Assembly: GCA_023391185.1 (NCBI GenBank) | Contig: JAEWBI010000037.1 | Coordinates: forward strand, 8,733 to 72,732 | Source of the DNA: Bacillota bacterium | GTDB taxonomy: Bacteria; Bacillota_I; Bacilli_A; RF39; UBA660 | Reading direction: 5' to 3' | DNA: 64,000 bases | In this document: positions 1 through 64,000 of the stretch, piece after piece | How positions within the stretch are numbered: position 1 is the stretch's first letter | How the letters are laid out: each line of letters starts with the position of its first letter | Translations under genes and position numbers: made by a program | Notes under the pieces: model-generated | The model's input: only the letters and a program-made list of their open reading frames with translations | The model's database searches: none | Told to the model about the DNA's origin: nothing

Positions 1-1
1 T

Positions 2-1054
2 TCTGATAATAATATAAAATTAATAACAGACAGTTCTCAAACTTCATTAGTTTGGGGAATCTCTACAGATTATAAAAATTCTTATGTTAGATCATGGCTA
101 AATGATGAAGATAATGATATAAAGTCATTTTATGAAAGCTTAACAGGTACTAGCGTTTTAGTTAAAACAAAAACTTGTACGGATATTGTTACAGAGAAGA
201 AAATCACTTGTAAAGAATTTGCAGAGGATAATATTGGTTTACTATCTGCATATGAGTATCAACTTGCAGGTGGTGAAGATAGTTATCTTAATATTAAGCA
301 GTATTGGTGGACAAGTAACATTAATAGTGATAAAACAGCATGGTATGTTTATTCAAAAGGTAGTTTAAATGATACTTCCTATTCTGGCACAATGTATTAT
401 AGTTATGGAGTTAGACCAACAATTACTATTAAAGGAACTGCTCAAGTAAAAAATGGTGATGGTAGTAGTGAAACTCCATATAACCTTGATGGTTCAACTT
501 CTAATGTATTAAATGAGAAATATGTTGGAAATTATATAAGTTACAGTAATTATATTTGGAGAATTATAGAAAAAGATGAAGGCTATGTGAAAATTGTTAT
601 GGATGGCGTAATAAAAAATGGTGATGATGATTATTATACATCTTTTGGAAAAAGTAATTATCTTTCAGCAGATTCTACCATCGGTTCTTATTTAAATAAA
701 ACTTTTTATAATAGTTTAACAAATAAGGATTATGTTTTAAAACATAGTTTTTATGCTGGAAGATATGATAATACTAACAAGTATGATTTTAATGAAATTA
801 CAAAGTATAATGAAACATTTAAAATTGGATTATTACAACTTGGTGAATTATTTGTTACAGATGTTCCAAAATATTTTTTATCAACTAGAACAAAGACTAC
901 TGATAACAATATATATCAAGTTTTAGATGATGGTCGTATATATGCTGGTGATTTAACTGATGAATTAAGGCTAAGACCGACACTTTATTTAAAACCTGAG
1001 TTGACAGTAAGCTCAGGAAACGGAACAAAGAAAGAGCCATATATGATAGGGTAG
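2..1054 (+). CDS. 5'-truncated secreted/surface protein with two copies of a W/Y-rich module ending in GVRP/RLRP (DUF6273-like by eye)
   Basis: Frame 2 is open from the window edge into tracked ORF 392..1054 (hand translation SDNNIKLITD...YWWTSNINSDKTAWYVYSKGSLNDTSYSGTMYYSYGVRPTITIKG). A similar motif recurs near the C-terminus (IYQVLDDGRIYAGDLTDELRLRPTLYLKPE). Confidence 0.6.
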   Translation, partial: SDNNIKLITDSSQTSLVWGISTDYKNSYVRSWLNDEDNDIKSFYESLTGTSVLVKTKTCTDIVTEKKITCKEFAEDNIGLLSAYEYQLAGGEDSYLNIKQYWWTSNINSDKTAWYVYSKGSLNDTSYSGTMYYSYGVRPTITIKGTAQVKNGDGSSETPYNLDGSTSNVLNEKYVGNYISYSNYIWRIIEKDEGYVKIVMDGVIKNGDDDYYTSFGKSNYLSADSTIGSYLNKTFYNSLTNKDYVLKHSFYAGRYDNTNKYDFNEITKYNETFKIGLLQLGELFVTDVPKYFLSTRTKTTDNNIYQVLDDGRIYAGDLTDELRLRPTLYLKPELTVSSGNGTKKEPYMIG

Positions 1055-1061
1055 GTGACAT

Positions 1062-2072
1062 ATGAAAAAAAGTATATTTGCATTAGTTGTAATAGATTTT
1101 ATAGTAGCAATATGTTTCTTTTTAACATATGGACCCATAAGTTATTTTAGAAACTTTTTAATAACTACAGCTATGACAACAATGGATCATAAATATTTAG
1201 CAAGAATATTTTATACAGATAAAATGATTAATAAAGTATTAAGTGAAAATACAATAGAAGGTTTTTCTAGCGGTACTGATACTAGTCAAATTACTATAGG
1301 TGGTAGTGATGAAAATACTAAATATGCTTCAAGTTATGAAAAAGAAATACTTGATCACGACAAAAAGGACATATATAAACTTATTGAGTTTGAATATAAT
1401 GGTTATGATGCATATTTAGTGGCAGTGTATGATCCTACTAGAGTAAGTTTGATACAAACAAAGGACATAGGAAATTATGGTCAAACCTTACTTAATATGG
1501 CAAAAGATAATAATGCATTAGTGGCTATTAACGCTGGTGGGTTTGAGGATCCTAATGGACAAGGTAATGGTGGAACACCTATGGGACCTGTTATAAATAA
1601 TGGTAAACTGGTATGGGGAAATGGTAATGCAGTTTCAACTATTTCAGGATTTAATAAAGATGGAGTCTTACTTCTAACTTATGCTTCTGCAAATGATGCA
1701 ATAAAACAAGGGATGAAAGATGCAGTTCAATTTGGTCCATTTTTAATTGTTAATGGAGTATCAGCTACTATTAATGGTAATGGTGGATGGGGAATTAATC
1801 CTCGTACTGTACTTGCTCAAAGAAAAGATGGGATAGTTTTGTTTTTAGTCATAGATGGAAATGGTTCTAATAGATATAATTGGAGTGGTAGAGGTGGAGC
1901 AACACTGAATGATGTTATAGATATATTAGAACGTTATGGAGCGTATAATGCTGTTAATATGGACGGTGGTGCTTCTACTAATTTAATTATTGAAAATAAG
2001 CTATGGAATAATCCTTGTGCAATTAGTCCAACAGGAGAAAGAGAACTTCCAAATGGATGGATGGTAAAGTGA
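1062..2072 (+). CDS. phosphodiester glycosidase family protein (DUF2233/NAGPA-like), N-terminal membrane anchor
   Basis: 336-aa ORF with RBS GGTAGGTGA upstream. N-terminal TM segment, then AINAGGF...GPFLIVNG...NMDGGAS motifs typical of this family. Confidence 0.7.
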   Translation: MKKSIFALVVIDFIVAICFFLTYGPISYFRNFLITTAMTTMDHKYLARIFYTDKMINKVLSENTIEGFSSGTDTSQITIGGSDENTKYASSYEKEILDHDKKDIYKLIEFEYNGYDAYLVAVYDPTRVSLIQTKDIGNYGQTLLNMAKDNNALVAINAGGFEDPNGQGNGGTPMGPVINNGKLVWGNGNAVSTISGFNKDGVLLLTYASANDAIKQGMKDAVQFGPFLIVNGVSATINGNGGWGINPRTVLAQRKDGIVLFLVIDGNGSNRYNWSGRGGATLNDVIDILERYGAYNAVNMDGGASTNLIIENKLWNNPCAISPTGERELPNGWMVK

Positions 2073-2179
2073 TACTTATGTATCGCTTTTTTTATATTTA
2101 AAGGAATATCTTTCAACTTTTACTGTTATACACTTTAAAAAAAGGTCGTTTTTTGGTAGAATATATAGAAGGTGATAAT

Positions 2180-5100
2180 ATGCATGAAAAATTGAAACTA
2201 CTTTTAGAACAAATAAATATGCCTAATGAATTTTATTCATTTTTTAAAGATGGGAATCTTGATAAAATAGCTATTTCAAAAAAAGATAATAATGTTAATT
2301 TTTTTGTAACATTAGATAAAATACTACCTATAGAGATTTATGTAAAGTTTTGTAATTTAGTAAGCAATCATTTTAATATGTATGAAGAAACAAATGTTAT
2401 TATAACTGCTGTAAATAAAGAATATGATTTGCTTTCGGATTACTATAATTATTTAATTGAAGAATATAGTGTTGATTTTCCATTATTACAAATGTTCTCA
2501 GGAATTGCCAATAAAGTAGAAAACAATATCCTTTATCTTGAAGTAAGTAATAAAGCAGAAGAAATGAAACTTACAAGTATAAAAGATAAGTTAATTACTG
2601 ATTTGATAAAGATTGGTTATAATGATATTAGCATAGAAATCAATATTAATGAAGAAGCAAGAAATGCTATTCTTAAACAAATTGAGGAAGAAAAAGAAAA
2701 AGAACAGATGGTTCTTAAAGAAGAAGCAGAAAAAAAGAATGCAATTATAAAAGGATATGCATTTGATGGTGAAGCAAAAAATATAGGTGACTTAAATTAC
2801 GAAGCAAATAATGTAATAATTGAAGCGAAAATTTTTGGTATCGAGACTAAAGAAACACCTAAAATAAATATAATAACTTTAAAAGTTACTGATTATACAG
2901 ATAGTATATTCGTAAAGGTTTTTGAGCGGGATACTGATGCATACAATAAGCTTGTTAAAAGTTTAAAACCAGGCAATTGGTTTAAAATGCGTGGTAGAGT
3001 TCAAGATGATGCATATTCAAAAGAACTTGTTATGATGGTAAATGATATAGTAAGTATTAAACATGAAGACGGTAAAAAAATAGTTGATGATGAAATAGAA
3101 AAAAGAGTTGAACTTCACACACATACTAAGATGAGCCAAATGGATGGAGTAGTAGAAGAGGTAGAATTAATAAAAAAAGCTATTTCATGGGGACACAAAG
3201 GAATAGCAATTACAGATCATAATGGTTGCCAAGCTTTTCCACATGCATTTAGTACTGTAACAGAATACAATAAAAAAGTAGAAAAACCGGAAGACAAATT
3301 CAAGGTTATTTATGGTACAGAATTAACAATGGTTGATGATGAAGTTTATACTATCATAAGAGGTAATGACAGTAAACTTGATGAAAATATATATGTTATA
3401 TTTGACGTTGAAACAACAGGATTTAATGCCGGACTTAGTGATCAAATGATTGAAATTGGCGCAGTCAAAATGAAAGATGGAGAAATTACTGAAAGATTTG
3501 ATGAACTTATTAATCCGGGATACCCAATAGATTCTGAAATTACTGAAGTAACTTCAATTACGAATGCTATGCTAGTTGGAAAACCCAATGAAGAAGAAGT
3601 AGTTAAAAGATTCAAAGATTTCATTGGTGATTTACCTCTTGTTGCCCATAATGCAAAATTTGATATATCTATGTTAGAGATGGCTTATTATAAGTATAAT
3701 TTAGGTGTTCTTAATAATCCTGTTATTGATACACTTGAAATATCTCGTACGATGGATAGAGATTACGCAAAACATAGTTTATCTGCACTAGTTAAAAGAT
3801 ATGCAATTCCTTTTGATGAAGCTCATCATCATAGAGCGGATTATGATGCAGAAGGAACTGGTTATATCTTTTGTAAAATGATTAAAAAAATGCAATCTAT
3901 GGGAATCCAAACATTAAACGATATAAATAAACTTTATACTAAGGAAGAAGCACATAAGTTTTCTAGGGAGTACCACATAAATATATTAGCTCTTAACAAG
4001 GTTGGCTTAAAGAACTTATTTAAGTTGGTCAGTCTTGCTAATACGACTTATTTATCAAAAGTTCCAAAAATTCCTAGAAAAGTAATTGAAGAGAATCGTG
4101 ATGGAATTTTAATAGGAAGTGGTTGCTATAGAGGTGAAGCCTTTTATGTGGCAAGTACTAGAACTGAAGAAGTATTAACAGATGTCATAAAGTTTTATGA
4201 TTATGTTGAAGTACAGCCACCAGAAGTTTACGGACATTTAGTTTGGGGACATGATTTAAACAGTGATAAAGATGTTAAAGATTGTATAAAGAAGATAATT
4301 AAATGTACAAAAGAAGCAGGGAAAATTATTATTGCTACTGGTGATGTACATCATCTTTCAAGAGATGATAAATTGTATCGTGAGATTATTGTTAATCAAA
4401 AAGTTCCAGGAGGCGGTAGACATCCACTTGCGAGGGTTCTTGATAGAAATCAAAAAATATCAAGCCAACATTTTAGAACGACAACAGAGATGCTATCAGA
4501 TTTTAGTTTTTTAGATAATGATTTACGTAAGGAAATAGTTATTGATAATCCTAACAAAATACTTGATATGGCTGAAGAAATAGAAGTAATTATTGATACT
4601 GGAGGAGTGCCATTTTCTCCAATAATAGATAAATCAGTTGAAACTGTTACTACATTAGTGTTTGATAAGGCTAAAGAATGGTATGGTTCACCATTACCAC
4701 TTAATATTGAGGAACGTATTGCTAAAGAATTATACGGCGACATATTATATAATTGCATAAAAGAAGAATTAATTGAAGAAGAAAAACTATCAGAATTAGA
4801 TTTAGAGGCTGCTGTTTTTAATAAAGTTCATGAAATAATTCTTCAGGGAAAAGATGCTGTAAAAGATATAGTAAGAAAAAATATAATTAAACATGATGAA
4901 GAAGGATTGGATGAAAAAAGCTTAGAAAAAAAGGTAAATAAATCTTTAGGTGGAATAATTGGTGGCGGATTTGACGTTATTTATTTAATTGCCCAAAAAC
5001 TGGTATATCATTCAAATGAAGATGGTTACCTAGTAGGTTCAAGAGGTTCAGTAGGTTCTTCCTTTGTAGCGACAATGATGGGAATTACTGAAGTCAATCC

Positions 5101-6739
5101 TCTTCCTGCTCACTATAGGTGCTTAAAGTGCAAGTTGAGTATTTTTGATGATGAAAATAATAAACCGTTAGGAGCAGAGTATTCTTCAGGATTTGACTTG
5201 CCTGATAAAGTCTGTCCAAACTGTGGTGAAAGACTATTTAAAGATGGTCAGGATATGCCATTTGCTACATTTTTAGGATTTAATGCTGATAAGGTTCCAG
5301 ATATAGATCTTAACTTCTCTGATTTAAACCAAGCTGCAGCACATGAATACACAAAAGTATTGTTTGGTGAAGATAATGTTTATAGAGCTGGAACAATAGG
5401 AACTGTAGCTGATAAAACTGCCTATGGATTTGTAAAAGGATTTTATGAAGATCGTGGAATAGTAAAAAGAAGTGCAGAAATTGAAAGATTAGCAGCTGGA
5501 TGTACTGGTGTAAAAAGAACAACTGGTCAGCATCCTGGTGGTATAGTTGTTATACCAGGATATATGGATGTATTTGACTTTACCCCATATCAGTTTCCTG
5601 CTGATGATAGTACAGCAGCATGGAAAACTACACATTTTGATTATCATGCAATTGATCAAGATGTACTAAAACTTGATATATTAGGACATTCTGATCCAAC
5701 ACAACTTCGTATGATTCAAGATTTAACTGGTATAGATGTAACAAAGGTACCTTTAGATGATAAAGAGACAATGGCAATATTCTTATCACCTGAACCTTTG
5801 GGGGTAACAAGAGAACAAATAATGTGTGAAACTGGAACAATAGGAATACCAGAATTTGGAACGCCGTTTACAATAGGAATGCTTGTTGATACAAAACCTA
5901 AAACATTTTCAGAACTTATAAAAATTTCTGGACTTTCACATGGTACTGATGTATGGCTTGGAAATGCTCAAGAACTTATTAGAAATAATATTGTGCCTTT
6001 TAAAGAAGTTATCGGTTGTCGTGATGATATAATGGTTTATCTAATGTATAATGGCGTAAAACCTATTAAAGCTTTTAAAATAATGGAGTTTGTTCGTAAA
6101 GGTAAAGCAAGTAAAGAAGCAGATGCTTGGAAAGAACATGTTCAAACTATGCGTGAGGCAGGAATAGCAGAATGGTTTATTGATTCCTGTGCTAAAATAA
6201 AATACATGTTTCCAAAAGCCCATGCTGCTGCATATGTTATAAGTGCATTTAGAATAGCATATTTTAAAGTCCATTATCCAGCAGTTTATTATGCATCTTA
6301 TTTGACTTCTCGTATAGATGATTTTGATATTGATGTTATGATAAAAGGATATAATTCTATTAGAAATAAAATAATAGAAATTAATAACAAAGGATATGAT
6401 GCTACAAATAAAGAGAGTTCAATACTTGATACTCTTAAAATTGCTCTTGAAGCAACAGCTAGAGGAATTAAATTTGGTAAAATAGATATTATGAATAGTC
6501 ATTCTACTCATTTCTTAATCTCTGAAGATGGAAAAACTATTATTCCACCATTTAGAACACTAGATGGATTAGGAGATAATGTTGCTAATAAAATAGTAGA
6601 AGAAAGACAGATTAGACCTTTCATAAGTATTGAAGATTTCCAAAAGAGAGGAAAAGTATCGGGAACATTAATTGATAAAATGCGTACTATGGGCATATTA
6701 GATGGCATGGATGAATCAAGTCAGTTATCTTTATTTTAA
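2180..6739 (+). CDS. polC: DNA polymerase III alpha subunit, PolC type
   Basis: Full-length PolC architecture: PHP (ELHTHTKMSQMDG), inserted DEDDh exonuclease (FDVETTG...HNAKFD...HRADYDA), Zn-finger (CLKCK...CPNCG), GSRGSVGSS and KFDILGH-type polymerase core. ATG at 2180 follows RBS GAAGGTGA; the track's upstream TTG start is less likely. Confidence 0.97.
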   Translation: MHEKLKLLLEQINMPNEFYSFFKDGNLDKIAISKKDNNVNFFVTLDKILPIEIYVKFCNLVSNHFNMYEETNVIITAVNKEYDLLSDYYNYLIEEYSVDFPLLQMFSGIANKVENNILYLEVSNKAEEMKLTSIKDKLITDLIKIGYNDISIEININEEARNAILKQIEEEKEKEQMVLKEEAEKKNAIIKGYAFDGEAKNIGDLNYEANNVIIEAKIFGIETKETPKINIITLKVTDYTDSIFVKVFERDTDAYNKLVKSLKPGNWFKMRGRVQDDAYSKELVMMVNDIVSIKHEDGKKIVDDEIEKRVELHTHTKMSQMDGVVEEVELIKKAISWGHKGIAITDHNGCQAFPHAFSTVTEYNKKVEKPEDKFKVIYGTELTMVDDEVYTIIRGNDSKLDENIYVIFDVETTGFNAGLSDQMIEIGAVKMKDGEITERFDELINPGYPIDSEITEVTSITNAMLVGKPNEEEVVKRFKDFIGDLPLVAHNAKFDISMLEMAYYKYNLGVLNNPVIDTLEISRTMDRDYAKHSLSALVKRYAIPFDEAHHHRADYDAEGTGYIFCKMIKKMQSMGIQTLNDINKLYTKEEAHKFSREYHINILALNKVGLKNLFKLVSLANTTYLSKVPKIPRKVIEENRDGILIGSGCYRGEAFYVASTRTEEVLTDVIKFYDYVEVQPPEVYGHLVWGHDLNSDKDVKDCIKKIIKCTKEAGKIIIATGDVHHLSRDDKLYREIIVNQKVPGGGRHPLARVLDRNQKISSQHFRTTTEMLSDFSFLDNDLRKEIVIDNPNKILDMAEEIEVIIDTGGVPFSPIIDKSVETVTTLVFDKAKEWYGSPLPLNIEERIAKELYGDILYNCIKEELIEEEKLSELDLEAAVFNKVHEIILQGKDAVKDIVRKNIIKHDEEGLDEKSLEKKVNKSLGGIIGGGFDVIYLIAQKLVYHSNEDGYLVGSRGSVGSSFVATMMGITEVNPLPAHYRCLKCKLSIFDDENNKPLGAEYSSGFDLPDKVCPNCGERLFKDGQDMPFATFLGFNADKVPDIDLNFSDLNQAAAHEYTKVLFGEDNVYRAGTIGTVADKTAYGFVKGFYEDRGIVKRSAEIERLAAGCTGVKRTTGQHPGGIVVIPGYMDVFDFTPYQFPADDSTAAWKTTHFDYHAIDQDVLKLDILGHSDPTQLRMIQDLTGIDVTKVPLDDKETMAIFLSPEPLGVTREQIMCETGTIGIPEFGTPFTIGMLVDTKPKTFSELIKISGLSHGTDVWLGNAQELIRNNIVPFKEVIGCRDDIMVYLMYNGVKPIKAFKIMEFVRKGKASKEADAWKEHVQTMREAGIAEWFIDSCAKIKYMFPKAHAAAYVISAFRIAYFKVHYPAVYYASYLTSRIDDFDIDVMIKGYNSIRNKIIEINNKGYDATNKESSILDTLKIALEATARGIKFGKIDIMNSHSTHFLISEDGKTIIPPFRTLDGLGDNVANKIVEERQIRPFISIEDFQKRGKVSGTLIDKMRTMGILDGMDESSQLSLF

Positions 6740-6848
6740 GTATATAATAAAAGAACACAGAATAATTATTTCTATGTTCTTTTCCTTATATATATTTATA
6801 ACAATTTCTATATATGGTATAATAATTGAATAATGAGGAGGTTTTTAA

Positions 6849-9440
6849 ATGGAAAAAATTATATTAGTAGATGGTAATAATTTACTTTTTAGAAGTTACT
6901 ATGCAACTGCATATAATGGTAATTTTATGAAGAATAGTAAAGGATTTCCAACTAATGGATTATTTGGATTTATCAATATGATAAACAAAATAGTTCTAGA
7001 GGAAAAACCTATATATATGATAGTAGCTTTTGATAAAGGGAAAACATTCAGACACGATAAATATGATTCTTATAAAGATGGTAGAATAGAAACCCCTAAT
7101 GAATTAAAATTACAGTTTCCTATCGCAAAAGAACTTTTGACATGCATGGGAATAAAGTATTATGAAATAGATAACTATGAAGCTGATGATATTATTGGTA
7201 CATTTGCTGAATATTGTAATAAAGATAGTGATTATATTGGAACTATAATCAGTAGTGATAAAGATTTATTACAGCTTATCAGTAGTGATGTAGATATAAA
7301 ATTATTAAAATCTAAAGATTATATTCGTTATAACGAAGAAACATTCAAAGAAGAATATGGAATAGATCCAATTAGAATTGTCGATTTAAAAGCATTAATG
7401 GGTGATAGTTCAGATAATATTCCCGGTGTAAAAGGAATTGGAGAAAAAACTGCATTGAAACTTTTACAAGAATATAAATCCTTAGATGGTATCTATGAAA
7501 ACATCGATAATATTAAAGGTGCAGTAAAAGAAAAACTAATAAATGATAAAGAAAATGCATATATGAGTTATGATCTTGCAACAATAGTAAGAAATGTACC
7601 GGTAGATATAAATTTAAATGATATAAAATATGAAGGACCTAAACATCAAGAATTAAATAAAATGTATGAAAATTTAGAATTTTATTCTTTTTTAAAAAAG
7701 GACTCAGTACCAGTAGCAAGTATTAAACCAACAAGTATTAAGGTTATTGAAAATGTTGATGAAATAAATATTACTAAACCATGCGCAGTATATTTAGAAA
7801 TTCTAGGTTCTAATTATCATACAGCAGAAATACTTGGTATGGCAGTATATAATAATGAAGATAGTTTTTATATACCATTGTCATTATTAAAAGATAGTCT
7901 TTTAAAATTAGACAGTATTAAAAAATATACTTATGATTTAAAGAAGTTATATGTAGCATTAAAGAAAAAAAATATAGTTATAAACAATATTTCTTTCGAT
8001 ACTATGCTTGCTGCATATTTGCTTGATTATAATGTTAAAGATGATATAGCATATATTGCTAATAACTTTGATGCTGATATTCCTTTTTATGAGAAAGTAT
8101 ATGGAAAGAATAATAAATTTACTAGTCCAACAGATGATGTTATTGCATATAACACGATTATGAAAGCAAAATTTATATATGAGACATATGATAAATTTTA
8201 TGATAAATTATTTGAAGAGAAGGAATTAGATTTATTAGAAAAAATAGAAATGCCTCTTAGTTATGTGCTTGGTGATATGGAATATGATGGCGTTTGTGTT
8301 GACATAAATAAGCTTGATGATATGGGTGAAGAAATAACTATTAAACTTGATTTATTAAGTAATGATATCTATAATTATGCTGGAGTAAAGTTTAATATTT
8401 CATCACCATCACAATTAGGTGAAGTGTTATTTGAAAAATTAAATTTACCACATGGAAAGAAACTAAAAACAGGTTATTCTACTTCAGTAGATGTTCTTGA
8501 AAAGTTAAAAGGCAAGCATCCAATAATAGATTTAATTATGGAATATAGAACTCTATCAAAATTATATTCAACATATGTTGAAGGACTAAAACCTTGTATT
8601 GCAGAAGACGGCAAGATACATACAATATATACTCAAGCAACTACTAGAACAGGCAGACTTTCTTCTATTGAACCAAATTTACAAAATATTCCAATTAGAT
8701 ATGAGTACGGAAGATTAATAAGAAAAGCTTTTGTACCAAGAAAAAACAGTATCATATTAAGTGGTGATTATTCTCAAATAGAACTTAGAATCCTTTCTCA
8801 CATGGCAAATGTAGAAACATTGATTAATGCTTTTAAACAAGGATTAGATATACACACAAAAACAGCAAGCGATATATTTAAAGTTGATATTGAAAATGTA
8901 ACTAAGGATCAAAGAAGACTAGCGAAAGCTGTTAATTTTGGAATAATATATGGAATAAGTCCATATGGATTATCTGAGAATACAGGCATATCTATGTCAG
9001 AGGCAAAAGAGTTTATTGATAACTATTTTATGTCTTATCCTGGAATAAAAGAGTACATGGACTCAATTGTCAAGGAAGCTTATGAAAATAAATTTGTTAC
9101 TACTTTACTAAATAGAAAAAGAGTAATAAACGAACTTTCTAATTCTAATTATATGATTAGACAACAAGGGGAACGAATAGCCCTTAATACGCCAATTCAA
9201 GGTACTAGTGCAGATATCATAAAAAAAGCTATGGTTGAAATACATAGAGCGTTTATTGATAAAAAAATCAAAAGTAAACTTATTATCCAAGTACATGACG
9301 AACTTGTTCTTGATGTAATTAAAGAAGAAAAAGAATTAGTAACTGAAATAGTAACTAATATTATGGAAAATACGTTTAAGCTAAATGTTCCATTAAAAGT
9401 TGATATTGAATTTGGAAATAATTGGTACGAGGCTAAATAA
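6849..9440 (+). CDS. polA: DNA polymerase I
   Basis: 5'-nuclease domain (ILVDGNNLLFRSYYA, GDSSDNIPGVKGIGEKTA) plus family-A polymerase motifs (DYSQIELRIL, RRLAKAVNFGIIYG, QVHDELV). RBS GAGGAGG precedes the start. Confidence 0.95.
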   Translation: MEKIILVDGNNLLFRSYYATAYNGNFMKNSKGFPTNGLFGFINMINKIVLEEKPIYMIVAFDKGKTFRHDKYDSYKDGRIETPNELKLQFPIAKELLTCMGIKYYEIDNYEADDIIGTFAEYCNKDSDYIGTIISSDKDLLQLISSDVDIKLLKSKDYIRYNEETFKEEYGIDPIRIVDLKALMGDSSDNIPGVKGIGEKTALKLLQEYKSLDGIYENIDNIKGAVKEKLINDKENAYMSYDLATIVRNVPVDINLNDIKYEGPKHQELNKMYENLEFYSFLKKDSVPVASIKPTSIKVIENVDEINITKPCAVYLEILGSNYHTAEILGMAVYNNEDSFYIPLSLLKDSLLKLDSIKKYTYDLKKLYVALKKKNIVINNISFDTMLAAYLLDYNVKDDIAYIANNFDADIPFYEKVYGKNNKFTSPTDDVIAYNTIMKAKFIYETYDKFYDKLFEEKELDLLEKIEMPLSYVLGDMEYDGVCVDINKLDDMGEEITIKLDLLSNDIYNYAGVKFNISSPSQLGEVLFEKLNLPHGKKLKTGYSTSVDVLEKLKGKHPIIDLIMEYRTLSKLYSTYVEGLKPCIAEDGKIHTIYTQATTRTGRLSSIEPNLQNIPIRYEYGRLIRKAFVPRKNSIILSGDYSQIELRILSHMANVETLINAFKQGLDIHTKTASDIFKVDIENVTKDQRRLAKAVNFGIIYGISPYGLSENTGISMSEAKEFIDNYFMSYPGIKEYMDSIVKEAYENKFVTTLLNRKRVINELSNSNYMIRQQGERIALNTPIQGTSADIIKKAMVEIHRAFIDKKIKSKLIIQVHDELVLDVIKEEKELVTEIVTNIMENTFKLNVPLKVDIEFGNNWYEAK

Positions 9441-9460
9441 TTATATAAAAGGAGTTAAAC

Positions 9461-9841
9461 ATGTTAAAATCTATAATATATTCATTAAGATATATGGTAT
9501 TAATAGTGATATTCTATTACATATTTCAATTAAAAATAATTTATGCACCTAATATTCTAATGATAGCAATAATTCCAGTTAATTTTCTTGCTATTCATTA
9601 TGGTATACTTTATCAAATTGAAAAAGATCATTATGTAACAAAATATTATATACTTATGTCTTTAATATTGATGACTACGCTTTTTAATTTATTATTCTTA
9701 TCTCTAAATAACGTTAATATGTTTGTTGTAGTTTTTACAATATTTGTTAATGCATTAGAATTAATATATCTTGATTTACCAACAAATTCTAAAATTAAGA
9801 TTAGTTTAAAGAAAAAGATAAATAATAAAATTAAAAAATAA
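9461..9841 (+). CDS. small polytopic membrane protein, unknown function
   Basis: 126-aa ORF with RBS AAGGAG 7 nt upstream, four hydrophobic segments, followed by a hairpin terminator. Confidence 0.5.
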   Translation: MLKSIIYSLRYMVLIVIFYYIFQLKIIYAPNILMIAIIPVNFLAIHYGILYQIEKDHYVTKYYILMSLILMTTLFNLLFLSLNNVNMFVVVFTIFVNALELIYLDLPTNSKIKISLKKKINNKIKK

Positions 9842-9950
9842 AATGTTAAAAAAAGAAAAGTTAGAAATAACTTTTCTTTTTCACTAAATTTTCACCTTAA
9901 AGATTTTACTAATATATTTTATAATGTTATAATGACAGGGTGGTGATATT

Positions 9951-11777
9951 ATGCATAAAGAAATAAAAAATATAAATAAAAAGAATAAATTTAATATAAT
10001 TACAAATGCTTTCTTACTTTTTTCTTCTTTATTATTAGTCATATTAAGTATATATGTTAATCTTTTTCCTATAAAATATTTGTTGATATTAACGATTTTT
10101 ATAATAGTAATAGATACATTTTTAATAATGAAGATTGTATCTAATAAGACAAGAATAAAAATTAAAAAATTATTTCAAATTATAGCAATCATTTTTAGTG
10201 CTATTCTTCTTACTATTAGTTTTTTTATTACTAAAACAAGATTGCTTTTAAACGGTAGCAATGTTGATTATAAAACACATAATTTTTCAGTTATAGTTTT
10301 AAGTAGTAGTAAGTATTCAGAACTAAATGATTTAGAAAATATGAGTATGGGTTACTATAATAATACCTCAAAAGGCTTAAATGATTCATTAAAAAAAATT
10401 GAAGATAAAATAGATGTAAGCATGGTACCTTATTCTAATTTAGAGGAACTAGGATATGCATTATTATCTGGAGAAGTTGAATCAATAATTGTAGATGATT
10501 CATACAAAAGTATTTTGGAAAATAAAGAAGATAATAGTGAAAGATTAAGTGAATTTAAATCTTTAACAAAAACTATTTATCAATTCAGTATAAAACTATC
10601 GCAGAACGATATTAGTAAAGATGTAGATGTAACAAATAAAACATTTGCTGTTTATATTAGTGGTATAGATACATATGGAGATATATCTTCTGTTTCATGT
10701 AGTGATGTTAATATGATGTTAATAGTTAATCCAACTACACATCAAATTCTTATGGTTTCTATTCCTAGAGACTACTATGTGCAACTAAATGGAACTACAG
10801 GATATAAAGATAAATTAACTCATGCCGGAAGTTATGGTATAGAAATGTCTATTAAAACAATTGAAGATCTTCTTGATTTAGATATAAATTATTATCTTAA
10901 AGTTAATTTTACAAGTTTAATAGATGTTGTTGATGCATTAGCAAAAGTAGATGTGTATTCAGATTATTCATTTACTTCAATTGAAGGCTATAGTTATACA
11001 AAGGGATATAATAGTGTGAATGGTGTTGAAGCATTATGGTTTGCAAGAGAAAGAAAAGCATTTATAGATGGTGATAGGCAAAGAGGAAAAAATCAACAAG
11101 CACTTATCGATGCTATTTTTAGAAAAGCAACTAGTAAATCGGTTATAACAAAATACAATAATTTATTAAATAGTCTAAATGGAAGTTTTTTAACTAATAT
11201 GAGTCCTAACAGAATAACTTCTTTGATAAAGAAGCAGTTATCAGAAGGTGCTAAATGGACAATCACATCTACGAGTTTAAATGGATATGACAGCTCCAAT
11301 TATACATATACATATAGTAATCAATTGCTTTATGTTATGGAACCTGATATGGATAGTGTGGAAGCTGCAAAAGATATGATTAATAAAGTATATAATAATG
11401 AAGTTTTAACAGCTTCATATGAGCAAAACAGTAGTGATGTTCACACAGTTAAAAAATATGATCCTATATATTATGATGAAGGTGAAACATCTAATGAAGA
11501 ACTACCAGAAGAAGTCAAAAAAATATATACAGTTAACTTTGATAGTTCAGGTGGTTCAAGTATAATCAGTCAAAGTATTAAAGAAGGAAGTATTATTACA
11601 AAACCAAATGATCCTATTAAAGAAGGTTATATATTTCTAGGTTGGTATGATGAAGAGGGAAACTTATTTGATTTTACCAGTACTATATCAAAAGATACTT
11701 CTTTAATAGCACAGTGGGAAACAAATGATACAGAGCAAGAAGAAAAAAAAGATTCTGAAAATTCTTCAAATACATAA
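9951..11777 (+). CDS. LytR-CpsA-Psr (LCP) family cell-envelope transferase with C-terminal Listeria-Bacteroides (Flg_new) repeat
   Basis: N-terminal TM segments. LCP core (NMMLIVNPTTHQILMVSIPRDYYV...DKLTHAGSYG...RERKAFIDGDRQRGKNQQ). C-terminus YTVNFDSSGG...EGYIFLGWYDEEGNLFDF matches the InlB-B/Flg_new repeat. Confidence 0.8.
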   Translation: MHKEIKNINKKNKFNIITNAFLLFSSLLLVILSIYVNLFPIKYLLILTIFIIVIDTFLIMKIVSNKTRIKIKKLFQIIAIIFSAILLTISFFITKTRLLLNGSNVDYKTHNFSVIVLSSSKYSELNDLENMSMGYYNNTSKGLNDSLKKIEDKIDVSMVPYSNLEELGYALLSGEVESIIVDDSYKSILENKEDNSERLSEFKSLTKTIYQFSIKLSQNDISKDVDVTNKTFAVYISGIDTYGDISSVSCSDVNMMLIVNPTTHQILMVSIPRDYYVQLNGTTGYKDKLTHAGSYGIEMSIKTIEDLLDLDINYYLKVNFTSLIDVVDALAKVDVYSDYSFTSIEGYSYTKGYNSVNGVEALWFARERKAFIDGDRQRGKNQQALIDAIFRKATSKSVITKYNNLLNSLNGSFLTNMSPNRITSLIKKQLSEGAKWTITSTSLNGYDSSNYTYTYSNQLLYVMEPDMDSVEAAKDMINKVYNNEVLTASYEQNSSDVHTVKKYDPIYYDEGETSNEELPEEVKKIYTVNFDSSGGSSIISQSIKEGSIITKPNDPIKEGYIFLGWYDEEGNLFDFTSTISKDTSLIAQWETNDTEQEEKKDSENSSNT

Positions 11778-11782
11778 TAAAA

Positions 11783-11805
11783 AATAGAGTACATTGTACT
11801 CTATT
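11783..11805. terminator. bidirectional hairpin terminator between the convergent LCP gene and the helicase gene
   Basis: AATAGAGTA-cattg-TACTCTATT, flanked by an A-run on the left and a T-run on the right. Confidence 0.7.
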
Positions 11806-13405
11806 TTTGATTTTTAGCAACTTCAGCTCTAATTGTTCTATCATTTAATACTTTATTATGAATTTTTTTCATAAATGTATTAACTTCTTTAGTAGAAACA
11901 TCTAAGAAAGTAAATTTTGTTAAAATTTCTATATTATTGAAACAGTCTTTATCAATACCTGTTTCTTTTTTCATGAAATCAAGTAAAGTACCTTTTTTTA
12001 GATTATCTAATTTTCCAATAGTTAAGAAAACTCTTGTAGAGTTAGGATTAGTATTTCTACTTCTACTTCTACCATTATTTCTGTCATCTTTTAAGGTTAA
12101 GTCTTTGTTAAAATCAGAACCGATTTTTTCATTAACACTAACTTTTAAAAGTGCTGCAGCAACTTTCATAAGATCTTCTCTATTAAAATCTCTTATATAT
12201 TCTAAAGCTTCTTCATATTCTTTATTTTTTATAACTTCATGAGCATTAGATAAAGTTTTAACATATTTATTTTTAATGATATCTTCTTTATTTGGAAGTT
12301 CACATTTCTCAATAGTTGATTTTGTGAATTTTGCTAAGCCATTAAAGAATCCCATTTCTCTACCACTTACAAAACTTATTGCTTCTCCAGCAGCATCAGC
12401 TCTACCAGTACGGCCAATTCTATGAACGTATGATTCAAAATCTTGTGGTAAGTTGTAATTAATTACTAAGTCGATATTATCTACATGTATACCACGTGCA
12501 GCAACATCAGTTGCAATTAATATATTAAACGCATCATTTTTGAATCTATCAAGTGTTTGAATTCGCATACTTTGCATAATATCACCGTGCATTACTTCTG
12601 CACTGTAATTTCTAACTGACAACTCTTTTAGTAAATTATCACATTGCATTTTTGTTTGACAAAAAATTATAATCCTCTTAGTATCTTTTAAGTCAATAAC
12701 TCTGCAAATTGCTTCATTACGTATTTTTTCATTAACAACATAATAATACTGTTTAACATTAGCAGCTGTTTTTGTCTTAGCTTCTATTTCAATATGTTGA
12801 TAATCTGGTTTCATATATTTCTTTGCTATGCGCTCAATTTCTTTTGGCATAGTAGCTGATAATAATAAAACTTGTTTATCTTTATTTGTTTGTTTAAATA
12901 TTTCTTCAATATCCTCTAAAAAGCCCATATTAAGCATTTCATCAGCTTCATCAAGTACAAAGAATTCTAGTGCTTCTATATTTAAAGCTTTTCTTCTCAT
13001 TAAATCCATTACTCTACCTGGAGTACCAACAACAATATCTACACCTCTTTTTAAGGCTCTTAGTTGTAATTCAATGCTGCTTCCACCAAATACTGGAAGG
13101 ATATTAAATTTACTTGATTTATTAAGTGTTTCAAATTCTTCACTTACTTGAAGTGCAAGTTCTCTAGTTGGAGTAAGAACAATTGCTCTAATTAAATTTG
13201 TTTTAACATCTATTTTTGATAATACACTAGCTGCATAGGCTAAAGTCTTACCTGTTCCTGTTTGAGCTTGACCAATTACATCATATCCGTCCATTATGAC
13301 TGGTATAAGCTCTTCTTGAATTTTACTAGGTTTTGTAAATCCTAAAGTATCAATAGACTTTAGAACACTACTAGATAAACCTAAATCTTTGAAATTATTA
13401 TTCAT
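11801..13405 (-). CDS. DEAD-box ATP-dependent RNA helicase with DbpA-type C-terminal RNA-binding domain
   Basis: Q-motif and AQTGTGKT, PTRELA, DEAD (VLDEADEML), SAT, HRIGRTGRA motifs. C-terminal RVFLTIGKLDNLKKGTLLDF...RAEVAK resembles the DbpA RBD. Confidence 0.9.
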   Translation of the reverse strand: MNNNFKDLGLSSSVLKSIDTLGFTKPSKIQEELIPVIMDGYDVIGQAQTGTGKTLAYAASVLSKIDVKTNLIRAIVLTPTRELALQVSEEFETLNKSSKFNILPVFGGSSIELQLRALKRGVDIVVGTPGRVMDLMRRKALNIEALEFFVLDEADEMLNMGFLEDIEEIFKQTNKDKQVLLLSATMPKEIERIAKKYMKPDYQHIEIEAKTKTAANVKQYYYVVNEKIRNEAICRVIDLKDTKRIIIFCQTKMQCDNLLKELSVRNYSAEVMHGDIMQSMRIQTLDRFKNDAFNILIATDVAARGIHVDNIDLVINYNLPQDFESYVHRIGRTGRADAAGEAISFVSGREMGFFNGLAKFTKSTIEKCELPNKEDIIKNKYVKTLSNAHEVIKNKEYEEALEYIRDFNREDLMKVAAALLKVSVNEKIGSDFNKDLTLKDDRNNGRSRSRNTNPNSTRVFLTIGKLDNLKKGTLLDFMKKETGIDKDCFNNIEILTKFTFLDVSTKEVNTFMKKIHNKVLNDRTIRAEVAKNQK

Positions 13406-13601
13406 ATTTTTCCTCTTTTTTCTAAATCCGCTAGTTGATTATACTATAAAATCTAAATATAAGCAACTTCTTTTTATATTATTGTCAAATTATCTGCGTA
13501 TTATTTACATAACATAAAAAATCAAACAAAAAAATTTAAATATTAATGTATCTATTTTTATAGTATATATTTTTGATATAATATAAATAGGTGAAAATGA
13601 T

Positions 13602-14879
13602 ATGAAAAGAAATGATATTCAAAAAAACATATACTATATATTAATAATGATTATGATCCTTATTCCAGTAGTTAAGTTTATATCTTATGTACTAAACTTA
13701 TCTGGGATAATAGAAGACTCTTTTAGTTTTAATCAAGTATATGTATTATGGATATTTATACCTATATTAATTATTAATTATGCTTACGGAATAATAACTA
13801 AAAAAATTAAAATTAATTATCTTGATATTATCATTTATTCATTATCTATACTTGCTATTATATCAACAATATTTGCACTTGATATTAGTAAATCAATTCT
13901 TGGTGAAGTAAGACGAAATGAAGGCCTTTTAACTATTATTTGTTATTATTTGTTATTTTTGAACAGTAAATATCTTGAAAATGAAACATGGCAAAAAAAT
14001 ATTATTCAAGTGTTTATGATTATTGGAATATTTCAAGTTGGATATTCAGTACTACAAGTATATACAAATTTCAGCTTTATAAAGCACTTTAGAATTCCTT
14101 ATATGGGAATGGGTTTATGTGCAAATCCTAATTTCTTCGGTAGTTATATGGTTATGTTGTCGCTATTATCAACTTCTTTATATATATTTAGTAGAAAAAA
14201 AAGATTTTTAATTTTATCAGTTATATATTTTATAGGTTTATGTATAGCAAACTCCACAGCTCCATTATTAGCTTTTATACTAACTTTTGTATTTATTAAT
14301 TTTCTATATTTTAAAAAGAAAATATTAAAATATAGTTTAACAATTTTAGTATTATTTACAATTACTTTTTTTACATTAGATGCATCAAATAAATATACTC
14401 AGACTGAAGTATTAAATAATCCAGTACAATCAAAATATATTGTTAGTGAAGAAATAAGTGAAGTTATTACAAAACAGAGTAAAATAGGTTCAGATAGATT
14501 TGTAATTTGGTCTAACTCTTTACCTATATTAAAAAAGTACTGGTTAACTGGCACTGGATTAGACAACTTTTATAATGCATATATTGTAATAAGTAATTCA
14601 AAAGTTGATAAAGCTCATAATGTGTATCTACAAATTGCTGTAACAAATGGAATTCCAGCGCTTATTTTATATCTAATTATAAATGCAATTATATTTATAA
14701 AAGGGTTTAAATTTAATAAAACTTTAGAAATTAGTTTATATGCATGTTTTATAGGTTACTGTATACAAGCATTTGTGAATATTAGTGTAATTGATGTAGC
14801 GCCATATTTTTATATTATACTAGGTCTACTATACTCTTTCATAAATAATAGTTTAGAAATAAATAAAAACATTGATTAG
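13602..14879 (+). CDS. O-antigen ligase / Wzy_C-family polytopic membrane protein
   Basis: 425 aa, about 10 TM segments, with an extracytoplasmic loop followed by GTGLDNF...KAHNVYLQIAVTNGIPAL, typical of the O-antigen ligase family. Confidence 0.7.
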   Translation: MKRNDIQKNIYYILIMIMILIPVVKFISYVLNLSGIIEDSFSFNQVYVLWIFIPILIINYAYGIITKKIKINYLDIIIYSLSILAIISTIFALDISKSILGEVRRNEGLLTIICYYLLFLNSKYLENETWQKNIIQVFMIIGIFQVGYSVLQVYTNFSFIKHFRIPYMGMGLCANPNFFGSYMVMLSLLSTSLYIFSRKKRFLILSVIYFIGLCIANSTAPLLAFILTFVFINFLYFKKKILKYSLTILVLFTITFFTLDASNKYTQTEVLNNPVQSKYIVSEEISEVITKQSKIGSDRFVIWSNSLPILKKYWLTGTGLDNFYNAYIVISNSKVDKAHNVYLQIAVTNGIPALILYLIINAIIFIKGFKFNKTLEISLYACFIGYCIQAFVNISVIDVAPYFYIILGLLYSFINNSLEINKNID

Positions 14880-14950
14880 ATAAATAATAAAAAAAGTGTC
14901 CATTATAATTGATTCAATTATCCTTTTTTAAATATTTATAACTTATTTTT

Positions 14951-14977
14951 CATATTATTATTGGTAATACATATATT
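14951..14977 (+). promoter_or_regulatory. possible sigma-E-type sporulation promoter for spoIVA
   Basis: CATATT-13 nt-CATATATT resembles the B. subtilis sigma-E consensus (ATATT...CATACA-T), and spoIVA is sigma-E dependent in Bacillus. Spacing is slightly short and the region is AT-rich, so a chance match is possible. Confidence 0.25.
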
Positions 14978-15001
14978 TAAATGAAAGAAAGTAGGGATTA
15001 A

Positions 15002-16477
15002 ATGGATAAAAGTGATATTTTAAGAAGTATAACACAGAGAACTAATGGAGATATATATTTGGGAGTCGTTGGTGCTGTAAGAACTGGTAAGAGCACTTTC
15101 ATAAAAAAAGTTATTGAAAATCTTGTTGTTCCTAATATTCAAGATGAGTATGAAAGAAAAAGATGTTTAGATGAGATACCGCAAAGTGCTCAAGGTAAAA
15201 CTATAATGACTACTGAGCCTAAGTTTGTTCCCAGTAATTCAGCTACTATTAATATAGACAATTTTACTGCCAATATACGATTAGTTGATTGTGTAGGTTA
15301 TGTTATTCCAAGTGCTAAAGGATATGAAGATGAAAGTGGTCCTAGGATGGTAAAAACACCTTGGTATGATGAACAAATTCCTTTTATAGAGGCTGCTGAA
15401 GTAGGAACTGAAAAGGTAATAAAGGATCATTCAACTATAGGTATTGTTGTAACTACAGATGGTTCAATTGGGGAAATAAATAGAGAAGACTATATTGATG
15501 CTGAAACTAGAGTAATAAATGAATTAAAAGAATATGGAAAGCCTTTTATAGTAATTCTTAATAGTGTTCATCCGATGCTTCCTGATACAGAAAGAATAGC
15601 ACAAAATCTTAAAGCGTCATATGATGTGCCTGTACTTCCTATAAATATAGAAAATATGGGTGAAAGAGATATATATGCTATCTTAAAAGAGGCTTTATAT
15701 GAATTTCCAATTTGTGAAGTAAGAGTTAGTATGCCAGACTGGATAGGATGCTTATCGCCTTCAAATTGGCTAAAGAAAATATATATTGATAAAATCAAAG
15801 AAAGTGTTACAAGTGTAAATAAACTTAAAGATGTTGATACAATAAATGGACACTTTACTGATTGTGAATATATAAGCAAGTCATATCTATCAGAAGTAAA
15901 TTCTTCAACAGGAGAAGTAACTATTAATCTTGAAGCACCTGAAGACTTATATTCTAGGGTATTAAATGAAATAGTACCAATTAATATAAATAGTAAAATG
16001 CAGGTATTAAAATTATTTCAAGATTATAATGAGACAAGATTAGAGTTTGAACAGTTTAAATCAGCTTTAAAAATGGTAAAACAAACTGGATATGGGGTAG
16101 CTTCTCCAACACTTTTAGATATGAAACTAGATAAACCAGAAATAGTTAAACAAGGCAATAGATATGGTATAAAATTAAAAGCAGTAGCACCTGCTATACA
16201 CATGATAAGAGTTGACGTGGAAAGTACTTTTGAACCTATTATAGGATCAGAACTTCAAAGTAAAGAGTTAATTAATTATTTAATGAAAGATTATGATACA
16301 AATCCTAATAATATATGGAAAAGCGAATTGTTTGGCAGAAGTTTAGATTCGATAGTAAAAGAAGGTATACAAGCCAAACTTGCTTTAATGCCGGATAACA
16401 TAAGATTTAAATTACAGCAAACACTAACTAAGTTAGTAAATAGGGGTTCTGGCAATTTGTTTGCTATTGTGCTATAA
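15002..16477 (+). CDS. spoIVA: stage IV sporulation protein A (spore-coat basement-layer ATPase)
   Basis: N-terminal DIYLGVVGAVRTGKSTFIKK Walker A and full-length (491 aa) similarity to SpoIVA by eye. The C-terminal ...GSGNLFAIVL tail is typical. Confidence 0.93.
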   Translation: MDKSDILRSITQRTNGDIYLGVVGAVRTGKSTFIKKVIENLVVPNIQDEYERKRCLDEIPQSAQGKTIMTTEPKFVPSNSATINIDNFTANIRLVDCVGYVIPSAKGYEDESGPRMVKTPWYDEQIPFIEAAEVGTEKVIKDHSTIGIVVTTDGSIGEINREDYIDAETRVINELKEYGKPFIVILNSVHPMLPDTERIAQNLKASYDVPVLPINIENMGERDIYAILKEALYEFPICEVRVSMPDWIGCLSPSNWLKKIYIDKIKESVTSVNKLKDVDTINGHFTDCEYISKSYLSEVNSSTGEVTINLEAPEDLYSRVLNEIVPININSKMQVLKLFQDYNETRLEFEQFKSALKMVKQTGYGVASPTLLDMKLDKPEIVKQGNRYGIKLKAVAPAIHMIRVDVESTFEPIIGSELQSKELINYLMKDYDTNPNNIWKSELFGRSLDSIVKEGIQAKLALMPDNIRFKLQQTLTKLVNRGSGNLFAIVL

Positions 16478-16478
16478 G

Positions 16479-16506
16479 GTATAAAATATAAAATTTTATA
16501 CTTTTT
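16479..16506 (+). terminator. weak AT-rich intrinsic terminator after spoIVA
   Basis: GTATAAAAT-ataaa-ATTTTATAC followed by TTTTT. Only one G:C pair in the stem. Confidence 0.4.
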
Positions 16507-16558
16507 ATTTTTTTGTAAAAGGGAATATGTTATAATGTATTAGTAAGGGATGATAGTT

Positions 16559-17041
16559 ATGAAAAGTAATAAAATAAAAAAAGTTTTGTCTTATTCGCTT
16601 ATAGTTTTTACTATGATGTTTGTTAATTTAAACAGTGTTTTAGCTGATAATAATATAGCTACTACATATGTAAAGTGTGGGGATAGCACATTCCCAGAAC
16701 CTGTTGCTGCAATTGTACGTACTGTAATCTTATTGTTACAAATTGTTATACCAATAGGAATTATTGTTATGGGAAGTTTAGATTTCTTAAAAGCTACAAT
16801 AGCTGGAGATTCTGATAAAATGAAAAAAAATCAAAAACAATTTGTTACTAGATTAATTGCTGGGGCAATCACATTTTTTGTATTTGTTATAGTTAAATTT
16901 ATGGTTTCAATGTTTGCTGATCAAAGTGATTCAGAGAGCTTTACAAATTGCTTAGATTGCTTAATAAATAATGAGGGAAGCTGTAATACAGTTACTAATT
17001 CACCGTTTGATCCAGATCCTGAAATCGACACAAATAACTAA
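16559..17041 (+). CDS. secreted/membrane protein with signal peptide plus two TM helices (TrbC/VirB2-pilin-like topology) and Cys-rich tail
   Basis: Signal-like N-terminus ending VLADNN, two hydrophobic helices separated by the charged loop KATIAGDSDKMKKNQKQ, and a C-terminal CLDCLINNEGSC. Start could be 16550 or 16559. Confidence 0.55.
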   Translation: MKSNKIKKVLSYSLIVFTMMFVNLNSVLADNNIATTYVKCGDSTFPEPVAAIVRTVILLLQIVIPIGIIVMGSLDFLKATIAGDSDKMKKNQKQFVTRLIAGAITFFVFVIVKFMVSMFADQSDSESFTNCLDCLINNEGSCNTVTNSPFDPDPEIDTNN

Positions 17042-17159
17042 AAATGTAAACCTTTTGTTTTTGTCATATTGTTTACAAAAAGTTATAAGTACAATTGACA
17101 ATATTTAAAAATAAAGTATAATATTAAATAGAATAAATAGATAGGAAGGGTGTTTATAA

Positions 17160-18539
17160 ATGAATTGTAATAAATGTGGCACTCCAATTCTACCAGGTGA
17201 AAATTCTTGCCGTTTTTGTGGTACTGTTGGTGATTACTCTAAAAGAAGTCATGATGAAATAAAACCAGAAATAATAGATTTTACTACAGGTGATGATGAT
17301 GTAGTAATTATAGATGATGAACCAGAAAAGATAGAAATCATACCAGGTATTAAACCTGTTAGTACTCCAGTTGCTCCGGTAACACCAGTAGTAATAAGAA
17401 CTGAGCCAGTTGTTACTCCAATTAATGTTGTAACTCCTGAAATAAAAGAGGTTCCAATAACTAATATCAATATTGAACCTTCTGCTGTTGTACAAACTGC
17501 TGTTCCTGTTGTTCCAATTGTTGAAGCACCAGTTCAAATTCCAGTTGTTACACCTATCATTAGTGAACCAATTGAACCAACTGTAAAACAATCTCCAGTT
17601 GTTCCAATTATTTCAAAAATAGATAGTGAACCAGTTTCTGTAATTAAAAAAGAGGAGTTTGTAGTTCCAACAGTTACACCAGTAACTGAGATTATGGCTA
17701 TAGTAGAACCATCTACTAATGCAGTAGCACCAGTAGAACAGACTACAGTAGAAACAGCTGTTTCTACATCTACTCCAATAATAGTGACTGAGCCAACTTC
17801 TAAGGATACAAAAGAAGAGATAATAAAAGAAGTTGAAATTCCAGTAACTGATGAAAAAAAAGAAAATAAAGTAAAGAAATCTAGTCAAGGTCTTTTTAAT
17901 ATATTAACTTTCGTATTAATAGTATTATTACTTATTTCAGTAATAGTTAATTGTTTTCTATTAATGGGGGACGGTAAAGATAATAAAGAAATTGATGATA
18001 CTCCAGTTGTAAGTACTACTAATCAAACTGTATATTTTAGTGGTTATAAAGCAGAAGTTCCAAGTAACTGGATTACTGTTACTAATAAAGATGTAAGTTA
18101 TATTACTTTAATGGATAGTACTGAAGATTGGGCTATGACTTTAAATGTAACACCAAATACAAATGCGGGAGAAATTAGTAATAAAACAAGTGTAGATAAT
18201 ATTACAAAAGCATTTGGTACTAATAAGTATTTATTTACTAGTGATTATTCTAAAACAGTAGATGGAAAAGATTTTTACATATTTAAAGGTAAATACTATG
18301 ATTACAGTGTATATATAATAACTTTAGGATTAAATAACACAAATACTATTGTAGCCGATTTGAAATTCAAAGGTGAAGTAGATGATGCAGTTCTTTCTAA
18401 TGTACTTAGTTCTTTAACAACAGTAAGCACGAAAGACTTAACGACTTTTTATAAAAATGATTTTAACTTTGGTGATATATCATCACTAATAACTAGTAAT
18501 GTAAGCGTAGAAGATAGCGCGAATTTAGGAGGAAATTAA
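17160..18539 (+). CDS. zinc-ribbon / Pro-Val-rich linker / TM / extracellular-domain protein
   Basis: N-terminal CNKCGTPILPGENSCRFCG zinc ribbon. About 200 aa of P-V-T-rich low-complexity repeats, one TM (LFNILTFVLIVLLLISVIVNCFLL), then a roughly 190-aa C-terminal domain. Confidence 0.7.
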   Translation: MNCNKCGTPILPGENSCRFCGTVGDYSKRSHDEIKPEIIDFTTGDDDVVIIDDEPEKIEIIPGIKPVSTPVAPVTPVVIRTEPVVTPINVVTPEIKEVPITNINIEPSAVVQTAVPVVPIVEAPVQIPVVTPIISEPIEPTVKQSPVVPIISKIDSEPVSVIKKEEFVVPTVTPVTEIMAIVEPSTNAVAPVEQTTVETAVSTSTPIIVTEPTSKDTKEEIIKEVEIPVTDEKKENKVKKSSQGLFNILTFVLIVLLLISVIVNCFLLMGDGKDNKEIDDTPVVSTTNQTVYFSGYKAEVPSNWITVTNKDVSYITLMDSTEDWAMTLNVTPNTNAGEISNKTSVDNITKAFGTNKYLFTSDYSKTVDGKDFYIFKGKYYDYSVYIITLGLNNTNTIVADLKFKGEVDDAVLSNVLSSLTTVSTKDLTTFYKNDFNFGDISSLITSNVSVEDSANLGGN

Positions 18540-18555
18540 CAGTTTCCTTTTTTTT
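18529..18555 (+). terminator. intrinsic terminator after the zinc-ribbon protein gene
   Basis: AGGAAA-ttaacag-TTTCCT followed by a T8 run. Confidence 0.65.
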
Positions 18556-18573
18556 ATATTTTATTAAAAAGTA

Positions 18574-18602
18574 TTGACTTTTATTATCTTCTCCTTTATA
18601 AT
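18574..18602 (+). promoter_or_regulatory. sigma-A promoter of the T-box/tRNA/gat operon
   Basis: TTGACT (18574-18579), 17-nt spacer, TATAAT (18597-18602), immediately upstream of T-box Stem I. Confidence 0.65.
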
Positions 18603-18609
18603 TATGGAC

Positions 18610-18868
18610 ATAGGCGTTGAAGAAACTAGTAGTAATAATGACTGATTTAAGCGAGTTAGATATGGTGTGAGCTAACAATTAAAATTATTATGAAGAACAA
18701 TTTGGAGCTATCTATTTGAATAATATAGTAGGATAGATCGGTTGTAATCCGTTACCAAGTTACATGAGTGATTGGCATCTATTATTAAAAGGTGCACAAT
18801 AATTTGGGTGGTACCGCGGATACAACAGTAATTCGTCCCTTTGTGGATTTTTGAAGTACTGTTTTTTT
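18610..18868 (+). promoter_or_regulatory. T-box riboswitch leader 1, Asn specifier (AAC)
   Basis: Stem I with AGTA/GA K-turn-like base, AGCGAG bulge and GGTG distal loop. Specifier loop GAAGAACA (AAC at 18696-18698, then A). T-box AATTTGGGTGGTACCGCG at 18801-18818, CGTCCC 3' arm, terminator hairpin CAGTAATTC...GAAGTACTG plus T7. Confidence 0.85.
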
Positions 18869-18878
18869 ATTTAATTTT

Positions 18879-18954
18879 GCCTGATTAGCTCAGTTGGTAG
18901 AGCATCCGGCTGTTAACCGGCAGGTCGTAGGTCCGAGTCCTACATCAGGCGCCA
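18879..18954 (+). tRNA. tRNA-Asn(GUU)-like, 76 nt, CCA encoded, non-canonical G1-C72 / U27-C43 / C55
   Basis: Hand-folded cloverleaf: acceptor GCCTGAT/ATCAGGC, D-arm GCTC-AGTTGGTA-GAGC, anticodon arm TCCGG-CTGTTAA-CCGGC, variable AGGTC, T-arm GTAGG-TCCGAGT-CCTAC, discriminator G, CCA. Confidence 0.85.
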
Positions 18955-18969
18955 TTTATTATTTATAAG

Positions 18970-19204
18970 CTATGAATAAGAGAGTAATAATAATACTAGT
19001 AAAAGCGAGTTAGATATGGTGAAAGCTAACAACCAAGGTTATTATGAAAAACACTTAGGAGCTATTATACTGAAATAAAGTAAGTTTAATCGGTTTAACC
19101 CGTTATCAAGTTAGAGTGACTATAGAAAATTTCTATAGTAATTTGGGTGGTACCGCGGATACAACAGTAATTCGTCCCTATGGGGATAGATTACTGTTTT
19201 TTTT
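18970..19204 (+). promoter_or_regulatory. T-box riboswitch leader 2, Asn specifier (AAC)
   Basis: Same architecture as leader 1. Specifier loop GAAAAACA directly 5' of lower helix CTTA (pairs with TAAG); AAC at 19050-19052. T-box box at 19140-19157; terminator CAGTAAT...ATTACTG plus T8. 40-nt block identical to leader 1. Confidence 0.9.
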
Positions 19205-19228
19205 ATACATTAAAGGAGGAATAATATT

Positions 19229-19525
19229 ATGGCAAGATTTACTAAGGAAATGGTCGTAGATTATGCAGATAAGTTATTAATTGGTTTAACAGAAGAAGAA
19301 GTAACAATGGTATTAGATGAGTTTGAAATTATAGATAAGAATATTGATTTAATTAATGCAATACCTAATATTTCAAAAGTAGAGCCAATGACTCATTGTT
19401 TGGATAATTTTATATATGAATTAAGAGAAGATGAACCAGAGGAATCAGTAGATATCGATGAATTATTACAAAACTGTGATAGTTATTTAAATAGAGAAGT
19501 TAAAGTACCAAAGGTGGTGGAATAA
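19229..19525 (+). CDS. gatC: Asp-tRNA(Asn)/Glu-tRNA(Gln) amidotransferase subunit C
   Basis: 98 aa, RBS AAAGGAGG, typical GatC sequence (VDYADKLLIGLTEEEV...EPMTH), directly upstream of gatA/gatB. Confidence 0.9.
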   Translation: MARFTKEMVVDYADKLLIGLTEEEVTMVLDEFEIIDKNIDLINAIPNISKVEPMTHCLDNFIYELREDEPEESVDIDELLQNCDSYLNREVKVPKVVE

Positions 19526-19526
19526 C

Positions 19527-20984
19527 ATGGATTATATGAGAAAAAGTATTGAAGAAATTCATGAAGCATTAATTAAAAATGAAGTTTCGGTTCAAGATTT
19601 AATTAATGAATCAATAGAAAAATCACACTTAGTTCAAGAAAAATGTAATGCTTTTGTAACAATATTAGATGGAACTAAGGAAAATAAAGTGACTTCTAAT
19701 TTATTATCAGGTATTCCTTATGGGGTTAAAGATAATTATAGTACTAAAGGTGTATTAAGTACTGGATCTAGTAATACACTAAAAGATTACATTCCATTTT
19801 TTACAGCTACCGCTATAGAAAATTTAGAAAAAGCTGGAGCAGTTGCAGTTAATAAAACAGTTTTAGATGAGTTTGGTATGGGTGGTACAGGTACAACAGG
19901 GCATACTGGTATTGTAAGAAATCCATGGGACTTATCTAGAATGTGCGCAGGTTCTTCAGCAGGATCTGCAGCCGCAGTAGCAGCAGGTGTGTATCCATAT
20001 GCTACTGGTAGTGATACAGGAGACTCTATCCGTAAACCAGCTGCGTATTGTGGAATAGTTGGTTATAAACCAACTTATGGAATGATATCAAGATATGGAT
20101 TATTTGCTTTTGCGAGCAGTCTGGATCACTGTGGAGTTTTAACTAGAAGTGTTAAAGATGCTGCAATAGTTGTTGATAACATGAAGGGTATAGACAAAAA
20201 TGATATGACTAGTTGGGATTCAAGTAGTATAGAATTGTATAATTCAATTACAGGAAATGTTTCTGGCAAAAAAATGTGTTATATAAAAGAAATATGTGAT
20301 ATTAGTATGTTCCCAAATGCATCAGATGAATTAAAGGAACATTTAAGTAATTTCAACAAAGTTTTAGATAAATGCAAAGAACTTGGAATTGAAATAGAAG
20401 AGGTTAGCATAGATAGAACTCTTTTAAATGCTGTTCCTTCTGTTTATGTAGTTATTTCATGTGCAGAAGCAACCTCTAATATGTCTAATTTAACAGGTAT
20501 TATATTTGGGCCTAGAGGTGAAGGAGATAACTATATTGATAAGATGAAAAACTATAGAACCACAGGTTTTTCTCCATTAATAAAGAGAAGATTTGTAATA
20601 GGATCTTATGTTTTACAAGCTCAAAATAAAGATAGATATTTCCATAATGCTCAAAGAGTTAGAAGACTTTTAGTTGACGAATGGAATAAACTTTTTGATA
20701 AATATGATGCTGTTATTTTACCAGTAGGTAGTGGCCCAGCTAAACAGTTAGATGGATCAGAAGACATATTAGATAAAAATACAGCCATTTTAGAAGAACA
20801 CTTACAAGTAGGTAACTTTGGAGGATTCCCATCAATTACTATTCCAGATGGATTTATTAACAATCTGCCAGTAGGTGTTAACATTACTGGTAAATGCTAT
20901 GATGATGTCAATGTACTAAATCTAGCATATGCTTTAGAAAGTAAAATGGAGTATAAAAATCAAATAGCTAAGGAGGTAAAGTAA
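19527..20984 (+). CDS. gatA: amidotransferase subunit A
   Basis: Amidase signature (GIPYGVKDNY...AGSSAGSAAAVAAG...GSDTGDSIRKPAAYCGIVGYKPTYG); 485 aa. Confidence 0.95.
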   Translation: MDYMRKSIEEIHEALIKNEVSVQDLINESIEKSHLVQEKCNAFVTILDGTKENKVTSNLLSGIPYGVKDNYSTKGVLSTGSSNTLKDYIPFFTATAIENLEKAGAVAVNKTVLDEFGMGGTGTTGHTGIVRNPWDLSRMCAGSSAGSAAAVAAGVYPYATGSDTGDSIRKPAAYCGIVGYKPTYGMISRYGLFAFASSLDHCGVLTRSVKDAAIVVDNMKGIDKNDMTSWDSSSIELYNSITGNVSGKKMCYIKEICDISMFPNASDELKEHLSNFNKVLDKCKELGIEIEEVSIDRTLLNAVPSVYVVISCAEATSNMSNLTGIIFGPRGEGDNYIDKMKNYRTTGFSPLIKRRFVIGSYVLQAQNKDRYFHNAQRVRRLLVDEWNKLFDKYDAVILPVGSGPAKQLDGSEDILDKNTAILEEHLQVGNFGGFPSITIPDGFINNLPVGVNITGKCYDDVNVLNLAYALESKMEYKNQIAKEVK

Positions 20985-22441
20985 TGGATAAATATAGAGT
21001 ATTAATAGGACTTGAAATGCACTGTGAAATAAGTGAAACAAAGACAAAAGTTTTTTCAAGCGCTTTAAATGATTATAGTGATGTTCCAAACAGTAACATA
21101 AGACCAGTAGATATGGCTTTTCCTGGAACTTTACCTGTCTTAAATAAGGAAGCAGTAAAAAAATCATTAATGGCTAGTATGATTCTTGGTTGTAAACAAC
21201 CAGAATATATATTTTTTGAAAGAAAGAACTATTATTATCCAGATTTACCAAAGGGTTATCAGATTACTCAGGAAACTAAACCAGCACCAGTCGGAATATA
21301 TGGTGAGTTAAAATATGAGTGTGATGGTGAATATAAAATTGTAAGAATCAACAATATACATCTAGAGGAAGATGCTGCATCAACAGATCATTATTCAAGA
21401 TATTCAACAATCGATTATAATAGAGCAGGAGTACCTCTTCTTGAACTTGTTACTGAACCAGATTTTCAATCAGCAACTGAAGCAGTAGCATTTCTTGAAA
21501 CTATGAGAACTATATATCAATATACTGGTATTAGTGAAGCTGATAGTAGAAAAGGTCAATTAAGATGTGATGTAAACGTATCAATTATGGATATAGATAA
21601 AGATGAAAAAAATCCTGAAAACTGGGGAACAAAAGTTGAAATTAAAAACATTAATTCCCTTGGTGGCGTAAGAGATGCGATTAACTATGAAGTTGCTAGA
21701 CAAATAGAAGCAAAAGAAAACAATTCTTATGACAAGATTGAACAACAAACAAGAAGATGGGACGAAGCTACTATGACTACTGTATATATGAGAAGCAAAG
21801 TAGATGCTATTGACTATAAATATTTTGTTGAACCAAATATACCAAAATTTAAATTATCACAAAAATGGTTGGAAGATATTAGGGCTAATATACCTGTTCT
21901 AGCTGTTGAAAGAAAAGAAAAGTATATTAATGAATATGGTTTGTCAAATTATGATGCTACCATATTAGTTAAAGAAAAAGCAATTTCAGATTTTTATGAA
22001 GAAACTATTAAATTAGGTGCTGATCCTAAAGTAAGTTCAAACTGGATGACTACCATGGTTTTAGGTCATTTAAATAAAGCAGAACTTGAATTAAAGGATA
22101 TCTTTCTAACACCAGCTTATTTAGTGGATTTAATTAATTTAATAAATAGTGGAGAAATATCTTCAAAACAAAGTAAAGAAATATTCTATAAAATGTTAGA
22201 AGAAAAGAAAGAACCTAAAAAGCTTGTTAAAGAAATGGGAATGAAACAAATTGGTGATGAGTCTACATTAAGACCTATGATTATTTCAATTATTGAAGAA
22301 CACTTAGAATTAATTGAAGAATATAGAAAAGGTAGAAATGTGTTTGACTTCTTTGTTGGACAAGTAATGAAACAAACTCGTGGTCAAGCAAATCCAACTT
22401 TAACTGCGCAAATAATTAAAGAAGAAATAGATAAAAGATAG
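20984..22441 (+). CDS. gatB: amidotransferase subunit B
   Basis: VLIGLEMHCE..., RKNYYYPDLPKGYQITQ, IHLEEDA, DYNRAGVPLLELVTEP and the C-terminal YqeY-like tail. ATG overlaps the gatA stop (ATGA-type junction). Confidence 0.95.
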   Translation: MDKYRVLIGLEMHCEISETKTKVFSSALNDYSDVPNSNIRPVDMAFPGTLPVLNKEAVKKSLMASMILGCKQPEYIFFERKNYYYPDLPKGYQITQETKPAPVGIYGELKYECDGEYKIVRINNIHLEEDAASTDHYSRYSTIDYNRAGVPLLELVTEPDFQSATEAVAFLETMRTIYQYTGISEADSRKGQLRCDVNVSIMDIDKDEKNPENWGTKVEIKNINSLGGVRDAINYEVARQIEAKENNSYDKIEQQTRRWDEATMTTVYMRSKVDAIDYKYFVEPNIPKFKLSQKWLEDIRANIPVLAVERKEKYINEYGLSNYDATILVKEKAISDFYEETIKLGADPKVSSNWMTTMVLGHLNKAELELKDIFLTPAYLVDLINLINSGEISSKQSKEIFYKMLEEKKEPKKLVKEMGMKQIGDESTLRPMIISIIEEHLELIEEYRKGRNVFDFFVGQVMKQTRGQANPTLTAQIIKEEIDKR

Positions 22442-22450
22442 GTGATACAA

Positions 22451-23827
22451 ATGAAAGATTCTAAAGAATTATATAATACTTATGGTGATTTTATTGGAAA
22501 AGAAGTTACACTACAAGGGTGGATTAAAAATCATCGTAAACAAAAAGAAATGGGCTTCATCGAATTCAATGATGGAACATTTTTTAAGAGTGTTCAACTT
22601 ATCTATAATAGTAAATTAAGAAAATTTGAAGATATACAGAAATTACGAATTGGTAGTGCTATAACTGTTGTTGGGACTGTTATAGAATCACCTAGAGAAG
22701 AACAACCTTTTGAAATAGATGTTAAAGAAATTACTCTAGAAGGTGATTGTCCAGATGACTATCCAATTCAGCCAAAAAGACACACTAGAGAGTTTTTAAG
22801 AGAACAAGCTTATCTAAGACCTAGAACAAATTTATTTGGAGCAGTATTTAGAGTAAGAAGTATAGTAGCTATGGCTATTCATTCATATTTCCAAGAACGA
22901 GGATATGTTTATGTTCATGCACCATTAATTACAGGTAGTGATTGTGAAGGTGCGGGAGAAATGTTTCAAGTAACGACTATAGATGTTGATAACTTGAATG
23001 GTAAAGAAATAGATTATACAAAAGATTTCTTTGGTAAAAAAACTAGTCTTACTGTATCAGGGCAGCTTCAAGGTGAAGCATTTGCAATGGCATATAAAAA
23101 GATATATACATTTGGTCCAACTTTTAGAGCGGAAAATTCTAATACAAAAACACATGCTTCTGAATTTTGGATGATTGAACCAGAAATTGCTTTTTGTGAT
23201 TTAAATGGTTTAATGGATATAGAAGAAGATGTTTTAAAATATATAATAAAATATACTTTAGAACATGCTAAAGAAGAATTAGAATTTTTTGATAAGTTTG
23301 TAGAAACAGGTCTTATTAATAAGTTAGAAAAAGTAGTAAATTCTAAGGCTGCTAGAATAACTCACAAAGAAGCTATAAAGATATTATTAAAATCAGGCAA
23401 AGATTTTGAAAACAAACCTGCTTATGGTGAAGATCTTGCTACTGAACATGAAAAATATCTTACAGGAGAACATTTTAATAGTCCTGTATTTGTTTCTGAT
23501 TGGCCAAAAGATATAAAAGCATTTTATATGCGTATGAACGATGATAAAGAAACAGTTGCAGCTGTAGACTTATTGGTGCCAGGATCAGGAGAACTTATGG
23601 GTGGTTCTCAAAGAGAAGAAAGAATAGATTTAATGCTTGCTAGAATGAAACAACTCGGAATTGATTCTAGTGAAATGGATTGGTATTTAAATTTAAGGAA
23701 ATTTGGTGGCTGCAAGCACAGCGGATTTGGTATGGGATTTGAGCGCTTACTTATTTATATAACAGGTGTTGAAAATATTAGAGATGTTATACCTTTCCCA
23801 AGAACTCCAAAAAATTGTGAATTTTAA
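22451..23827 (+). CDS. asnS: asparagine--tRNA ligase
   Basis: Class IIb aaRS with FRAENSNTKTHASEFWMIEPEIAF and GGSQREER...GFGMGFERLL motifs characteristic of AsnS. ATG 22451 after RBS AGGTGA. Confidence 0.92.
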   Translation: MKDSKELYNTYGDFIGKEVTLQGWIKNHRKQKEMGFIEFNDGTFFKSVQLIYNSKLRKFEDIQKLRIGSAITVVGTVIESPREEQPFEIDVKEITLEGDCPDDYPIQPKRHTREFLREQAYLRPRTNLFGAVFRVRSIVAMAIHSYFQERGYVYVHAPLITGSDCEGAGEMFQVTTIDVDNLNGKEIDYTKDFFGKKTSLTVSGQLQGEAFAMAYKKIYTFGPTFRAENSNTKTHASEFWMIEPEIAFCDLNGLMDIEEDVLKYIIKYTLEHAKEELEFFDKFVETGLINKLEKVVNSKAARITHKEAIKILLKSGKDFENKPAYGEDLATEHEKYLTGEHFNSPVFVSDWPKDIKAFYMRMNDDKETVAAVDLLVPGSGELMGGSQREERIDLMLARMKQLGIDSSEMDWYLNLRKFGGCKHSGFGMGFERLLIYITGVENIRDVIPFPRTPKNCEF

Positions 23828-23838
23828 GAGGTGATAAA

Positions 23839-25581
23839 ATGAAAGGTAATAAATATAGAACAATCTACTGTGGTAAAGTTACCAAAGAAGATATTGGTAA
23901 AGTTATAAGAATTGCGGGCTTTGTTGAAAATATAAGAGACCATGGTGGTATTATATTTGTTGATATCAGAGATGAATCAGGAAGTATTCAAACAGTAAGC
24001 AATGATGACAAAATTTTTGATCATATTACGCGTGAATCTTCAATAACATTACTTGGTACGGTTAGACTTAGATCTGAAGATACAATAAATACAAGACTTG
24101 CCACAGGTGAGCTAGAATTATTAGTAACAGAACTTGAGGTATTAGGTAAAGCAAATAATGAACTTCCATTTGAAATAATGACTTCAAAAGAGGTTAAAGA
24201 AGATATAAGATTGAAATATAGATATTTAGATTTAAGAAATGAAAAAGTTCATGAAAATATAGTATTTAGATCTAAAGTGATATCATACTTAAGGGAAAAA
24301 ATGAGTAATATGGGATTTTTAGAAATACAAACTCCAATTTTAACTTGTTCTTCTCCAGAGGGTGCTAGAGATTATATAGTTCCCTCAAGAATATATCATG
24401 GAAAATTCTATGCTTTACCACAAGCACCACAAATGTTTAAACAATTACTTATGGTAAGTGGTTTTGATAGATATTTTCAAATAGCGCCTTGTTTTAGAGA
24501 TGAAGATGCTAGAGCAGACCGTGCTCCAGGCGAATTCTATCAATTAGATTTTGAAATGGCCTTTGCTGAAGCTGAAGATGTATATGCTGTAGCTGAAGAG
24601 GTTTTATATGATACATTTACTAAGTTTAGTAATAAAGAAGTTAGTAGTAAACCATTTAGAAGAATATCTTATGCAGAGTCAATGCTAAAATATGGAACAG
24701 ACAAACCAGATTTAAGAAATCCTTTAGAAATTATTGATTTAACTGAAGTATTTACTGATACAACATTTAAACCATTTGTAAATACTGCGGTAAGAGGTAT
24801 TGCAGTAGATGATATTGGAACTAAATCAAACTCCTGGTTTAATGAATTAGTTGACTATGCTAAGACACTTGGTATGCCAGGAATTGGTTATGTAACCCTA
24901 ATGGAAGATGGATCTTTAAAGGGGCCAATTGATAAGTTCTTATCTGAAGAAGAAAGAGACTTATTAATAAACAAAGCTAATCTAAAGACAAACAGCGTAT
25001 TATTTTTTATCGCTGATAAGAAAAAAGCTTCTACTTTAGCAGGTGCTATGAGAAGTGAAATTGGTAAAAGACTAGAATTAATTGATAATAATAAATTTGA
25101 GTTTTGTTTTATCGTAGATTTTCCAATGTATGAATGGGATGAAGAAGAAGATAAATATGTATTTACGCATAATCCTTTCTCAATGCCACAGGGTGGTATG
25201 GATGATCTATTAAATAAAAAACCTGAAGAAATTCTTGCATATCAATATGATATAGTATGTAATGGTGTTGAATTATCAAGTGGTGCAGTTAGAAACCATG
25301 ATTTAGAAATTATGGAAAAAGCCTTTGATATAGCTGGCTATTCAAAAGAGGAACTAGAAAGACGTTTTAAAGCATTATATACAGCATTTCATTATGGAGC
25401 TCCTCCACATGCTGGTATGGCTCCAGGTGTTGATAGAATGATTATGCTTCTAAAGGATGAAGAAAGTATCCGCGAAGTAATAGCCTTTCCAATGAACAGT
25501 AGTGCTCAAGATTTAATGATGGGTTCACCTAGCGATGTAACCGAACAACAATTAAGAGATGTACACATAAAGATAAGGTAA
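23839..25581 (+). CDS. aspS: aspartate--tRNA ligase (discriminating vs non-discriminating not decidable by eye)
   Basis: 580 aa, bacterial-type AspS with GAD insertion: PQMFKQLLMVSGFDRYFQIAPCFRDEDARADR, FYQLDFEMAF, GAVRNH, PPHAGMAPGVDR. Confidence 0.95.
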   Translation: MKGNKYRTIYCGKVTKEDIGKVIRIAGFVENIRDHGGIIFVDIRDESGSIQTVSNDDKIFDHITRESSITLLGTVRLRSEDTINTRLATGELELLVTELEVLGKANNELPFEIMTSKEVKEDIRLKYRYLDLRNEKVHENIVFRSKVISYLREKMSNMGFLEIQTPILTCSSPEGARDYIVPSRIYHGKFYALPQAPQMFKQLLMVSGFDRYFQIAPCFRDEDARADRAPGEFYQLDFEMAFAEAEDVYAVAEEVLYDTFTKFSNKEVSSKPFRRISYAESMLKYGTDKPDLRNPLEIIDLTEVFTDTTFKPFVNTAVRGIAVDDIGTKSNSWFNELVDYAKTLGMPGIGYVTLMEDGSLKGPIDKFLSEEERDLLINKANLKTNSVLFFIADKKKASTLAGAMRSEIGKRLELIDNNKFEFCFIVDFPMYEWDEEEDKYVFTHNPFSMPQGGMDDLLNKKPEEILAYQYDIVCNGVELSSGAVRNHDLEIMEKAFDIAGYSKEELERRFKALYTAFHYGAPPHAGMAPGVDRMIMLLKDEESIREVIAFPMNSSAQDLMMGSPSDVTEQQLRDVHIKIR

Positions 25582-25597
25582 CCCTTATCTTTTCTTT
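25571..25597 (+). terminator. intrinsic terminator of the gat-asnS-aspS operon
   Basis: AGATAAGG-taac-CCTTATCT followed by a T-rich run; overlaps the aspS stop. Confidence 0.6.
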
Positions 25598-25804
25598 GTG
25601 TAATGTTTTGGCGTGATATAAGCATAAATTATTTATTTGTCAAGACATAAAAAGCAAGTATTTTCCTTTATTTTCAATAAAAATGCGCGAAAAGTTCTTG
25701 CAATTGTATGTAAAAAATGATATTCTTTAATTGTAAGCAAGATAGATGATAGTTGTGTATCAATAAAAGCTTATGATAATAAAAACACATGGGAGGTAAT
25801 TTAT

Positions 25805-26077
25805 ATGTCAAAAACTGATTTAGTAAACTATATTGCAGAAGAAACTGGATTAACAAAAGCTGATTCAGCAAGAGCATTAGAAGCTTTTGTTGGTGGTGTA
25901 ACTGAAGGTCTTAAAAAAGAAGGTAAAGTAACTTTAACTGGATTTGCTACTTTCACTGCTAAGAAAAAAGCTGCTAAAACAGGACGTAACCCACGTACTG
26001 GTGAAGCTGTATCTATTCCTGCAAGAGTTGCTGTAACTGTTAAAGCTGGTTCTAAATTAAAAGACGCTTTAAACTAG
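25805..26077 (+). CDS. hup: HU-family DNA-binding protein
   Basis: 90 aa, MSKTDLVNYIAEETGLTKADS...GRNPRTGEAVSIPA; canonical HU. Confidence 0.93.
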   Translation: MSKTDLVNYIAEETGLTKADSARALEAFVGGVTEGLKKEGKVTLTGFATFTAKKKAAKTGRNPRTGEAVSIPARVAVTVKAGSKLKDALN

Positions 26078-26086
26078 TCCAAAAAG

Positions 26087-26108
26087 AAAGGCTTTGTTGC
26101 CTTTTTTT
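26087..26108 (+). terminator. intrinsic terminator after hup
   Basis: AAAGGC-tttgtt-GCCTTT followed by T-run. Confidence 0.7.
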
Positions 26109-26126
26109 CATGTGAGGAGGAATTTT

Positions 26127-27230
26127 GTGTTAGATAGTTCACTTAAAGTATTAGAAAAAATAGACGAGAATGGATTTGAAGCGTATATAGTTGGTGGATT
26201 TGCTAGAGATAATTATATTGGAAGAAATAGTACAGATGTAGATATTTGTACAAATGCTACTCCAAAAGAATTAAAAAATATATTTCAAGCTAGCATGCTT
26301 CCAAAAGAACAATATGGCTCTGTTGCTGTAATATATAAAAAAATAAGATTTGATATTACTACTTATCGCAAAGATATAAAGTATGAAAATAATAGATTAC
26401 CTATCGAAATAGAGTATATAAATAATTTAATGGATGATTTAAAACGAAGAGACTTTACAATGAATACGCTTTGTATTAATAAAAATGGTGATTATGTTGA
26501 TCTTTTAAATGCAATGGAAGACATTGATAATAAAATAATAAGAACGGTTGGAAATGCAAAAGAAAAATTAAATGAAGACTGTCTTAGAATACTAAGAGCA
26601 ATAAGATTCGCGACTATTCTTGATTTTGAATTAGATGAAGAACTAAAAATTGCTATAAAAGAATATGGTTATTTACTAAAGAAACTATCGTATTATAGAA
26701 AAAAAGAAGAGTTAGATAAAATTTTTAGCAGTATTAATGTAAGACGAGGTATAAATTTATTAATAGAGTTTAATTTAGATAAGTATTTGGACTTAAATGA
26801 TTTAGATAAAATTGTTATTGTTTCATCACCACTAGGAATTTGGGCACAATTAGATGTACTAAATACATATAGTTTTTCTAATATAGAGAAGTATTCAATA
26901 GAAACAATAAACACAATAAAACATAAAAAAATTTTTGATAATTATGAACTATATAATTATGGTTTATATCTTACTTCACTTGTCGCTGAAATTAACCATT
27001 TAGATAAAAACGCATTAATTAAAAGATATATGAGTCTTCCAATTAAAAATAAAAGAGATATATTAATTGATGGTAAAGATATATGTAACATTTTAAATAT
27101 TACACCTTCTAAAATGGTTAAATATATAATTGAAGATTTAGAAAAGAAAATAATATATGAACAATTAGAAAATAATAAAGATGTTTTAGTGGATTATATT
27201 AAGAAGAATTATTCTGGAAGAGTTGAATAA
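26127..27230 (+). CDS. cca: CCA-adding tRNA nucleotidyltransferase
   Basis: GGFARD...DVDI class-II nucleotidyltransferase head plus RRDFTMN and EDCLRILRAIRFA motifs. GTG 26127 after RBS GAGGAGG is preferred over the track's upstream start. Confidence 0.85.
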   Translation: MLDSSLKVLEKIDENGFEAYIVGGFARDNYIGRNSTDVDICTNATPKELKNIFQASMLPKEQYGSVAVIYKKIRFDITTYRKDIKYENNRLPIEIEYINNLMDDLKRRDFTMNTLCINKNGDYVDLLNAMEDIDNKIIRTVGNAKEKLNEDCLRILRAIRFATILDFELDEELKIAIKEYGYLLKKLSYYRKKEELDKIFSSINVRRGINLLIEFNLDKYLDLNDLDKIVIVSSPLGIWAQLDVLNTYSFSNIEKYSIETINTIKHKKIFDNYELYNYGLYLTSLVAEINHLDKNALIKRYMSLPIKNKRDILIDGKDICNILNITPSKMVKYIIEDLEKKIIYEQLENNKDVLVDYIKKNYSGRVE

Positions 27231-27278
27231 TTCTTTTTTAATTGATATAATTTATCTATGATAGGTAGGATCGATAGT

Positions 27279-28232
27279 ATGAGTAAAAAGAAGGGATTCA
27301 CATTAGTTGAATTACTTGCGGTTGTAATAATACTTGGTATTATTAGTATTATTATATATCCAGTACTAAATAAAGTATTAAAAGATAATAGAAAAAAAGC
27401 TTTTGAAGCTAGTCTTGATTCAGTAGTTAGGGCAGCTGAACTATATAAAGCAGATAATAATAATAATTTAGATATTATTGATTATGATGACGGAACAATA
27501 GATATAAGCAATCTTGGTAAATGGAAAACTGGTACCATATCAGATGGTGTTGATACAGATGGTTTAACAAAAATTTATCTAGCCGGCTTTTATGATGGGG
27601 AATTTTGTGCAACTGGATTTAGTGGTAATCTTACAATTGTTGAAGGAGAGTGTGAAAGTGTTCCTCAGCTTTGCTTTATTATGGAAAATAATACAATAAC
27701 AGATTATGGGTTTGAGTATAGTGCTTGTCCTTTAGATATTGTAATTCCAACAAAAGTATATAATGAAGATGTACTATATATAGGTACTGGTGCTTTTTCA
27801 AGTTCAATTATTTCTTCTGTAATTATTCCAAATAGTATAAAAGAAATTGGCAATGGGGCCTTTTCAGAAACTATGCTTACTTCACTAGACTTAACTAATG
27901 CAACTTCATTAGAAAAAATAGGTGCATCTGCATTTAGTGGTACTTATTTGAGTACATTAGATCTAAGTAATCTTTCTAGTTTAAAAGAGATTGGTGAAAA
28001 TGCATTTAGAAATTGCAACTTATCGTCAGTAACAATACCAAGCTTGGTTACGAGTATTGGAAGTGGTGCCTTTTATAAATATGATTCTTATTCAAATCCA
28101 ACTCTAACATCAATAGTCAATAAATCAACTACTCCATTTAATTGGTATAATATTTTGAATGTAGGAACTTCTGCAACTTGTACATTTGCAGGGGCAGGTA
28201 CTTGTGGAACAGTAACAATTACAACAAGTTAA
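27279..28232 (+). CDS. type IV pilin-like (prepilin N-terminal methylation domain) protein fused to BspA-type leucine-rich repeats
   Basis: MSKKKG|FTLVELLAVVIILGIISIII is a classical prepilin leader/cleavage motif. The C-terminal half has LRR_5-like repeats (IPNSIKEIGNGAFS..., LSSLKEIGENAFRNCNLSSVTIPSLVTSIGSGAF). Confidence 0.75.
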   Translation: MSKKKGFTLVELLAVVIILGIISIIIYPVLNKVLKDNRKKAFEASLDSVVRAAELYKADNNNNLDIIDYDDGTIDISNLGKWKTGTISDGVDTDGLTKIYLAGFYDGEFCATGFSGNLTIVEGECESVPQLCFIMENNTITDYGFEYSACPLDIVIPTKVYNEDVLYIGTGAFSSSIISSVIIPNSIKEIGNGAFSETMLTSLDLTNATSLEKIGASAFSGTYLSTLDLSNLSSLKEIGENAFRNCNLSSVTIPSLVTSIGSGAFYKYDSYSNPTLTSIVNKSTTPFNWYNILNVGTSATCTFAGAGTCGTVTITTS

Positions 28233-28252
28233 GGGGCATTAGCCCCTTTTTT
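28232..28252 (+). terminator. intrinsic terminator after the pilin-LRR gene
   Basis: AGGGGC-atta-GCCCCT followed by T6. Confidence 0.8.
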
Positions 28253-28253
28253 A

Positions 28254-28282
28254 TTGATAATTAAGTAAAAAAAAGTTATAAT
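28254..28282 (+). promoter_or_regulatory. original host dus promoter (now drives the truncated fragment and antisense-int transcription)
   Basis: TTGATA (28254-28259), 17 nt, TATAAT (28277-28282), then RBS AAAGGTGA and ATG at 28299. Confidence 0.6.
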
Positions 28283-28298
28283 GTATAAAGGTGATTTC

Positions 28299-28643
28299 AT
28301 GTTTAAAATAAAAGATTTAGAAATAAAAAATAATGTTGTTCTTGCTCCAATGGCAGGAATAAGTAATAGTGCATATAGAACAATTATAAAAGATATGGGT
28401 TGCGGCCTTATATATGCTGAAATGGTTAGTGATAAAGCAATAGCTTATGGCAGTAAAAAAACAATTGAAATGCTTTATATGACTGATTATGAAAGACCAA
28501 TTGCTCAGCAAATTTTTGGTAGTGATGAAAACTCATTTGTTACAAGTGCAAAATATATATATGAGAATATGAAACCAGACATAATTGATATTAATACAAA
28601 ATGGTGTAAGTTATTAACTCGCACCATTAAATGTTACATATAA
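28299..28643 (+). pseudogene. displaced 5' fragment of the host tRNA-dihydrouridine synthase gene (about 99 dus codons plus 15 phage-derived codons)
   Basis: MFKIKDLEIKNNVVLAPMAGISNSAY...QQIFGSDEN...PDIIDIN aligns with residues 1-101 of the intact dus at 59421, then diverges exactly at the att core. It overlaps the 3' end of the integrase gene. Confidence 0.85.
28584..28596. repeat. attL core (ATTGATATTAATA)
   Basis: 12/13 identity with 59712-59724 (ATTGATATCAATA). Homology between the two dus copies ends here. Confidence 0.7.
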
Positions 28644-30086
28644 AGTATTTTTCTTTTTATTATAAACTATTTTATTAAATAGCCCATGGGCTATTTTTTC
28701 TTTTATTTTAAAATCTACGCTATCATCAGATAATATATTATGAGTATATTCACATAACAAATATACTTTATCTTTATTTATATTTTCGTACTCTTTGGTA
28801 TTAATAAAATTTAATTCTTCTTCTAACTTCTTAATAGCCTCTAAAATTGTCGTTTTTTTAACCTTATACTCCTCTAAAGTATCTATTCCGTCTAAATATG
28901 CTGCCTCAAGTCTTTCGAGCCTTAAACGGCTTTTATTTAACGAATTTTCTATCAATGATATTTCGCTGAATTGCTGTGTTGTTTGTACTATAGTAATATC
29001 GAGCTTATTAGTAAATATAGTTTTCAATTCGTATAATAAAGCTGATTCTAATTTTTCCTGTAAAATAGAGTGACTTTCATTGCACATCTTTTTATTATAA
29101 CCATTACATTGAAAAAAGGGTTTTCTTTTTGTTCCAGACTTTCGTTCTACCATAATAAGATTTTTACCACAATTAGAGCATTTTAACAAACCTCTTAACC
29201 AATAATCGTGTTTAACATTAGTTTTTTTATACTTAAACCATATCTTATTATGCTCATCTATCTTTTGCTGTGATTTATCCCATAATTCTTGTGAAATAAG
29301 TGACTCATGCTTTCCTTTTTTTATAATCATATCAGGATTATCATAATTTCTTTTCATTCCTCCGTCTGTATATCTAATATATCCAATATATATTGGATTG
29401 TTTAGTAAAACCTTTAAACTTCCTTCACACCAATTACTTCCTCTAGAAGTTTTGATTTTCATATTATTTAATTTAGCAGTTAATCCATTTACAGTAGTAT
29501 CTTTTTTTATCCATTCCTCAAATATAAATTTAACTATATCCTTTGTATTTTCATTTGGAATAATAGAAGATATATTTTTATCATATTTATAACCAAAAGG
29601 AGTATATCCTTGATGTTCTCCACGCGAAGCCTTTTCTTTTTTACCACGTTTTACATTTTCGGATAGATTTAGCACATAATATTCATCCATTGCCTCATAC
29701 ATAGATTCTAATATAACACGTTCTTTTCCTTCACCCAATGGTTGAGTGATACTTACTACATCTATACCGTACTTTTTACGTAGCATAGCCTTATACATTA
29801 CAGATTCTTCTTTATTACGAGCAAAACGAGAGAAATCATATACAAGTATTATGTCAAATGGTTTGGGATTTTTTTTAGCATCAAGAATCATGCGTTGGAA
29901 ATCGGTTCTTTTATCGGCATTTTTGCCACTAATCCCATCGTCTCTATATATATTTTCATCAGATACATATATGTTATTTTTTTTAGCATAATCTAAGCAT
30001 AATTTAATTTGACTATCTGGACTATATTTAGTTTGCATATCAGTAGAAACTCTTACAGATATTGCACCTTTCTTGTAATCTTTCAT
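28614..30086 (-). CDS. large serine recombinase (phage integrase)
   Basis: Resolvase catalytic domain (AISVRVSTDMQ, DGISG, VYDFSRFARN), recombinase domain, Zn-ribbon (CSNCGKN...CNGYNKKMC) and C-terminal coiled coil. Start ATG at 30086 after RBS GAGGAAGTG is preferred over the longer tracked ORF. Confidence 0.92.
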   Translation of the reverse strand: MKDYKKGAISVRVSTDMQTKYSPDSQIKLCLDYAKKNNIYVSDENIYRDDGISGKNADKRTDFQRMILDAKKNPKPFDIILVYDFSRFARNKEESVMYKAMLRKKYGIDVVSITQPLGEGKERVILESMYEAMDEYYVLNLSENVKRGKKEKASRGEHQGYTPFGYKYDKNISSIIPNENTKDIVKFIFEEWIKKDTTVNGLTAKLNNMKIKTSRGSNWCEGSLKVLLNNPIYIGYIRYTDGGMKRNYDNPDMIIKKGKHESLISQELWDKSQQKIDEHNKIWFKYKKTNVKHDYWLRGLLKCSNCGKNLIMVERKSGTKRKPFFQCNGYNKKMCNESHSILQEKLESALLYELKTIFTNKLDITIVQTTQQFSEISLIENSLNKSRLRLERLEAAYLDGIDTLEEYKVKKTTILEAIKKLEEELNFINTKEYENINKDKVYLLCEYTHNILSDDSVDFKIKEKIAHGLFNKIVYNKKKNTLYVTFNGAS

Positions 30087-30201
30087 TATATCACTTCCTC
30101 GTTTTTTTAATTTATGATATAATATAATAGAAAAATCCAATACATTATATCTAGTATATTTTGTGTTCTTAGTTTGCGAGACTAGTTGATTTTTCAATCA
30201 T

Positions 30202-30232
30202 GGCTTCACTTTGGCGAGTGAAGTCTTTTTTT
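30202..30232 (+). terminator. strong plus-strand intrinsic terminator between two minus-strand genes (int and cI)
   Basis: GGCTTCACT-ttggcg-AGTGAAGTC (9 bp including one G:U) followed by T7 on the plus strand. On the minus strand the hairpin is not followed by a U-run. Confidence 0.7.
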
Positions 30233-30234
30233 GG

Positions 30235-30906
30235 CTATAAATCTCTAATATGACGTTTAGCTACCCCAATTATTTCAACAGGAAGATTTTTTATATCTTC
30301 ATCTGTATATAATCTTGGTAAAAAACCTGTATCGTTATCCAAATTAATAGGAGAAATTAACAATCCATTCTCTTTAATAAAGACCTTCTTAAAAGTAGCA
30401 TCGAAACCATTAATTTTAACACAACAGTCCTGTCCACTCTCAAATATTGATGATTTTAAAAATATAACTATATCGTTATTTTTGTATTCTGGCTCCATTG
30501 AATTACCAAATAATTTAAGAGCAAAGTATTTTTTGCCACCTCTTATCCAGTCAATAGGTATTTCTTCGTAATCAACTGTATATGTATCCTCAATAGCTTC
30601 AAAAGGAATTCCTGCAGGTATTTTTCCTAACACAGGGACTTTAACAACGTTTCTATCTAACTTAGTAGTTATTATATTAGTATTAACTATATTATCTTCT
30701 ATTAAGTCAGACTTATTTATTCCAAAATAATTAGACAATATTTCTATGCTATCGATCCGTGGGTAAGCTATACCATTATACCAATCAGTTAAAGTAGTAT
30801 ATTTAAATCCAGTTGCTTCACACAATTTATTTCTATCAATATTATTAATAGACATATATTTTCTTAGATTTTTAGCGAATACTTTTTTATTTCCTAAATC
30901 ACTCAT
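30235..30906 (-). CDS. CI/LexA-like repressor (XRE HTH plus S24 autopeptidase)
   Basis: N-terminal HTH (FAKNLRKYMSINNIDRNKLCEATGFKYTTLTDWYNG). C-terminal S24 domain with GNSMEP serine motif and downstream lysine. Divergent from the cro-like gene. Confidence 0.9.
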   Translation of the reverse strand: MSDLGNKKVFAKNLRKYMSINNIDRNKLCEATGFKYTTLTDWYNGIAYPRIDSIEILSNYFGINKSDLIEDNIVNTNIITTKLDRNVVKVPVLGKIPAGIPFEAIEDTYTVDYEEIPIDWIRGGKKYFALKLFGNSMEPEYKNNDIVIFLKSSIFESGQDCCVKINGFDATFKKVFIKENGLLISPINLDNDTGFLPRLYTDEDIKNLPVEIIGVAKRHIRDL

Positions 30907-30938
30907 ACTTATTATCTCCTTTCATAACTATTCATATT

Positions 30939-31033
30939 ATACACTTAAACCGTAAAATTATCAAATTAAACTTTAATAAATTACGATAAATATGTAAAAA
31001 TCTATTGACATTACGGTTTTTCCGTAATAGAAT
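30939..31033. promoter_or_regulatory. genetic-switch region: three operator-like 17-mers and the early (cro-side) promoter
   Basis: Perfect palindrome TTACGG-ttttt-CCGTAA (31011-31027) fills the 17-nt spacer of TTGACA (31005-31010) / TAGAAT (31028-31033). Degenerate copies lie at 30981-30997 (TTACGAtaaatATGTAA) and 30939-30955 (ATACACttaaaCCGTAA). Confidence 0.7.
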
Positions 31034-31058
31034 GTAATCATAGAGGAGGTGATAGATT

Positions 31059-31289
31059 ATGAAGATGTCTTTAAAAGCAATACGCTACAATAAAGATTTA
31101 AGTATTGAAGAAGCTTCGAAAATGATTGGTATTAGTAAGGAAACATTGCTAAATTACGAATCTTTCAAAACATTTCCAAATGTTCTTATTATAGAAAAAA
31201 TTCTAAATACTTATGACGTAAAATATGATGATATTATTTTTTTACCCAAGAATTACGGATTAACCGTAAAAAGAGATAAGGAGAATTAA
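31059..31289 (+). CDS. Cro-like XRE-family HTH regulator
   Basis: 76 aa, LSIEEASKMIGISKETLLNYES HTH, RBS AGAGGAGGTGA, divergent from the repressor. Confidence 0.8.
   Translation: MKMSLKAIRYNKDLSIEEASKMIGISKETLLNYESFKTFPNVLIIEKILNTYDVKYDDIIFLPKNYGLTVKRDKEN
31253..31269. promoter_or_regulatory. distal operator copy inside the 3' end of cro
   Basis: TTACGG-attaa-CCGTAA, same half-sites and spacing as 31011-31027. Confidence 0.55.
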
Positions 31290-31292
31290 AAA

Positions 31293-31448
31293 ATGGAAAA
31301 GTCTCGCAAACTAAAAACTCCATTAAAAGTGGTAATTATTAATCCACCTAGTGAAGAGGAAGCCAAAAATATAATAAAAGGGATATCGATGAAACTCAGT
31401 GAATTGTATTCCTTAAATTTAACTAATGAATTGGAGGAAGCTAAATGA
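31293..31448 (+). CDS. small hypothetical protein (51 aa, below track cutoff)
   Basis: Hand-translated MEKSRKLKTPLKVVIINPPSEEEAKNIIKGISMKLSELYSLNLTNELEEAK. RBS AAGGAGAA upstream; stop overlaps the next start (ATGA). Confidence 0.4.
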   Translation: MEKSRKLKTPLKVVIINPPSEEEAKNIIKGISMKLSELYSLNLTNELEEAK

Positions 31449-31645
31449 AGAAAAAAAGAAGATTAAGAACTTGGGTTAAAGTGGCTTTAACAATTATATT
31501 ATCACTAATTGTAGTTTTCATTTTTATTAAATTATCAAAGATGAGTTCCGATCGTTTTAATTATTGGTCGGCTAAATGTGATACGGCTAGTAATCATACT
31601 TGCTCTTATTATGAAATAAGGCAAATGATGATAAGAGGTGAGTAG
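31445..31645 (+). CDS. small membrane protein
   Basis: 66 aa, basic N-terminus then one TM (VKVALTIILSLIVVFIFI); translationally coupled. Confidence 0.5.
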   Translation: MKKKRRLRTWVKVALTIILSLIVVFIFIKLSKMSSDRFNYWSAKCDTASNHTCSYYEIRQMMIRGE

Positions 31646-31646
31646 C

Positions 31647-31886
31647 ATGGTGAAAAAAAGAACTCAAATAAATGATATTATAAATCATTTAATAAAACAT
31701 AAAAAAATTTCATCTATGGAAGCCTTTAAAAAGTATGGAGCTACAAGATTATCAGGAATAATTTTTAAATTTAAAAGAATGGGATTTATTATAACTAGCG
31801 AACATGTAGTAGGTAAAACTAGATATGGCAATAACTCACCATTTGTTATATATCATCTTATAAAAGTTGCTGATGATTATGAATAA
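31647..31886 (+). CDS. small winged-helix DNA-binding protein (possible Xis/accessory factor of the adjacent tyrosine recombinase)
   Basis: ISSMEAFKKYGATRLSGIIFKFKRMGFII resembles the small phage/plasmid wHTH family. The 3' end overlaps the recombinase start. Confidence 0.5.
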   Translation: MVKKRTQINDIINHLIKHKKISSMEAFKKYGATRLSGIIFKFKRMGFIITSEHVVGKTRYGNNSPFVIYHLIKVADDYE

Positions 31887-32718
31887 AGAATATCTAAAAA
31901 ACAAATTAAGCAACTGGATAGAAGAGCAACGTCTAGCTGAATATGAATCAAAAACTTTAAAATCATATGAAACAGATATAAAGAAATTTATTAACTATAT
32001 TGAAGTTGATGAATTTGTTCTTGATAAAGATTTGACTATGAAATATAAAGAGCATCTTAGAGAAAAACATACTACAAATAGCTGTAACAGATACATAGTT
32101 ACTTTGAATAAATTCTTAAAATATATAGGCTATGAAAAATGTGTTTTAAAAAAAGTTAAAACACAGCAAAAAACATCTATAGATGAACCGATTTGGGAAC
32201 ACGAACATAAAAGGATGCTTAGATGGGCGAAAAATTTAGGAATGGAAGATATGTATCTAATACTAAAAATATTTGCTTATACAGGCATTAGAGTGCAATC
32301 ACTTAAAAAGTTTACTGCTGAAAATCTAGAAAATTATATAAAGGTCTATATAAAAGGTAAAGAAATTACTGTTATTTTAAGAAGTGATTTGTTAAGAGAA
32401 ATTAAGCATTATTGTAAGATTAACAAAATCACTAGCGGATACATCTTTAAAAGCCCTGTAAAGCCTAATACAATGCTGAATGCATCAACAATATGGCGAA
32501 GGTTAAAAAAGATTGCTAGAACGGCTAAAATCAATCCAAAAAAGATACATCCACATGCATGGAGACATCTTTTTGCTAAAAACTTTATGAAAGACCCTCA
32601 AAATGATTTAACAGAACTAGCAGATATCTTAGGACATTCAAAATTAGAGACAACGAGAATATACACCATGACATCTAATAAAGAGAAAAAAACAAAACTC
32701 GAAAAAATGAAATATTAA
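31867..32718 (+). CDS. tyrosine recombinase (XerC/D-like phage integrase family)
   Basis: SAM-like N-domain (KTLKSYETDIKKFINYI). Catalytic residues present: AYTGIRVQSL (R), HPHAWRHLFA (H-x-x-R), LGHSKLETTRIYT (H...Y). True start is probably ATG 31873 or 31879. Confidence 0.88.
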   Translation: MLMIMNKEYLKNKLSNWIEEQRLAEYESKTLKSYETDIKKFINYIEVDEFVLDKDLTMKYKEHLREKHTTNSCNRYIVTLNKFLKYIGYEKCVLKKVKTQQKTSIDEPIWEHEHKRMLRWAKNLGMEDMYLILKIFAYTGIRVQSLKKFTAENLENYIKVYIKGKEITVILRSDLLREIKHYCKINKITSGYIFKSPVKPNTMLNASTIWRRLKKIARTAKINPKKIHPHAWRHLFAKNFMKDPQNDLTELADILGHSKLETTRIYTMTSNKEKKTKLEKMKY

Positions 32719-32729
32719 GGAGGATAAGT

Positions 32730-32912
32730 ATGGGTCTAAATCAAGCCTTAGTCTTAAGGATTAATTATTTAATAGGTAACAAAAAATATACTGATGAAGT
32801 ATCAGGTAAACCAGGATTAAAAAAGAGTGAACTTATTGGTATGTTTCAAATGGCACATCAAGGTGACAACGCAATAATAACAAAAATTCATTGTCACATT
32901 GAAAGTTTTTAA
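32730..32912 (+). CDS. hypothetical protein
   Basis: 60-aa ORF with RBS AAGGAGGA; no recognisable domain. Confidence 0.4.
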   Translation: MGLNQALVLRINYLIGNKKYTDEVSGKPGLKKSELIGMFQMAHQGDNAIITKIHCHIESF

Positions 32913-32924
32913 AAAGGAGGATAT

Positions 32925-33416
32925 ATGGAAGGTATAGAGAGATTAAAAATATTATCATCTGAAATAAAAGATGAATCACTTTTACAAGTAGTAGATTACT
33001 TATTATCACGTGAAGATATGAACGAAAAGTATCTAAATGAAGAAAAATCACTTAAACAGATGATCGAATTTATAAATAATGAGGTTTTAAAAAGGATTCC
33101 TACTAATGAAAGAAAAGATGTCCAATGCAAAATGTTAACTAATGAGGATGTTTATAGTATGGCTATTCATTACTTTGATGAATCTAATGAATTTTTAGGA
33201 CTTGCATCTACTAAAGTAAAAACAAATATTGAACAAAATGTTCAAGCTGATGAAGCAACTGGCGAAACCAAAAATGATATAGAAGTCGTTGAAGAAGAAT
33301 CAGTAGAATCATCTAATGTTAGTGAAAATCCTATTGTAGAAATTAAAACAAATCGTAAAATTAAAGAAAAGTATGTTCCAGAAGGTCAATTATCTTTATT
33401 TGATATTGTTGGCTAA
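32925..33416 (+). CDS. acidic PcfK-like protein (assignment tentative)
   Basis: 163 aa. The central EDVYSMAIHYFDES motif and C-terminal GQLSLFD remind me of the PcfK-like family. It sits immediately upstream of a PcfJ-like gene, as in conjugative elements. Confidence 0.5.
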   Translation: MEGIERLKILSSEIKDESLLQVVDYLLSREDMNEKYLNEEKSLKQMIEFINNEVLKRIPTNERKDVQCKMLTNEDVYSMAIHYFDESNEFLGLASTKVKTNIEQNVQADEATGETKNDIEVVEEESVESSNVSENPIVEIKTNRKIKEKYVPEGQLSLFDIVG

Positions 33417-34837
33417 TGTATATAAAAAAAACTGATAAGAAATTATTTGAAGAATTAGACAAGTATCTAAATCTACCAAATGATTTTAATAAGTTTGTTG
33501 ATAAAATTTCAAAAAAACATAATTTTATAATCAAATATAAGGAATTTTATCACTGTTGCAACTGCGATTATGATTTTAAGAGCAGTAAAAAGATTAATGA
33601 AAAAGAAAAATGTCCATTCTGTAAAAATACTTATATAGTTAAAAGTACAAAAATCAAAAAACATGAATTTGATGACCATATAGGACTATTAGCAAAATAT
33701 CAGGATAAGTATATAATTAGATTTTTTGAAATTAAGACGTATTTTAATAATCAAAAAGTATACACAGATGTTTGTGAGTATGCACGAAAAATTTACAATG
33801 ATAACTTTGTGGAAATTCACGAAATAGTTAACGACCATCTATTTAGTGGAATCGGTGTTATGGCTATAAGGCATGATAGAAATCTATATGCTGAAAATTG
33901 GAGGTTTTTAACCTCTTATTGGAAAGAAATATCAGATAGTGTAATAGTTTATCCAAACAACTTAAAAACCCTATTTAAAGGCACTAAATGGCAATATTCA
34001 CAACTATGGTTATTAGCAAGAAAGATTAATTATTTAGATATATCATTTTTACTTAGAAATTATAGAAGTTCTATAGAGTTATTAATTAAACTAGGATTTT
34101 ATAATTTAGCTTTATGTCCAAAAACTTTCGATAAAAAAGGAAATTTTAAAGACAGATTTGGTGTTGACAAAGAATTTGCATCATTTATACGAAAACATAA
34201 TCTAAATGTTGATGAACTAGAAGTATTAAAATATATTCAAAAAAGAGATATTGCAATGATTAGAGAGTTTTCTAGTTCAGGTTACTTAAGCGATTTTAAA
34301 GAATATAAAATTGATTTATATAAACTTAAAAAAAATACAAATTATTGTGATAGAAATCATCATGAATATATTGATTATTTAAGATTTGCTAAAAAATTAA
34401 GATATGATTTATCAAATAAAAAATACTTGTATCCAGCTAATATAAAAAGTGAACATGATAGGTTGTTAAAATTAATAAATTTTCAAAAGAATAAAGCACT
34501 AAATAAAATAATTAAGGTTCGCTACAAAGATTTGAAGAAAAACATCTATAAAAATAAGGAATATATCATTTTTCCAGCAAAAAATGTTGATGAAATGATA
34601 GATGAGTCTTCACAACAAAATAATTGTGTTCAGGACTATGCTGAAAGATATGCAGAAGGCAAATGTGATATTTACTTTATGAGATATGAAAACAGCCAAG
34701 ACAAATCTCTTGTTACTGTAGAAGTTAGAAATAACAAAGTTTATCAAAAAAGAATATACCATAATGACCCAACTACAGAAAAACAAAATAAGTTTTTAGA
34801 TAATTGGGAACGTAGGGTATTAACAAAGGAGTGTTAA
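33416..34837 (+). CDS. PcfJ-like protein
   Basis: 473 aa with N-terminal Cys clusters (CCNCDYDF...CPFCKN) and C-terminal ESSQQNNCVQDYAERYAEGKCDIYFMR...LVTVEV motif typical of the PcfJ domain. Confidence 0.65.
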   Translation: MYIKKTDKKLFEELDKYLNLPNDFNKFVDKISKKHNFIIKYKEFYHCCNCDYDFKSSKKINEKEKCPFCKNTYIVKSTKIKKHEFDDHIGLLAKYQDKYIIRFFEIKTYFNNQKVYTDVCEYARKIYNDNFVEIHEIVNDHLFSGIGVMAIRHDRNLYAENWRFLTSYWKEISDSVIVYPNNLKTLFKGTKWQYSQLWLLARKINYLDISFLLRNYRSSIELLIKLGFYNLALCPKTFDKKGNFKDRFGVDKEFASFIRKHNLNVDELEVLKYIQKRDIAMIREFSSSGYLSDFKEYKIDLYKLKKNTNYCDRNHHEYIDYLRFAKKLRYDLSNKKYLYPANIKSEHDRLLKLINFQKNKALNKIIKVRYKDLKKNIYKNKEYIIFPAKNVDEMIDESSQQNNCVQDYAERYAEGKCDIYFMRYENSQDKSLVTVEVRNNKVYQKRIYHNDPTTEKQNKFLDNWERRVLTKEC

Positions 34838-34839
34838 TA

Positions 34840-35130
34840 ATGAAAAGATATTTTGTATTTGCCTATGATAGATTCTATCCATCTGGAGGAATGAGCGATT
34901 TTGTTTATTCATCAAAAACTTTAGAGGATGCTATACATTATGCTTTTGAAATTAAAGATAATCGTGACTCTGTAACAGTATGGGATATGAAATCAATTAA
35001 AAAAGTATATGGGTTTTATGAAGGAATGTTAAGTGAGGATTTTATAGCAGATTTATCATCACCTTTATCAAAGATATGTGACCCTAATATAAGTAAAGAA
35101 TATTTACTTAAGAGTAATGACAATGAATAG
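34840..35130 (+). CDS. hypothetical protein
   Basis: ORF with RBS AAGGAG and ATG 34840; coupled to the upstream gene. Confidence 0.55.
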   Translation: MKRYFVFAYDRFYPSGGMSDFVYSSKTLEDAIHYAFEIKDNRDSVTVWDMKSIKKVYGFYEGMLSEDFIADLSSPLSKICDPNISKEYLLKSNDNE

Positions 35131-35287
35131 TCCAAGCTTATACTTTCTTCAAATAGGTAAAGCTGTAGCTAAAGGATTTAACATAGGATTTCATTCATAT
35201 AGAAATTATTATTATAAAAAGTGCGGTAAAAAATATAAAAAAATAATCAAAAAACACTTTAAAGTAGATTTTTCCAAAAGTCTTTAA
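35123..35287 (+). CDS. possible small basic protein (54 aa, below track cutoff)
   Basis: Hand-translated MNSPSLYFLQIGKAVAKGFNIGFHSYRNYYYKKCGKKYKKIIKKHFKVDFSKSL. The ATG overlaps the upstream stop region; there is no clear RBS. Confidence 0.3.
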   Translation: MNSPSLYFLQIGKAVAKGFNIGFHSYRNYYYKKCGKKYKKIIKKHFKVDFSKSL

Positions 35288-35306
35288 GAAAAGGAGAAAA
35301 GATAAT

Positions 35307-35597
35307 ATGATCGAAAAATTAAAAGAAATGGGTTTTGTGGCATACGGTGCTACATATCCACCATTATACTATCGAATTAAAACTGACGATTTTACTGTAG
35401 CTCTTACAGCTTCGTTAAATAATGATGAAGTTATTGATATAACCCCATCAGTTGATTGCAATAGTAGATTAAACTTTAAAACAATGCAGTGTAACGATGT
35501 AAAACTATCTGATTTAGATGATTATTATAACAATATAATAAATCAATTATTAAATATAAAAGAAGTCCACAAGGAACTTCTAAATATAAAAAAATAA
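35307..35597 (+). CDS. hypothetical protein
   Basis: 96-aa ORF with RBS AAGGAGAA. Confidence 0.6.
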   Translation: MIEKLKEMGFVAYGATYPPLYYRIKTDDFTVALTASLNNDEVIDITPSVDCNSRLNFKTMQCNDVKLSDLDDYYNNIINQLLNIKEVHKELLNIKK

Positions 35598-35623
35598 CTA
35601 TTTGCAAAAAGGAGTGATGAGTA

Positions 35624-35794
35624 ATGAGCAAAGAGGAATATGGTGAACTATTAAAATATCTAGGAATCCTAAAGTTTGTACTAATTAAATTTCAAGAGAA
35701 AGAAAATGATGTAAACATTTTTAGTGACATGCTTGAGAGAGTTAATTATGTAATAAATTATGCACCAACAATAGATGAAAAAATCATTGATTAA
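35624..35794 (+). CDS. small hypothetical protein (56 aa, below track cutoff)
   Basis: RBS AAAGGAG. MSKEEYGELLKYLGILKFVLIKFQEKEND...; ends within a hairpin shared with the convergent minus-strand gene. Confidence 0.4.
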   Translation: MSKEEYGELLKYLGILKFVLIKFQEKENDVNIFSDMLERVNYVINYAPTIDEKIID

Positions 35795-35952
35795 GCAATG
35801 ATTTCAACTGGTGAGAAATGATAACACATATTTCACTTTTATAGTATTTAGAAGTTTCATGTGTTACGTGTTTCATCATTAATCTTCCAATGATAGTTTC
35901 AGCTAAATTTTTAGCTAATTCTTCAATCTCTTCATCTGAATATTTTTTCACA
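35784..35952 (-). CDS. small hypothetical protein on the opposite strand (lone reverse gene in the early region)
   Basis: GTG start at 35952 preceded by GAGGTG. VKKYSDEEIEELAKNLAETIIGRLMMKHVTHE...; the tracked ORF extends further upstream to 36017. Confidence 0.45.
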
Positions 35953-36130
35953 AAATTCACCTCGATAAAGAGATTATACCATGAAAAATAGTTAAAAAAT
36001 ACCCTTGAAAAATGCAAAAAGTATCCTAATAAAAAAATAGGTAGTTATGCCTTATAAAATAATAGCAAAGTAGATATTTAGTAGGTGCAATATAATGTTA
36101 TGGTTATCTTGCATCCATAAAGGAGGAAAT

Positions 36131-36319
36131 ATGAGTTTAGAAGAGTTAAAAAAAGATAAAGAAATTTTACCAAAAACATTAATAAATGAAATTAAAATAT
36201 TTTTAAATAAGTATCCAAAAATTATTAAAGATATGAGTATTGATTATGAAACTATTGTCAGAAGTTTTCCTGATGGCAACATAGTTGATTTAGATATAAA
36301 AGTAGATATAAAAATATAG
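36131..36319 (+). CDS. hypothetical protein
   Basis: RBS AAGGAGGA then ATG 36131. Confidence 0.55.
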   Translation: MSLEELKKDKEILPKTLINEIKIFLNKYPKIIKDMSIDYETIVRSFPDGNIVDLDIKVDIKI

Positions 36320-36330
36320 GAGGAAATAAG

Positions 36331-36564
36331 ATGAGAGATACAGAAATGGAATATGTTAATGTTCCCACTTATATAGAAAAATCAGTTAAAAAGTTATTTA
36401 AATTAAAGAATACTGAAAAGGAGTTAGTAATGCAAATAAAGGATTACATGACTACACACAATATTCCGACAGAAACACCATTACAGCTATTAAAAAATAT
36501 ACCCGATGAAGAAGTAAACCCTAATCAAATGAAATTAGATATGGAAACAGGGGAAGTTAGATAA
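36331..36564 (+). CDS. hypothetical protein
   Basis: 77-aa ORF with RBS AGGAGGAA. Confidence 0.6.
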   Translation: MRDTEMEYVNVPTYIEKSVKKLFKLKNTEKELVMQIKDYMTTHNIPTETPLQLLKNIPDEEVNPNQMKLDMETGEVR

Positions 36565-36588
36565 CTATGACTAAGAAAGAAGAAACAA

Positions 36589-37020
36589 ATGATAAATAGA
36601 GCGCTTTTTAGTTTTAATAAAAATGGTGATGTTGAAAGATTAAAAGATTATGAGGTAATAGTCCAGCATAAATATAAGGATGGTTTAGGATTAATTACTT
36701 ATTGTTACAAAGCTTTAAATATGGAGGATGTAGAAAAAATAGCATCTAAACAAATACCAAAAGATTATATCATTATAAAAATTCAGGAAACGGGAATATC
36801 AAACAAAATTAAAGAGAAAAATATTCCATTAAAAAGACCAATAACAAGGAAAAAACACGATGATTATCATCATGAATTAAATTTATCTAAAAATAAAGAT
36901 AACAAAGTTTCTTCCGTTTTAATACCTTTGGAAGAATATAAAGAATTATTAATTACAAAAGGTATGTATCAAGAACAAAATAGATGTAAAATTGTTGTTC
37001 AAATGCAGTCAAAAAAATAG
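36589..37020 (+). CDS. hypothetical protein
   Basis: 143-aa ORF in the early operon. Confidence 0.55.
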   Translation: MINRALFSFNKNGDVERLKDYEVIVQHKYKDGLGLITYCYKALNMEDVEKIASKQIPKDYIIIKIQETGISNKIKEKNIPLKRPITRKKHDDYHHELNLSKNKDNKVSSVLIPLEEYKELLITKGMYQEQNRCKIVVQMQSKK

Positions 37021-37030
37021 GAGGTAAAAA

Positions 37031-37255
37031 ATGATAACGGAAAAAGAAAAAATTGAATTAGTAAAAGCATTAACAGAAATGTTTACTAAATATAATTTAA
37101 AAGAAATTAATTGTAGTATTTATACATCTCATCCAATGAAAGACGGGAAAATTATTAATAAAGATTTGTTACATTTAAAGATAAAAGATAATCATGATTT
37201 TAAACTTGAAGATACTTATTTTGATACATTGGAGGATAGAATATGTTTGAAATAA
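37031..37255 (+). CDS. hypothetical protein
   Basis: 74-aa ORF with RBS AGGAGGT. Confidence 0.6.
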   Translation: MITEKEKIELVKALTEMFTKYNLKEINCSIYTSHPMKDGKIINKDLLHLKIKDNHDFKLEDTYFDTLEDRICLK

Positions 37256-37476
37256 ATAAAGACGGTATATTAACGTATTCAATTGAAAAAATCCATTTAA
37301 AGAAAGATGATGTTTTGTTATTTATGTATAATGGAGATTTAACTTCAGAACAACTTAAACACATGACTTTTAATGTCCCAGAAGTTTTGAAAAATAGAAT
37401 ATTATTAATTACTAATAAAATTAAAGTTGTCCATATAGATAACGAAATATCGGTAAATGAGACAGACAATGAATGA
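37243..37476 (+). CDS. hypothetical protein
   Basis: 77-aa ORF with RBS GGAGGA; overlaps neighbours by a few codons. Confidence 0.6.
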   Translation: MFEINKDGILTYSIEKIHLKKDDVLLFMYNGDLTSEQLKHMTFNVPEVLKNRILLITNKIKVVHIDNEISVNETDNE

Positions 37477-38155
37477 ATCAAAATTAAAAGTAAGTAAAAA
37501 AATAATTCAAAAGATTAAAAATTTATTAGCTTTATCAAAAAATAATTCTAATCAAAATGAAGCTTATAATTCAATGTTACTAGCACAAAAATTAATGATG
37601 AAATATAAGATTGAGATATCTGAATTAGAATTAGAAGATAAAGAAGGTATTGTTGAGCAAATATATAATACAAAAAAAGGAATATGGCGAAAGTTATTAA
37701 TTAAAGAAATATCAGTTAATTTCAATTGTGATGTCTATTTGAGAGGTAATGTCATTATCATTATGGGAACACCAGAAGATATAGAGATAACAAAAATAAT
37801 GTATGAATACTCAGAAGAACAAGTAATTTTACAATTTAAAGCACTTTTAAAAGATGAATATGATTTAGGTTCTTCTGATATTAAATATAGAAATATGCTC
37901 TTTAGAAGTTATGCTTATGGCTTTATAACTGGCTTAGATTTGAAGTTTAAAGAACAAAAACAAAAATATCAAGATGAGTGGGGATTAGTACTAGTAAATA
38001 AAGATTTAGAAGATTATAGAGAATCAAAACAAATCAAAAAAACTAGAACATATAACACTTCTGATATAGATAGATATGCCAGTAGAAAAGGTCAAAATGA
38101 CGGATATAATATGTCTAATCCAAATGTAATTGAAAACAAATCGGAGGTACATTAA
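37457..38155 (+). CDS. DUF2786-like protein
   Basis: N-terminal KKIQKIKNLLALSKNNSNQNEAYNSMLLAQKLMMKY matches the DUF2786 signature common in phage replication regions. Confidence 0.6.
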   Translation: MRQTMNESKLKVSKKIIQKIKNLLALSKNNSNQNEAYNSMLLAQKLMMKYKIEISELELEDKEGIVEQIYNTKKGIWRKLLIKEISVNFNCDVYLRGNVIIIMGTPEDIEITKIMYEYSEEQVILQFKALLKDEYDLGSSDIKYRNMLFRSYAYGFITGLDLKFKEQKQKYQDEWGLVLVNKDLEDYRESKQIKKTRTYNTSDIDRYASRKGQNDGYNMSNPNVIENKSEVH

Positions 38156-38156
38156 A

Positions 38157-38390
38157 ATGTTTGAGTTAGAATCAAAAATAAAATATGATATTCAAATGAT
38201 ACAAGATGCAGGAAATGATTTATCAGAATACATTGTTGTTCTTAATGGCAAAAAGTATTTTAAAACTGGTGATTATAACGTTTATGGTGTTCCGATCGTA
38301 TTTGATTTAGATGCACCTATTGAATTTGAATTTATTGTAATAAATAAAATTGAATATAAAAATATCAAAAAAAATAAAAAGGAGGTTTAA
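38157..38390 (+). CDS. hypothetical protein
   Basis: RBS GGAGGT then ATG 38157, immediately after the upstream stop. Confidence 0.55.
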   Translation: MFELESKIKYDIQMIQDAGNDLSEYIVVLNGKKYFKTGDYNVYGVPIVFDLDAPIEFEFIVINKIEYKNIKKNKKEV

Positions 38391-38391
38391 T

Positions 38392-38664
38392 ATGTATGGA
38401 TTTTTAACGTTGCAAGACGCAGAAAAATTATACAATGATGGTTTTGCTATTATTTGTGATGCTGATAGCGAAAACGCATTTATAAAAAATGATGAATTAG
38501 AATATGCTGAATATTTAGCATCTAAAGTAGACGTAATTACTGAGATATTTAGTAATATAGGCAAGACTTTTTTAAATGCATTTGGTAAAGCATTTATTTC
38601 AGTAGGACAAGCTTTAACTAATGTAGGTAAGTCTTTAGTTTGTGAAGAAAGCGAGGATAACTAA
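38392..38664 (+). CDS. hypothetical protein
   Basis: RBS AAGGAGG then ATG 38392. Confidence 0.55.
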   Translation: MYGFLTLQDAEKLYNDGFAIICDADSENAFIKNDELEYAEYLASKVDVITEIFSNIGKTFLNAFGKAFISVGQALTNVGKSLVCEESEDN

Positions 38665-38751
38665 TATGGATAATATATATATCACTATAATTATATGTAT
38701 AACTTTAATTATACTTAGTGTTCTACAAAAATTAAAGAAGTAGGTGATGGT

Positions 38752-39537
38752 ATGAATGAAAAAAAATATTATTGGATAAAGCTAAAAGATAATTTTTTTG
38801 GAAGAGATGAAATTGATTTCTTACTTTCTCAAAAGAATGGATGTGAATATATAGTCTTATATCAAATGTTATGTTTAAATACATGCAATAACGATGGAAG
38901 ATTGGAATCAAAGATAGGCGAGGCAATAATTCCTTATAATCCTGAAAAAATATCTAGAGATACAAAATTCTTTGATGTTGATACAGTAATAGTTGCACTT
39001 GAATTGTATAAGAAATTAGGATTGATATACGAAGGTGATGATAAAGTTCTTAAAATATCTCAATTTGATAACTTAGTAGGTAGTGAAACAAAATACGCGG
39101 AGAAAATGAGAAAATATCGCGAAAAATTAGGAAACAAGCCGAAAGAAATAGGCTACAATGTAACCGACAATGTAACCTACAATGTCCGACAAGATAAAGA
39201 GATAGATAAAGAGATAGATAAAGAGATAGATAAAGATATTATTCTAACGAATAATACTATATATGATTTTTTAGAAAATAATTTTGGTCGTACTATTAGT
39301 CCCATTGAATATGAAAAAATAAATTGTTGGATTCAAGAATTTAATGAAGAATTTGTTAAGCATGCAATTCAAACAGCAGTATTTTCAAATGTTAAGACTT
39401 TTAAGTATGTTGAAGGTATTTTGAAAAATTGGAAAGCTAATGGATTTAAAACTATCCAAGATATAAAAGAAAGAGAAGCTGTAATATCGAAACCTGTTGA
39501 ATTAGAAGAAGAATATGATTGGTTGAATGAGGATTAG
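38752..39537 (+). CDS. phage replisome organizer (N-terminal rep_org domain plus C-terminal DnaD-like domain)
   Basis: KKYYWIKLKDNFFGRDEIDFLLSQKNGCEYIVLYQMLCL is the typical phage_rep_org_N start. The C-terminus FLENNFGRTISPIEYEKINCWIQEF...TFKYVEGILKNWKANGFKT is DnaD-like. Confidence 0.8.
   Translation: MNEKKYYWIKLKDNFFGRDEIDFLLSQKNGCEYIVLYQMLCLNTCNNDGRLESKIGEAIIPYNPEKISRDTKFFDVDTVIVALELYKKLGLIYEGDDKVLKISQFDNLVGSETKYAEKMRKYREKLGNKPKEIGYNVTDNVTYNVRQDKEIDKEIDKEIDKDIILTNNTIYDFLENNFGRTISPIEYEKINCWIQEFNEEFVKHAIQTAVFSNVKTFKYVEGILKNWKANGFKTIQDIKEREAVISKPVELEEEYDWLNED
39153..39238. repeat. two sets of tandem 12-nt direct repeats (iteron-like) in the linker of the replisome-organizer gene
   Basis: 3 x C(T/G)ACAATGT(A/C)(A/C)(C/G) at 39153-39188, and 3.8 x GATAAAGAGATA at 39193-39238 (encoding DKEIDKEIDKEIDKD). 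Confidence 0.6.
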
Positions 39538-39546
39538 GTGATAAAG

Positions 39547-39951
39547 ATGACAATTAAAGATTTATCAGAATACTCTGCTATTTCAAAACAAGTATTTCAG
39601 CTTACTCAAAAGATAAAGGAACTTGAAGATAATCCTATAAGTACACCAACTATAACAGGTATGCCTTCTTCAAATCAAATTTCAAATCCAACTGAATCAA
39701 TGGCTACTAAAATAATCAAATTAAAAGATATATTAAATAATAAATTATTAAAACTTTTAGATGAAGAAATAGCCGTTGAAAGATTTATATCAACTATTTC
39801 AGATAAAGAAATTCAAACAATGATACGAATGCGATTTTTAAATTTATGTGATTGGAAAGATATAGGTAAAGAATTTCATTGTGATAGAACGACCGTCTAT
39901 TACAAAATTAAAAGGTATCTAGAAAAACACGCAATTAAAGGAGGTATGTGA
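39547..39951 (+). CDS. putative late-gene transcriptional regulator (sigma-70 region-4-like HTH; RinA/ArpU/DUF1492-type position)
   Basis: The C-terminus EIQTMIRMRFLNLCDWKDIGKEFHCDRTTVYYKIKRYLEK looks like a region-4 HTH. It is located between the replication and packaging modules. Confidence 0.5.
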   Translation: MTIKDLSEYSAISKQVFQLTQKIKELEDNPISTPTITGMPSSNQISNPTESMATKIIKLKDILNNKLLKLLDEEIAVERFISTISDKEIQTMIRMRFLNLCDWKDIGKEFHCDRTTVYYKIKRYLEKHAIKGGM

Positions 39952-39952
39952 T

Positions 39953-40141
39953 TTGAATCAATACACAGGTTATAATGATTATTTTGATAAAAAGATATGT
40001 GTTGGTGATACTGTAGTTGCAGGAACTAAATATGTTGTTATAAATGATAATGGAATATATAAATTAAGTGGTAGTGGATGCTTAAATGAATTTGAATTAA
40101 AATATTTGCATGACCTACTTAGTAAAGAAGTTGAAGCATAA
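39953..40141 (+). CDS. hypothetical protein
   Basis: TTG start 8 nt after RBS AAAGGAGG. Confidence 0.45.
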   Translation: MNQYTGYNDYFDKKICVGDTVVAGTKYVVINDNGIYKLSGSGCLNEFELKYLHDLLSKEVEA

Positions 40142-40142
40142 T

Positions 40143-40436
40143 ATGAAAACTAAAATTAAACAACCTCTATTTTCAAAAAAAACTTTAGATATTATAATTA
40201 ATATTCCAATCTATTTTAAATTACTAAAAAGATGCAACTATTTAGAAAATGAAGTTGATGTATTAAAAACTGTAATTAAAGATGATTTATATAAAGAGTT
40301 TATGAAAAAGTATAATGAGCCACTAGAAAATCAACGATTAAAAGAGAATGATAAAAATTTAAGATTAAAAATCAAACAATTAAAATTACAACGTGATGAA
40401 GCAATAGCAAAATCAACTGAAAAGGTGAAAAAATGA
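40143..40436 (+). CDS. hypothetical coiled-coil protein
   Basis: ORF with a charged heptad-like C-terminus (LENQRLKENDKNLRLKIKQLKLQRDEAIAK). Confidence 0.45.
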   Translation: MKTKIKQPLFSKKTLDIIINIPIYFKLLKRCNYLENEVDVLKTVIKDDLYKEFMKKYNEPLENQRLKENDKNLRLKIKQLKLQRDEAIAKSTEKVKK

Positions 40437-40630
40437 AATGTAAAAGTTGCAAGTATTTATATTTTATAAAAGGCAATGGTTCTCCATCAAGATATTACTG
40501 TAGCAATGAGATATTATTTCAAAAAAAACATTGCGGTTCTGTATTAATAAGTAGATGTGATAGACATTCTAATGAATTAAAAATTAAAAGTAGTCCTAAT
40601 TGGTGTCCTTTGAAAGAAGGAAGTAAATGA
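40433..40630 (+). CDS. small Cys-rich protein
   Basis: 65 aa with CKSC...C...C...C...C; ATGA-coupled to neighbours. Confidence 0.5.
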   Translation: MKCKSCKYLYFIKGNGSPSRYYCSNEILFQKKHCGSVLISRCDRHSNELKIKSSPNWCPLKEGSK

Positions 40631-40818
40631 ACATAAAAGAATCAATGATTATCTTATTTAATTCATTCATTATTATATTTCTAATATTTATATGTATTTT
40701 AGGTATTCTATTATTTGGAAAATTGCTTCATAATGAATGTTATCTAAGTAAAACAGGATATTTAATTTGTGATTATCAAGGCGACAATTTAGAAAAAGAG
40801 GTTGATGCAAATGAATAA
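40627..40818 (+). CDS. small membrane protein
   Basis: 63 aa with one TM (MIILFNSFIIIFLIFICILGILLF). Confidence 0.5.
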   Translation: MNIKESMIILFNSFIIIFLIFICILGILLFGKLLHNECYLSKTGYLICDYQGDNLEKEVDANE

Positions 40819-40987
40819 ATATCATTTTGAATCATATATATACTTTTCTATCAAAGATATATCACTAGGAATAAATATATTTAGTGATAAAAGATTAGTG
40901 TATGGTACAAAAGGAAGAGTTACAGGAATAGAAGTTAATTTATTATTCTTTCATTTTAAAATTGGAATAGTTAGGAGTGGATTTTAA
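40802..40987 (+). CDS. hypothetical protein
   Basis: 61-aa ORF, last of the early operon. Confidence 0.35.
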   Translation: MMQMNKYHFESYIYFSIKDISLGINIFSDKRLVYGTKGRVTGIEVNLLFFHFKIGIVRSGF

Positions 40988-41044
40988 TAAGAAGTTAAGA
41001 ATAATAGATGTATTGTTAAGTGTAACTAATGTATAAATCACAAG

Positions 41045-41133
41045 TTTCACATATTACACACGAGATATGTGTTATAGTGTAAATGTAAAATAGTGAATTC
41101 AAAAACAAACAGTAAAATGTTTGTTTTTTGTTG
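41045..41133 (+). repeat. repeat R1: conserved structured element with extended -10-like motif plus intrinsic terminator, upstream of HNH
   Basis: About 85% identical by eye to 43887-43977. Contains CACACGAGATATGTG, TGtTATAGT (41070-41078) and hairpin AAACAAACA-gtaaaa-TGTTTGTTT (41103-41126) plus T-run. Confidence 0.75.
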
Positions 41134-41145
41134 CGAGGGGAATAT

Positions 41146-41571
41146 ATGTTAAAAAGTTGCGGTAGATGTGGTGGAATCCATGATGCTAATTATACTTGTT
41201 ATAAAGGTAAGAGTAATAATAAATATACTAAAGCAGATATGTTTAGAAAGTCTTATTCATGGCTAAAAAAGAGTACAAATATAAAAGAAAGAGATAAGTA
41301 TTTATGTAGATGTTGTATATCAAATATATATAATACTACTAATATTTATAACTTTAATAAACTTGAAGCACATCATATAGTACCAATAAATGAAGATTAC
41401 TCAAAAAGGTTAGATGATGATAACTTAGTCACTCTTTGTTGTTACCATCATAAGCTTGCGGATAATAATATTATTCCTAGAAAAATATTGACCTTACTAA
41501 CTGATGAGAACTGTAATTTTAAAGAAGTTCAAGACCTAGAGGTACATAATAATACCCCCCCACTTTGTTGA
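41146..41571 (+). CDS. HNH endonuclease (terminase-associated)
   Basis: CGRCGG...CRCC zinc knuckles, EAHHIVPI and LCCYHHKLAD HNH motifs. RBS GAGGGG then ATG 41146. Immediately upstream of terS/terL. Confidence 0.88.
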   Translation: MLKSCGRCGGIHDANYTCYKGKSNNKYTKADMFRKSYSWLKKSTNIKERDKYLCRCCISNIYNTTNIYNFNKLEAHHIVPINEDYSKRLDDDNLVTLCCYHHKLADNNIIPRKILTLLTDENCNFKEVQDLEVHNNTPPLC

Positions 41572-41677
41572 GGGGATTTTTTATTACTTAATCTAGACCT
41601 ACTCACAAGTTTCGAATACAAAAAATGCCCAAAATGAAATTTGGAATCAAAAATAAAAAAGAAAAGAGGTGATAAAG

Positions 41678-42136
41678 ATGGGGAGACCTGCAAAAGCAAT
41701 TGATGCAAATTCACAAAAAATGAGTAAAGAGGATAGAAAAAAAAGAGAAGAAGTTGAAAAAGATTTAAGGGGAGATAATAGTAAGTTAAAACCTTTTAAA
41801 TATCTAAATAAAAGACAGAGACAAATATTTAAGTTTATTTTAGAAAACTTGAATGTCAAACTTCTAGGTAATTTAGATGTCTATGTTTTAAATCAAACTG
41901 CAATAACAATTGAAAGGTTAGAAACGATCGAAAAAAAATGTAATGATGATATTGACCTATTATTAAATACAAATTTCAAATCCATGAGAGACATGTATTC
42001 AAAAGATTTCTTTAGATGCTGTAACGAACTATCGTTATCACCACAATCAAGAGCTAAAATTTCTATTGCCTCAGTACCACCACAAAAAAAGACATTGATG
42101 GATATGCTAAGTGATGACGAGGATGATGGTGAATGA
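41678..42136 (+). CDS. terminase small subunit, P27 family
   Basis: MGRPAKAIDANSQKMSKEDRKKREE... and the overall layout are typical of the P27 family. RBS AGAGGTGA. Confidence 0.85.
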   Translation: MGRPAKAIDANSQKMSKEDRKKREEVEKDLRGDNSKLKPFKYLNKRQRQIFKFILENLNVKLLGNLDVYVLNQTAITIERLETIEKKCNDDIDLLLNTNFKSMRDMYSKDFFRCCNELSLSPQSRAKISIASVPPQKKTLMDMLSDDEDDGE

Positions 42137-43884
42137 TACAGAATCATCCTAGTTATGTTTATGCTAAGTTGGTCGTTGAAGGCAAATTAAAACCACCTGA
42201 GTTATTTTACGAATTAAATGGTGAGAAAAAAGTAATATCACCAAAATATGTAAAAAAACAATGTAAGGTATTTTTAGATATAGCAGATAATAAATCAGAT
42301 AAATACATGATTAATGAAAAGCGAGTAGGAAAGATTGATAAGATATGCAAGATATTAGTTATGGCAAAAGGTATCAAAGCTAGAGAAAAGATATACGATG
42401 CCCTAGCAGGATATCAGTGGTTATTGATAGTAGCTAGTTTATGTACTGTTTATAGAGATGATAAAAAGAAAAGAAGATATGAAACAGTTATTTTAGAGAT
42501 ATGTAGAAAAAATGGAAAAACATTTATTGTTGCCTTTTTATTTTTACTTCTTTTTTATTTAGAACCTAAATATTCAAGATTCTTTAGTGTTGCTCCAGAT
42601 GGTGCGTTAGCAAAAGAAATAAAGCAAGCATTAGAACCACTTATAAAAGCTAATATAGATGTCTTTGAAGATGGGGAGTTTAAAATATTAAGAGATAGTA
42701 TTAAACATTTACCAACTGAAACGGTTTATACACCACTTAATTATTCTACTTCAAGAATGGATGGCAAAGAGCCAACAATTTTTATTGCTGATGAAGTTGG
42801 AGCATTACCAAGCCCTTATGCAGTTGAAGCAATGAGGTCAGGGCAATTACTTGTAGTAAATAAATTAGGTTTTATAATTTCAACGAAATATCCAACAATT
42901 GATAATCCATTAGAAGATGAAGTAAAGTATGTAAAAAAAGTGTTAGATGGAATTATAGAAGATGAAACAATATTTGCACTACTATATGAACCTGACGAAA
43001 CAAAGGACTGGACAACTGATGATAATATAATTTTACAATCAAATCCACTAGCCTTAGAATTAGAAGTTGTATACAAAGATTTAATATCCAAAAGAAAAAA
43101 AGCAATTGAAAGAGAATCATTACGTGAAAATTTTTTGACAAAGCATTGTAATATTATTTATCAAGGGGCAGGTACTGAATCATTTATTGATGTTAGTGAA
43201 GTTCAAAAATGTAAGGTTGAAAAAATAGATTGGACTGGTAGAAGTGTATATCTTGGAGTCGATCTAGCGATGACAAATGATAATTGTTCTGTTGCTATGG
43301 CATCAGAAGCTGATGATAAGATATTAGCTGATGTAATTGCTTTTATTCCAGAAGGACGAATAGAAGAAAAGAATCAATTTGAAAAGATTAATTATTATGA
43401 ATTTATTAATGCTCTAAAATGTATTGCTTGTGGTGATAAGACAGTAGACTATAAAGTCATAGAAGATTTTGTATTTAAAATAGAAGAAAAATATGATGTT
43501 ACAGTTATGGGAATAGGATATGATAGATATAATGCCCTATCATCAGCACAAAAATGGGAATCAGGTTCTAGAATAGATGGAGTTGATTATCATGGATATA
43601 CTGCAGTTCAAATTAGACAACATAGTGATACACTTCACCCACCGACTAAATTACTATACGAAAAAATAATGGATGGAAAGTTTGAATACGAAGAGAATAA
43701 ATTATTAGAGATTAATTTTCAAAATGCGAAATGCACGTATGATACAAACATGAATAGATATGTCAATAAAAAGAAATCTAATGGAAAAGTAGATATGGTA
43801 ATTTCACTTATAAATGCTACTTATTTATTACAACAAGAAGTATTTTTAGGTAACGGTAATTTCTTTGTTCAAGTTATAGAATAA
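42133..43884 (+). CDS. terminase large subunit
   Basis: 583 aa, Terminase_1-type: Walker A-like ICRKNGKT, FIADEVG Walker B, C-terminal nuclease (LGVDLAMTNDNCSV...GYDRYN...DMVISL). Confidence 0.93.
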   Translation: MIQNHPSYVYAKLVVEGKLKPPELFYELNGEKKVISPKYVKKQCKVFLDIADNKSDKYMINEKRVGKIDKICKILVMAKGIKAREKIYDALAGYQWLLIVASLCTVYRDDKKKRRYETVILEICRKNGKTFIVAFLFLLLFYLEPKYSRFFSVAPDGALAKEIKQALEPLIKANIDVFEDGEFKILRDSIKHLPTETVYTPLNYSTSRMDGKEPTIFIADEVGALPSPYAVEAMRSGQLLVVNKLGFIISTKYPTIDNPLEDEVKYVKKVLDGIIEDETIFALLYEPDETKDWTTDDNIILQSNPLALELEVVYKDLISKRKKAIERESLRENFLTKHCNIIYQGAGTESFIDVSEVQKCKVEKIDWTGRSVYLGVDLAMTNDNCSVAMASEADDKILADVIAFIPEGRIEEKNQFEKINYYEFINALKCIACGDKTVDYKVIEDFVFKIEEKYDVTVMGIGYDRYNALSSAQKWESGSRIDGVDYHGYTAVQIRQHSDTLHPPTKLLYEKIMDGKFEYEENKLLEINFQNAKCTYDTNMNRYVNKKKSNGKVDMVISLINATYLLQQEVFLGNGNFFVQVIE

Positions 43885-43886
43885 AC

Positions 43887-43977
43887 TTTCACACTATTCA
43901 CACGAGATATGTGATATAGTGTAAGTGTAGAAAAAACGAAATAAGAAACAAACAGTAAAATGTTTGTTTTTTTGTTG
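43887..43977 (+). repeat. repeat R2: second copy of the promoter-like/terminator element, upstream of portal
   Basis: TGaTATAGT at 43912-43920; identical hairpin AAACAAACA-gtaaaa-TGTTTGTTT (43946-43969) plus T-run. Confidence 0.75.
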
Positions 43978-43994
43978 TTAGGAGGTGATTAAAA

Positions 43995-45242
43995 ATGGCA
44001 TTGCTAGATTTGTTTTTTAAAAAAAGTGAAGAAGAACTAAAGCGTGAGGATACCACTAATACTACTACGGAAGATAATTCAAGTTTTACAGTTGATGATG
44101 TTTTACTTAAAGCTTTATTAACAGGCGAAAAAATCACAAAGGATAAAGCATTATCGCTTCCATCGGTATCATCGTCAGTAGATGAGATATCAAATATAAT
44201 AGCAACATTACCAATAAATCTTTACAAAGAAACTATCGAAGAAGGAAGAAAGACAGTAGAAGAAATTATTGGAGATGATAGATTATATATACTTAATTCT
44301 GATACTGGAGATACTCTAGATACATTCCAACTTAAAAAAGCATTAGTACAAGATTATTTACTTGACAAAGGTGCATACATATATATCGAAAAAGATAAAA
44401 ATAAATTTATCAGTATTAGATATGTTGATGCACAAAATGTTACTCCTCTTAAAAATATTGATTCAATATTTAAAGACGTTCAAATTATGGTTGATGGAAA
44501 AATATATGAGTCATATAATTTTCTTAAAATATTAAGAAGTACAAAAGATGGTGTATCAGGTAAGGGGGTAATTGATGAAGTTTCAAAAGCAATTGAAACA
44601 GCATATACAAATATTTTATATGAACTAAACTTAGTTAAAAAAGGAGGCTCTAAAAAAGGCTTTTTAACATCAGAAAACAAACTTGGTAAGGAAGAGACTC
44701 AGGCTTTAAAAGATGCTTGGGCAAAACTATATAGCAACAGTAGTGAAAATGTGGTTGTATTAAATAAAGGTCTCGATTTTAAAGAAGCATCCAATTCAAG
44801 TGTGGAACTTCAATTAAACGAAAGAAAAAAATCTTTAAGTGATGAAATAAAAGATATATTCCATATAAGTGACGATTACGACAAGACTATTAAGAAAGCA
44901 GTTATTCCGATATTAAGAGCTATTGAAGCATCCTTAAATAAAGACTTTTTACTAGAAAGTGAGAAAAAGTCTTTTTATTTTGCTTTTGATACAAAGGAAA
45001 TTGAAAAAGGTGATATGAAAGCACGTTATCAGGCTTTAAATATTGCTTCTAAATGGATGACTAAAAACGAAATACGTTATATGGAAGATTTGGATGCAAT
45101 TGATGGATTAGATGTTATTCCTTTTGGTCTTGCTGATGTTCTTTACGATGTTAAAAACAAAAAATATTTCACACCTAATACAGGGCAAGTTACTAACACT
45201 CAAAAGTTAAGTGAAGAAGGAGGTGATGAAAATGAAAATTGA
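43995..45242 (+). CDS. portal protein, HK97 family
   Basis: 415 aa following terL; HK97-family portal features by eye; RBS AGGAGGTGA. Confidence 0.9.
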   Translation: MALLDLFFKKSEEELKREDTTNTTTEDNSSFTVDDVLLKALLTGEKITKDKALSLPSVSSSVDEISNIIATLPINLYKETIEEGRKTVEEIIGDDRLYILNSDTGDTLDTFQLKKALVQDYLLDKGAYIYIEKDKNKFISIRYVDAQNVTPLKNIDSIFKDVQIMVDGKIYESYNFLKILRSTKDGVSGKGVIDEVSKAIETAYTNILYELNLVKKGGSKKGFLTSENKLGKEETQALKDAWAKLYSNSSENVVVLNKGLDFKEASNSSVELQLNERKKSLSDEIKDIFHISDDYDKTIKKAVIPILRAIEASLNKDFLLESEKKSFYFAFDTKEIEKGDMKARYQALNIASKWMTKNEIRYMEDLDAIDGLDVIPFGLADVLYDVKNKKYFTPNTGQVTNTQKLSEEGGDENEN

Positions 45243-46107
45243 AATAAGAGATGACAGCATCCTAATTGATGGATATGTCAATGCAGTTGAGAGATATTCT
45301 AAACCTTTATATGACACAAGAGGAAAATTTATTGAAAAAATAATGCCTACTGTTTTTCAAAGAGCAATTGAAAAATCAAAAAACATTAATGTTCTTTTAA
45401 ATCATGATAAAAATCGTAAATTAGCAGATACAAAAAGTGGAAAAGCAAAATTGTACGAGGACAACATTGGTTTAAGAGCTACTGTTGAAATTGATGATGA
45501 AGAAGTTATTGAAAAAGCAAAAGAAGGTAAATTAAGAGGTTGGTCTTTCGGATTTGTTTGTCTAAAACAAAATCGTGAAAAAAACAAAGATGGCATGGAG
45601 GAAAGAACAGTAAGAGAAATTGAGTTGAAAGAAGTATCAATTATCGATGATCGAAAATCACCTGCTTATATAGGTACAAGTATTGAAGTTAGAGATGACA
45701 GGATGGAATTAATTGAATATAGAAGTGAAGATTTTGAATCAGAACCTTCTACACCACCTAATGAAAATAATTTTTCCACTATGACATATTCACAAAAAAG
45801 AGAAATATTATCATCGAGTCTTAAAAAAAGTTTTCCAGAAGGATGGGTAGAAGATTTTGATGATAAATATATATATGCAACCATCGACAACAAATGCGAA
45901 ATTTATAAAATGGGATATTTAATTGAAGATAGTACAGCTAATATAGACTCAAACAATAAAGTTAGAGTTATTCGTGGTGGTTATGCAGAGATAAGAGATG
46001 ATAACCTACCAGAAAAAGAGCCTGAACAACGTCTTGAAAAAGAAGTTGAAAAAATAGATTATTCAAACTATAAAGAAAGATTGAAGAAAATAAAGGAGGA
46101 AATATGA
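45232..46107 (+). CDS. prohead maturation protease (HK97/S78 family) with about 100-aa C-terminal extension
   Basis: MKIEIRDDSILIDGYVNAVERYS...LLNHD...GWSFGF is typical of the HK97 prohead protease. ATG 45232 is best placed behind AAGGAGGTG. Confidence 0.88.
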   Translation: MKIEIRDDSILIDGYVNAVERYSKPLYDTRGKFIEKIMPTVFQRAIEKSKNINVLLNHDKNRKLADTKSGKAKLYEDNIGLRATVEIDDEEVIEKAKEGKLRGWSFGFVCLKQNREKNKDGMEERTVREIELKEVSIIDDRKSPAYIGTSIEVRDDRMELIEYRSEDFESEPSTPPNENNFSTMTYSQKREILSSSLKKSFPEGWVEDFDDKYIYATIDNKCEIYKMGYLIEDSTANIDSNNKVRVIRGGYAEIRDDNLPEKEPEQRLEKEVEKIDYSNYKERLKKIKEEI

Positions 46108-47291
46108 AAGATAATCTAAAAAAAATGACAGAAACTAGAGCAGCAGCTCAAGATAAGATGCAAGAGTTATTGGATAAAATAGAAGGTGAACAAAGAGCAT
46201 TTACAGATGATGAGAATGCTCTTTATGATTCTTTAGAAAAAGAAATAAATTCAATAACTGCAACTATAAAAGCTATCCAAGAAGGAAGAAAGCTAACTAA
46301 AGTAGAAGAAAAACCAAAAGAAAGTGAAGGAGGTAGTCAAGTGACAGAAGAAGGAAGAAGTCTTGAAGAAAAAGAGACATTAGAAACAAGAGAATTTGCT
46401 GATTATATTAGAAATATTGTAGTACATAATAGAGCTGAATCTAATTTAACTACTGGTGACAATGGTGTAATTATTCCTGTTACTATTGCTAATAAGATTA
46501 TTACTAAAGCATATGATATGTCACCAATTCTAGACAAGGCAACTAAATATAAAACGAAAGGTAAATTAGAAATACCTGTATATGGTGCTAAAGCTGATGG
46601 AAGCGATATTAATATGGCTTACAAAAGTGAATTTGAAGAATTAGAAGGTAAAGCTGGTAAGTTTGGTTCTGTTGAACTAACTGGATTCTTAGCAGGTGCT
46701 TTAGCTAAATTAAGTAATTCATTAATTAATAACACCGACATTGATTTAGTTAATAAAGTTGTTGAATTAATGGCAGAAGCAGTTGTTCGCTTTGAAGAAA
46801 ATGAAGGTTTAAATGGTACTGATGGAAAAATAACTGGTTGTAAAGATGTTGAGTTAAACGTAACAACTGCATCAGCAACAGCAATTACTGCTGATGAACT
46901 AATTAAACTTAAAAATAAAGTTAAAAAGATATTTAGAAAAAATTCAATTTGGGTTATGAGTAATGATACTTTAACAGCTATTGAACTTTTAAAAGATGAT
47001 AATGGTAGATTCTTATTTAATGAAGATTTAACAGGTGAATTTGATGGTAAAATTCTTGGATATCCTGCATATGTTTCAGATAGTATGCCTGAAATTGTAG
47101 CAGGGAAAACACCTATTTTATTTGGTGATTTCAGCGGTCTTGCTTTAAAACAAACAGCCGACTTAGAAATCCAAATTTTAAGAGAAAAATATGCTACTCA
47201 ACATGCAACTGGAATCGTTGCTTGGGCTGAATTAGATATCAAAGTAGAGCATAAACAAAAAATCGCTAAATTAACTGTTAAAGAAGCATAA
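46104..47291 (+). CDS. major capsid protein, HK97 family (with N-terminal coiled-coil delta/scaffold domain)
   Basis: 395 aa. N-terminal about 100-aa coiled coil, then an HK97-fold-type sequence; position directly after the protease. Confidence 0.92.
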   Translation: MKDNLKKMTETRAAAQDKMQELLDKIEGEQRAFTDDENALYDSLEKEINSITATIKAIQEGRKLTKVEEKPKESEGGSQVTEEGRSLEEKETLETREFADYIRNIVVHNRAESNLTTGDNGVIIPVTIANKIITKAYDMSPILDKATKYKTKGKLEIPVYGAKADGSDINMAYKSEFEELEGKAGKFGSVELTGFLAGALAKLSNSLINNTDIDLVNKVVELMAEAVVRFEENEGLNGTDGKITGCKDVELNVTTASATAITADELIKLKNKVKKIFRKNSIWVMSNDTLTAIELLKDDNGRFLFNEDLTGEFDGKILGYPAYVSDSMPEIVAGKTPILFGDFSGLALKQTADLEIQILREKYATQHATGIVAWAELDIKVEHKQKIAKLTVKEA

Positions 47292-47302
47292 GGAGGGATA
47301 CT

Positions 47303-47686
47303 ATGTATATTGCATTGAAAGGTTTTAGTGGAACAGTAGTATCCGCTTATAAAAACCAAGTAATTGAAATAAAAGATAAAAAGGTTGCAAAAGATTTGTT
47401 AGAAGCTGGTTATATTGAAGAATATTCAGAAAAACAGCAATCTACAAATGAAATGAAAAAAGAAGTAGCCGATCTAAAGAAACAAGTTGAAACTCTTGAA
47501 TCAGAAAAAAAAGAACTAACAGATAAAAATACTAATTTGGAAGATGAAGTAAAAACATTAAAAGAAACACTTGAAAAAAGTGTTCCTTTTAATGACTCTA
47601 ATCCAGATAATAGTACACCTGTTAATTCCACTGATATTAATGATAAAACAGTTAATAATAGCAATTCAGATTCCAAAGATAAATAA
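47303..47686 (+). CDS. hypothetical coiled-coil protein (head-associated by position)
   Basis: 127 aa with RBS AAGGAGGGA; central heptad region and N/S/D-rich tail. Confidence 0.6.
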   Translation: MYIALKGFSGTVVSAYKNQVIEIKDKKVAKDLLEAGYIEEYSEKQQSTNEMKKEVADLKKQVETLESEKKELTDKNTNLEDEVKTLKETLEKSVPFNDSNPDNSTPVNSTDINDKTVNNSNSDSKDK

Positions 47687-47736
47687 AATGGTAACTTTGT
47701 TGTTCAGGCAAACTCCTGCTTGAAAGGAGGAATAAA

Positions 47737-48039
47737 ATGGTTACAAAAGTAAGCGAAATAACAGCAGACTCAGTTATTAATTATATGAGGTATGATACAA
47801 GTGATATATCAGCTCAGGATAAAACGGATATAGGCAATTATATTGCTATAGCAAAAACGTTTATATCTGATTATACAGGGGTGGCAGAAGTTAATCTTGA
47901 TAATTATAAAAGTTTTATAATTGTTGTTTATATACTATGCCAAGACATGTATACAAATAAAACATTGTATGTTGAAAAAACAAATCTAAATAAAGTTGTT
48001 ACAACAATTTTAGATTTACATTCGGTAAATTTACTATGA
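47737..48039 (+). CDS. head-tail connector protein (gp6-like)
   Basis: ITADSVINYMRYDTSDISAQDKTDIGNYIAIAKTFISDYTG resembles the Phage_connect_1 family. Confidence 0.75.
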   Translation: MVTKVSEITADSVINYMRYDTSDISAQDKTDIGNYIAIAKTFISDYTGVAEVNLDNYKSFIIVVYILCQDMYTNKTLYVEKTNLNKVVTTILDLHSVNLL

Positions 48040-48383
48040 ATGCTGGAGATTACGATAAAAGAATCGTCATATATAAAAAAAATGCTGGGAAAGATGCTGA
48101 TGGATTTCCAAAAATTAATGAAAATGAAGTTATTTTAAGTCCATATGCAAAAATAAAGACTACAAAAGGCTTCACTTTAATTGTGAATAACAGTGATTTT
48201 GAAAAGGCGTATACAAATTTTACAATTCGGTATCCAAAAGAGGAGAAGGCGAAAGATATTCTTCTAAATTATAGAGAAATGATTATTTCTTATAAAGGTA
48301 AAAATTACGATATTGAATATGCAAATAATGTTGATGAGTCTAACGTTGAAATAGAGATGCAGGCAAGGGCAGTTACTAAATAA
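48036..48383 (+). CDS. head closure / head-tail adaptor protein
   Basis: YDKRIVIYKK...DGFP...YAKIKT pattern of the SPP1 gp16/HK97 gp9-type head-tail joining family. Confidence 0.75.
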   Translation: MNAGDYDKRIVIYKKNAGKDADGFPKINENEVILSPYAKIKTTKGFTLIVNNSDFEKAYTNFTIRYPKEEKAKDILLNYREMIISYKGKNYDIEYANNVDESNVEIEMQARAVTK

Positions 48384-48889
48384 TGGCTAACTTTGGATTT
48401 GAATCTAATATTGAATTGATAGAAAATTTTTCTAAAATGGCTGAAAATGAAGGTAATATGTTTGCTGAAATGACAAGAGCTGGAGCAGAAGTAGTTTATA
48501 AACAAGCTTTATCAAATATGAAAAGAGTATTTAAATCTACTGATAGACTAGAAAAAAATCTAAAAATCACAAAAACATATAAATCATCCTCAGACGATAG
48601 TGTTAATACCAAAGTCGGTATCTATGGATATTTGGAAGGAACAGAAGGAAAAAAGATATCATATTTTAAAAAAACAAGCACTTCTAAAAAAAATAGTAAC
48701 AAAACGATAGGAGGAAAGCATTATTCCTATAATAATGGAATACCCGCTCCTCTTGTTGCACTTGCTAGAGAATTTGGAAGTAGTGCAGGCGAAGCTAAAA
48801 AACCATTTTTAAGACCCGCATTTAGGCAAACGAAAGCGATCGAAGATGCAATGTTGTCAGCACAAAATAAGTATATAAAAGGTGATTAA
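48383..48889 (+). CDS. HK97 gp10-family tail-attachment protein
   Basis: Position and the C-terminal EFGSS..AKKPFLRPAF motif are typical of the HK97 gp10 family. Confidence 0.7.
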   Translation: MANFGFESNIELIENFSKMAENEGNMFAEMTRAGAEVVYKQALSNMKRVFKSTDRLEKNLKITKTYKSSSDDSVNTKVGIYGYLEGTEGKKISYFKKTSTSKKNSNKTIGGKHYSYNNGIPAPLVALAREFGSSAGEAKKPFLRPAFRQTKAIEDAMLSAQNKYIKGD

Positions 48890-48890
48890 G

Positions 48891-49235
48891 ATGAATAGTG
48901 AAATTGAAGAAATTTTTGGTAATATCCAGTACGATAATAAACCTTTAGAGTATGCGTATTTGATTTATAGAGGAAAAAATACAACTTATGTTACTTATCA
49001 AAGTACAGGCGATAGAAATACTTTATCAGCTGATGATGAAGTTATTGCAGGTATTATTTATTATGATATTGATATTTATTCTGATAAAAATTTTTTAGAA
49101 TTAATAAAAAAAATAAAGCAGGAAATGAAAAAAAACGGTTACGTTTATCTTGAAAGTAGTCCTGATATGTATGAAAAAGATACAGGATTATTTCATAAAA
49201 CATTAGAATTTGCTAAAGAAAAGGAGGAAATATAA
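48891..49235 (+). CDS. tail completion/terminator protein (by position)
   Basis: ORF between the gp10-like and major tail genes; ATG 48891 after AAAGGTGA. Confidence 0.55.
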   Translation: MNSEIEEIFGNIQYDNKPLEYAYLIYRGKNTTYVTYQSTGDRNTLSADDEVIAGIIYYDIDIYSDKNFLELIKKIKQEMKKNGYVYLESSPDMYEKDTGLFHKTLEFAKEKEEI

Positions 49236-49798
49236 TGGCTAGAATTGGTCTTAAGAGATTCAGATATGCTGAATTAGATAATGATACAGAAAAATATGGT
49301 GAAGTAAAAAGTTTAGGTAAGGCTATAGATTGTAAAGTCAGTCTTGAACTAAATAATGCCGAATTATATGCAGATGACACTCTTGCTGAGAGTGATTACT
49401 CTTTAAAAAAGGGTACTATTAGTCTAACAACTGACGAGGACGATGATACAGTATTTTCAGAAATATTAGGTCATCAGATTTCAACAGTACCAGAAACAGC
49501 AGGCGAAATAGTTAGAAAAGATACTGATGTTGCACCATATTTTGGTGTTGGAAGAATTTTAACAAAAGTAGTCAATAGTGTTTATAAGTATAAAGTTGAA
49601 TTTTTATCTAAAGTAAAATTTAAAGATGCTATGCCTGATGAGAAAACAAAAGGTGAAAACATCGAGTATACAACTACTTCAATTGAAGGTAGTGTTTTGA
49701 AATTGAAAGATGGAACTTGGTCTAAAAGTAAGACTTTTACGGATTATGCACAAGCAGAAGCTTATTTAGATTCGTTATTTGTTCATAATGAGGGTTAA
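49235..49798 (+). CDS. major tail protein (phi13 family)
   Basis: MARIGLKRFRYAELDNDTEKYGEVKSLGKAIDCKVSLELNNAELYADD is characteristic of the phi13-type major tail family. Confidence 0.8.
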   Translation: MARIGLKRFRYAELDNDTEKYGEVKSLGKAIDCKVSLELNNAELYADDTLAESDYSLKKGTISLTTDEDDDTVFSEILGHQISTVPETAGEIVRKDTDVAPYFGVGRILTKVVNSVYKYKVEFLSKVKFKDAMPDEKTKGENIEYTTTSIEGSVLKLKDGTWSKSKTFTDYAQAEAYLDSLFVHNEG

Positions 49799-49800
49799 AT

Positions 49801-50004
49801 ATGAAAGTTAAAGTTGTAGAAAAAGTTGGTTTTACAGATAAATATACCAAGGAATTTCATAAATACGGCAAAATTTTAGAAAATATCACTGATGAAAGAT
49901 ATGCTGAAATTAAGCAGTGGGTAGAAAAAGTAGAAAATAAAACTATTGAAACACCTGAAAATTCAAAAAAAGAAGAAAAAGATAACAAAAAGAGGGTGGA
50001 TTGA
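49801..50004 (+). CDS. small hypothetical protein
   Basis: 67-aa ORF directly after the major tail gene, followed by a strong hairpin terminator. Confidence 0.5.
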   Translation: MKVKVVEKVGFTDKYTKEFHKYGKILENITDERYAEIKQWVEKVENKTIETPENSKKEEKDNKKRVD

Positions 50005-50028
50005 TTATTCAGTCCATCCTCTTTTTTT
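49991..50028 (+). terminator. intrinsic terminator inside the late operon (after the major tail module)
   Basis: AGAGGGTGGA-12 nt-TCCATCCTCT (10 bp including one G:U) plus T7. Confidence 0.75.
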
Positions 50029-50045
50029 AATATTTAGGAGGAAAT

Positions 50046-50399
50046 ATGAAAGATTATACATTTGAAATTACGATCGAAGAAAAAAAATACCCTTTAGTTT
50101 TCAATTTAAATGTCATGGAGGTAATTCAAGAAGAATATGGAAGTGTTTCAGAATGGGGTGAATTAACTGATAATTCAAATGGTAAAGAACCTAATGCAAA
50201 AGCACTTATATTTGGATTAACTGCAATGATGAACGAAGGTTTAGAAATTGAAAATGATTCTTTAGAAGAAAAAAGGTCTTTACTTACTAAAAAACAAGTT
50301 GGTCGATTAGTTACAAAAGCAGGACTTCAAAATACTGCATCTAAATTAAATCAAGCTGTGACTGAAAGTATAAAAGATGATGAATTAAAAAACTTATAA
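50046..50399 (+). CDS. tail assembly chaperone (G-like, zero-frame product)
   Basis: 117-aa acidic protein immediately upstream of the tape measure gene; RBS AGGAGGAA. Confidence 0.75.
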   Translation: MKDYTFEITIEEKKYPLVFNLNVMEVIQEEYGSVSEWGELTDNSNGKEPNAKALIFGLTAMMNEGLEIENDSLEEKRSLLTKKQVGRLVTKAGLQNTASKLNQAVTESIKDDELKNL

Positions 50400-50617
50400 T
50401 CCACGAGGATGACGATAAAAAAATCGATTTCTCGTGGATTTTATATATAGGTCATACCTTATTAGGTTTTTCTCAAAAGGAAATTGGAAGGATGACTTAT
50501 AGAAAATTTAAAAAACAGTTTAATCATTATAAAAATGATTATGATTTTAAATTGAAAAAAGTTAGTTATGAGAAGTTAGGACAACTGCAGATGGAATCAG
50601 AAGAATGGCTTTCGTAA
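50046..50617 (+). CDS. tail assembly chaperone G-T fusion via programmed -1 frameshift at A_AAA_AAC (50387-50393)
   Basis: Slippery heptamer in the correct phase 4 nt before the stop. The -1 frame stays open for 74 codons (LIIHEDDDKKIDFSWILYIGHTLLGFSQKEIGRMTYRKF...EEWLS*) to 50617. A 9-bp stem (50399-50407 / 50431-50439) begins 6 nt after the heptamer. Confidence 0.65.
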
Positions 50618-50635
50618 TAAAAAGGAGGTGAAAAA

Positions 50636-53047
50636 ATGGCAACAACTTTTGGAGGAACAGTTAAATTAACAGGTGAAAGTGATTATATAAGAGCTTTAAA
50701 AACTATTACCAGTAATTTGACTGTTTTAAATAGTGAACTTAAGCTTGTATCAGCTCAGTATGGTGAAAATGATAAAACTGCTCAATCATATAAAGAACAA
50801 AATGAGGTTTTAAATAAACAGGTTGAAGAACAAACAAATAAAGTTAATATTTATAAAAAAATACTAGCAGATTTACAAACTCAGCAATCAAAAAATAGAG
50901 AAGAACATGGTAAGTTATCAATATCTTTAGAAGATGAAAATCAAAAATTAGAGCAACTAAAAAATACTACTTCCAGTACTTCAAAAGAAATTCAAGACCA
51001 ACAAAAAGTAGTAAGCAGTTTAGAAAGTGCTTTAGTTAAGAATGGTAATGAATATACTTCTGCATCATTAAAATCTAATAAATATCAAACTGAGATAAAT
51101 AAAGCAAATACGGAAATTGCTAATTTATCTACACAAATTGATTCTAATAATAAGGCTATGAATGATGCTGGAAAAACAACAGATGATACTTCAAGTGCTT
51201 TGAAAGATTATACAAGTGAAACTTCAAATGCTAGTACAGGAACACTAAAATTAGGAGATTTAATTAAAGCAAATTTAATAAGTGAAGCAATAATAGGTGG
51301 AGTAAAAGCTTTAGGTAGTGCTTTTAAACAAATGGGTAGTGCTGTAGTTGAAATTGGAAATCAAGCTGTTCAAAGTTATGCTGATTATGAACAACTTGCA
51401 GGTGGTGTGGAAACTTTATTTAAAGGAAGTTCTAGTATTGTTGAGAACTATGCAAATAATGCATATAAAACAGCTGGTCTTTCTGCAAATGAATATATGT
51501 CAACAGTAACATCATTTTCCGCTAGCTTATTACAAAGTTTAAATGGTGATACTGAGAAATCAGCTAAAGTTGCTGATATGGCAATAACAGACATGTCTGA
51601 CAATGCTAATAAAATGGGTACTGATATGGCTTCTATTCAAACCGCATATCAAGGATTTGCTAAGCAAAATTATACTATGTTAGATAATTTAAAACTTGGT
51701 TATGGTGGTACAAAAGAAGAAATGCAAAGGTTATTAGATGATGCATCAAAATTAAGTGGTACTAAATACGATATAAGCAATTTAAATGATGTATACTCTG
51801 CGATTCATGTTGTTCAAACTGAATTAGGAGTAACTGGAACTACCGCTAAGGAAGCTAGTGTAACAATTACTGGTTCAGTATCTGCTATGAAATCCTCATG
51901 GACAAATTTATTAGCAGGTTTAGCTAACGGAGATGCTGATTTAAGCAGTCTAATCAATAACGTAGTTGATAGTGCTTTAACTGTTGCAGATAACATTCTG
52001 CCTGTAGTTGAACAGGTGGCAAGTAGTATTTTAGATGTACTTCCAAGTCTATTGGATAATATAATATCTCATTTACCAGAGTTTTTACAAACTGGTAGTA
52101 GTATATTAACATCAATCATTACAGGTTTACAAAGTAATATGTCATCAATAATGACTGCGGTAATGCAAATAATGAATATGCTTATAAAAACTTTGATTCA
52201 AAATCTACCACAAATTATTGATATGGGTATTCAAATGCTTGTTTCTTTGGTACAAGGAATAGCAACATCGTTACCACAATTAATACCAACAATAATAGAT
52301 GCAGTTTTGTTAATTATAGAAACATTACTTGATAATATCGATCTAATTATAGATGCAGGTATTAGTATATTATTAGGTTTGGTAGATGGTATTGTACAAG
52401 CTTTACCTAAACTAATTGATAAGATACCTGAAATTATTGATAAGTTAATACTAGCACTTACAAACAATTTACCAAAGTTAATAGAAGCAGGAATTCAGAT
52501 TACCATCGCCTTAACGGGGGGGTTAATTAAAGCAATACCTCAATTATTATCAAAATTACCAGAAATTATAACATCCATTGTAACTGGTTTGCTTAGTGGA
52601 CTAGGTTCTATTCAAGATGTTGGTAAAAATATGATTCAAGGATTATGGAATGGAATAAGTAATGCTAAAGATTGGATATTAAATAAAATAAGTGGTTTTA
52701 GCAAAGATGTTTTAAACAGTATAAAATCATTTTTTGGTATACACTCACCATCAACAGTATTCAAGGATGAAATTGGTAAAAATTTAGCACTTGGTCTTGG
52801 TGAAGGATTTACAAGTGAGATGAGTAATGTTAATAAGGAAATTCAAAAATCTTTACCAACTGATTTTGATTTAGATGTTAATACTGCTATAAATAGTGAT
52901 TATATTACAAATCAAAGCAGTATTAGTGAATATAGTAATTTAATTAATGCTTTCAAGGAGGCATTAAAAGAAGTAAGTATTGTGCTTGATGATGATAAAG
53001 TTGGTGATTTTGTTATAGATAAAGTGGAAAAGGTGGTGTTTAACTAA
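50636..53047 (+). CDS. tail tape measure protein
   Basis: 803 aa: coiled-coil N-terminus, Ala/Gly-rich centre and long hydrophobic repeat region; the position is canonical. Confidence 0.9.
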   Translation: MATTFGGTVKLTGESDYIRALKTITSNLTVLNSELKLVSAQYGENDKTAQSYKEQNEVLNKQVEEQTNKVNIYKKILADLQTQQSKNREEHGKLSISLEDENQKLEQLKNTTSSTSKEIQDQQKVVSSLESALVKNGNEYTSASLKSNKYQTEINKANTEIANLSTQIDSNNKAMNDAGKTTDDTSSALKDYTSETSNASTGTLKLGDLIKANLISEAIIGGVKALGSAFKQMGSAVVEIGNQAVQSYADYEQLAGGVETLFKGSSSIVENYANNAYKTAGLSANEYMSTVTSFSASLLQSLNGDTEKSAKVADMAITDMSDNANKMGTDMASIQTAYQGFAKQNYTMLDNLKLGYGGTKEEMQRLLDDASKLSGTKYDISNLNDVYSAIHVVQTELGVTGTTAKEASVTITGSVSAMKSSWTNLLAGLANGDADLSSLINNVVDSALTVADNILPVVEQVASSILDVLPSLLDNIISHLPEFLQTGSSILTSIITGLQSNMSSIMTAVMQIMNMLIKTLIQNLPQIIDMGIQMLVSLVQGIATSLPQLIPTIIDAVLLIIETLLDNIDLIIDAGISILLGLVDGIVQALPKLIDKIPEIIDKLILALTNNLPKLIEAGIQITIALTGGLIKAIPQLLSKLPEIITSIVTGLLSGLGSIQDVGKNMIQGLWNGISNAKDWILNKISGFSKDVLNSIKSFFGIHSPSTVFKDEIGKNLALGLGEGFTSEMSNVNKEIQKSLPTDFDLDVNTAINSDYITNQSSISEYSNLINAFKEALKEVSIVLDDDKVGDFVIDKVEKVVFN

Positions 53048-53748
53048 TGAGTAGTATTAATTGGAAAAATATAAATAGTGATACTATACAGGGGTTAATC
53101 ATCACTGATTTACCACCAATTACTAAAGCTAAACGCAGAACTAGTTCGACTGTAATAGATGGTCGTGATGGCGATATAATTGATTATTTAGGGTATGAAC
53201 CTTATGTCAAGCCACTTACTATAGGTCTAAAGCCTGATGCAGATATTGATAAAGTAATTTCATATTTTAATGGTGAAGGTGATTTAGTAATGTCTAATGA
53301 GCCTAATAAAGTTTATAAAGCTCAAATTATTGATAAAATAGATTATGATAGATTACTAAGATTTAGAAAAGCAATTGTTAATTTTTATGTTCAACCATAC
53401 AAATTTCTTTATAATGAATCAAAAATAGATTTAATAATTAATGCTGAAACATCTCTAGTTGTTCCCAATGTGGGTTTAGAGAAATCTAAGCCAATTATTA
53501 CACTTTACGGCGAAGGGGTAATTGAACTGCAAATAAATAATATTGCAGTATTTGAAGTTAATATTGATGATGAATATATAACAATCGATTGTTTAGAAGA
53601 AGATGCTTATAAAGATAGTATTAATAATTTGAAAAATCGTAAAATGATTGGTGATTTTCCAATATATCTAGAACTCGGAAATAATACCATATCATGGTCT
53701 GGAAATCTTACAAGAATTATTATAGAACCAAAAAGTAGGTGGATATAG
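53047..53748 (+). CDS. distal tail protein (Dit)
   Basis: Typical siphovirus phage-tail-family N-terminus (GLIITDLPPITKAKRRTSSTVIDGRDGDI) directly after the tape measure gene. Confidence 0.8.
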   Translation: MSSINWKNINSDTIQGLIITDLPPITKAKRRTSSTVIDGRDGDIIDYLGYEPYVKPLTIGLKPDADIDKVISYFNGEGDLVMSNEPNKVYKAQIIDKIDYDRLLRFRKAIVNFYVQPYKFLYNESKIDLIINAETSLVVPNVGLEKSKPIITLYGEGVIELQINNIAVFEVNIDDEYITIDCLEEDAYKDSINNLKNRKMIGDFPIYLELGNNTISWSGNLTRIIIEPKSRWI

Positions 53749-55412
53749 TGATTAGTGTATATGAATCTAAAGAAAAAATATTTGATAATAATGGTATAAA
53801 AATACTAAAACCGCGGAAAGCAACACTTCGCAAAGAAGATAATGGCGATTATTATGTAACTTTGAAAGATGATATTTCAAATTTAGAATATTACCAAGCA
53901 GGAATGATAATTAGAGCATTAACTCCGTGGGGCAAACAAGCATTTAGATTGACTAATCCTGCTATTAAGAATAGCAGTGTTACTGTCAAGGCAAAACACG
54001 TCTATTATGATTCTGAGAATTATGTCATTAAAGATAGTTATGTAGTTGATAAAAACTGTAATGATGCTTTAGACCATTTGAATATAGGGTGTGATAGAAC
54101 AACACCATTTAATACTATATCTGATATTTTAACAATTAATACTTACAGATGCCAAAGAACCACATTTAAAGATGCAATTGATGTTGTTCTTGAACGATGG
54201 GGTGGACACCTAGTAAGAGATAATTTTAATATAGAAATAAGAAATAGCATTGGAGAAGATAGAGGAGTAGTTTTATCATATCAAAAAAACATAATAGGAA
54301 TAGATATACCTGAAATTTGGGATGATGTAGTAACCAAAATATTACCAACAGGTAAAGATGGAATCATGTTGGAAGAAACATATCTAGAAATCGAAGAAGA
54401 TTTATATGATATACCGTACACAAAACCTATTTCTTTCGACCAGGCTCATATTTTAGAAGATGATTATAAAGATGAAGATGGAAATCTTGATGAGCAGACA
54501 TATAAGTCTGCTCTTTTATATGATTTGAGACAGCAAGCACTTAATTATTTAGCAGAAAATAAATTCCCTAAAGTAAATTATAGTGTGTCAGCATATTTAA
54601 ATAAAATTACTGATATTGGTGATGTGATTTATGTTAAGCATCCTAGATGTAAAGTTAATTTAACCACAAATGTAATTGCTTTAGAATATGATTTAATTTC
54701 ACAGTCATATATAAAAATTGAATTTGGGAATTTCAAAAAGAAGTTAAATAGTTTAGTGGATACAGTATCATCAAAAATAAAAAAAGATATAAAACAGGAT
54801 ACTAATGAAGTTGTGGCGAAATTAACTGAGGAACTTAATAATGCGACTGCCAAAATTAGAAATTCTATGAGTGAATCTAATGTTATTTATGATGGAGATA
54901 AGATTTTGATAGTTAACAGTTTACCTAAAGAAACAGCCACTAAAGCAATTTTAATAAATGGTGGTGGAATTGCGTTTAGTCAAAATGGTATAAATGGTGC
55001 ATTTAATTCTGTTTGGGGTATTGATGGAACTTTTGACTTGCAACAAATGAATGTAATAAATTTAATTGCAGACATGATTAAAGGTGGAACATTAAAATTA
55101 GGTTCTAACCTTAACGAGAATGGTGTAATTGAAGTATACAGTTCTAATAATAAGCTTGCTTGTTTAGTTAATTCGGATGGCTTAACAGTTTATAAGGATA
55201 ATGGAGAATATGTAAAAATAAATCCAACAGTAGGTTTTGCTGGATATGATAAAGATGGCAATAAGATATATTGGGCTGATGGTGACGAATTTCATATGAA
55301 AAAATCTGTAGTTGAAGAGGAAATAACACTTTCATACAAATTGAAATTTGTACCAATTCAAACTTTACAAAACAATGGTATTGCATTAGTACCAGTAGCA
55401 GGTGGTGAATAA
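53739..55412 (+). CDS. tail-associated lysin/baseplate hub (Tal; prophage endopeptidase-tail family)
   Basis: N-terminal ISVYESKEKIFDNNGIKILKP...ATLRKEDNGDYYVTL is typical of the phage minor structural protein N-terminal region. The start may be GTG 53748. Confidence 0.8.
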   Translation: MDIVISVYESKEKIFDNNGIKILKPRKATLRKEDNGDYYVTLKDDISNLEYYQAGMIIRALTPWGKQAFRLTNPAIKNSSVTVKAKHVYYDSENYVIKDSYVVDKNCNDALDHLNIGCDRTTPFNTISDILTINTYRCQRTTFKDAIDVVLERWGGHLVRDNFNIEIRNSIGEDRGVVLSYQKNIIGIDIPEIWDDVVTKILPTGKDGIMLEETYLEIEEDLYDIPYTKPISFDQAHILEDDYKDEDGNLDEQTYKSALLYDLRQQALNYLAENKFPKVNYSVSAYLNKITDIGDVIYVKHPRCKVNLTTNVIALEYDLISQSYIKIEFGNFKKKLNSLVDTVSSKIKKDIKQDTNEVVAKLTEELNNATAKIRNSMSESNVIYDGDKILIVNSLPKETATKAILINGGGIAFSQNGINGAFNSVWGIDGTFDLQQMNVINLIADMIKGGTLKLGSNLNENGVIEVYSSNNKLACLVNSDGLTVYKDNGEYVKINPTVGFAGYDKDGNKIYWADGDEFHMKKSVVEEEITLSYKLKFVPIQTLQNNGIALVPVAGGE

Positions 55413-55413
55413 T

Positions 55414-57252
55414 ATGGCAAATATTTATTTAGGACAGTTTAATGGTGCTAGTACATCTTATGGTAATTATAATGGTTATTTTCAATACGATGATGCTACT
55501 AGAAATGGAACTACAATAACATTAACAAACTGCAAATTGTATTTTGAAAGAATTGGTTCTGGTTATACAACAAATAGGATTGCAACAACAGGTAATATAG
55601 CTGGGAAAGTCAGCTGGGACAACATAACACTAAATAGTTCTGGTTCTCAATCACCTGCATCAATGACACATGATATAGGTAAAGTAGAGATTACCGACGT
55701 TCCTTTTACAACTGATAAAATAAGTTTAAAGGTACAAGCAAAAGGAACAGGCGGTAGTACAAGCTGGGGTAACACATCAGGAACAGTACAATTAGATTAC
55801 AATGGGACAATAAGTGTTCCAGTTATAAATATAAGTGCAGTAACTGCTACAAATACCAATATTGGTGGTGAAACAAATATAACTATTACAAGGTATAATT
55901 CAAATTTTACTCATAAATTGTATTACAAATTTGATGGACAATCTGATTATAGTTTAATTGCGGAAGGAATTACAACAAGTTATAAATGGGTAGTACCTGA
56001 AAGTGTTTATTCATTGATTCCAAATTCAAATACGATCGGATGTACAATCAAATGCGAAACTTATAGTGGTACGACATCTATGGGTGATTCAACTACTAAC
56101 TTTACAGCAACAGTAACTGAGTCCAATCCTATATTTGATAATGATAAAGTAACTTATAAGGATGGAAATAATTCCTCAGTTGCAATTACTAATAATAATC
56201 AGTTAATTGTAAGAAATATATCAGAACTTAACGTAATAATTTCTGTAGCAACTCCTAAAAATTATGCAACGATAACAGGATATGAACTTGTCTTTAATGG
56301 AAACACACAAGTAGTTCAAGCAGGTACGAAAAATATAGGGACTGTTAATTTGTCTCAAGATGCCAACCTAATAGTTAGAGCGGTTGATAGTCGTGGTAAT
56401 AAGACAGAGTTAACAAAAACTGTCACTATATCAGATTGGATTCTACCACAAGCTCAAATTACAGCCAAGAGAATAAATAATTTTGAAGATAACACCGACT
56501 TGAAAGTTAATGTAACTATTTCGTCTGTTCAAGGGATAAATGCTATAGAATCTATAAAATATAGATATAAAAAGACAACAGATACGATATATTCAAATTA
56601 CTTTCAGTTGCAAAACAATATAAATTCGGAAGTAATCATTGATAAGTTATATGCTTGGAATTTTCAAATGGAGATAAAAGATAAATTTGGTATCACTACC
56701 TACAATTTTATTGTTCAAAAAGGAGTTCCAATAATGTTTATTGATATTGATATGTTATCAGTCGGTATTGGTAAGTTTCCAGTAAACTTAAACTCTTTAG
56801 ATTTAGATATTTTAAATGGGCAATCTATTGAAAATAATAAAAAAATAGCAACTGAGGAATTTGTGAATAACAAAAAATTAGAAATTGAAGAATATGTAGA
56901 ATATGTAGATAATAAATTTATATATTCTACAACAGAACAAGTAGTTGGAAAATGGACAGATGGGAAACTAGTTTATAGAAAAGTTGTATTTTTTAATGCA
57001 CCACCATCAGCAAAAACTTGGTCTGCTGTTAACACATCCACTGCTAATATTTCAACAATTATTAGACAAGATATATCAATATTAAATAATGCTTCACCAG
57101 CGACACAACTGGATATGCCATGGTATTTTGGTACAGAAGAGGTTGCAATGGGCGGTTTGAAAATATCTGGTATTATTGATATATATGTAACATCACAATA
57201 TGTTAATAGACCTTGTAAAATTATAATGGAATATACAAAAACAACTAATTAA
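55414..57252 (+). CDS. tail fibre / receptor-binding protein
   Basis: 612-aa S/T/N-rich beta-type protein after Tal; ATG 55414 after AGGTGGTGA. Confidence 0.65.
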   Translation: MANIYLGQFNGASTSYGNYNGYFQYDDATRNGTTITLTNCKLYFERIGSGYTTNRIATTGNIAGKVSWDNITLNSSGSQSPASMTHDIGKVEITDVPFTTDKISLKVQAKGTGGSTSWGNTSGTVQLDYNGTISVPVINISAVTATNTNIGGETNITITRYNSNFTHKLYYKFDGQSDYSLIAEGITTSYKWVVPESVYSLIPNSNTIGCTIKCETYSGTTSMGDSTTNFTATVTESNPIFDNDKVTYKDGNNSSVAITNNNQLIVRNISELNVIISVATPKNYATITGYELVFNGNTQVVQAGTKNIGTVNLSQDANLIVRAVDSRGNKTELTKTVTISDWILPQAQITAKRINNFEDNTDLKVNVTISSVQGINAIESIKYRYKKTTDTIYSNYFQLQNNINSEVIIDKLYAWNFQMEIKDKFGITTYNFIVQKGVPIMFIDIDMLSVGIGKFPVNLNSLDLDILNGQSIENNKKIATEEFVNNKKLEIEEYVEYVDNKFIYSTTEQVVGKWTDGKLVYRKVVFFNAPPSAKTWSAVNTSTANISTIIRQDISILNNASPATQLDMPWYFGTEEVAMGGLKISGIIDIYVTSQYVNRPCKIIMEYTKTTN

Positions 57253-57278
57253 TAGAAAGAATTGAAGAGGGAATTTAT

Positions 57279-57584
57279 GTGAATAAAGATGATTATATAA
57301 AATTAGAAGAGATTAATCAAAGAAGCAAATCCAATACTAAACGATTGGATGAACACGATAGTAAAATAGATAAACTGGAGAATGTTTATATCGCTTTAAC
57401 GAAAATGGATGGAAGAGTTGAAAGAGTTGAGGGCGATGTAGGCGAAATAAAAGATAATATAAAAATCATTAGTGATAAGACGAATGAACCAAATAAATTA
57501 AAGGCATTGAAGTGGGAAAAGTTGATAGATTACCTATTTTACGCAATTCTTGCTTTTTGTCTTTGGAAATTAGGAATAAAATAG
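57279..57584 (+). CDS. XhlA-like haemolysin/holin-accessory protein
   Basis: 101 aa. Coiled coil (RLDEHDSKIDKLENVYIALTKMDGRVERVEGDVGEIK) plus C-terminal TM (LIDYLFYAILAFCLWKLG). GTG start. Confidence 0.6.
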   Translation: MNKDDYIKLEEINQRSKSNTKRLDEHDSKIDKLENVYIALTKMDGRVERVEGDVGEIKDNIKIISDKTNEPNKLKALKWEKLIDYLFYAILAFCLWKLGIK

Positions 57585-57593
57585 AGGTAGGTT

Positions 57594-58484
57594 ATGAGTA
57601 TGAAATGTAATGTTTTAAAAAGTGGTTATTGTGAAATAACACAAGGTTTTGGTGGTGGCAATAATCATCGTGGACTTGATTTAGTAGACAAAGGTTATAC
57701 AATTGGCGATATAGTATCATATGACAATGGGACTGTTGTTATGGTTACTAATGGTTATAAAAACGGGCAAGGCGAAGGTGCAAATTGGGCTTATGGCAAT
57801 TTTGTAAAAATACTTCACGATAATGGAACAGTTTGTTTATACGCTCACATGGAATATACAGTTGTTAAATATAATCAACGAGTTTCAAAAGGACAAGTTA
57901 TTGGAAGAATGGGAAATAGTGGGAATTCGTTTGGTGGACATTTGCATTGGGAATTTTGGTCAAGTAATAATTACAATTCAAATATTGATCCAATGCCTTA
58001 TTTAGAGCCTAAACCAATTATTACTGTGCCAAACCCGGTAGCAGAAAACAAAGATATAGAACAAGTAAAAGTAATATGTGGCGATAATACATTGCGAGTT
58101 AGAACAACTGCTAGTATTAATGGAATATTTATTGGTTTTGCTAAACCAGGATTATATAATATTGTGTCTATTGCTACTGCTGATGGTTTTACTTGGTATC
58201 AAGTAGAAGATAACAAATGGTTTGCAAATGCAGAAGGCTGTACTGAATTTATATCAAAATACGAAGCACCAGTAGTTGAAGAACCAGTAGTAAGTGAGCC
58301 TGTCGAAAATGGACCAGAAGCACCACAAGAAACAACTAATGATAGCGAACAAGCAAATACACTACCTACTACTGAAATGACTGAAAACAGCCCTGTAAAA
58401 GAAGAAAAAAGCACTAATACATTAATAAGTATTGTGCTTTTTATTTTAAAGACACTCGCAAAAATAATGAAAGGAGGTAAATAG
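57594..58484 (+). CDS. endolysin: M23 metallopeptidase plus SH3-like binding domain plus Pro/Glu linker plus C-terminal hydrophobic helix
   Basis: HRGLDL (HxxxD) and GGHLHWEF (HxH) M23 motifs. The central LRVRTTASINGIFIGFAKPGLYNIV...DGFTWYQV is SH3b-like. The C-terminus is TLISIVLFILKTLAKIM. Confidence 0.8.
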   Translation: MSMKCNVLKSGYCEITQGFGGGNNHRGLDLVDKGYTIGDIVSYDNGTVVMVTNGYKNGQGEGANWAYGNFVKILHDNGTVCLYAHMEYTVVKYNQRVSKGQVIGRMGNSGNSFGGHLHWEFWSSNNYNSNIDPMPYLEPKPIITVPNPVAENKDIEQVKVICGDNTLRVRTTASINGIFIGFAKPGLYNIVSIATADGFTWYQVEDNKWFANAEGCTEFISKYEAPVVEEPVVSEPVENGPEAPQETTNDSEQANTLPTTEMTENSPVKEEKSTNTLISIVLFILKTLAKIMKGGK

Positions 58485-58485
58485 T

Positions 58486-58773
58486 ATGGATATTATGGAA
58501 ATAATAACTCTAGCAACCGCTTTAGTTACATTTATTTTAGGTATTGTAATTAAACACTATACTAAAATTGAAAATAAGAAGATACCAATCCAACAGTTAT
58601 CAGTATCAGTATTAAGTTCAATACTATGTTCAATTGCTATCTACTTTAAAGTATTGGATACTACTTACTATGTAGCAGTACTAACTTGTTTTAGTACAGT
58701 ATTTGCTACCCAAGGTATTTATGATACAATTCGATCAGCTATAGATACCGCAATTAAACTAACAAAAAAATAA
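58486..58773 (+). CDS. holin-like membrane protein
   Basis: 95 aa with 2-3 TM segments, translationally coupled to the endolysin. Confidence 0.6.
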   Translation: MDIMEIITLATALVTFILGIVIKHYTKIENKKIPIQQLSVSVLSSILCSIAIYFKVLDTTYYVAVLTCFSTVFATQGIYDTIRSAIDTAIKLTKK

Positions 58774-58784
58774 ATATATAATGT

Positions 58785-58816
58785 AAAAGCACTAGGTATA
58801 TCCTAGTGCTTTTTTT
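58785..58816 (+). terminator. late-operon terminator (copy A of a duplicated terminator block)
   Basis: AGCACTAGG-tatat-CCTAGTGCT plus T6-7. Confidence 0.8.
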
Positions 58817-58836
58817 GTTGAATAAAATAATTAATA

Positions 58837-59088
58837 TTAGTTAACTTTCCAAGAATTACCACAGTTTTGACATACATACATTTTCACTTGTTTATTTACT
58901 ATCTTTTTATTTCTTGGAACAAATAAGAAAAATAGTAGTCTTGGTATAGTTAAAAATATCCATAAAAATAGTTCTAACCACCAACCTATAAATAACCAAT
59001 ATAATATACTATGGTGTTTCCTTTTTAAATGAGATTCGTTAACTATTTGAATATTGACATTTTGACTATTACATTTTTGGCAAATCAT
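58837..59088 (-). CDS. moron: double CxxC zinc-ribbon membrane protein with LITAF-like architecture
   Basis: CQKC...(about 30 hydrophobic residues ILYWLFIGWWLELFLWIFLTIPRLLFFLFV)...CQNC. Opposite strand to all the late genes. Confidence 0.6.
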   Translation of the reverse strand: MICQKCNSQNVNIQIVNESHLKRKHHSILYWLFIGWWLELFLWIFLTIPRLLFFLFVPRNKKIVNKQVKMYVCQNCGNSWKVN

Positions 59089-59226
59089 AAATCTAACTCC
59101 TATCTAAATATAGTTCTATACAAGCAACTAATTAAATTATATAACAAAAATAAATACTATACAAATATAAATTAAAAAAAGGATACAAACTATCTATCTA
59201 TTATTATATTAATAGGAGGTGATAGA

Positions 59227-59295
59227 ATGTATCCTTTTGAATTGCTATCAGATGAAGAAGTTATGAGTATTATGTTAACTATTACTATTAGATAA
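59227..59295 (+). CDS. possible 22-aa micro-ORF
   Basis: Strong RBS AGGAGGTGA 5 nt upstream of the ATG; MYPFELLSDEEVMSIMLTITIR; followed by terminator copy B. Too short to be sure. Confidence 0.3.
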   Translation: MYPFELLSDEEVMSIMLTITIR

Positions 59296-59306
59296 ATATA
59301 AAATGT

Positions 59307-59340
59307 AAAAGCACTAAGATTATATTTTTAGTGCTTTTTT
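59307..59340 (+). terminator. terminator copy B
   Basis: AAAAGCACTA...TAGTGCTTTTTT. The flanks repeat those of copy A (ATAAATATAnAATGTAAAAGCACTA ... TAGTGCTTTTTT.TTGAA). Confidence 0.7.
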
Positions 59341-59420
59341 ATTGAAAATCAAAAAATGAGAAAAAAATATGATATAATTCTATTATTAAAAAACGAATGA
59401 CTTAGTGAGGTGTTATAAAT

Positions 59421-60399
59421 ATGAAATGGAAAATAGGAAATATTAAAGTAAATAATCAAATAGTGTTAGCTCCAATGGCTGGTGTATCTAATCCTGCATA
59501 TATGAAAATATGTGAGGAAAACGGTGTTGGATATGCTGTAACCGAATTAATAAGCTCCGAAGCAATAGTTAGAGGAAATAAAAAAACTCTTGAGATGCTT
59601 AACGGAATAAATAATTTGCATATTCCTATTGCTGTTCAAATATTTGGCTCTAATATTAATTCAATGGTTGAAGCGTCTAAGATTCTAACTAACTTATACC
59701 AAAATGTATTGATTGATATCAATATGGGGTGCCCTGTACCCAAAGTAGCAGTTCGTGCTCAAGCAGGTAGTGCTTTATTAAAAAATCCAGAAAAGGTTAG
59801 AAAAATTGTACAGGAAGTAGTAAAAGCAGTTCCTGTACCTGTAACTGTTAAAATAAGAAGTGGTTGGGATGAAAAAAGTATAAATGCAGTTGAAATTGCA
59901 AAAATAGTAGAAGAGGCTGGGGCTTCTGCAATTACTGTACATCCTAGAACTAGAGCTCAAGGTTATAGTGGCAAAGCTAATTGGAATGTCATAAAACAGG
60001 TGAAAGAGGCTGTTTCAATTCCTGTAATAGGTAATGGCGACATAAAATCATGTTATGACGCTAAGAGGATGATTGAAGAAACTGGCTGTGATGCTGTTAT
60101 GATAGGTAGAGGAGTACTTGGAAATCCTTGGCTTATAAGGGAATGTGTTGATTACTTAGAAAATGAAATTGTCCCAAAGAAAATAACAGTAGAAGAAAAA
60201 ATTAATATGGTAAAACATCATATTGAATTACTTAAAAAAACAAAATGTGACAAACTTGCTTTACTTGAAATAAGAAGTCATGCTACATGGTATCTAAAAG
60301 GTATAAATAATAGTAGTAATTTACGAAGTGAAATTTGTCATGCGACAAGCATAGACAGCTTAATTCAAATGTTAGATACATTTTTGGAGGAAAAAAAAT

Positions 60400-60410
<11 letters not shown>
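59421..60410 (+). CDS. dusB: tRNA-dihydrouridine synthase (DusB-like), chimeric: codons about 1-101 phage-borne, remainder host
   Basis: Full Dus/TIM-barrel motifs (LAPMAGVSN, IDINMGCPVPKV, TVHPRTRAQGYSG, GNGDI). The att core lies at 59712-59724 inside the IDINMGC codons. Confidence 0.9.
59712..59724. repeat. attR core (ATTGATATCAATA)
   Basis: Matches 28584-28596 at 12/13 positions. Confidence 0.7.
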
Positions 60411-62485
<2,075 letters not shown>

Positions 62486-62494
62486 GAGGAATTT

Positions 62495-63673
62495 ATGAAA
62501 GTATTATCAGTTAATGCCGGTAGTTCATCATTGAAATTTCAAATGTATGAAATGCCAGAAGAAAAAGTTTTAATATCAGGAGTATTTGAAAGAATAGGAA
62601 TAGATGGAAGTTTTTATACCATAAAAATAAATGGAGAAAAAATAAAAAAAGAAACTGTTCTTCCAACTCATAAAGAAGCAGTTCAAACTTTGATAAATGA
62701 ATTACTTGAAAATAAAGTGATTGCGGATTTAGATGAGATAAAAGGTGTTGGACATCGTCTAGTACACGGTGGTGATAAGTATTCATCTTCTGTTATTATT
62801 GACGAAGATGTTATGGCTGCCGTTAAAGATTTAATTCCACTTGCTCCTTTACATAATCCAGCCAATATAACAGGTGTAGAAGCTTTTATTGGAGCTGTTC
62901 CAAATGCCAAACAAGTTGGCTGTTTTGATACAGCATTTCATCAAACAATGGATGAAACTTCATACTTATATGCTGTTCCATATGAATGGTATACTAAGTT
63001 TGGCGTTAGAAGATATGGTTTTCATGGAATGAGCCACAAATATGTTAGTGGTAGAGTAAGTGAAATTATAGGAAAAAAAGATATTAAAGTTATTACTTGC
63101 CATATCGGTAATGGTGGTTCTTTGGCTGCTGTTAAGAATGGTGAGTGTATTGATACATCTATGGGATTTACTCCTAATGCTGGTTTAGTTATGGGTTCTC
63201 GTAGTGGTGATATTGACGCAACTTTTATTCCATATGTAATGGATAAAACTGGTATGTCACTTTCAGAGGTTATAAACGAGCTAAATAAAAATAGTGGATA
63301 CCTTGGTGTAAGTGGTGTAAGTAGCGATAGTAGAGATATTGAAGATGGTGTAAATGCTGGTAATGAAAGATGCATTTTAGCACAAAAGTTATACATAAAA
63401 AGAATAATTGATTATATAGCAAAATATTATGTAGAATTAGACGGCGCCGATGCAATAGTATTTACAGCTGGTGTAGGTGAAAATTCAATCAACACAAGAA
63501 AACAAATATTAGATGGTTTAAAAGTATTAGGTATAAAAGTTGATGATGAAGCAAATAATGTAAGAGGGAAAGAAACTTTAATTAGTTCTAATGATTCAAA
63601 CGTTGCTGTTTATGTCATTCCAACTGATGAAGAGGTAATGATAGCTAGAGATACATATAATTTTATAAAATAG
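62495..63673 (+). CDS. ackA: acetate kinase
   Basis: MKVLSVNAGSSSLKFQ, GHRLVHGG, FDTAFHQTM, RRYGFHGMSH, IPTDEE. Confidence 0.96.
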   Translation: MKVLSVNAGSSSLKFQMYEMPEEKVLISGVFERIGIDGSFYTIKINGEKIKKETVLPTHKEAVQTLINELLENKVIADLDEIKGVGHRLVHGGDKYSSSVIIDEDVMAAVKDLIPLAPLHNPANITGVEAFIGAVPNAKQVGCFDTAFHQTMDETSYLYAVPYEWYTKFGVRRYGFHGMSHKYVSGRVSEIIGKKDIKVITCHIGNGGSLAAVKNGECIDTSMGFTPNAGLVMGSRSGDIDATFIPYVMDKTGMSLSEVINELNKNSGYLGVSGVSSDSRDIEDGVNAGNERCILAQKLYIKRIIDYIAKYYVELDGADAIVFTAGVGENSINTRKQILDGLKVLGIKVDDEANNVRGKETLISSNDSNVAVYVIPTDEEVMIARDTYNFIK

Positions 63674-63689
63674 GAAGTAGTCGATAAAG

Positions 63690-63998
63690 ATGAATAATAA
63701 GTATTATAAGATATATCGTAAAATAAAAAAGTATAATACGATAGTAATTGCTAGACACGTTGGTGCAGACCCTGATGCTTTAGGAAGTCAATTAGCACTT
63801 AGAGATGCTATAAAGTATAAGTTTCCTAGGAAGCAAGTTTATGCTATAGGAGCACCAGCTTCTACATTTAAATATTTAGGTACACTGGATAAGTTTACCG
63901 AAGATATGTATGAGAAAAGTCTACTTATTGTTCTTGACACTCCTGATGCAAAAAGAGTAGATGGGGCTATGGCAGAACAATTCAAGGATTCAATAAAG
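63690..63998 (+). CDS. nrnA: DHH-family phosphoesterase (NrnA-like), 3'-truncated by window edge
   Basis: IVIARHVGADPDALGSQLAL... is the DHH motif I/II region of NrnA-type oligoribonuclease/pAp phosphatase. Confidence 0.75.
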   Translation, partial: MNNKYYKIYRKIKKYNTIVIARHVGADPDALGSQLALRDAIKYKFPRKQVYAIGAPASTFKYLGTLDKFTEDMYEKSLLIVLDTPDAKRVDGAMAEQFKDSIK

Positions 63999-64000
63999 AT

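Follow-up and report, generated by a model that had tools for sequence, protein, structure and literature searches.

T-box leaders are textbook sensors of tRNA charging whose accepted targets are aminoacyl-tRNA synthetases, amino-acid biosynthesis genes, and transporters, and tRNA genes are usually regarded as controlled by growth rate only. For the amidation pathway to Asn-tRNA, Saad et al. reportedly described (in J Biol Chem in 2012 and in PNAS in 2013) an Asn-specific 'NT-box' that controls the aspS-gatCAB operon of Clostridium acetobutylicum. Its specifier loop is said to carry an overlapping GAA/AAC arrangement, and the operon is not known to have a second leader or a tRNA gene inside. 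Tandem T-boxes occur in front of B. subtilis thrZ and of trp operons, and we know of none in which anything functional lies between the leaders. In E. coli, the thrU-tyrU-glyT-thrT-tufB operon co-transcribes tRNA genes with a protein gene, and in Listeria and Enterococcus, B12 riboswitches control sRNAs. At the level of the gene products, tRNA-Asn, a non-discriminating AspRS, and GatCAB assemble into a ribonucleoprotein, the transamidosome (PMC2811023).

The locus described here lies in a 64,000-nucleotide stretch of DNA from a Bacillota bacterium (the window) and resembles each of these systems in part. Like the C. acetobutylicum operon, it has a T-box with an AAC specifier upstream of gatCAB and aspS, and the specifier loop of its first leader (GAAGAACA) contains overlapping GAA/AAC; unlike that operon as described, it has the gene of the ligand itself as first cargo, followed by a second leader. 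As in tandem T-boxes, two complete leaders of the same specificity stand in series on what is probably one transcript, which should sharpen the distal response. However, tandem leaders follow one another without a gene between, and here a 76-nt tRNA gene, or a three-copy array in another assembly (L086), intervenes, so that the tRNA would lie behind a single gate and the enzymes behind both. As in the thrU-tyrU-glyT-thrT-tufB operon, the tRNA would be excised from a transcript that also bears the mRNA of a translation factor or enzyme, but the window operon has in addition a riboswitch for the charging state of the encoded tRNA. The B12 systems share with it a riboswitch that governs an RNA in place of a protein-coding gene; they sense a small molecule and control a regulatory sRNA, whereas here the cargo would be the ligand, giving an all-RNA autoregulatory loop. 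Finally, the operon encodes the RNA and protein parts of a transamidosome together, but its tRNA begins with G1-C72 and not U1-A72 (PMC1635274), and it adds AsnRS. Full-text literature searches returned no description of a T-box-regulated tRNA gene, in agreement with an earlier sequence-only reading of the window. We propose that the locus is probably one transcription unit in which the first T-box gates the tRNA and the second gates gatCAB-asnS-aspS.

All features of the locus are on the forward strand. At the 3' side of an upstream gene encoding 459 amino acids, a weak terminator-like hairpin with a T8 run (18527-18556; fold -8.1 kcal/mol, z = -2.0) would insulate the operon against upstream transcription. 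It is followed by the top-scoring promoter match of the region, a near-consensus sigma-70-type TTGACT-17-TATAAT at 18574-18602 (11/12 matches). TTGAC...TATAAT is found at the same position in the related loci L064 and L066, and the -10 element also in L021, where the -35 falls outside the extracted stretch and only the -10 is comparable. The order of elements is promoter, T-box leader 1, tRNA-Asn(GUU), T-box leader 2, and gatC-gatA-gatB-asnS-aspS, with gaps of 10 nt from the T-run of leader 1 to the tRNA and of 8 nt from the tRNA to leader 2. A terminator-like hairpin found by pattern scan (25569-25592; fold -15.4 kcal/mol, z = -4.9) lies at the operon end. The sequence-only reading had named a promoter at 18574-18602, a tRNA gene behind a complete T-box leader, a second complete leader, and the enzyme genes, and every element is present, either exactly or off by 1 to 2 nt. 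The promoter is as claimed, and the small corrections concern the T7 run of leader 1, which ends at 18868 and not 18867, and the distance from there to the tRNA, which is close as claimed but amounts to 10 and not 11 nt.

Both leaders were recovered by the Rfam T-box model RF00230 over model positions 1-219 of 219 and above its curated gathering score of 93 bits. Leader 1 (18608-18868) matches at 18608-18843 with 119.1 bits (E=9e-26), which answers the concern that this copy might be degenerate, and leader 2 (18963-19204) matches at 18963-19182 with 137.4 bits. In leader 1, the specifier loop spans 18692-18699 with AAC at 18696-18698, the T-box core is at 18801-18818, and the terminator consists of a hairpin at 18824-18863 (fold -8.1 kcal/mol) and the T7 run at 18862-18868. 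In leader 2, the specifier AAC is at 19050-19052, and the core (19140-19157) and T8 run (19197-19204) are where they had been placed, with the terminator hairpin at 19163-19198 (fold -15.5 kcal/mol, z = -4.8). At the model specifier position, both leaders have AAC followed by a purine (A). The UGGU bulge of the T-box faces G73-C-C-A of the adjacent tRNA with a U-G wobble at the discriminator; the bulge is UGGC in L073, and in Phe leaders it is UGGU facing A73. In both leaders, the 3' strand of the antiterminator, UUCGUCCC, doubles as the 5' strand of the terminator, with the T7 or T8 run after it, and both are predicted to work by antitermination that depends on uncharged tRNA. A dual Glu/Asn specificity of leader 1, suggested by the GAA that overlaps AAC, was considered but not adopted as a feature of the family, as relatives differ in the base that precedes AAC, which is usually U but in some cases A or G. 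The overlapping GAA is unconserved in relatives, which mostly have GAAUAACA, and dual specificity is thus unsupported as a family trait.

The two leaders are about 70% identical, and a block covering the T-box and antiterminator (18800-18840 and 19139-19179) is the same in both; the shared block and the view of the leaders as duplicates had both been claimed, and only the length needed amending, from 40 to 41 nt. The order of leader 1, tRNA, leader 2, and gatC is conserved in three other species (L021, L064, and L066), whose leader 1 orthologues score 117-132 bits with Rfam. Across these four species, including that of the window, first leaders cluster with first leaders and second with second. 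Together with the identity of only about 70% between the two types, this clustering indicates that both copies have been retained since before the species split, and that leader 2 is an old paralogue of leader 1 arising from a duplication that predates the four species.

The tRNA-Asn(GUU) gene lies at 18879-18954, where ARAGORN and Rfam (68.4 bits) agree with the claimed 76-nt tRNA with anticodon GTT and encoded CCA. A GUU anticodon and G73 form the AsnRS identity set, and both are present in the cloverleaf of the window tRNA according to ARAGORN, Rfam, and reading of the sequence. That a tRNA lies between the leaders stands, but that it is a single gene is uncertain and it may be an array. 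In other assemblies of this organism, with identical GatC, the same two leaders enclose one copy (L083 and L084) or three tandem copies (L086), and in L085 the count is at least three across an N gap. The single copy of the window may reflect the collapse of a repeat or a difference between strains; according to the assembly taken, the organism has 1 or 3 copies. The D-loop has 8 nt and no nucleotide 20A, as expected for a GatCAB substrate, and the first base pair is G1-C72 in this tRNA and in all T-box-linked tRNA-Asn genes. U55 in the T-loop is near-universal, but the window tRNA has the T-loop UCCGAGU and hence C55, which is found in every T-box-linked copy of 13 loci (27 copies); the T-loop reads UUCGAGU in 104 copies and UUCGAGC in 7. 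Acceptor stems covary across loci (GCCTGAT/ATCAGGC, GCTCAAT/ATTGAGC, GCCCAAT/ATTGGGC, and others), which indicates that the tRNAs are functional.

The layout of a switch followed by a tRNA recurs in about 60 other bacterial species. We scanned 185,579 species genomes for the 11-base T-box core followed by a tRNA pattern, with patterns restricted to tRNAs whose D-arm reads TAGCTCAG or whose T-loop reads GTTCRAWTC. This search for tRNA genes directly behind T-box terminators, which had been proposed from the sequence of the window, gave 55 loci in which an Asn T-box (AAC) is followed by one to six tRNA-Asn(GUU) genes and usually then by gatCAB, and five Paenibacillus loci in which a Phe T-box (UUC) is followed by one to six tRNA-Phe genes and nothing else. 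Rfam found a T-box in 13/13 of the Asn loci tested, 12 of them full-length and one (L026) with its match cut by the contig end, and in 5/5 of the Phe loci. Culturable Paenibacillus carriers include P. nitricinens AC7, P. filicis KACC14197, and P. pseudetheri CIP 111894; the tRNA-Phe isodecoders of the arrays lack an encoded CCA and have GATCCC or GACCCC T-loops. A scan of metagenomes yielded 29 matches, among which L098, L101, and L115 were relevant, and revealed a Tyr T-box (UAC) followed by tRNA-Tyr. The other 26 have no tRNA past the core and were set aside; most are ordinary T-boxes in which a T-loop-like 9-mer happens to lie downstream, and a few are GC-rich sequences that match by chance. 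Gut Bacillota with AT-rich, small genomes and Asn-rich proteomes commonly have the arrangement.

Several features of these loci tie the tRNA genes to the leader in front of them. Over 52 Asn loci, the median distance from the terminator T-run to the first tRNA is 8 nt, which leaves no room for a promoter, and within arrays, which comprise two to six tRNA-Asn copies in most species, the spacers are 3-10 nt. About 50 other species have just one T-box for the whole operon, and it precedes the tRNA array. In some units, tRNA genes are all that lies between the promoter and T-box on one side and the terminator on the other (Phe in L045 and L098; Asn and Glu in L036), and L057, read from its T-box onward, consists of a T-box, three tRNA-Asn genes, and a terminator. 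In MAFFT and Rfam alignments, the specifier matches the cargo throughout, with AAC for Asn in all aligned Asn leaders, UUC for Phe, and UAC for Tyr. The arrays are present in the long-read closed MAG chromosomes L031, L050, and L063, and are thus not short-read artefacts; the closed MAG chromosomes OZ007022.1, OZ007025.1, and OZ007038.1 have four tRNA-Asn copies under T-box control by position. As a control, the 22 matches outside Bacillota, which involve Arg, Thr, Val, Lys, Met, His, and other tRNAs, had a T-box in 0/20 tested with Rfam; their number fits the approximately 20-27 chance matches expected for an 11-base core. Likewise, L035, which a regular-expression guess at the specifier had made a Phe T-box, has no T-box by Rfam. 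Recurrence across loci, matching specifiers, and T-box-free controls together indicate that a tRNA gene as cargo of its cognate T-box is a recurrent, selected arrangement. For the window itself, the structural reading of one promoter, a tRNA as cargo, a duplicate T-box, and the enzymes is supported by the conserved order, the 8-nt median spacing, and the specifier match.

One alternative, which we consider unlikely, is that the tRNA gene or genes and/or leader 2 have a weak promoter of their own, in which case the tRNA would be constitutive and only the juxtaposition unusual. The region has a G+C content of 28% and -10-like hexamers are frequent; one of them, TATTAT at 18957-18962, would start transcription near the Stem I base of leader 2. 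On these grounds, a weak promoter may lie between terminator 1 and leader 2. However, no convincing promoter was found in that interval, and the claimed absence of a plausible -35/-10 pair there is borne out: the sole match (18962-18991) reaches 9/12 and would put the transcription start within Stem I of leader 2. In the region as a whole, promoter-like matches are at background (13 versus 9.9 +/- 3.6 in shuffles), and any -35 serving the tRNA or leader 2 would have to sit in the GC-rich tRNA or the terminator. Comparison of the window with L064, L021, and L066 gave no conserved -35/-10 pair between the first T-run and leader 2, the spacers being unconserved. The short distance from T-run to tRNA across the 52 loci also speaks against separate promoters, and the strict match of specifier and cargo in three amino-acid classes would be hard to explain without coupling.

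Another alternative starts from terminator strength. In each case where the two hairpins were both folded whole, terminator 1 proved the weaker: approximately -8 versus -15.5 kcal/mol in the window and -7.5 versus -12.2 kcal/mol in L021, and L064 and L066 share the terminator 1 hairpin sequence of the window and have terminator 2 hairpins of -16.5 and -12.5 kcal/mol. With such a terminator, leader 1 may exert little regulation, and it could be a leaky, largely decorative duplicate that leaves the tRNA effectively constitutive and all real regulation to leader 2. This seems improbable to us, since full-length matches to leader 1 have been kept in four species despite diverged flanking spacers and its T-box and antiterminator are identical to those of leader 2. 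Moreover, in the approximately 50 species with one T-box that leader stands ahead of the tRNA array, and T-box units with tRNA genes only exist. Least credible of all is that the tRNA is mainly a processing or insulating module, at which RNase P would separate leader 1 from the leader 2/gatC mRNA and determine where the latter begins, with no selected effect on the tRNA-Asn pool; mRNA-embedded tRNAs are known as processing punctuation and in most relatives the leader lies directly behind tRNA-Ile and tRNA-Glu, a tRNA-processing context, but most species have two to six copies, the tRNAs are intact, covary, and have the AsnRS identity set, cognate cargo is found throughout although any tRNA could serve as a processing signal, and tRNA-only units have no mRNA to process.

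The enzyme genes were confirmed as gatCAB-asnS-aspS with NCBIfam. The gatC gene (19229-19525), preceded by the ribosome-binding site AAGGAGG at 19213-19219, scores 45.5 bits with TIGR00135, just under the cut-off of 47.1, and the identical protein from another assembly has a weak Pfam GatC match. For gatA (19527-20984), TIGR00132 gives E=4e-129 and 431 bits, and the equivalog cut-off of 481 is not reached. The remaining genes are gatB (20984-22441; NF004012, 560 bits), asnS for asparagine--tRNA ligase (22442-23827; NF003037, 643.7 bits), and aspS for a bacterial-type aspartate--tRNA ligase (23839-25581; NF001750, 760.9 bits). Bacterial GatCAB identifies its tRNA by the U1-A72 pair and a D-loop without nucleotide 20A, and mutating the pair to G1-C72 in N. 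meningitidis tRNA-Asn lowers amidation 100-fold (PMC1635274). The window tRNA, with G1-C72, lacks the U1-A72 pair and, by published enzymology, would be a poor substrate for a standard bacterial GatCAB; because of this conflict, its amidation by the adjacent GatCAB is not to be presumed. The presence of asnS within the operon means that a route of direct charging with Asn exists too. In alignments to 2df4_B and 3h0l_B, with conservation also compared across loci, GatB has D-S-R-K in place of the 3-10 turn K183-M184-E185-E186 of S. aureus and a 5-amino-acid insertion. A G1-C72 tRNA-Asn beside gatCAB questions the generality of the U1-A72 rule for bacterial amidotransferases.

If the locus is a single transcription unit with two gates, RNA polymerase starting at one site, from 18602 onward, would transcribe leader 1 first. 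Uncharged tRNA-Asn would pair with the AAC specifier and the UGGU bulge, form the antiterminator, and allow read-through of the weak terminator 1. The tRNA would then be released from the transcript, its 5' end made by RNase P and its 3' end by trimming back to the encoded CCA. Moving on, that polymerase would meet leader 2, with a much stronger terminator ahead of the enzyme genes. In this manner, the tRNA would be gated once and leakily, and the charging and amidation enzymes would be gated twice. Leader 1 has its own ligand as cargo, and tRNA is uncharged when newly made; read-through would therefore act as positive feedback at both leaders, up to the point where the induced enzymes have restored charging. 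The discriminator domain of a T-box reads the free 3' end of a tRNA. We considered that the nascent, still tethered tRNA acts in cis on leader 2, which is unlikely as its 3' extension should resemble a charged tRNA.

A T-box with the gene of its own ligand as cargo would be new both as an output class and as a circuit, with positive feedback via uncharged tRNA and the enzymes behind a second gate. A broader reading, which we advance tentatively and regard as doubtful, is that the T-box-gated genes are the only tRNA-Asn genes of the cell, that tRNA and GatCAB form a co-evolved cassette, and that control of ligand genes is general. If the first part were true, an essential tRNA pool would be set by a riboswitch with the same tRNA as ligand, in an all-RNA autoregulatory loop whose leaky first gate avoids a dead state without tRNA. 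If the second were true, the tRNA (G1-C72, and C55 in some lineages) and GatCAB (with the altered GatB turn) would have co-evolved away from U1-A72, and the operon would be a self-contained 'transamidosome cassette', RNA component included. If the third were true, the Paenibacillus units with only tRNA-Phe and the Tyr case would point to a general, overlooked class of T-box regulon. As the arrangement also occurs in culturable Paenibacillus, it is directly testable. For the bacteria that carry it, the arrangement would mean that the abundance of an individual tRNA species can follow its state of charging.

An Rfam search of the whole window (64 kb) returned three RNA elements, namely a T-box, a tRNA, and a second T-box. 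Both leaders match the T-box model over positions 1-219, leader 1 at 18608-18843 with 119.1 bits and leader 2 at 18963-19182 with 137.4 bits, and both exceed the model's gathering score of 93. The element between them was called by ARAGORN as tRNA-Asn(GTT) at 18879-18954, the sole tRNA called in the 64 kb, and is matched by Rfam at 18879-18951. The best promoter-like site of the region, TTGACT-17-TATAAT with 11/12 matches, lies upstream at 18574-18602. When the sequence is read along the Rfam alignment, leader 1 has its AAC specifier at 18696-18698 and its T-box core at 18801-18818, and leader 2 has them at 19050-19052 and 19140-19157; in both leaders an A follows the AAC. In each leader, the terminal hairpin shares the 3' strand of the antiterminator and is followed by a run of seven or eight T. 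The tRNA starts 10 nt after the T-run of leader 1, and its CCA ends 8 nt before the match to leader 2. Downstream of leader 2 are gatC, gatA, gatB, asnS, and aspS, with a terminator-like hairpin at the aspS stop codon; a weak hairpin of the same kind lies 3' of the gene upstream of the operon. The sequence-only reading, which had described this promoter, two complete leaders enclosing a tRNA with a GTT anticodon, and gatCAB-asnS-aspS after the second leader, was accurate to within 1 to 2 nt. The identical block that it noted between the leaders is present, but measures 41 nt and not 40. As a side observation, GatC (45.5 versus 47.1 bits) and GatA (431 versus 481 bits) fall under their NCBIfam equivalog cut-offs (window 19229-20984) and GatB is above its own; by sequence, the operon's GatCAB is a somewhat divergent subtype.

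The finding is confirmed and extends beyond what the sequence-only reading could see. One genome for each of 185,579 species was scanned for a T-box core followed 55 to 85 nt downstream by the D-arm pattern TAGCTCAG...AGAGC. The scan gave 82 loci (L001-L082), comprising 55 Asn loci, 5 Phe loci, and 22 chance matches. The last come from other phyla, a T-box was absent in all 20 of the 22 that were tested, and their number agrees with our own estimate of about 20 to 27. Conversely, Rfam found a T-box in 18/18 representative Asn and Phe loci, full-length in 17, with the match in L026 truncated by the contig end. In the leader alignment, all Asn loci have AAC in the specifier column and all Phe loci have UUC. 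The Asn loci, found in MAGs of gut and environmental origin that carry the labels Bacilli, Tenericutes, Erysipelotrichaceae, Candidatus Coprosoma, Firmicutes, and Clostridia, consist of an Asn T-box and then 1 to 6 tandem tRNA-Asn(GUU) genes (in 4/55 the tRNA is cut by the locus end, and other arrays that reach the end give minimum counts). Wherever the locus extends far enough, gatCAB-aspS or gatCAB-asnS follows, except in L036 and L057. The Phe loci belong to Paenibacillus species, in which a T-box precedes 1 to 6 tRNA-Phe(GAA) genes.

In 52 Asn loci, the median distance from the last T-run to the first tRNA is 8 nt (range 0-31), and the spacers inside the arrays are 3 to 10 nt; there is evidently no room for a promoter between the leader terminator and the first tRNA. 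The arrays are not short-read artefacts, because three closed long-read MAG chromosomes (L031, L050, and L063) carry four tRNA copies each. Some array copies (e.g., L054 4959-5034) have an acceptor stem that mixes the halves of two isodecoders, with 1 to 2 mismatches, and these could be either tandem-copy recombinants or assembly chimeras. In most species, a tRNA-Ile(GAU)-tRNA-Glu(UUC) pair lies ~30 nt upstream of the leader, and no good promoter was found between pair and leader in L031 (4086-4330) and about 35 other loci; the sole good promoter in L031 is upstream of tRNA-Ile. In this context the T-box seems to be an attenuator located within a tRNA operon.

The order T-box, tRNA-Asn, T-box, gatC recurs in all three relatives L064, L021, and L066, whose GatC proteins are 98%, 97%, and 81% identical to that of the window, and all of their leaders are full-length Rfam matches of 117 to 138 bits. 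First and second leaders are ~70% identical to each other, and in a neighbour-joining tree of the four species the first leaders group together, as do the second. The duplication therefore predates these species, none of which has lost either copy. The predicted fold of the first terminator is weaker than that of the second in the window (about -8 (-8.1) versus -15.5 kcal/mol) and in L021 (-7.5 versus -12.2 kcal/mol); in L064 and L066, the first hairpin has the same sequence and the second folds at -16.5 and -12.5 kcal/mol.

Identical GatC proteins come from 11 metagenome contigs, and other assemblies of the window organism vary in how many tRNAs they carry between these two leaders. The tRNA is single in L083 and L084, like that of the window; L085 has at least three spanning an assembly N gap, and L086 has three in tandem with an 84-nt period. 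Two isodecoders are present in the L086 array, and three compensated pairs distinguish their acceptor stems. The window's single copy may thus be a collapsed 84-nt repeat or a strain variant reflecting copy-number polymorphism, and the number is uncertain; the T-box-tRNA-T-box architecture is unchanged by it.

From this anatomy and its conservation, we infer that gating, processing, a feedback loop, and demand for tRNA-Asn most likely combine in the following way. One promoter would serve the whole unit, and leader 1 would read the charging of tRNA-Asn and gate polymerase entry to the tRNA gene(s), the tRNA then being cut out of the transcript. Leader 2 would be a second, stricter gate ahead of the enzymes, so that the tRNA would be subject to a single, leaky gate and the enzymes to both. 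Newly made tRNA is uncharged, so read-through at leader 1 would be self-reinforcing: it should strengthen antitermination at both leaders until AsnRS, AspRS, and GatCAB restore charging. A leaky terminator 1 would avert a dead state with no tRNA to open the switch. The window has a G+C content of 28.4%. In its long ORFs, Asn makes up 6.7% of residues and 85% of Asn codons are AAU, all read by one anticodon, which makes a heavy, adjustable demand for tRNA-Asn plausible.

The tRNA itself is unusual. Position 55 is almost universally U (pseudouridine 55) in tRNA, and the T-loop in the window (18932-18938) reads UCCGAGU, giving C55. All T-box-linked copies of 13 loci (27 copies; window, L002, L021, L059, L064, L070, L074, L075, L081, and L083-L086) have C55, and 104 copies elsewhere read UUCGAGU. 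Every T-box-linked tRNA-Asn, in the window (18879-18954) and in L001-L082, has G1-C72, G73, and an encoded CCA. For bacterial GatCAB, U1-A72 is the main identity element, and tRNA-Asn with G1-C72 is amidated ~100-fold less well (PMC1635274); genes with G1-C72 directly upstream of gatCAB are at odds with this rule. The discrimination is caused by a 3-10 turn of GatB (K183-M184-E185-E186 in Staphylococcus aureus), and archaeal GatCAB, in which this turn is missing, accepts G1-C72 (PMC2811023). The window GatB (20984-22441, ~residues 185-215) aligns without gaps at the turn and reads D-S-R-K. The anchoring Met is Ser in 29/29 GatB sequences of this type, which also carry a 5-residue insertion shortly past the turn, and is Thr, Leu, or Val in a more distant type (L039, L059, and L073). 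These changes would fit a relaxed first-pair rule but do not show one.

Some units carry tRNAs only. The complete unit at L045 of Paenibacillus nitricinens (2749-3690) contains no protein gene: a TTGACT...TACAAT promoter leads into a Phe T-box, followed by six tRNA-Phe genes and a terminator. The metagenome locus L098 (860-1400) has the same layout with two copies. Further Paenibacillus Phe units of this kind, the whole set having 1 to 6 tRNA-Phe(GAA) genes, are at L024, L032, L041, and L068; the encoded CCA is mostly missing from the array tRNA-Phe, and in L024 a second full-length T-box (6085-6346, minus strand, 104.9 bits) lies divergently beside the unit. L036 (1-560) comprises a promoter, an Asn T-box, tRNA-Asn, tRNA-Glu(UUC), and a terminator, so a non-cognate tRNA is carried as cargo. 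In L057 (4300-5600, T-box on the plus strand), the tRNA-Asn array is set apart from gatCAB by a terminator and a glucose-6-phosphate-isomerase-like (pgi-like) gene, and the enzymes are thereby uncoupled from the T-box. A metagenome scan built to skip the Asn T-loops of this clade found two more loci. In L115 (560-990), the T-box scores 109.8 bits and its specifier position holds UAC, and L101 (1-330) has a Tyr T-box (UAC); in both, tRNA-Tyr(GUA) follows directly, with rather low scores of 51 to 55 bits. Downstream, L115 carries an ORF whose family is uncertain. A T-box with its cognate tRNA is therefore seen for three amino acids (Asn, Phe, and Tyr), in unrelated leader families.

The nearest described system is the Asn T-box on the aspS-gatCAB operon of Clostridium acetobutylicum, which is reported to have one leader and is not known to contain a tRNA gene, whereas the window has a tRNA between two leaders. 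To our knowledge, tandem T-boxes occur without cargo between the leaders, which in the window are separated by a tRNA, and tRNA-mRNA co-transcripts occur without a riboswitch, whereas this unit has T-box riboswitches. Full-text searches in a library of openly accessible papers found no description of a T-box controlling a tRNA gene, nor was one found by targeted searches inside the Wels 2008 survey or the TBDB paper. What is new here is a T-box with a new class of cargo, a tRNA gene, and the autoregulatory topology that this would create, to which the clade of the window adds an extra twist in the form of a second gate, placed after the tRNA and ahead of the enzymes.
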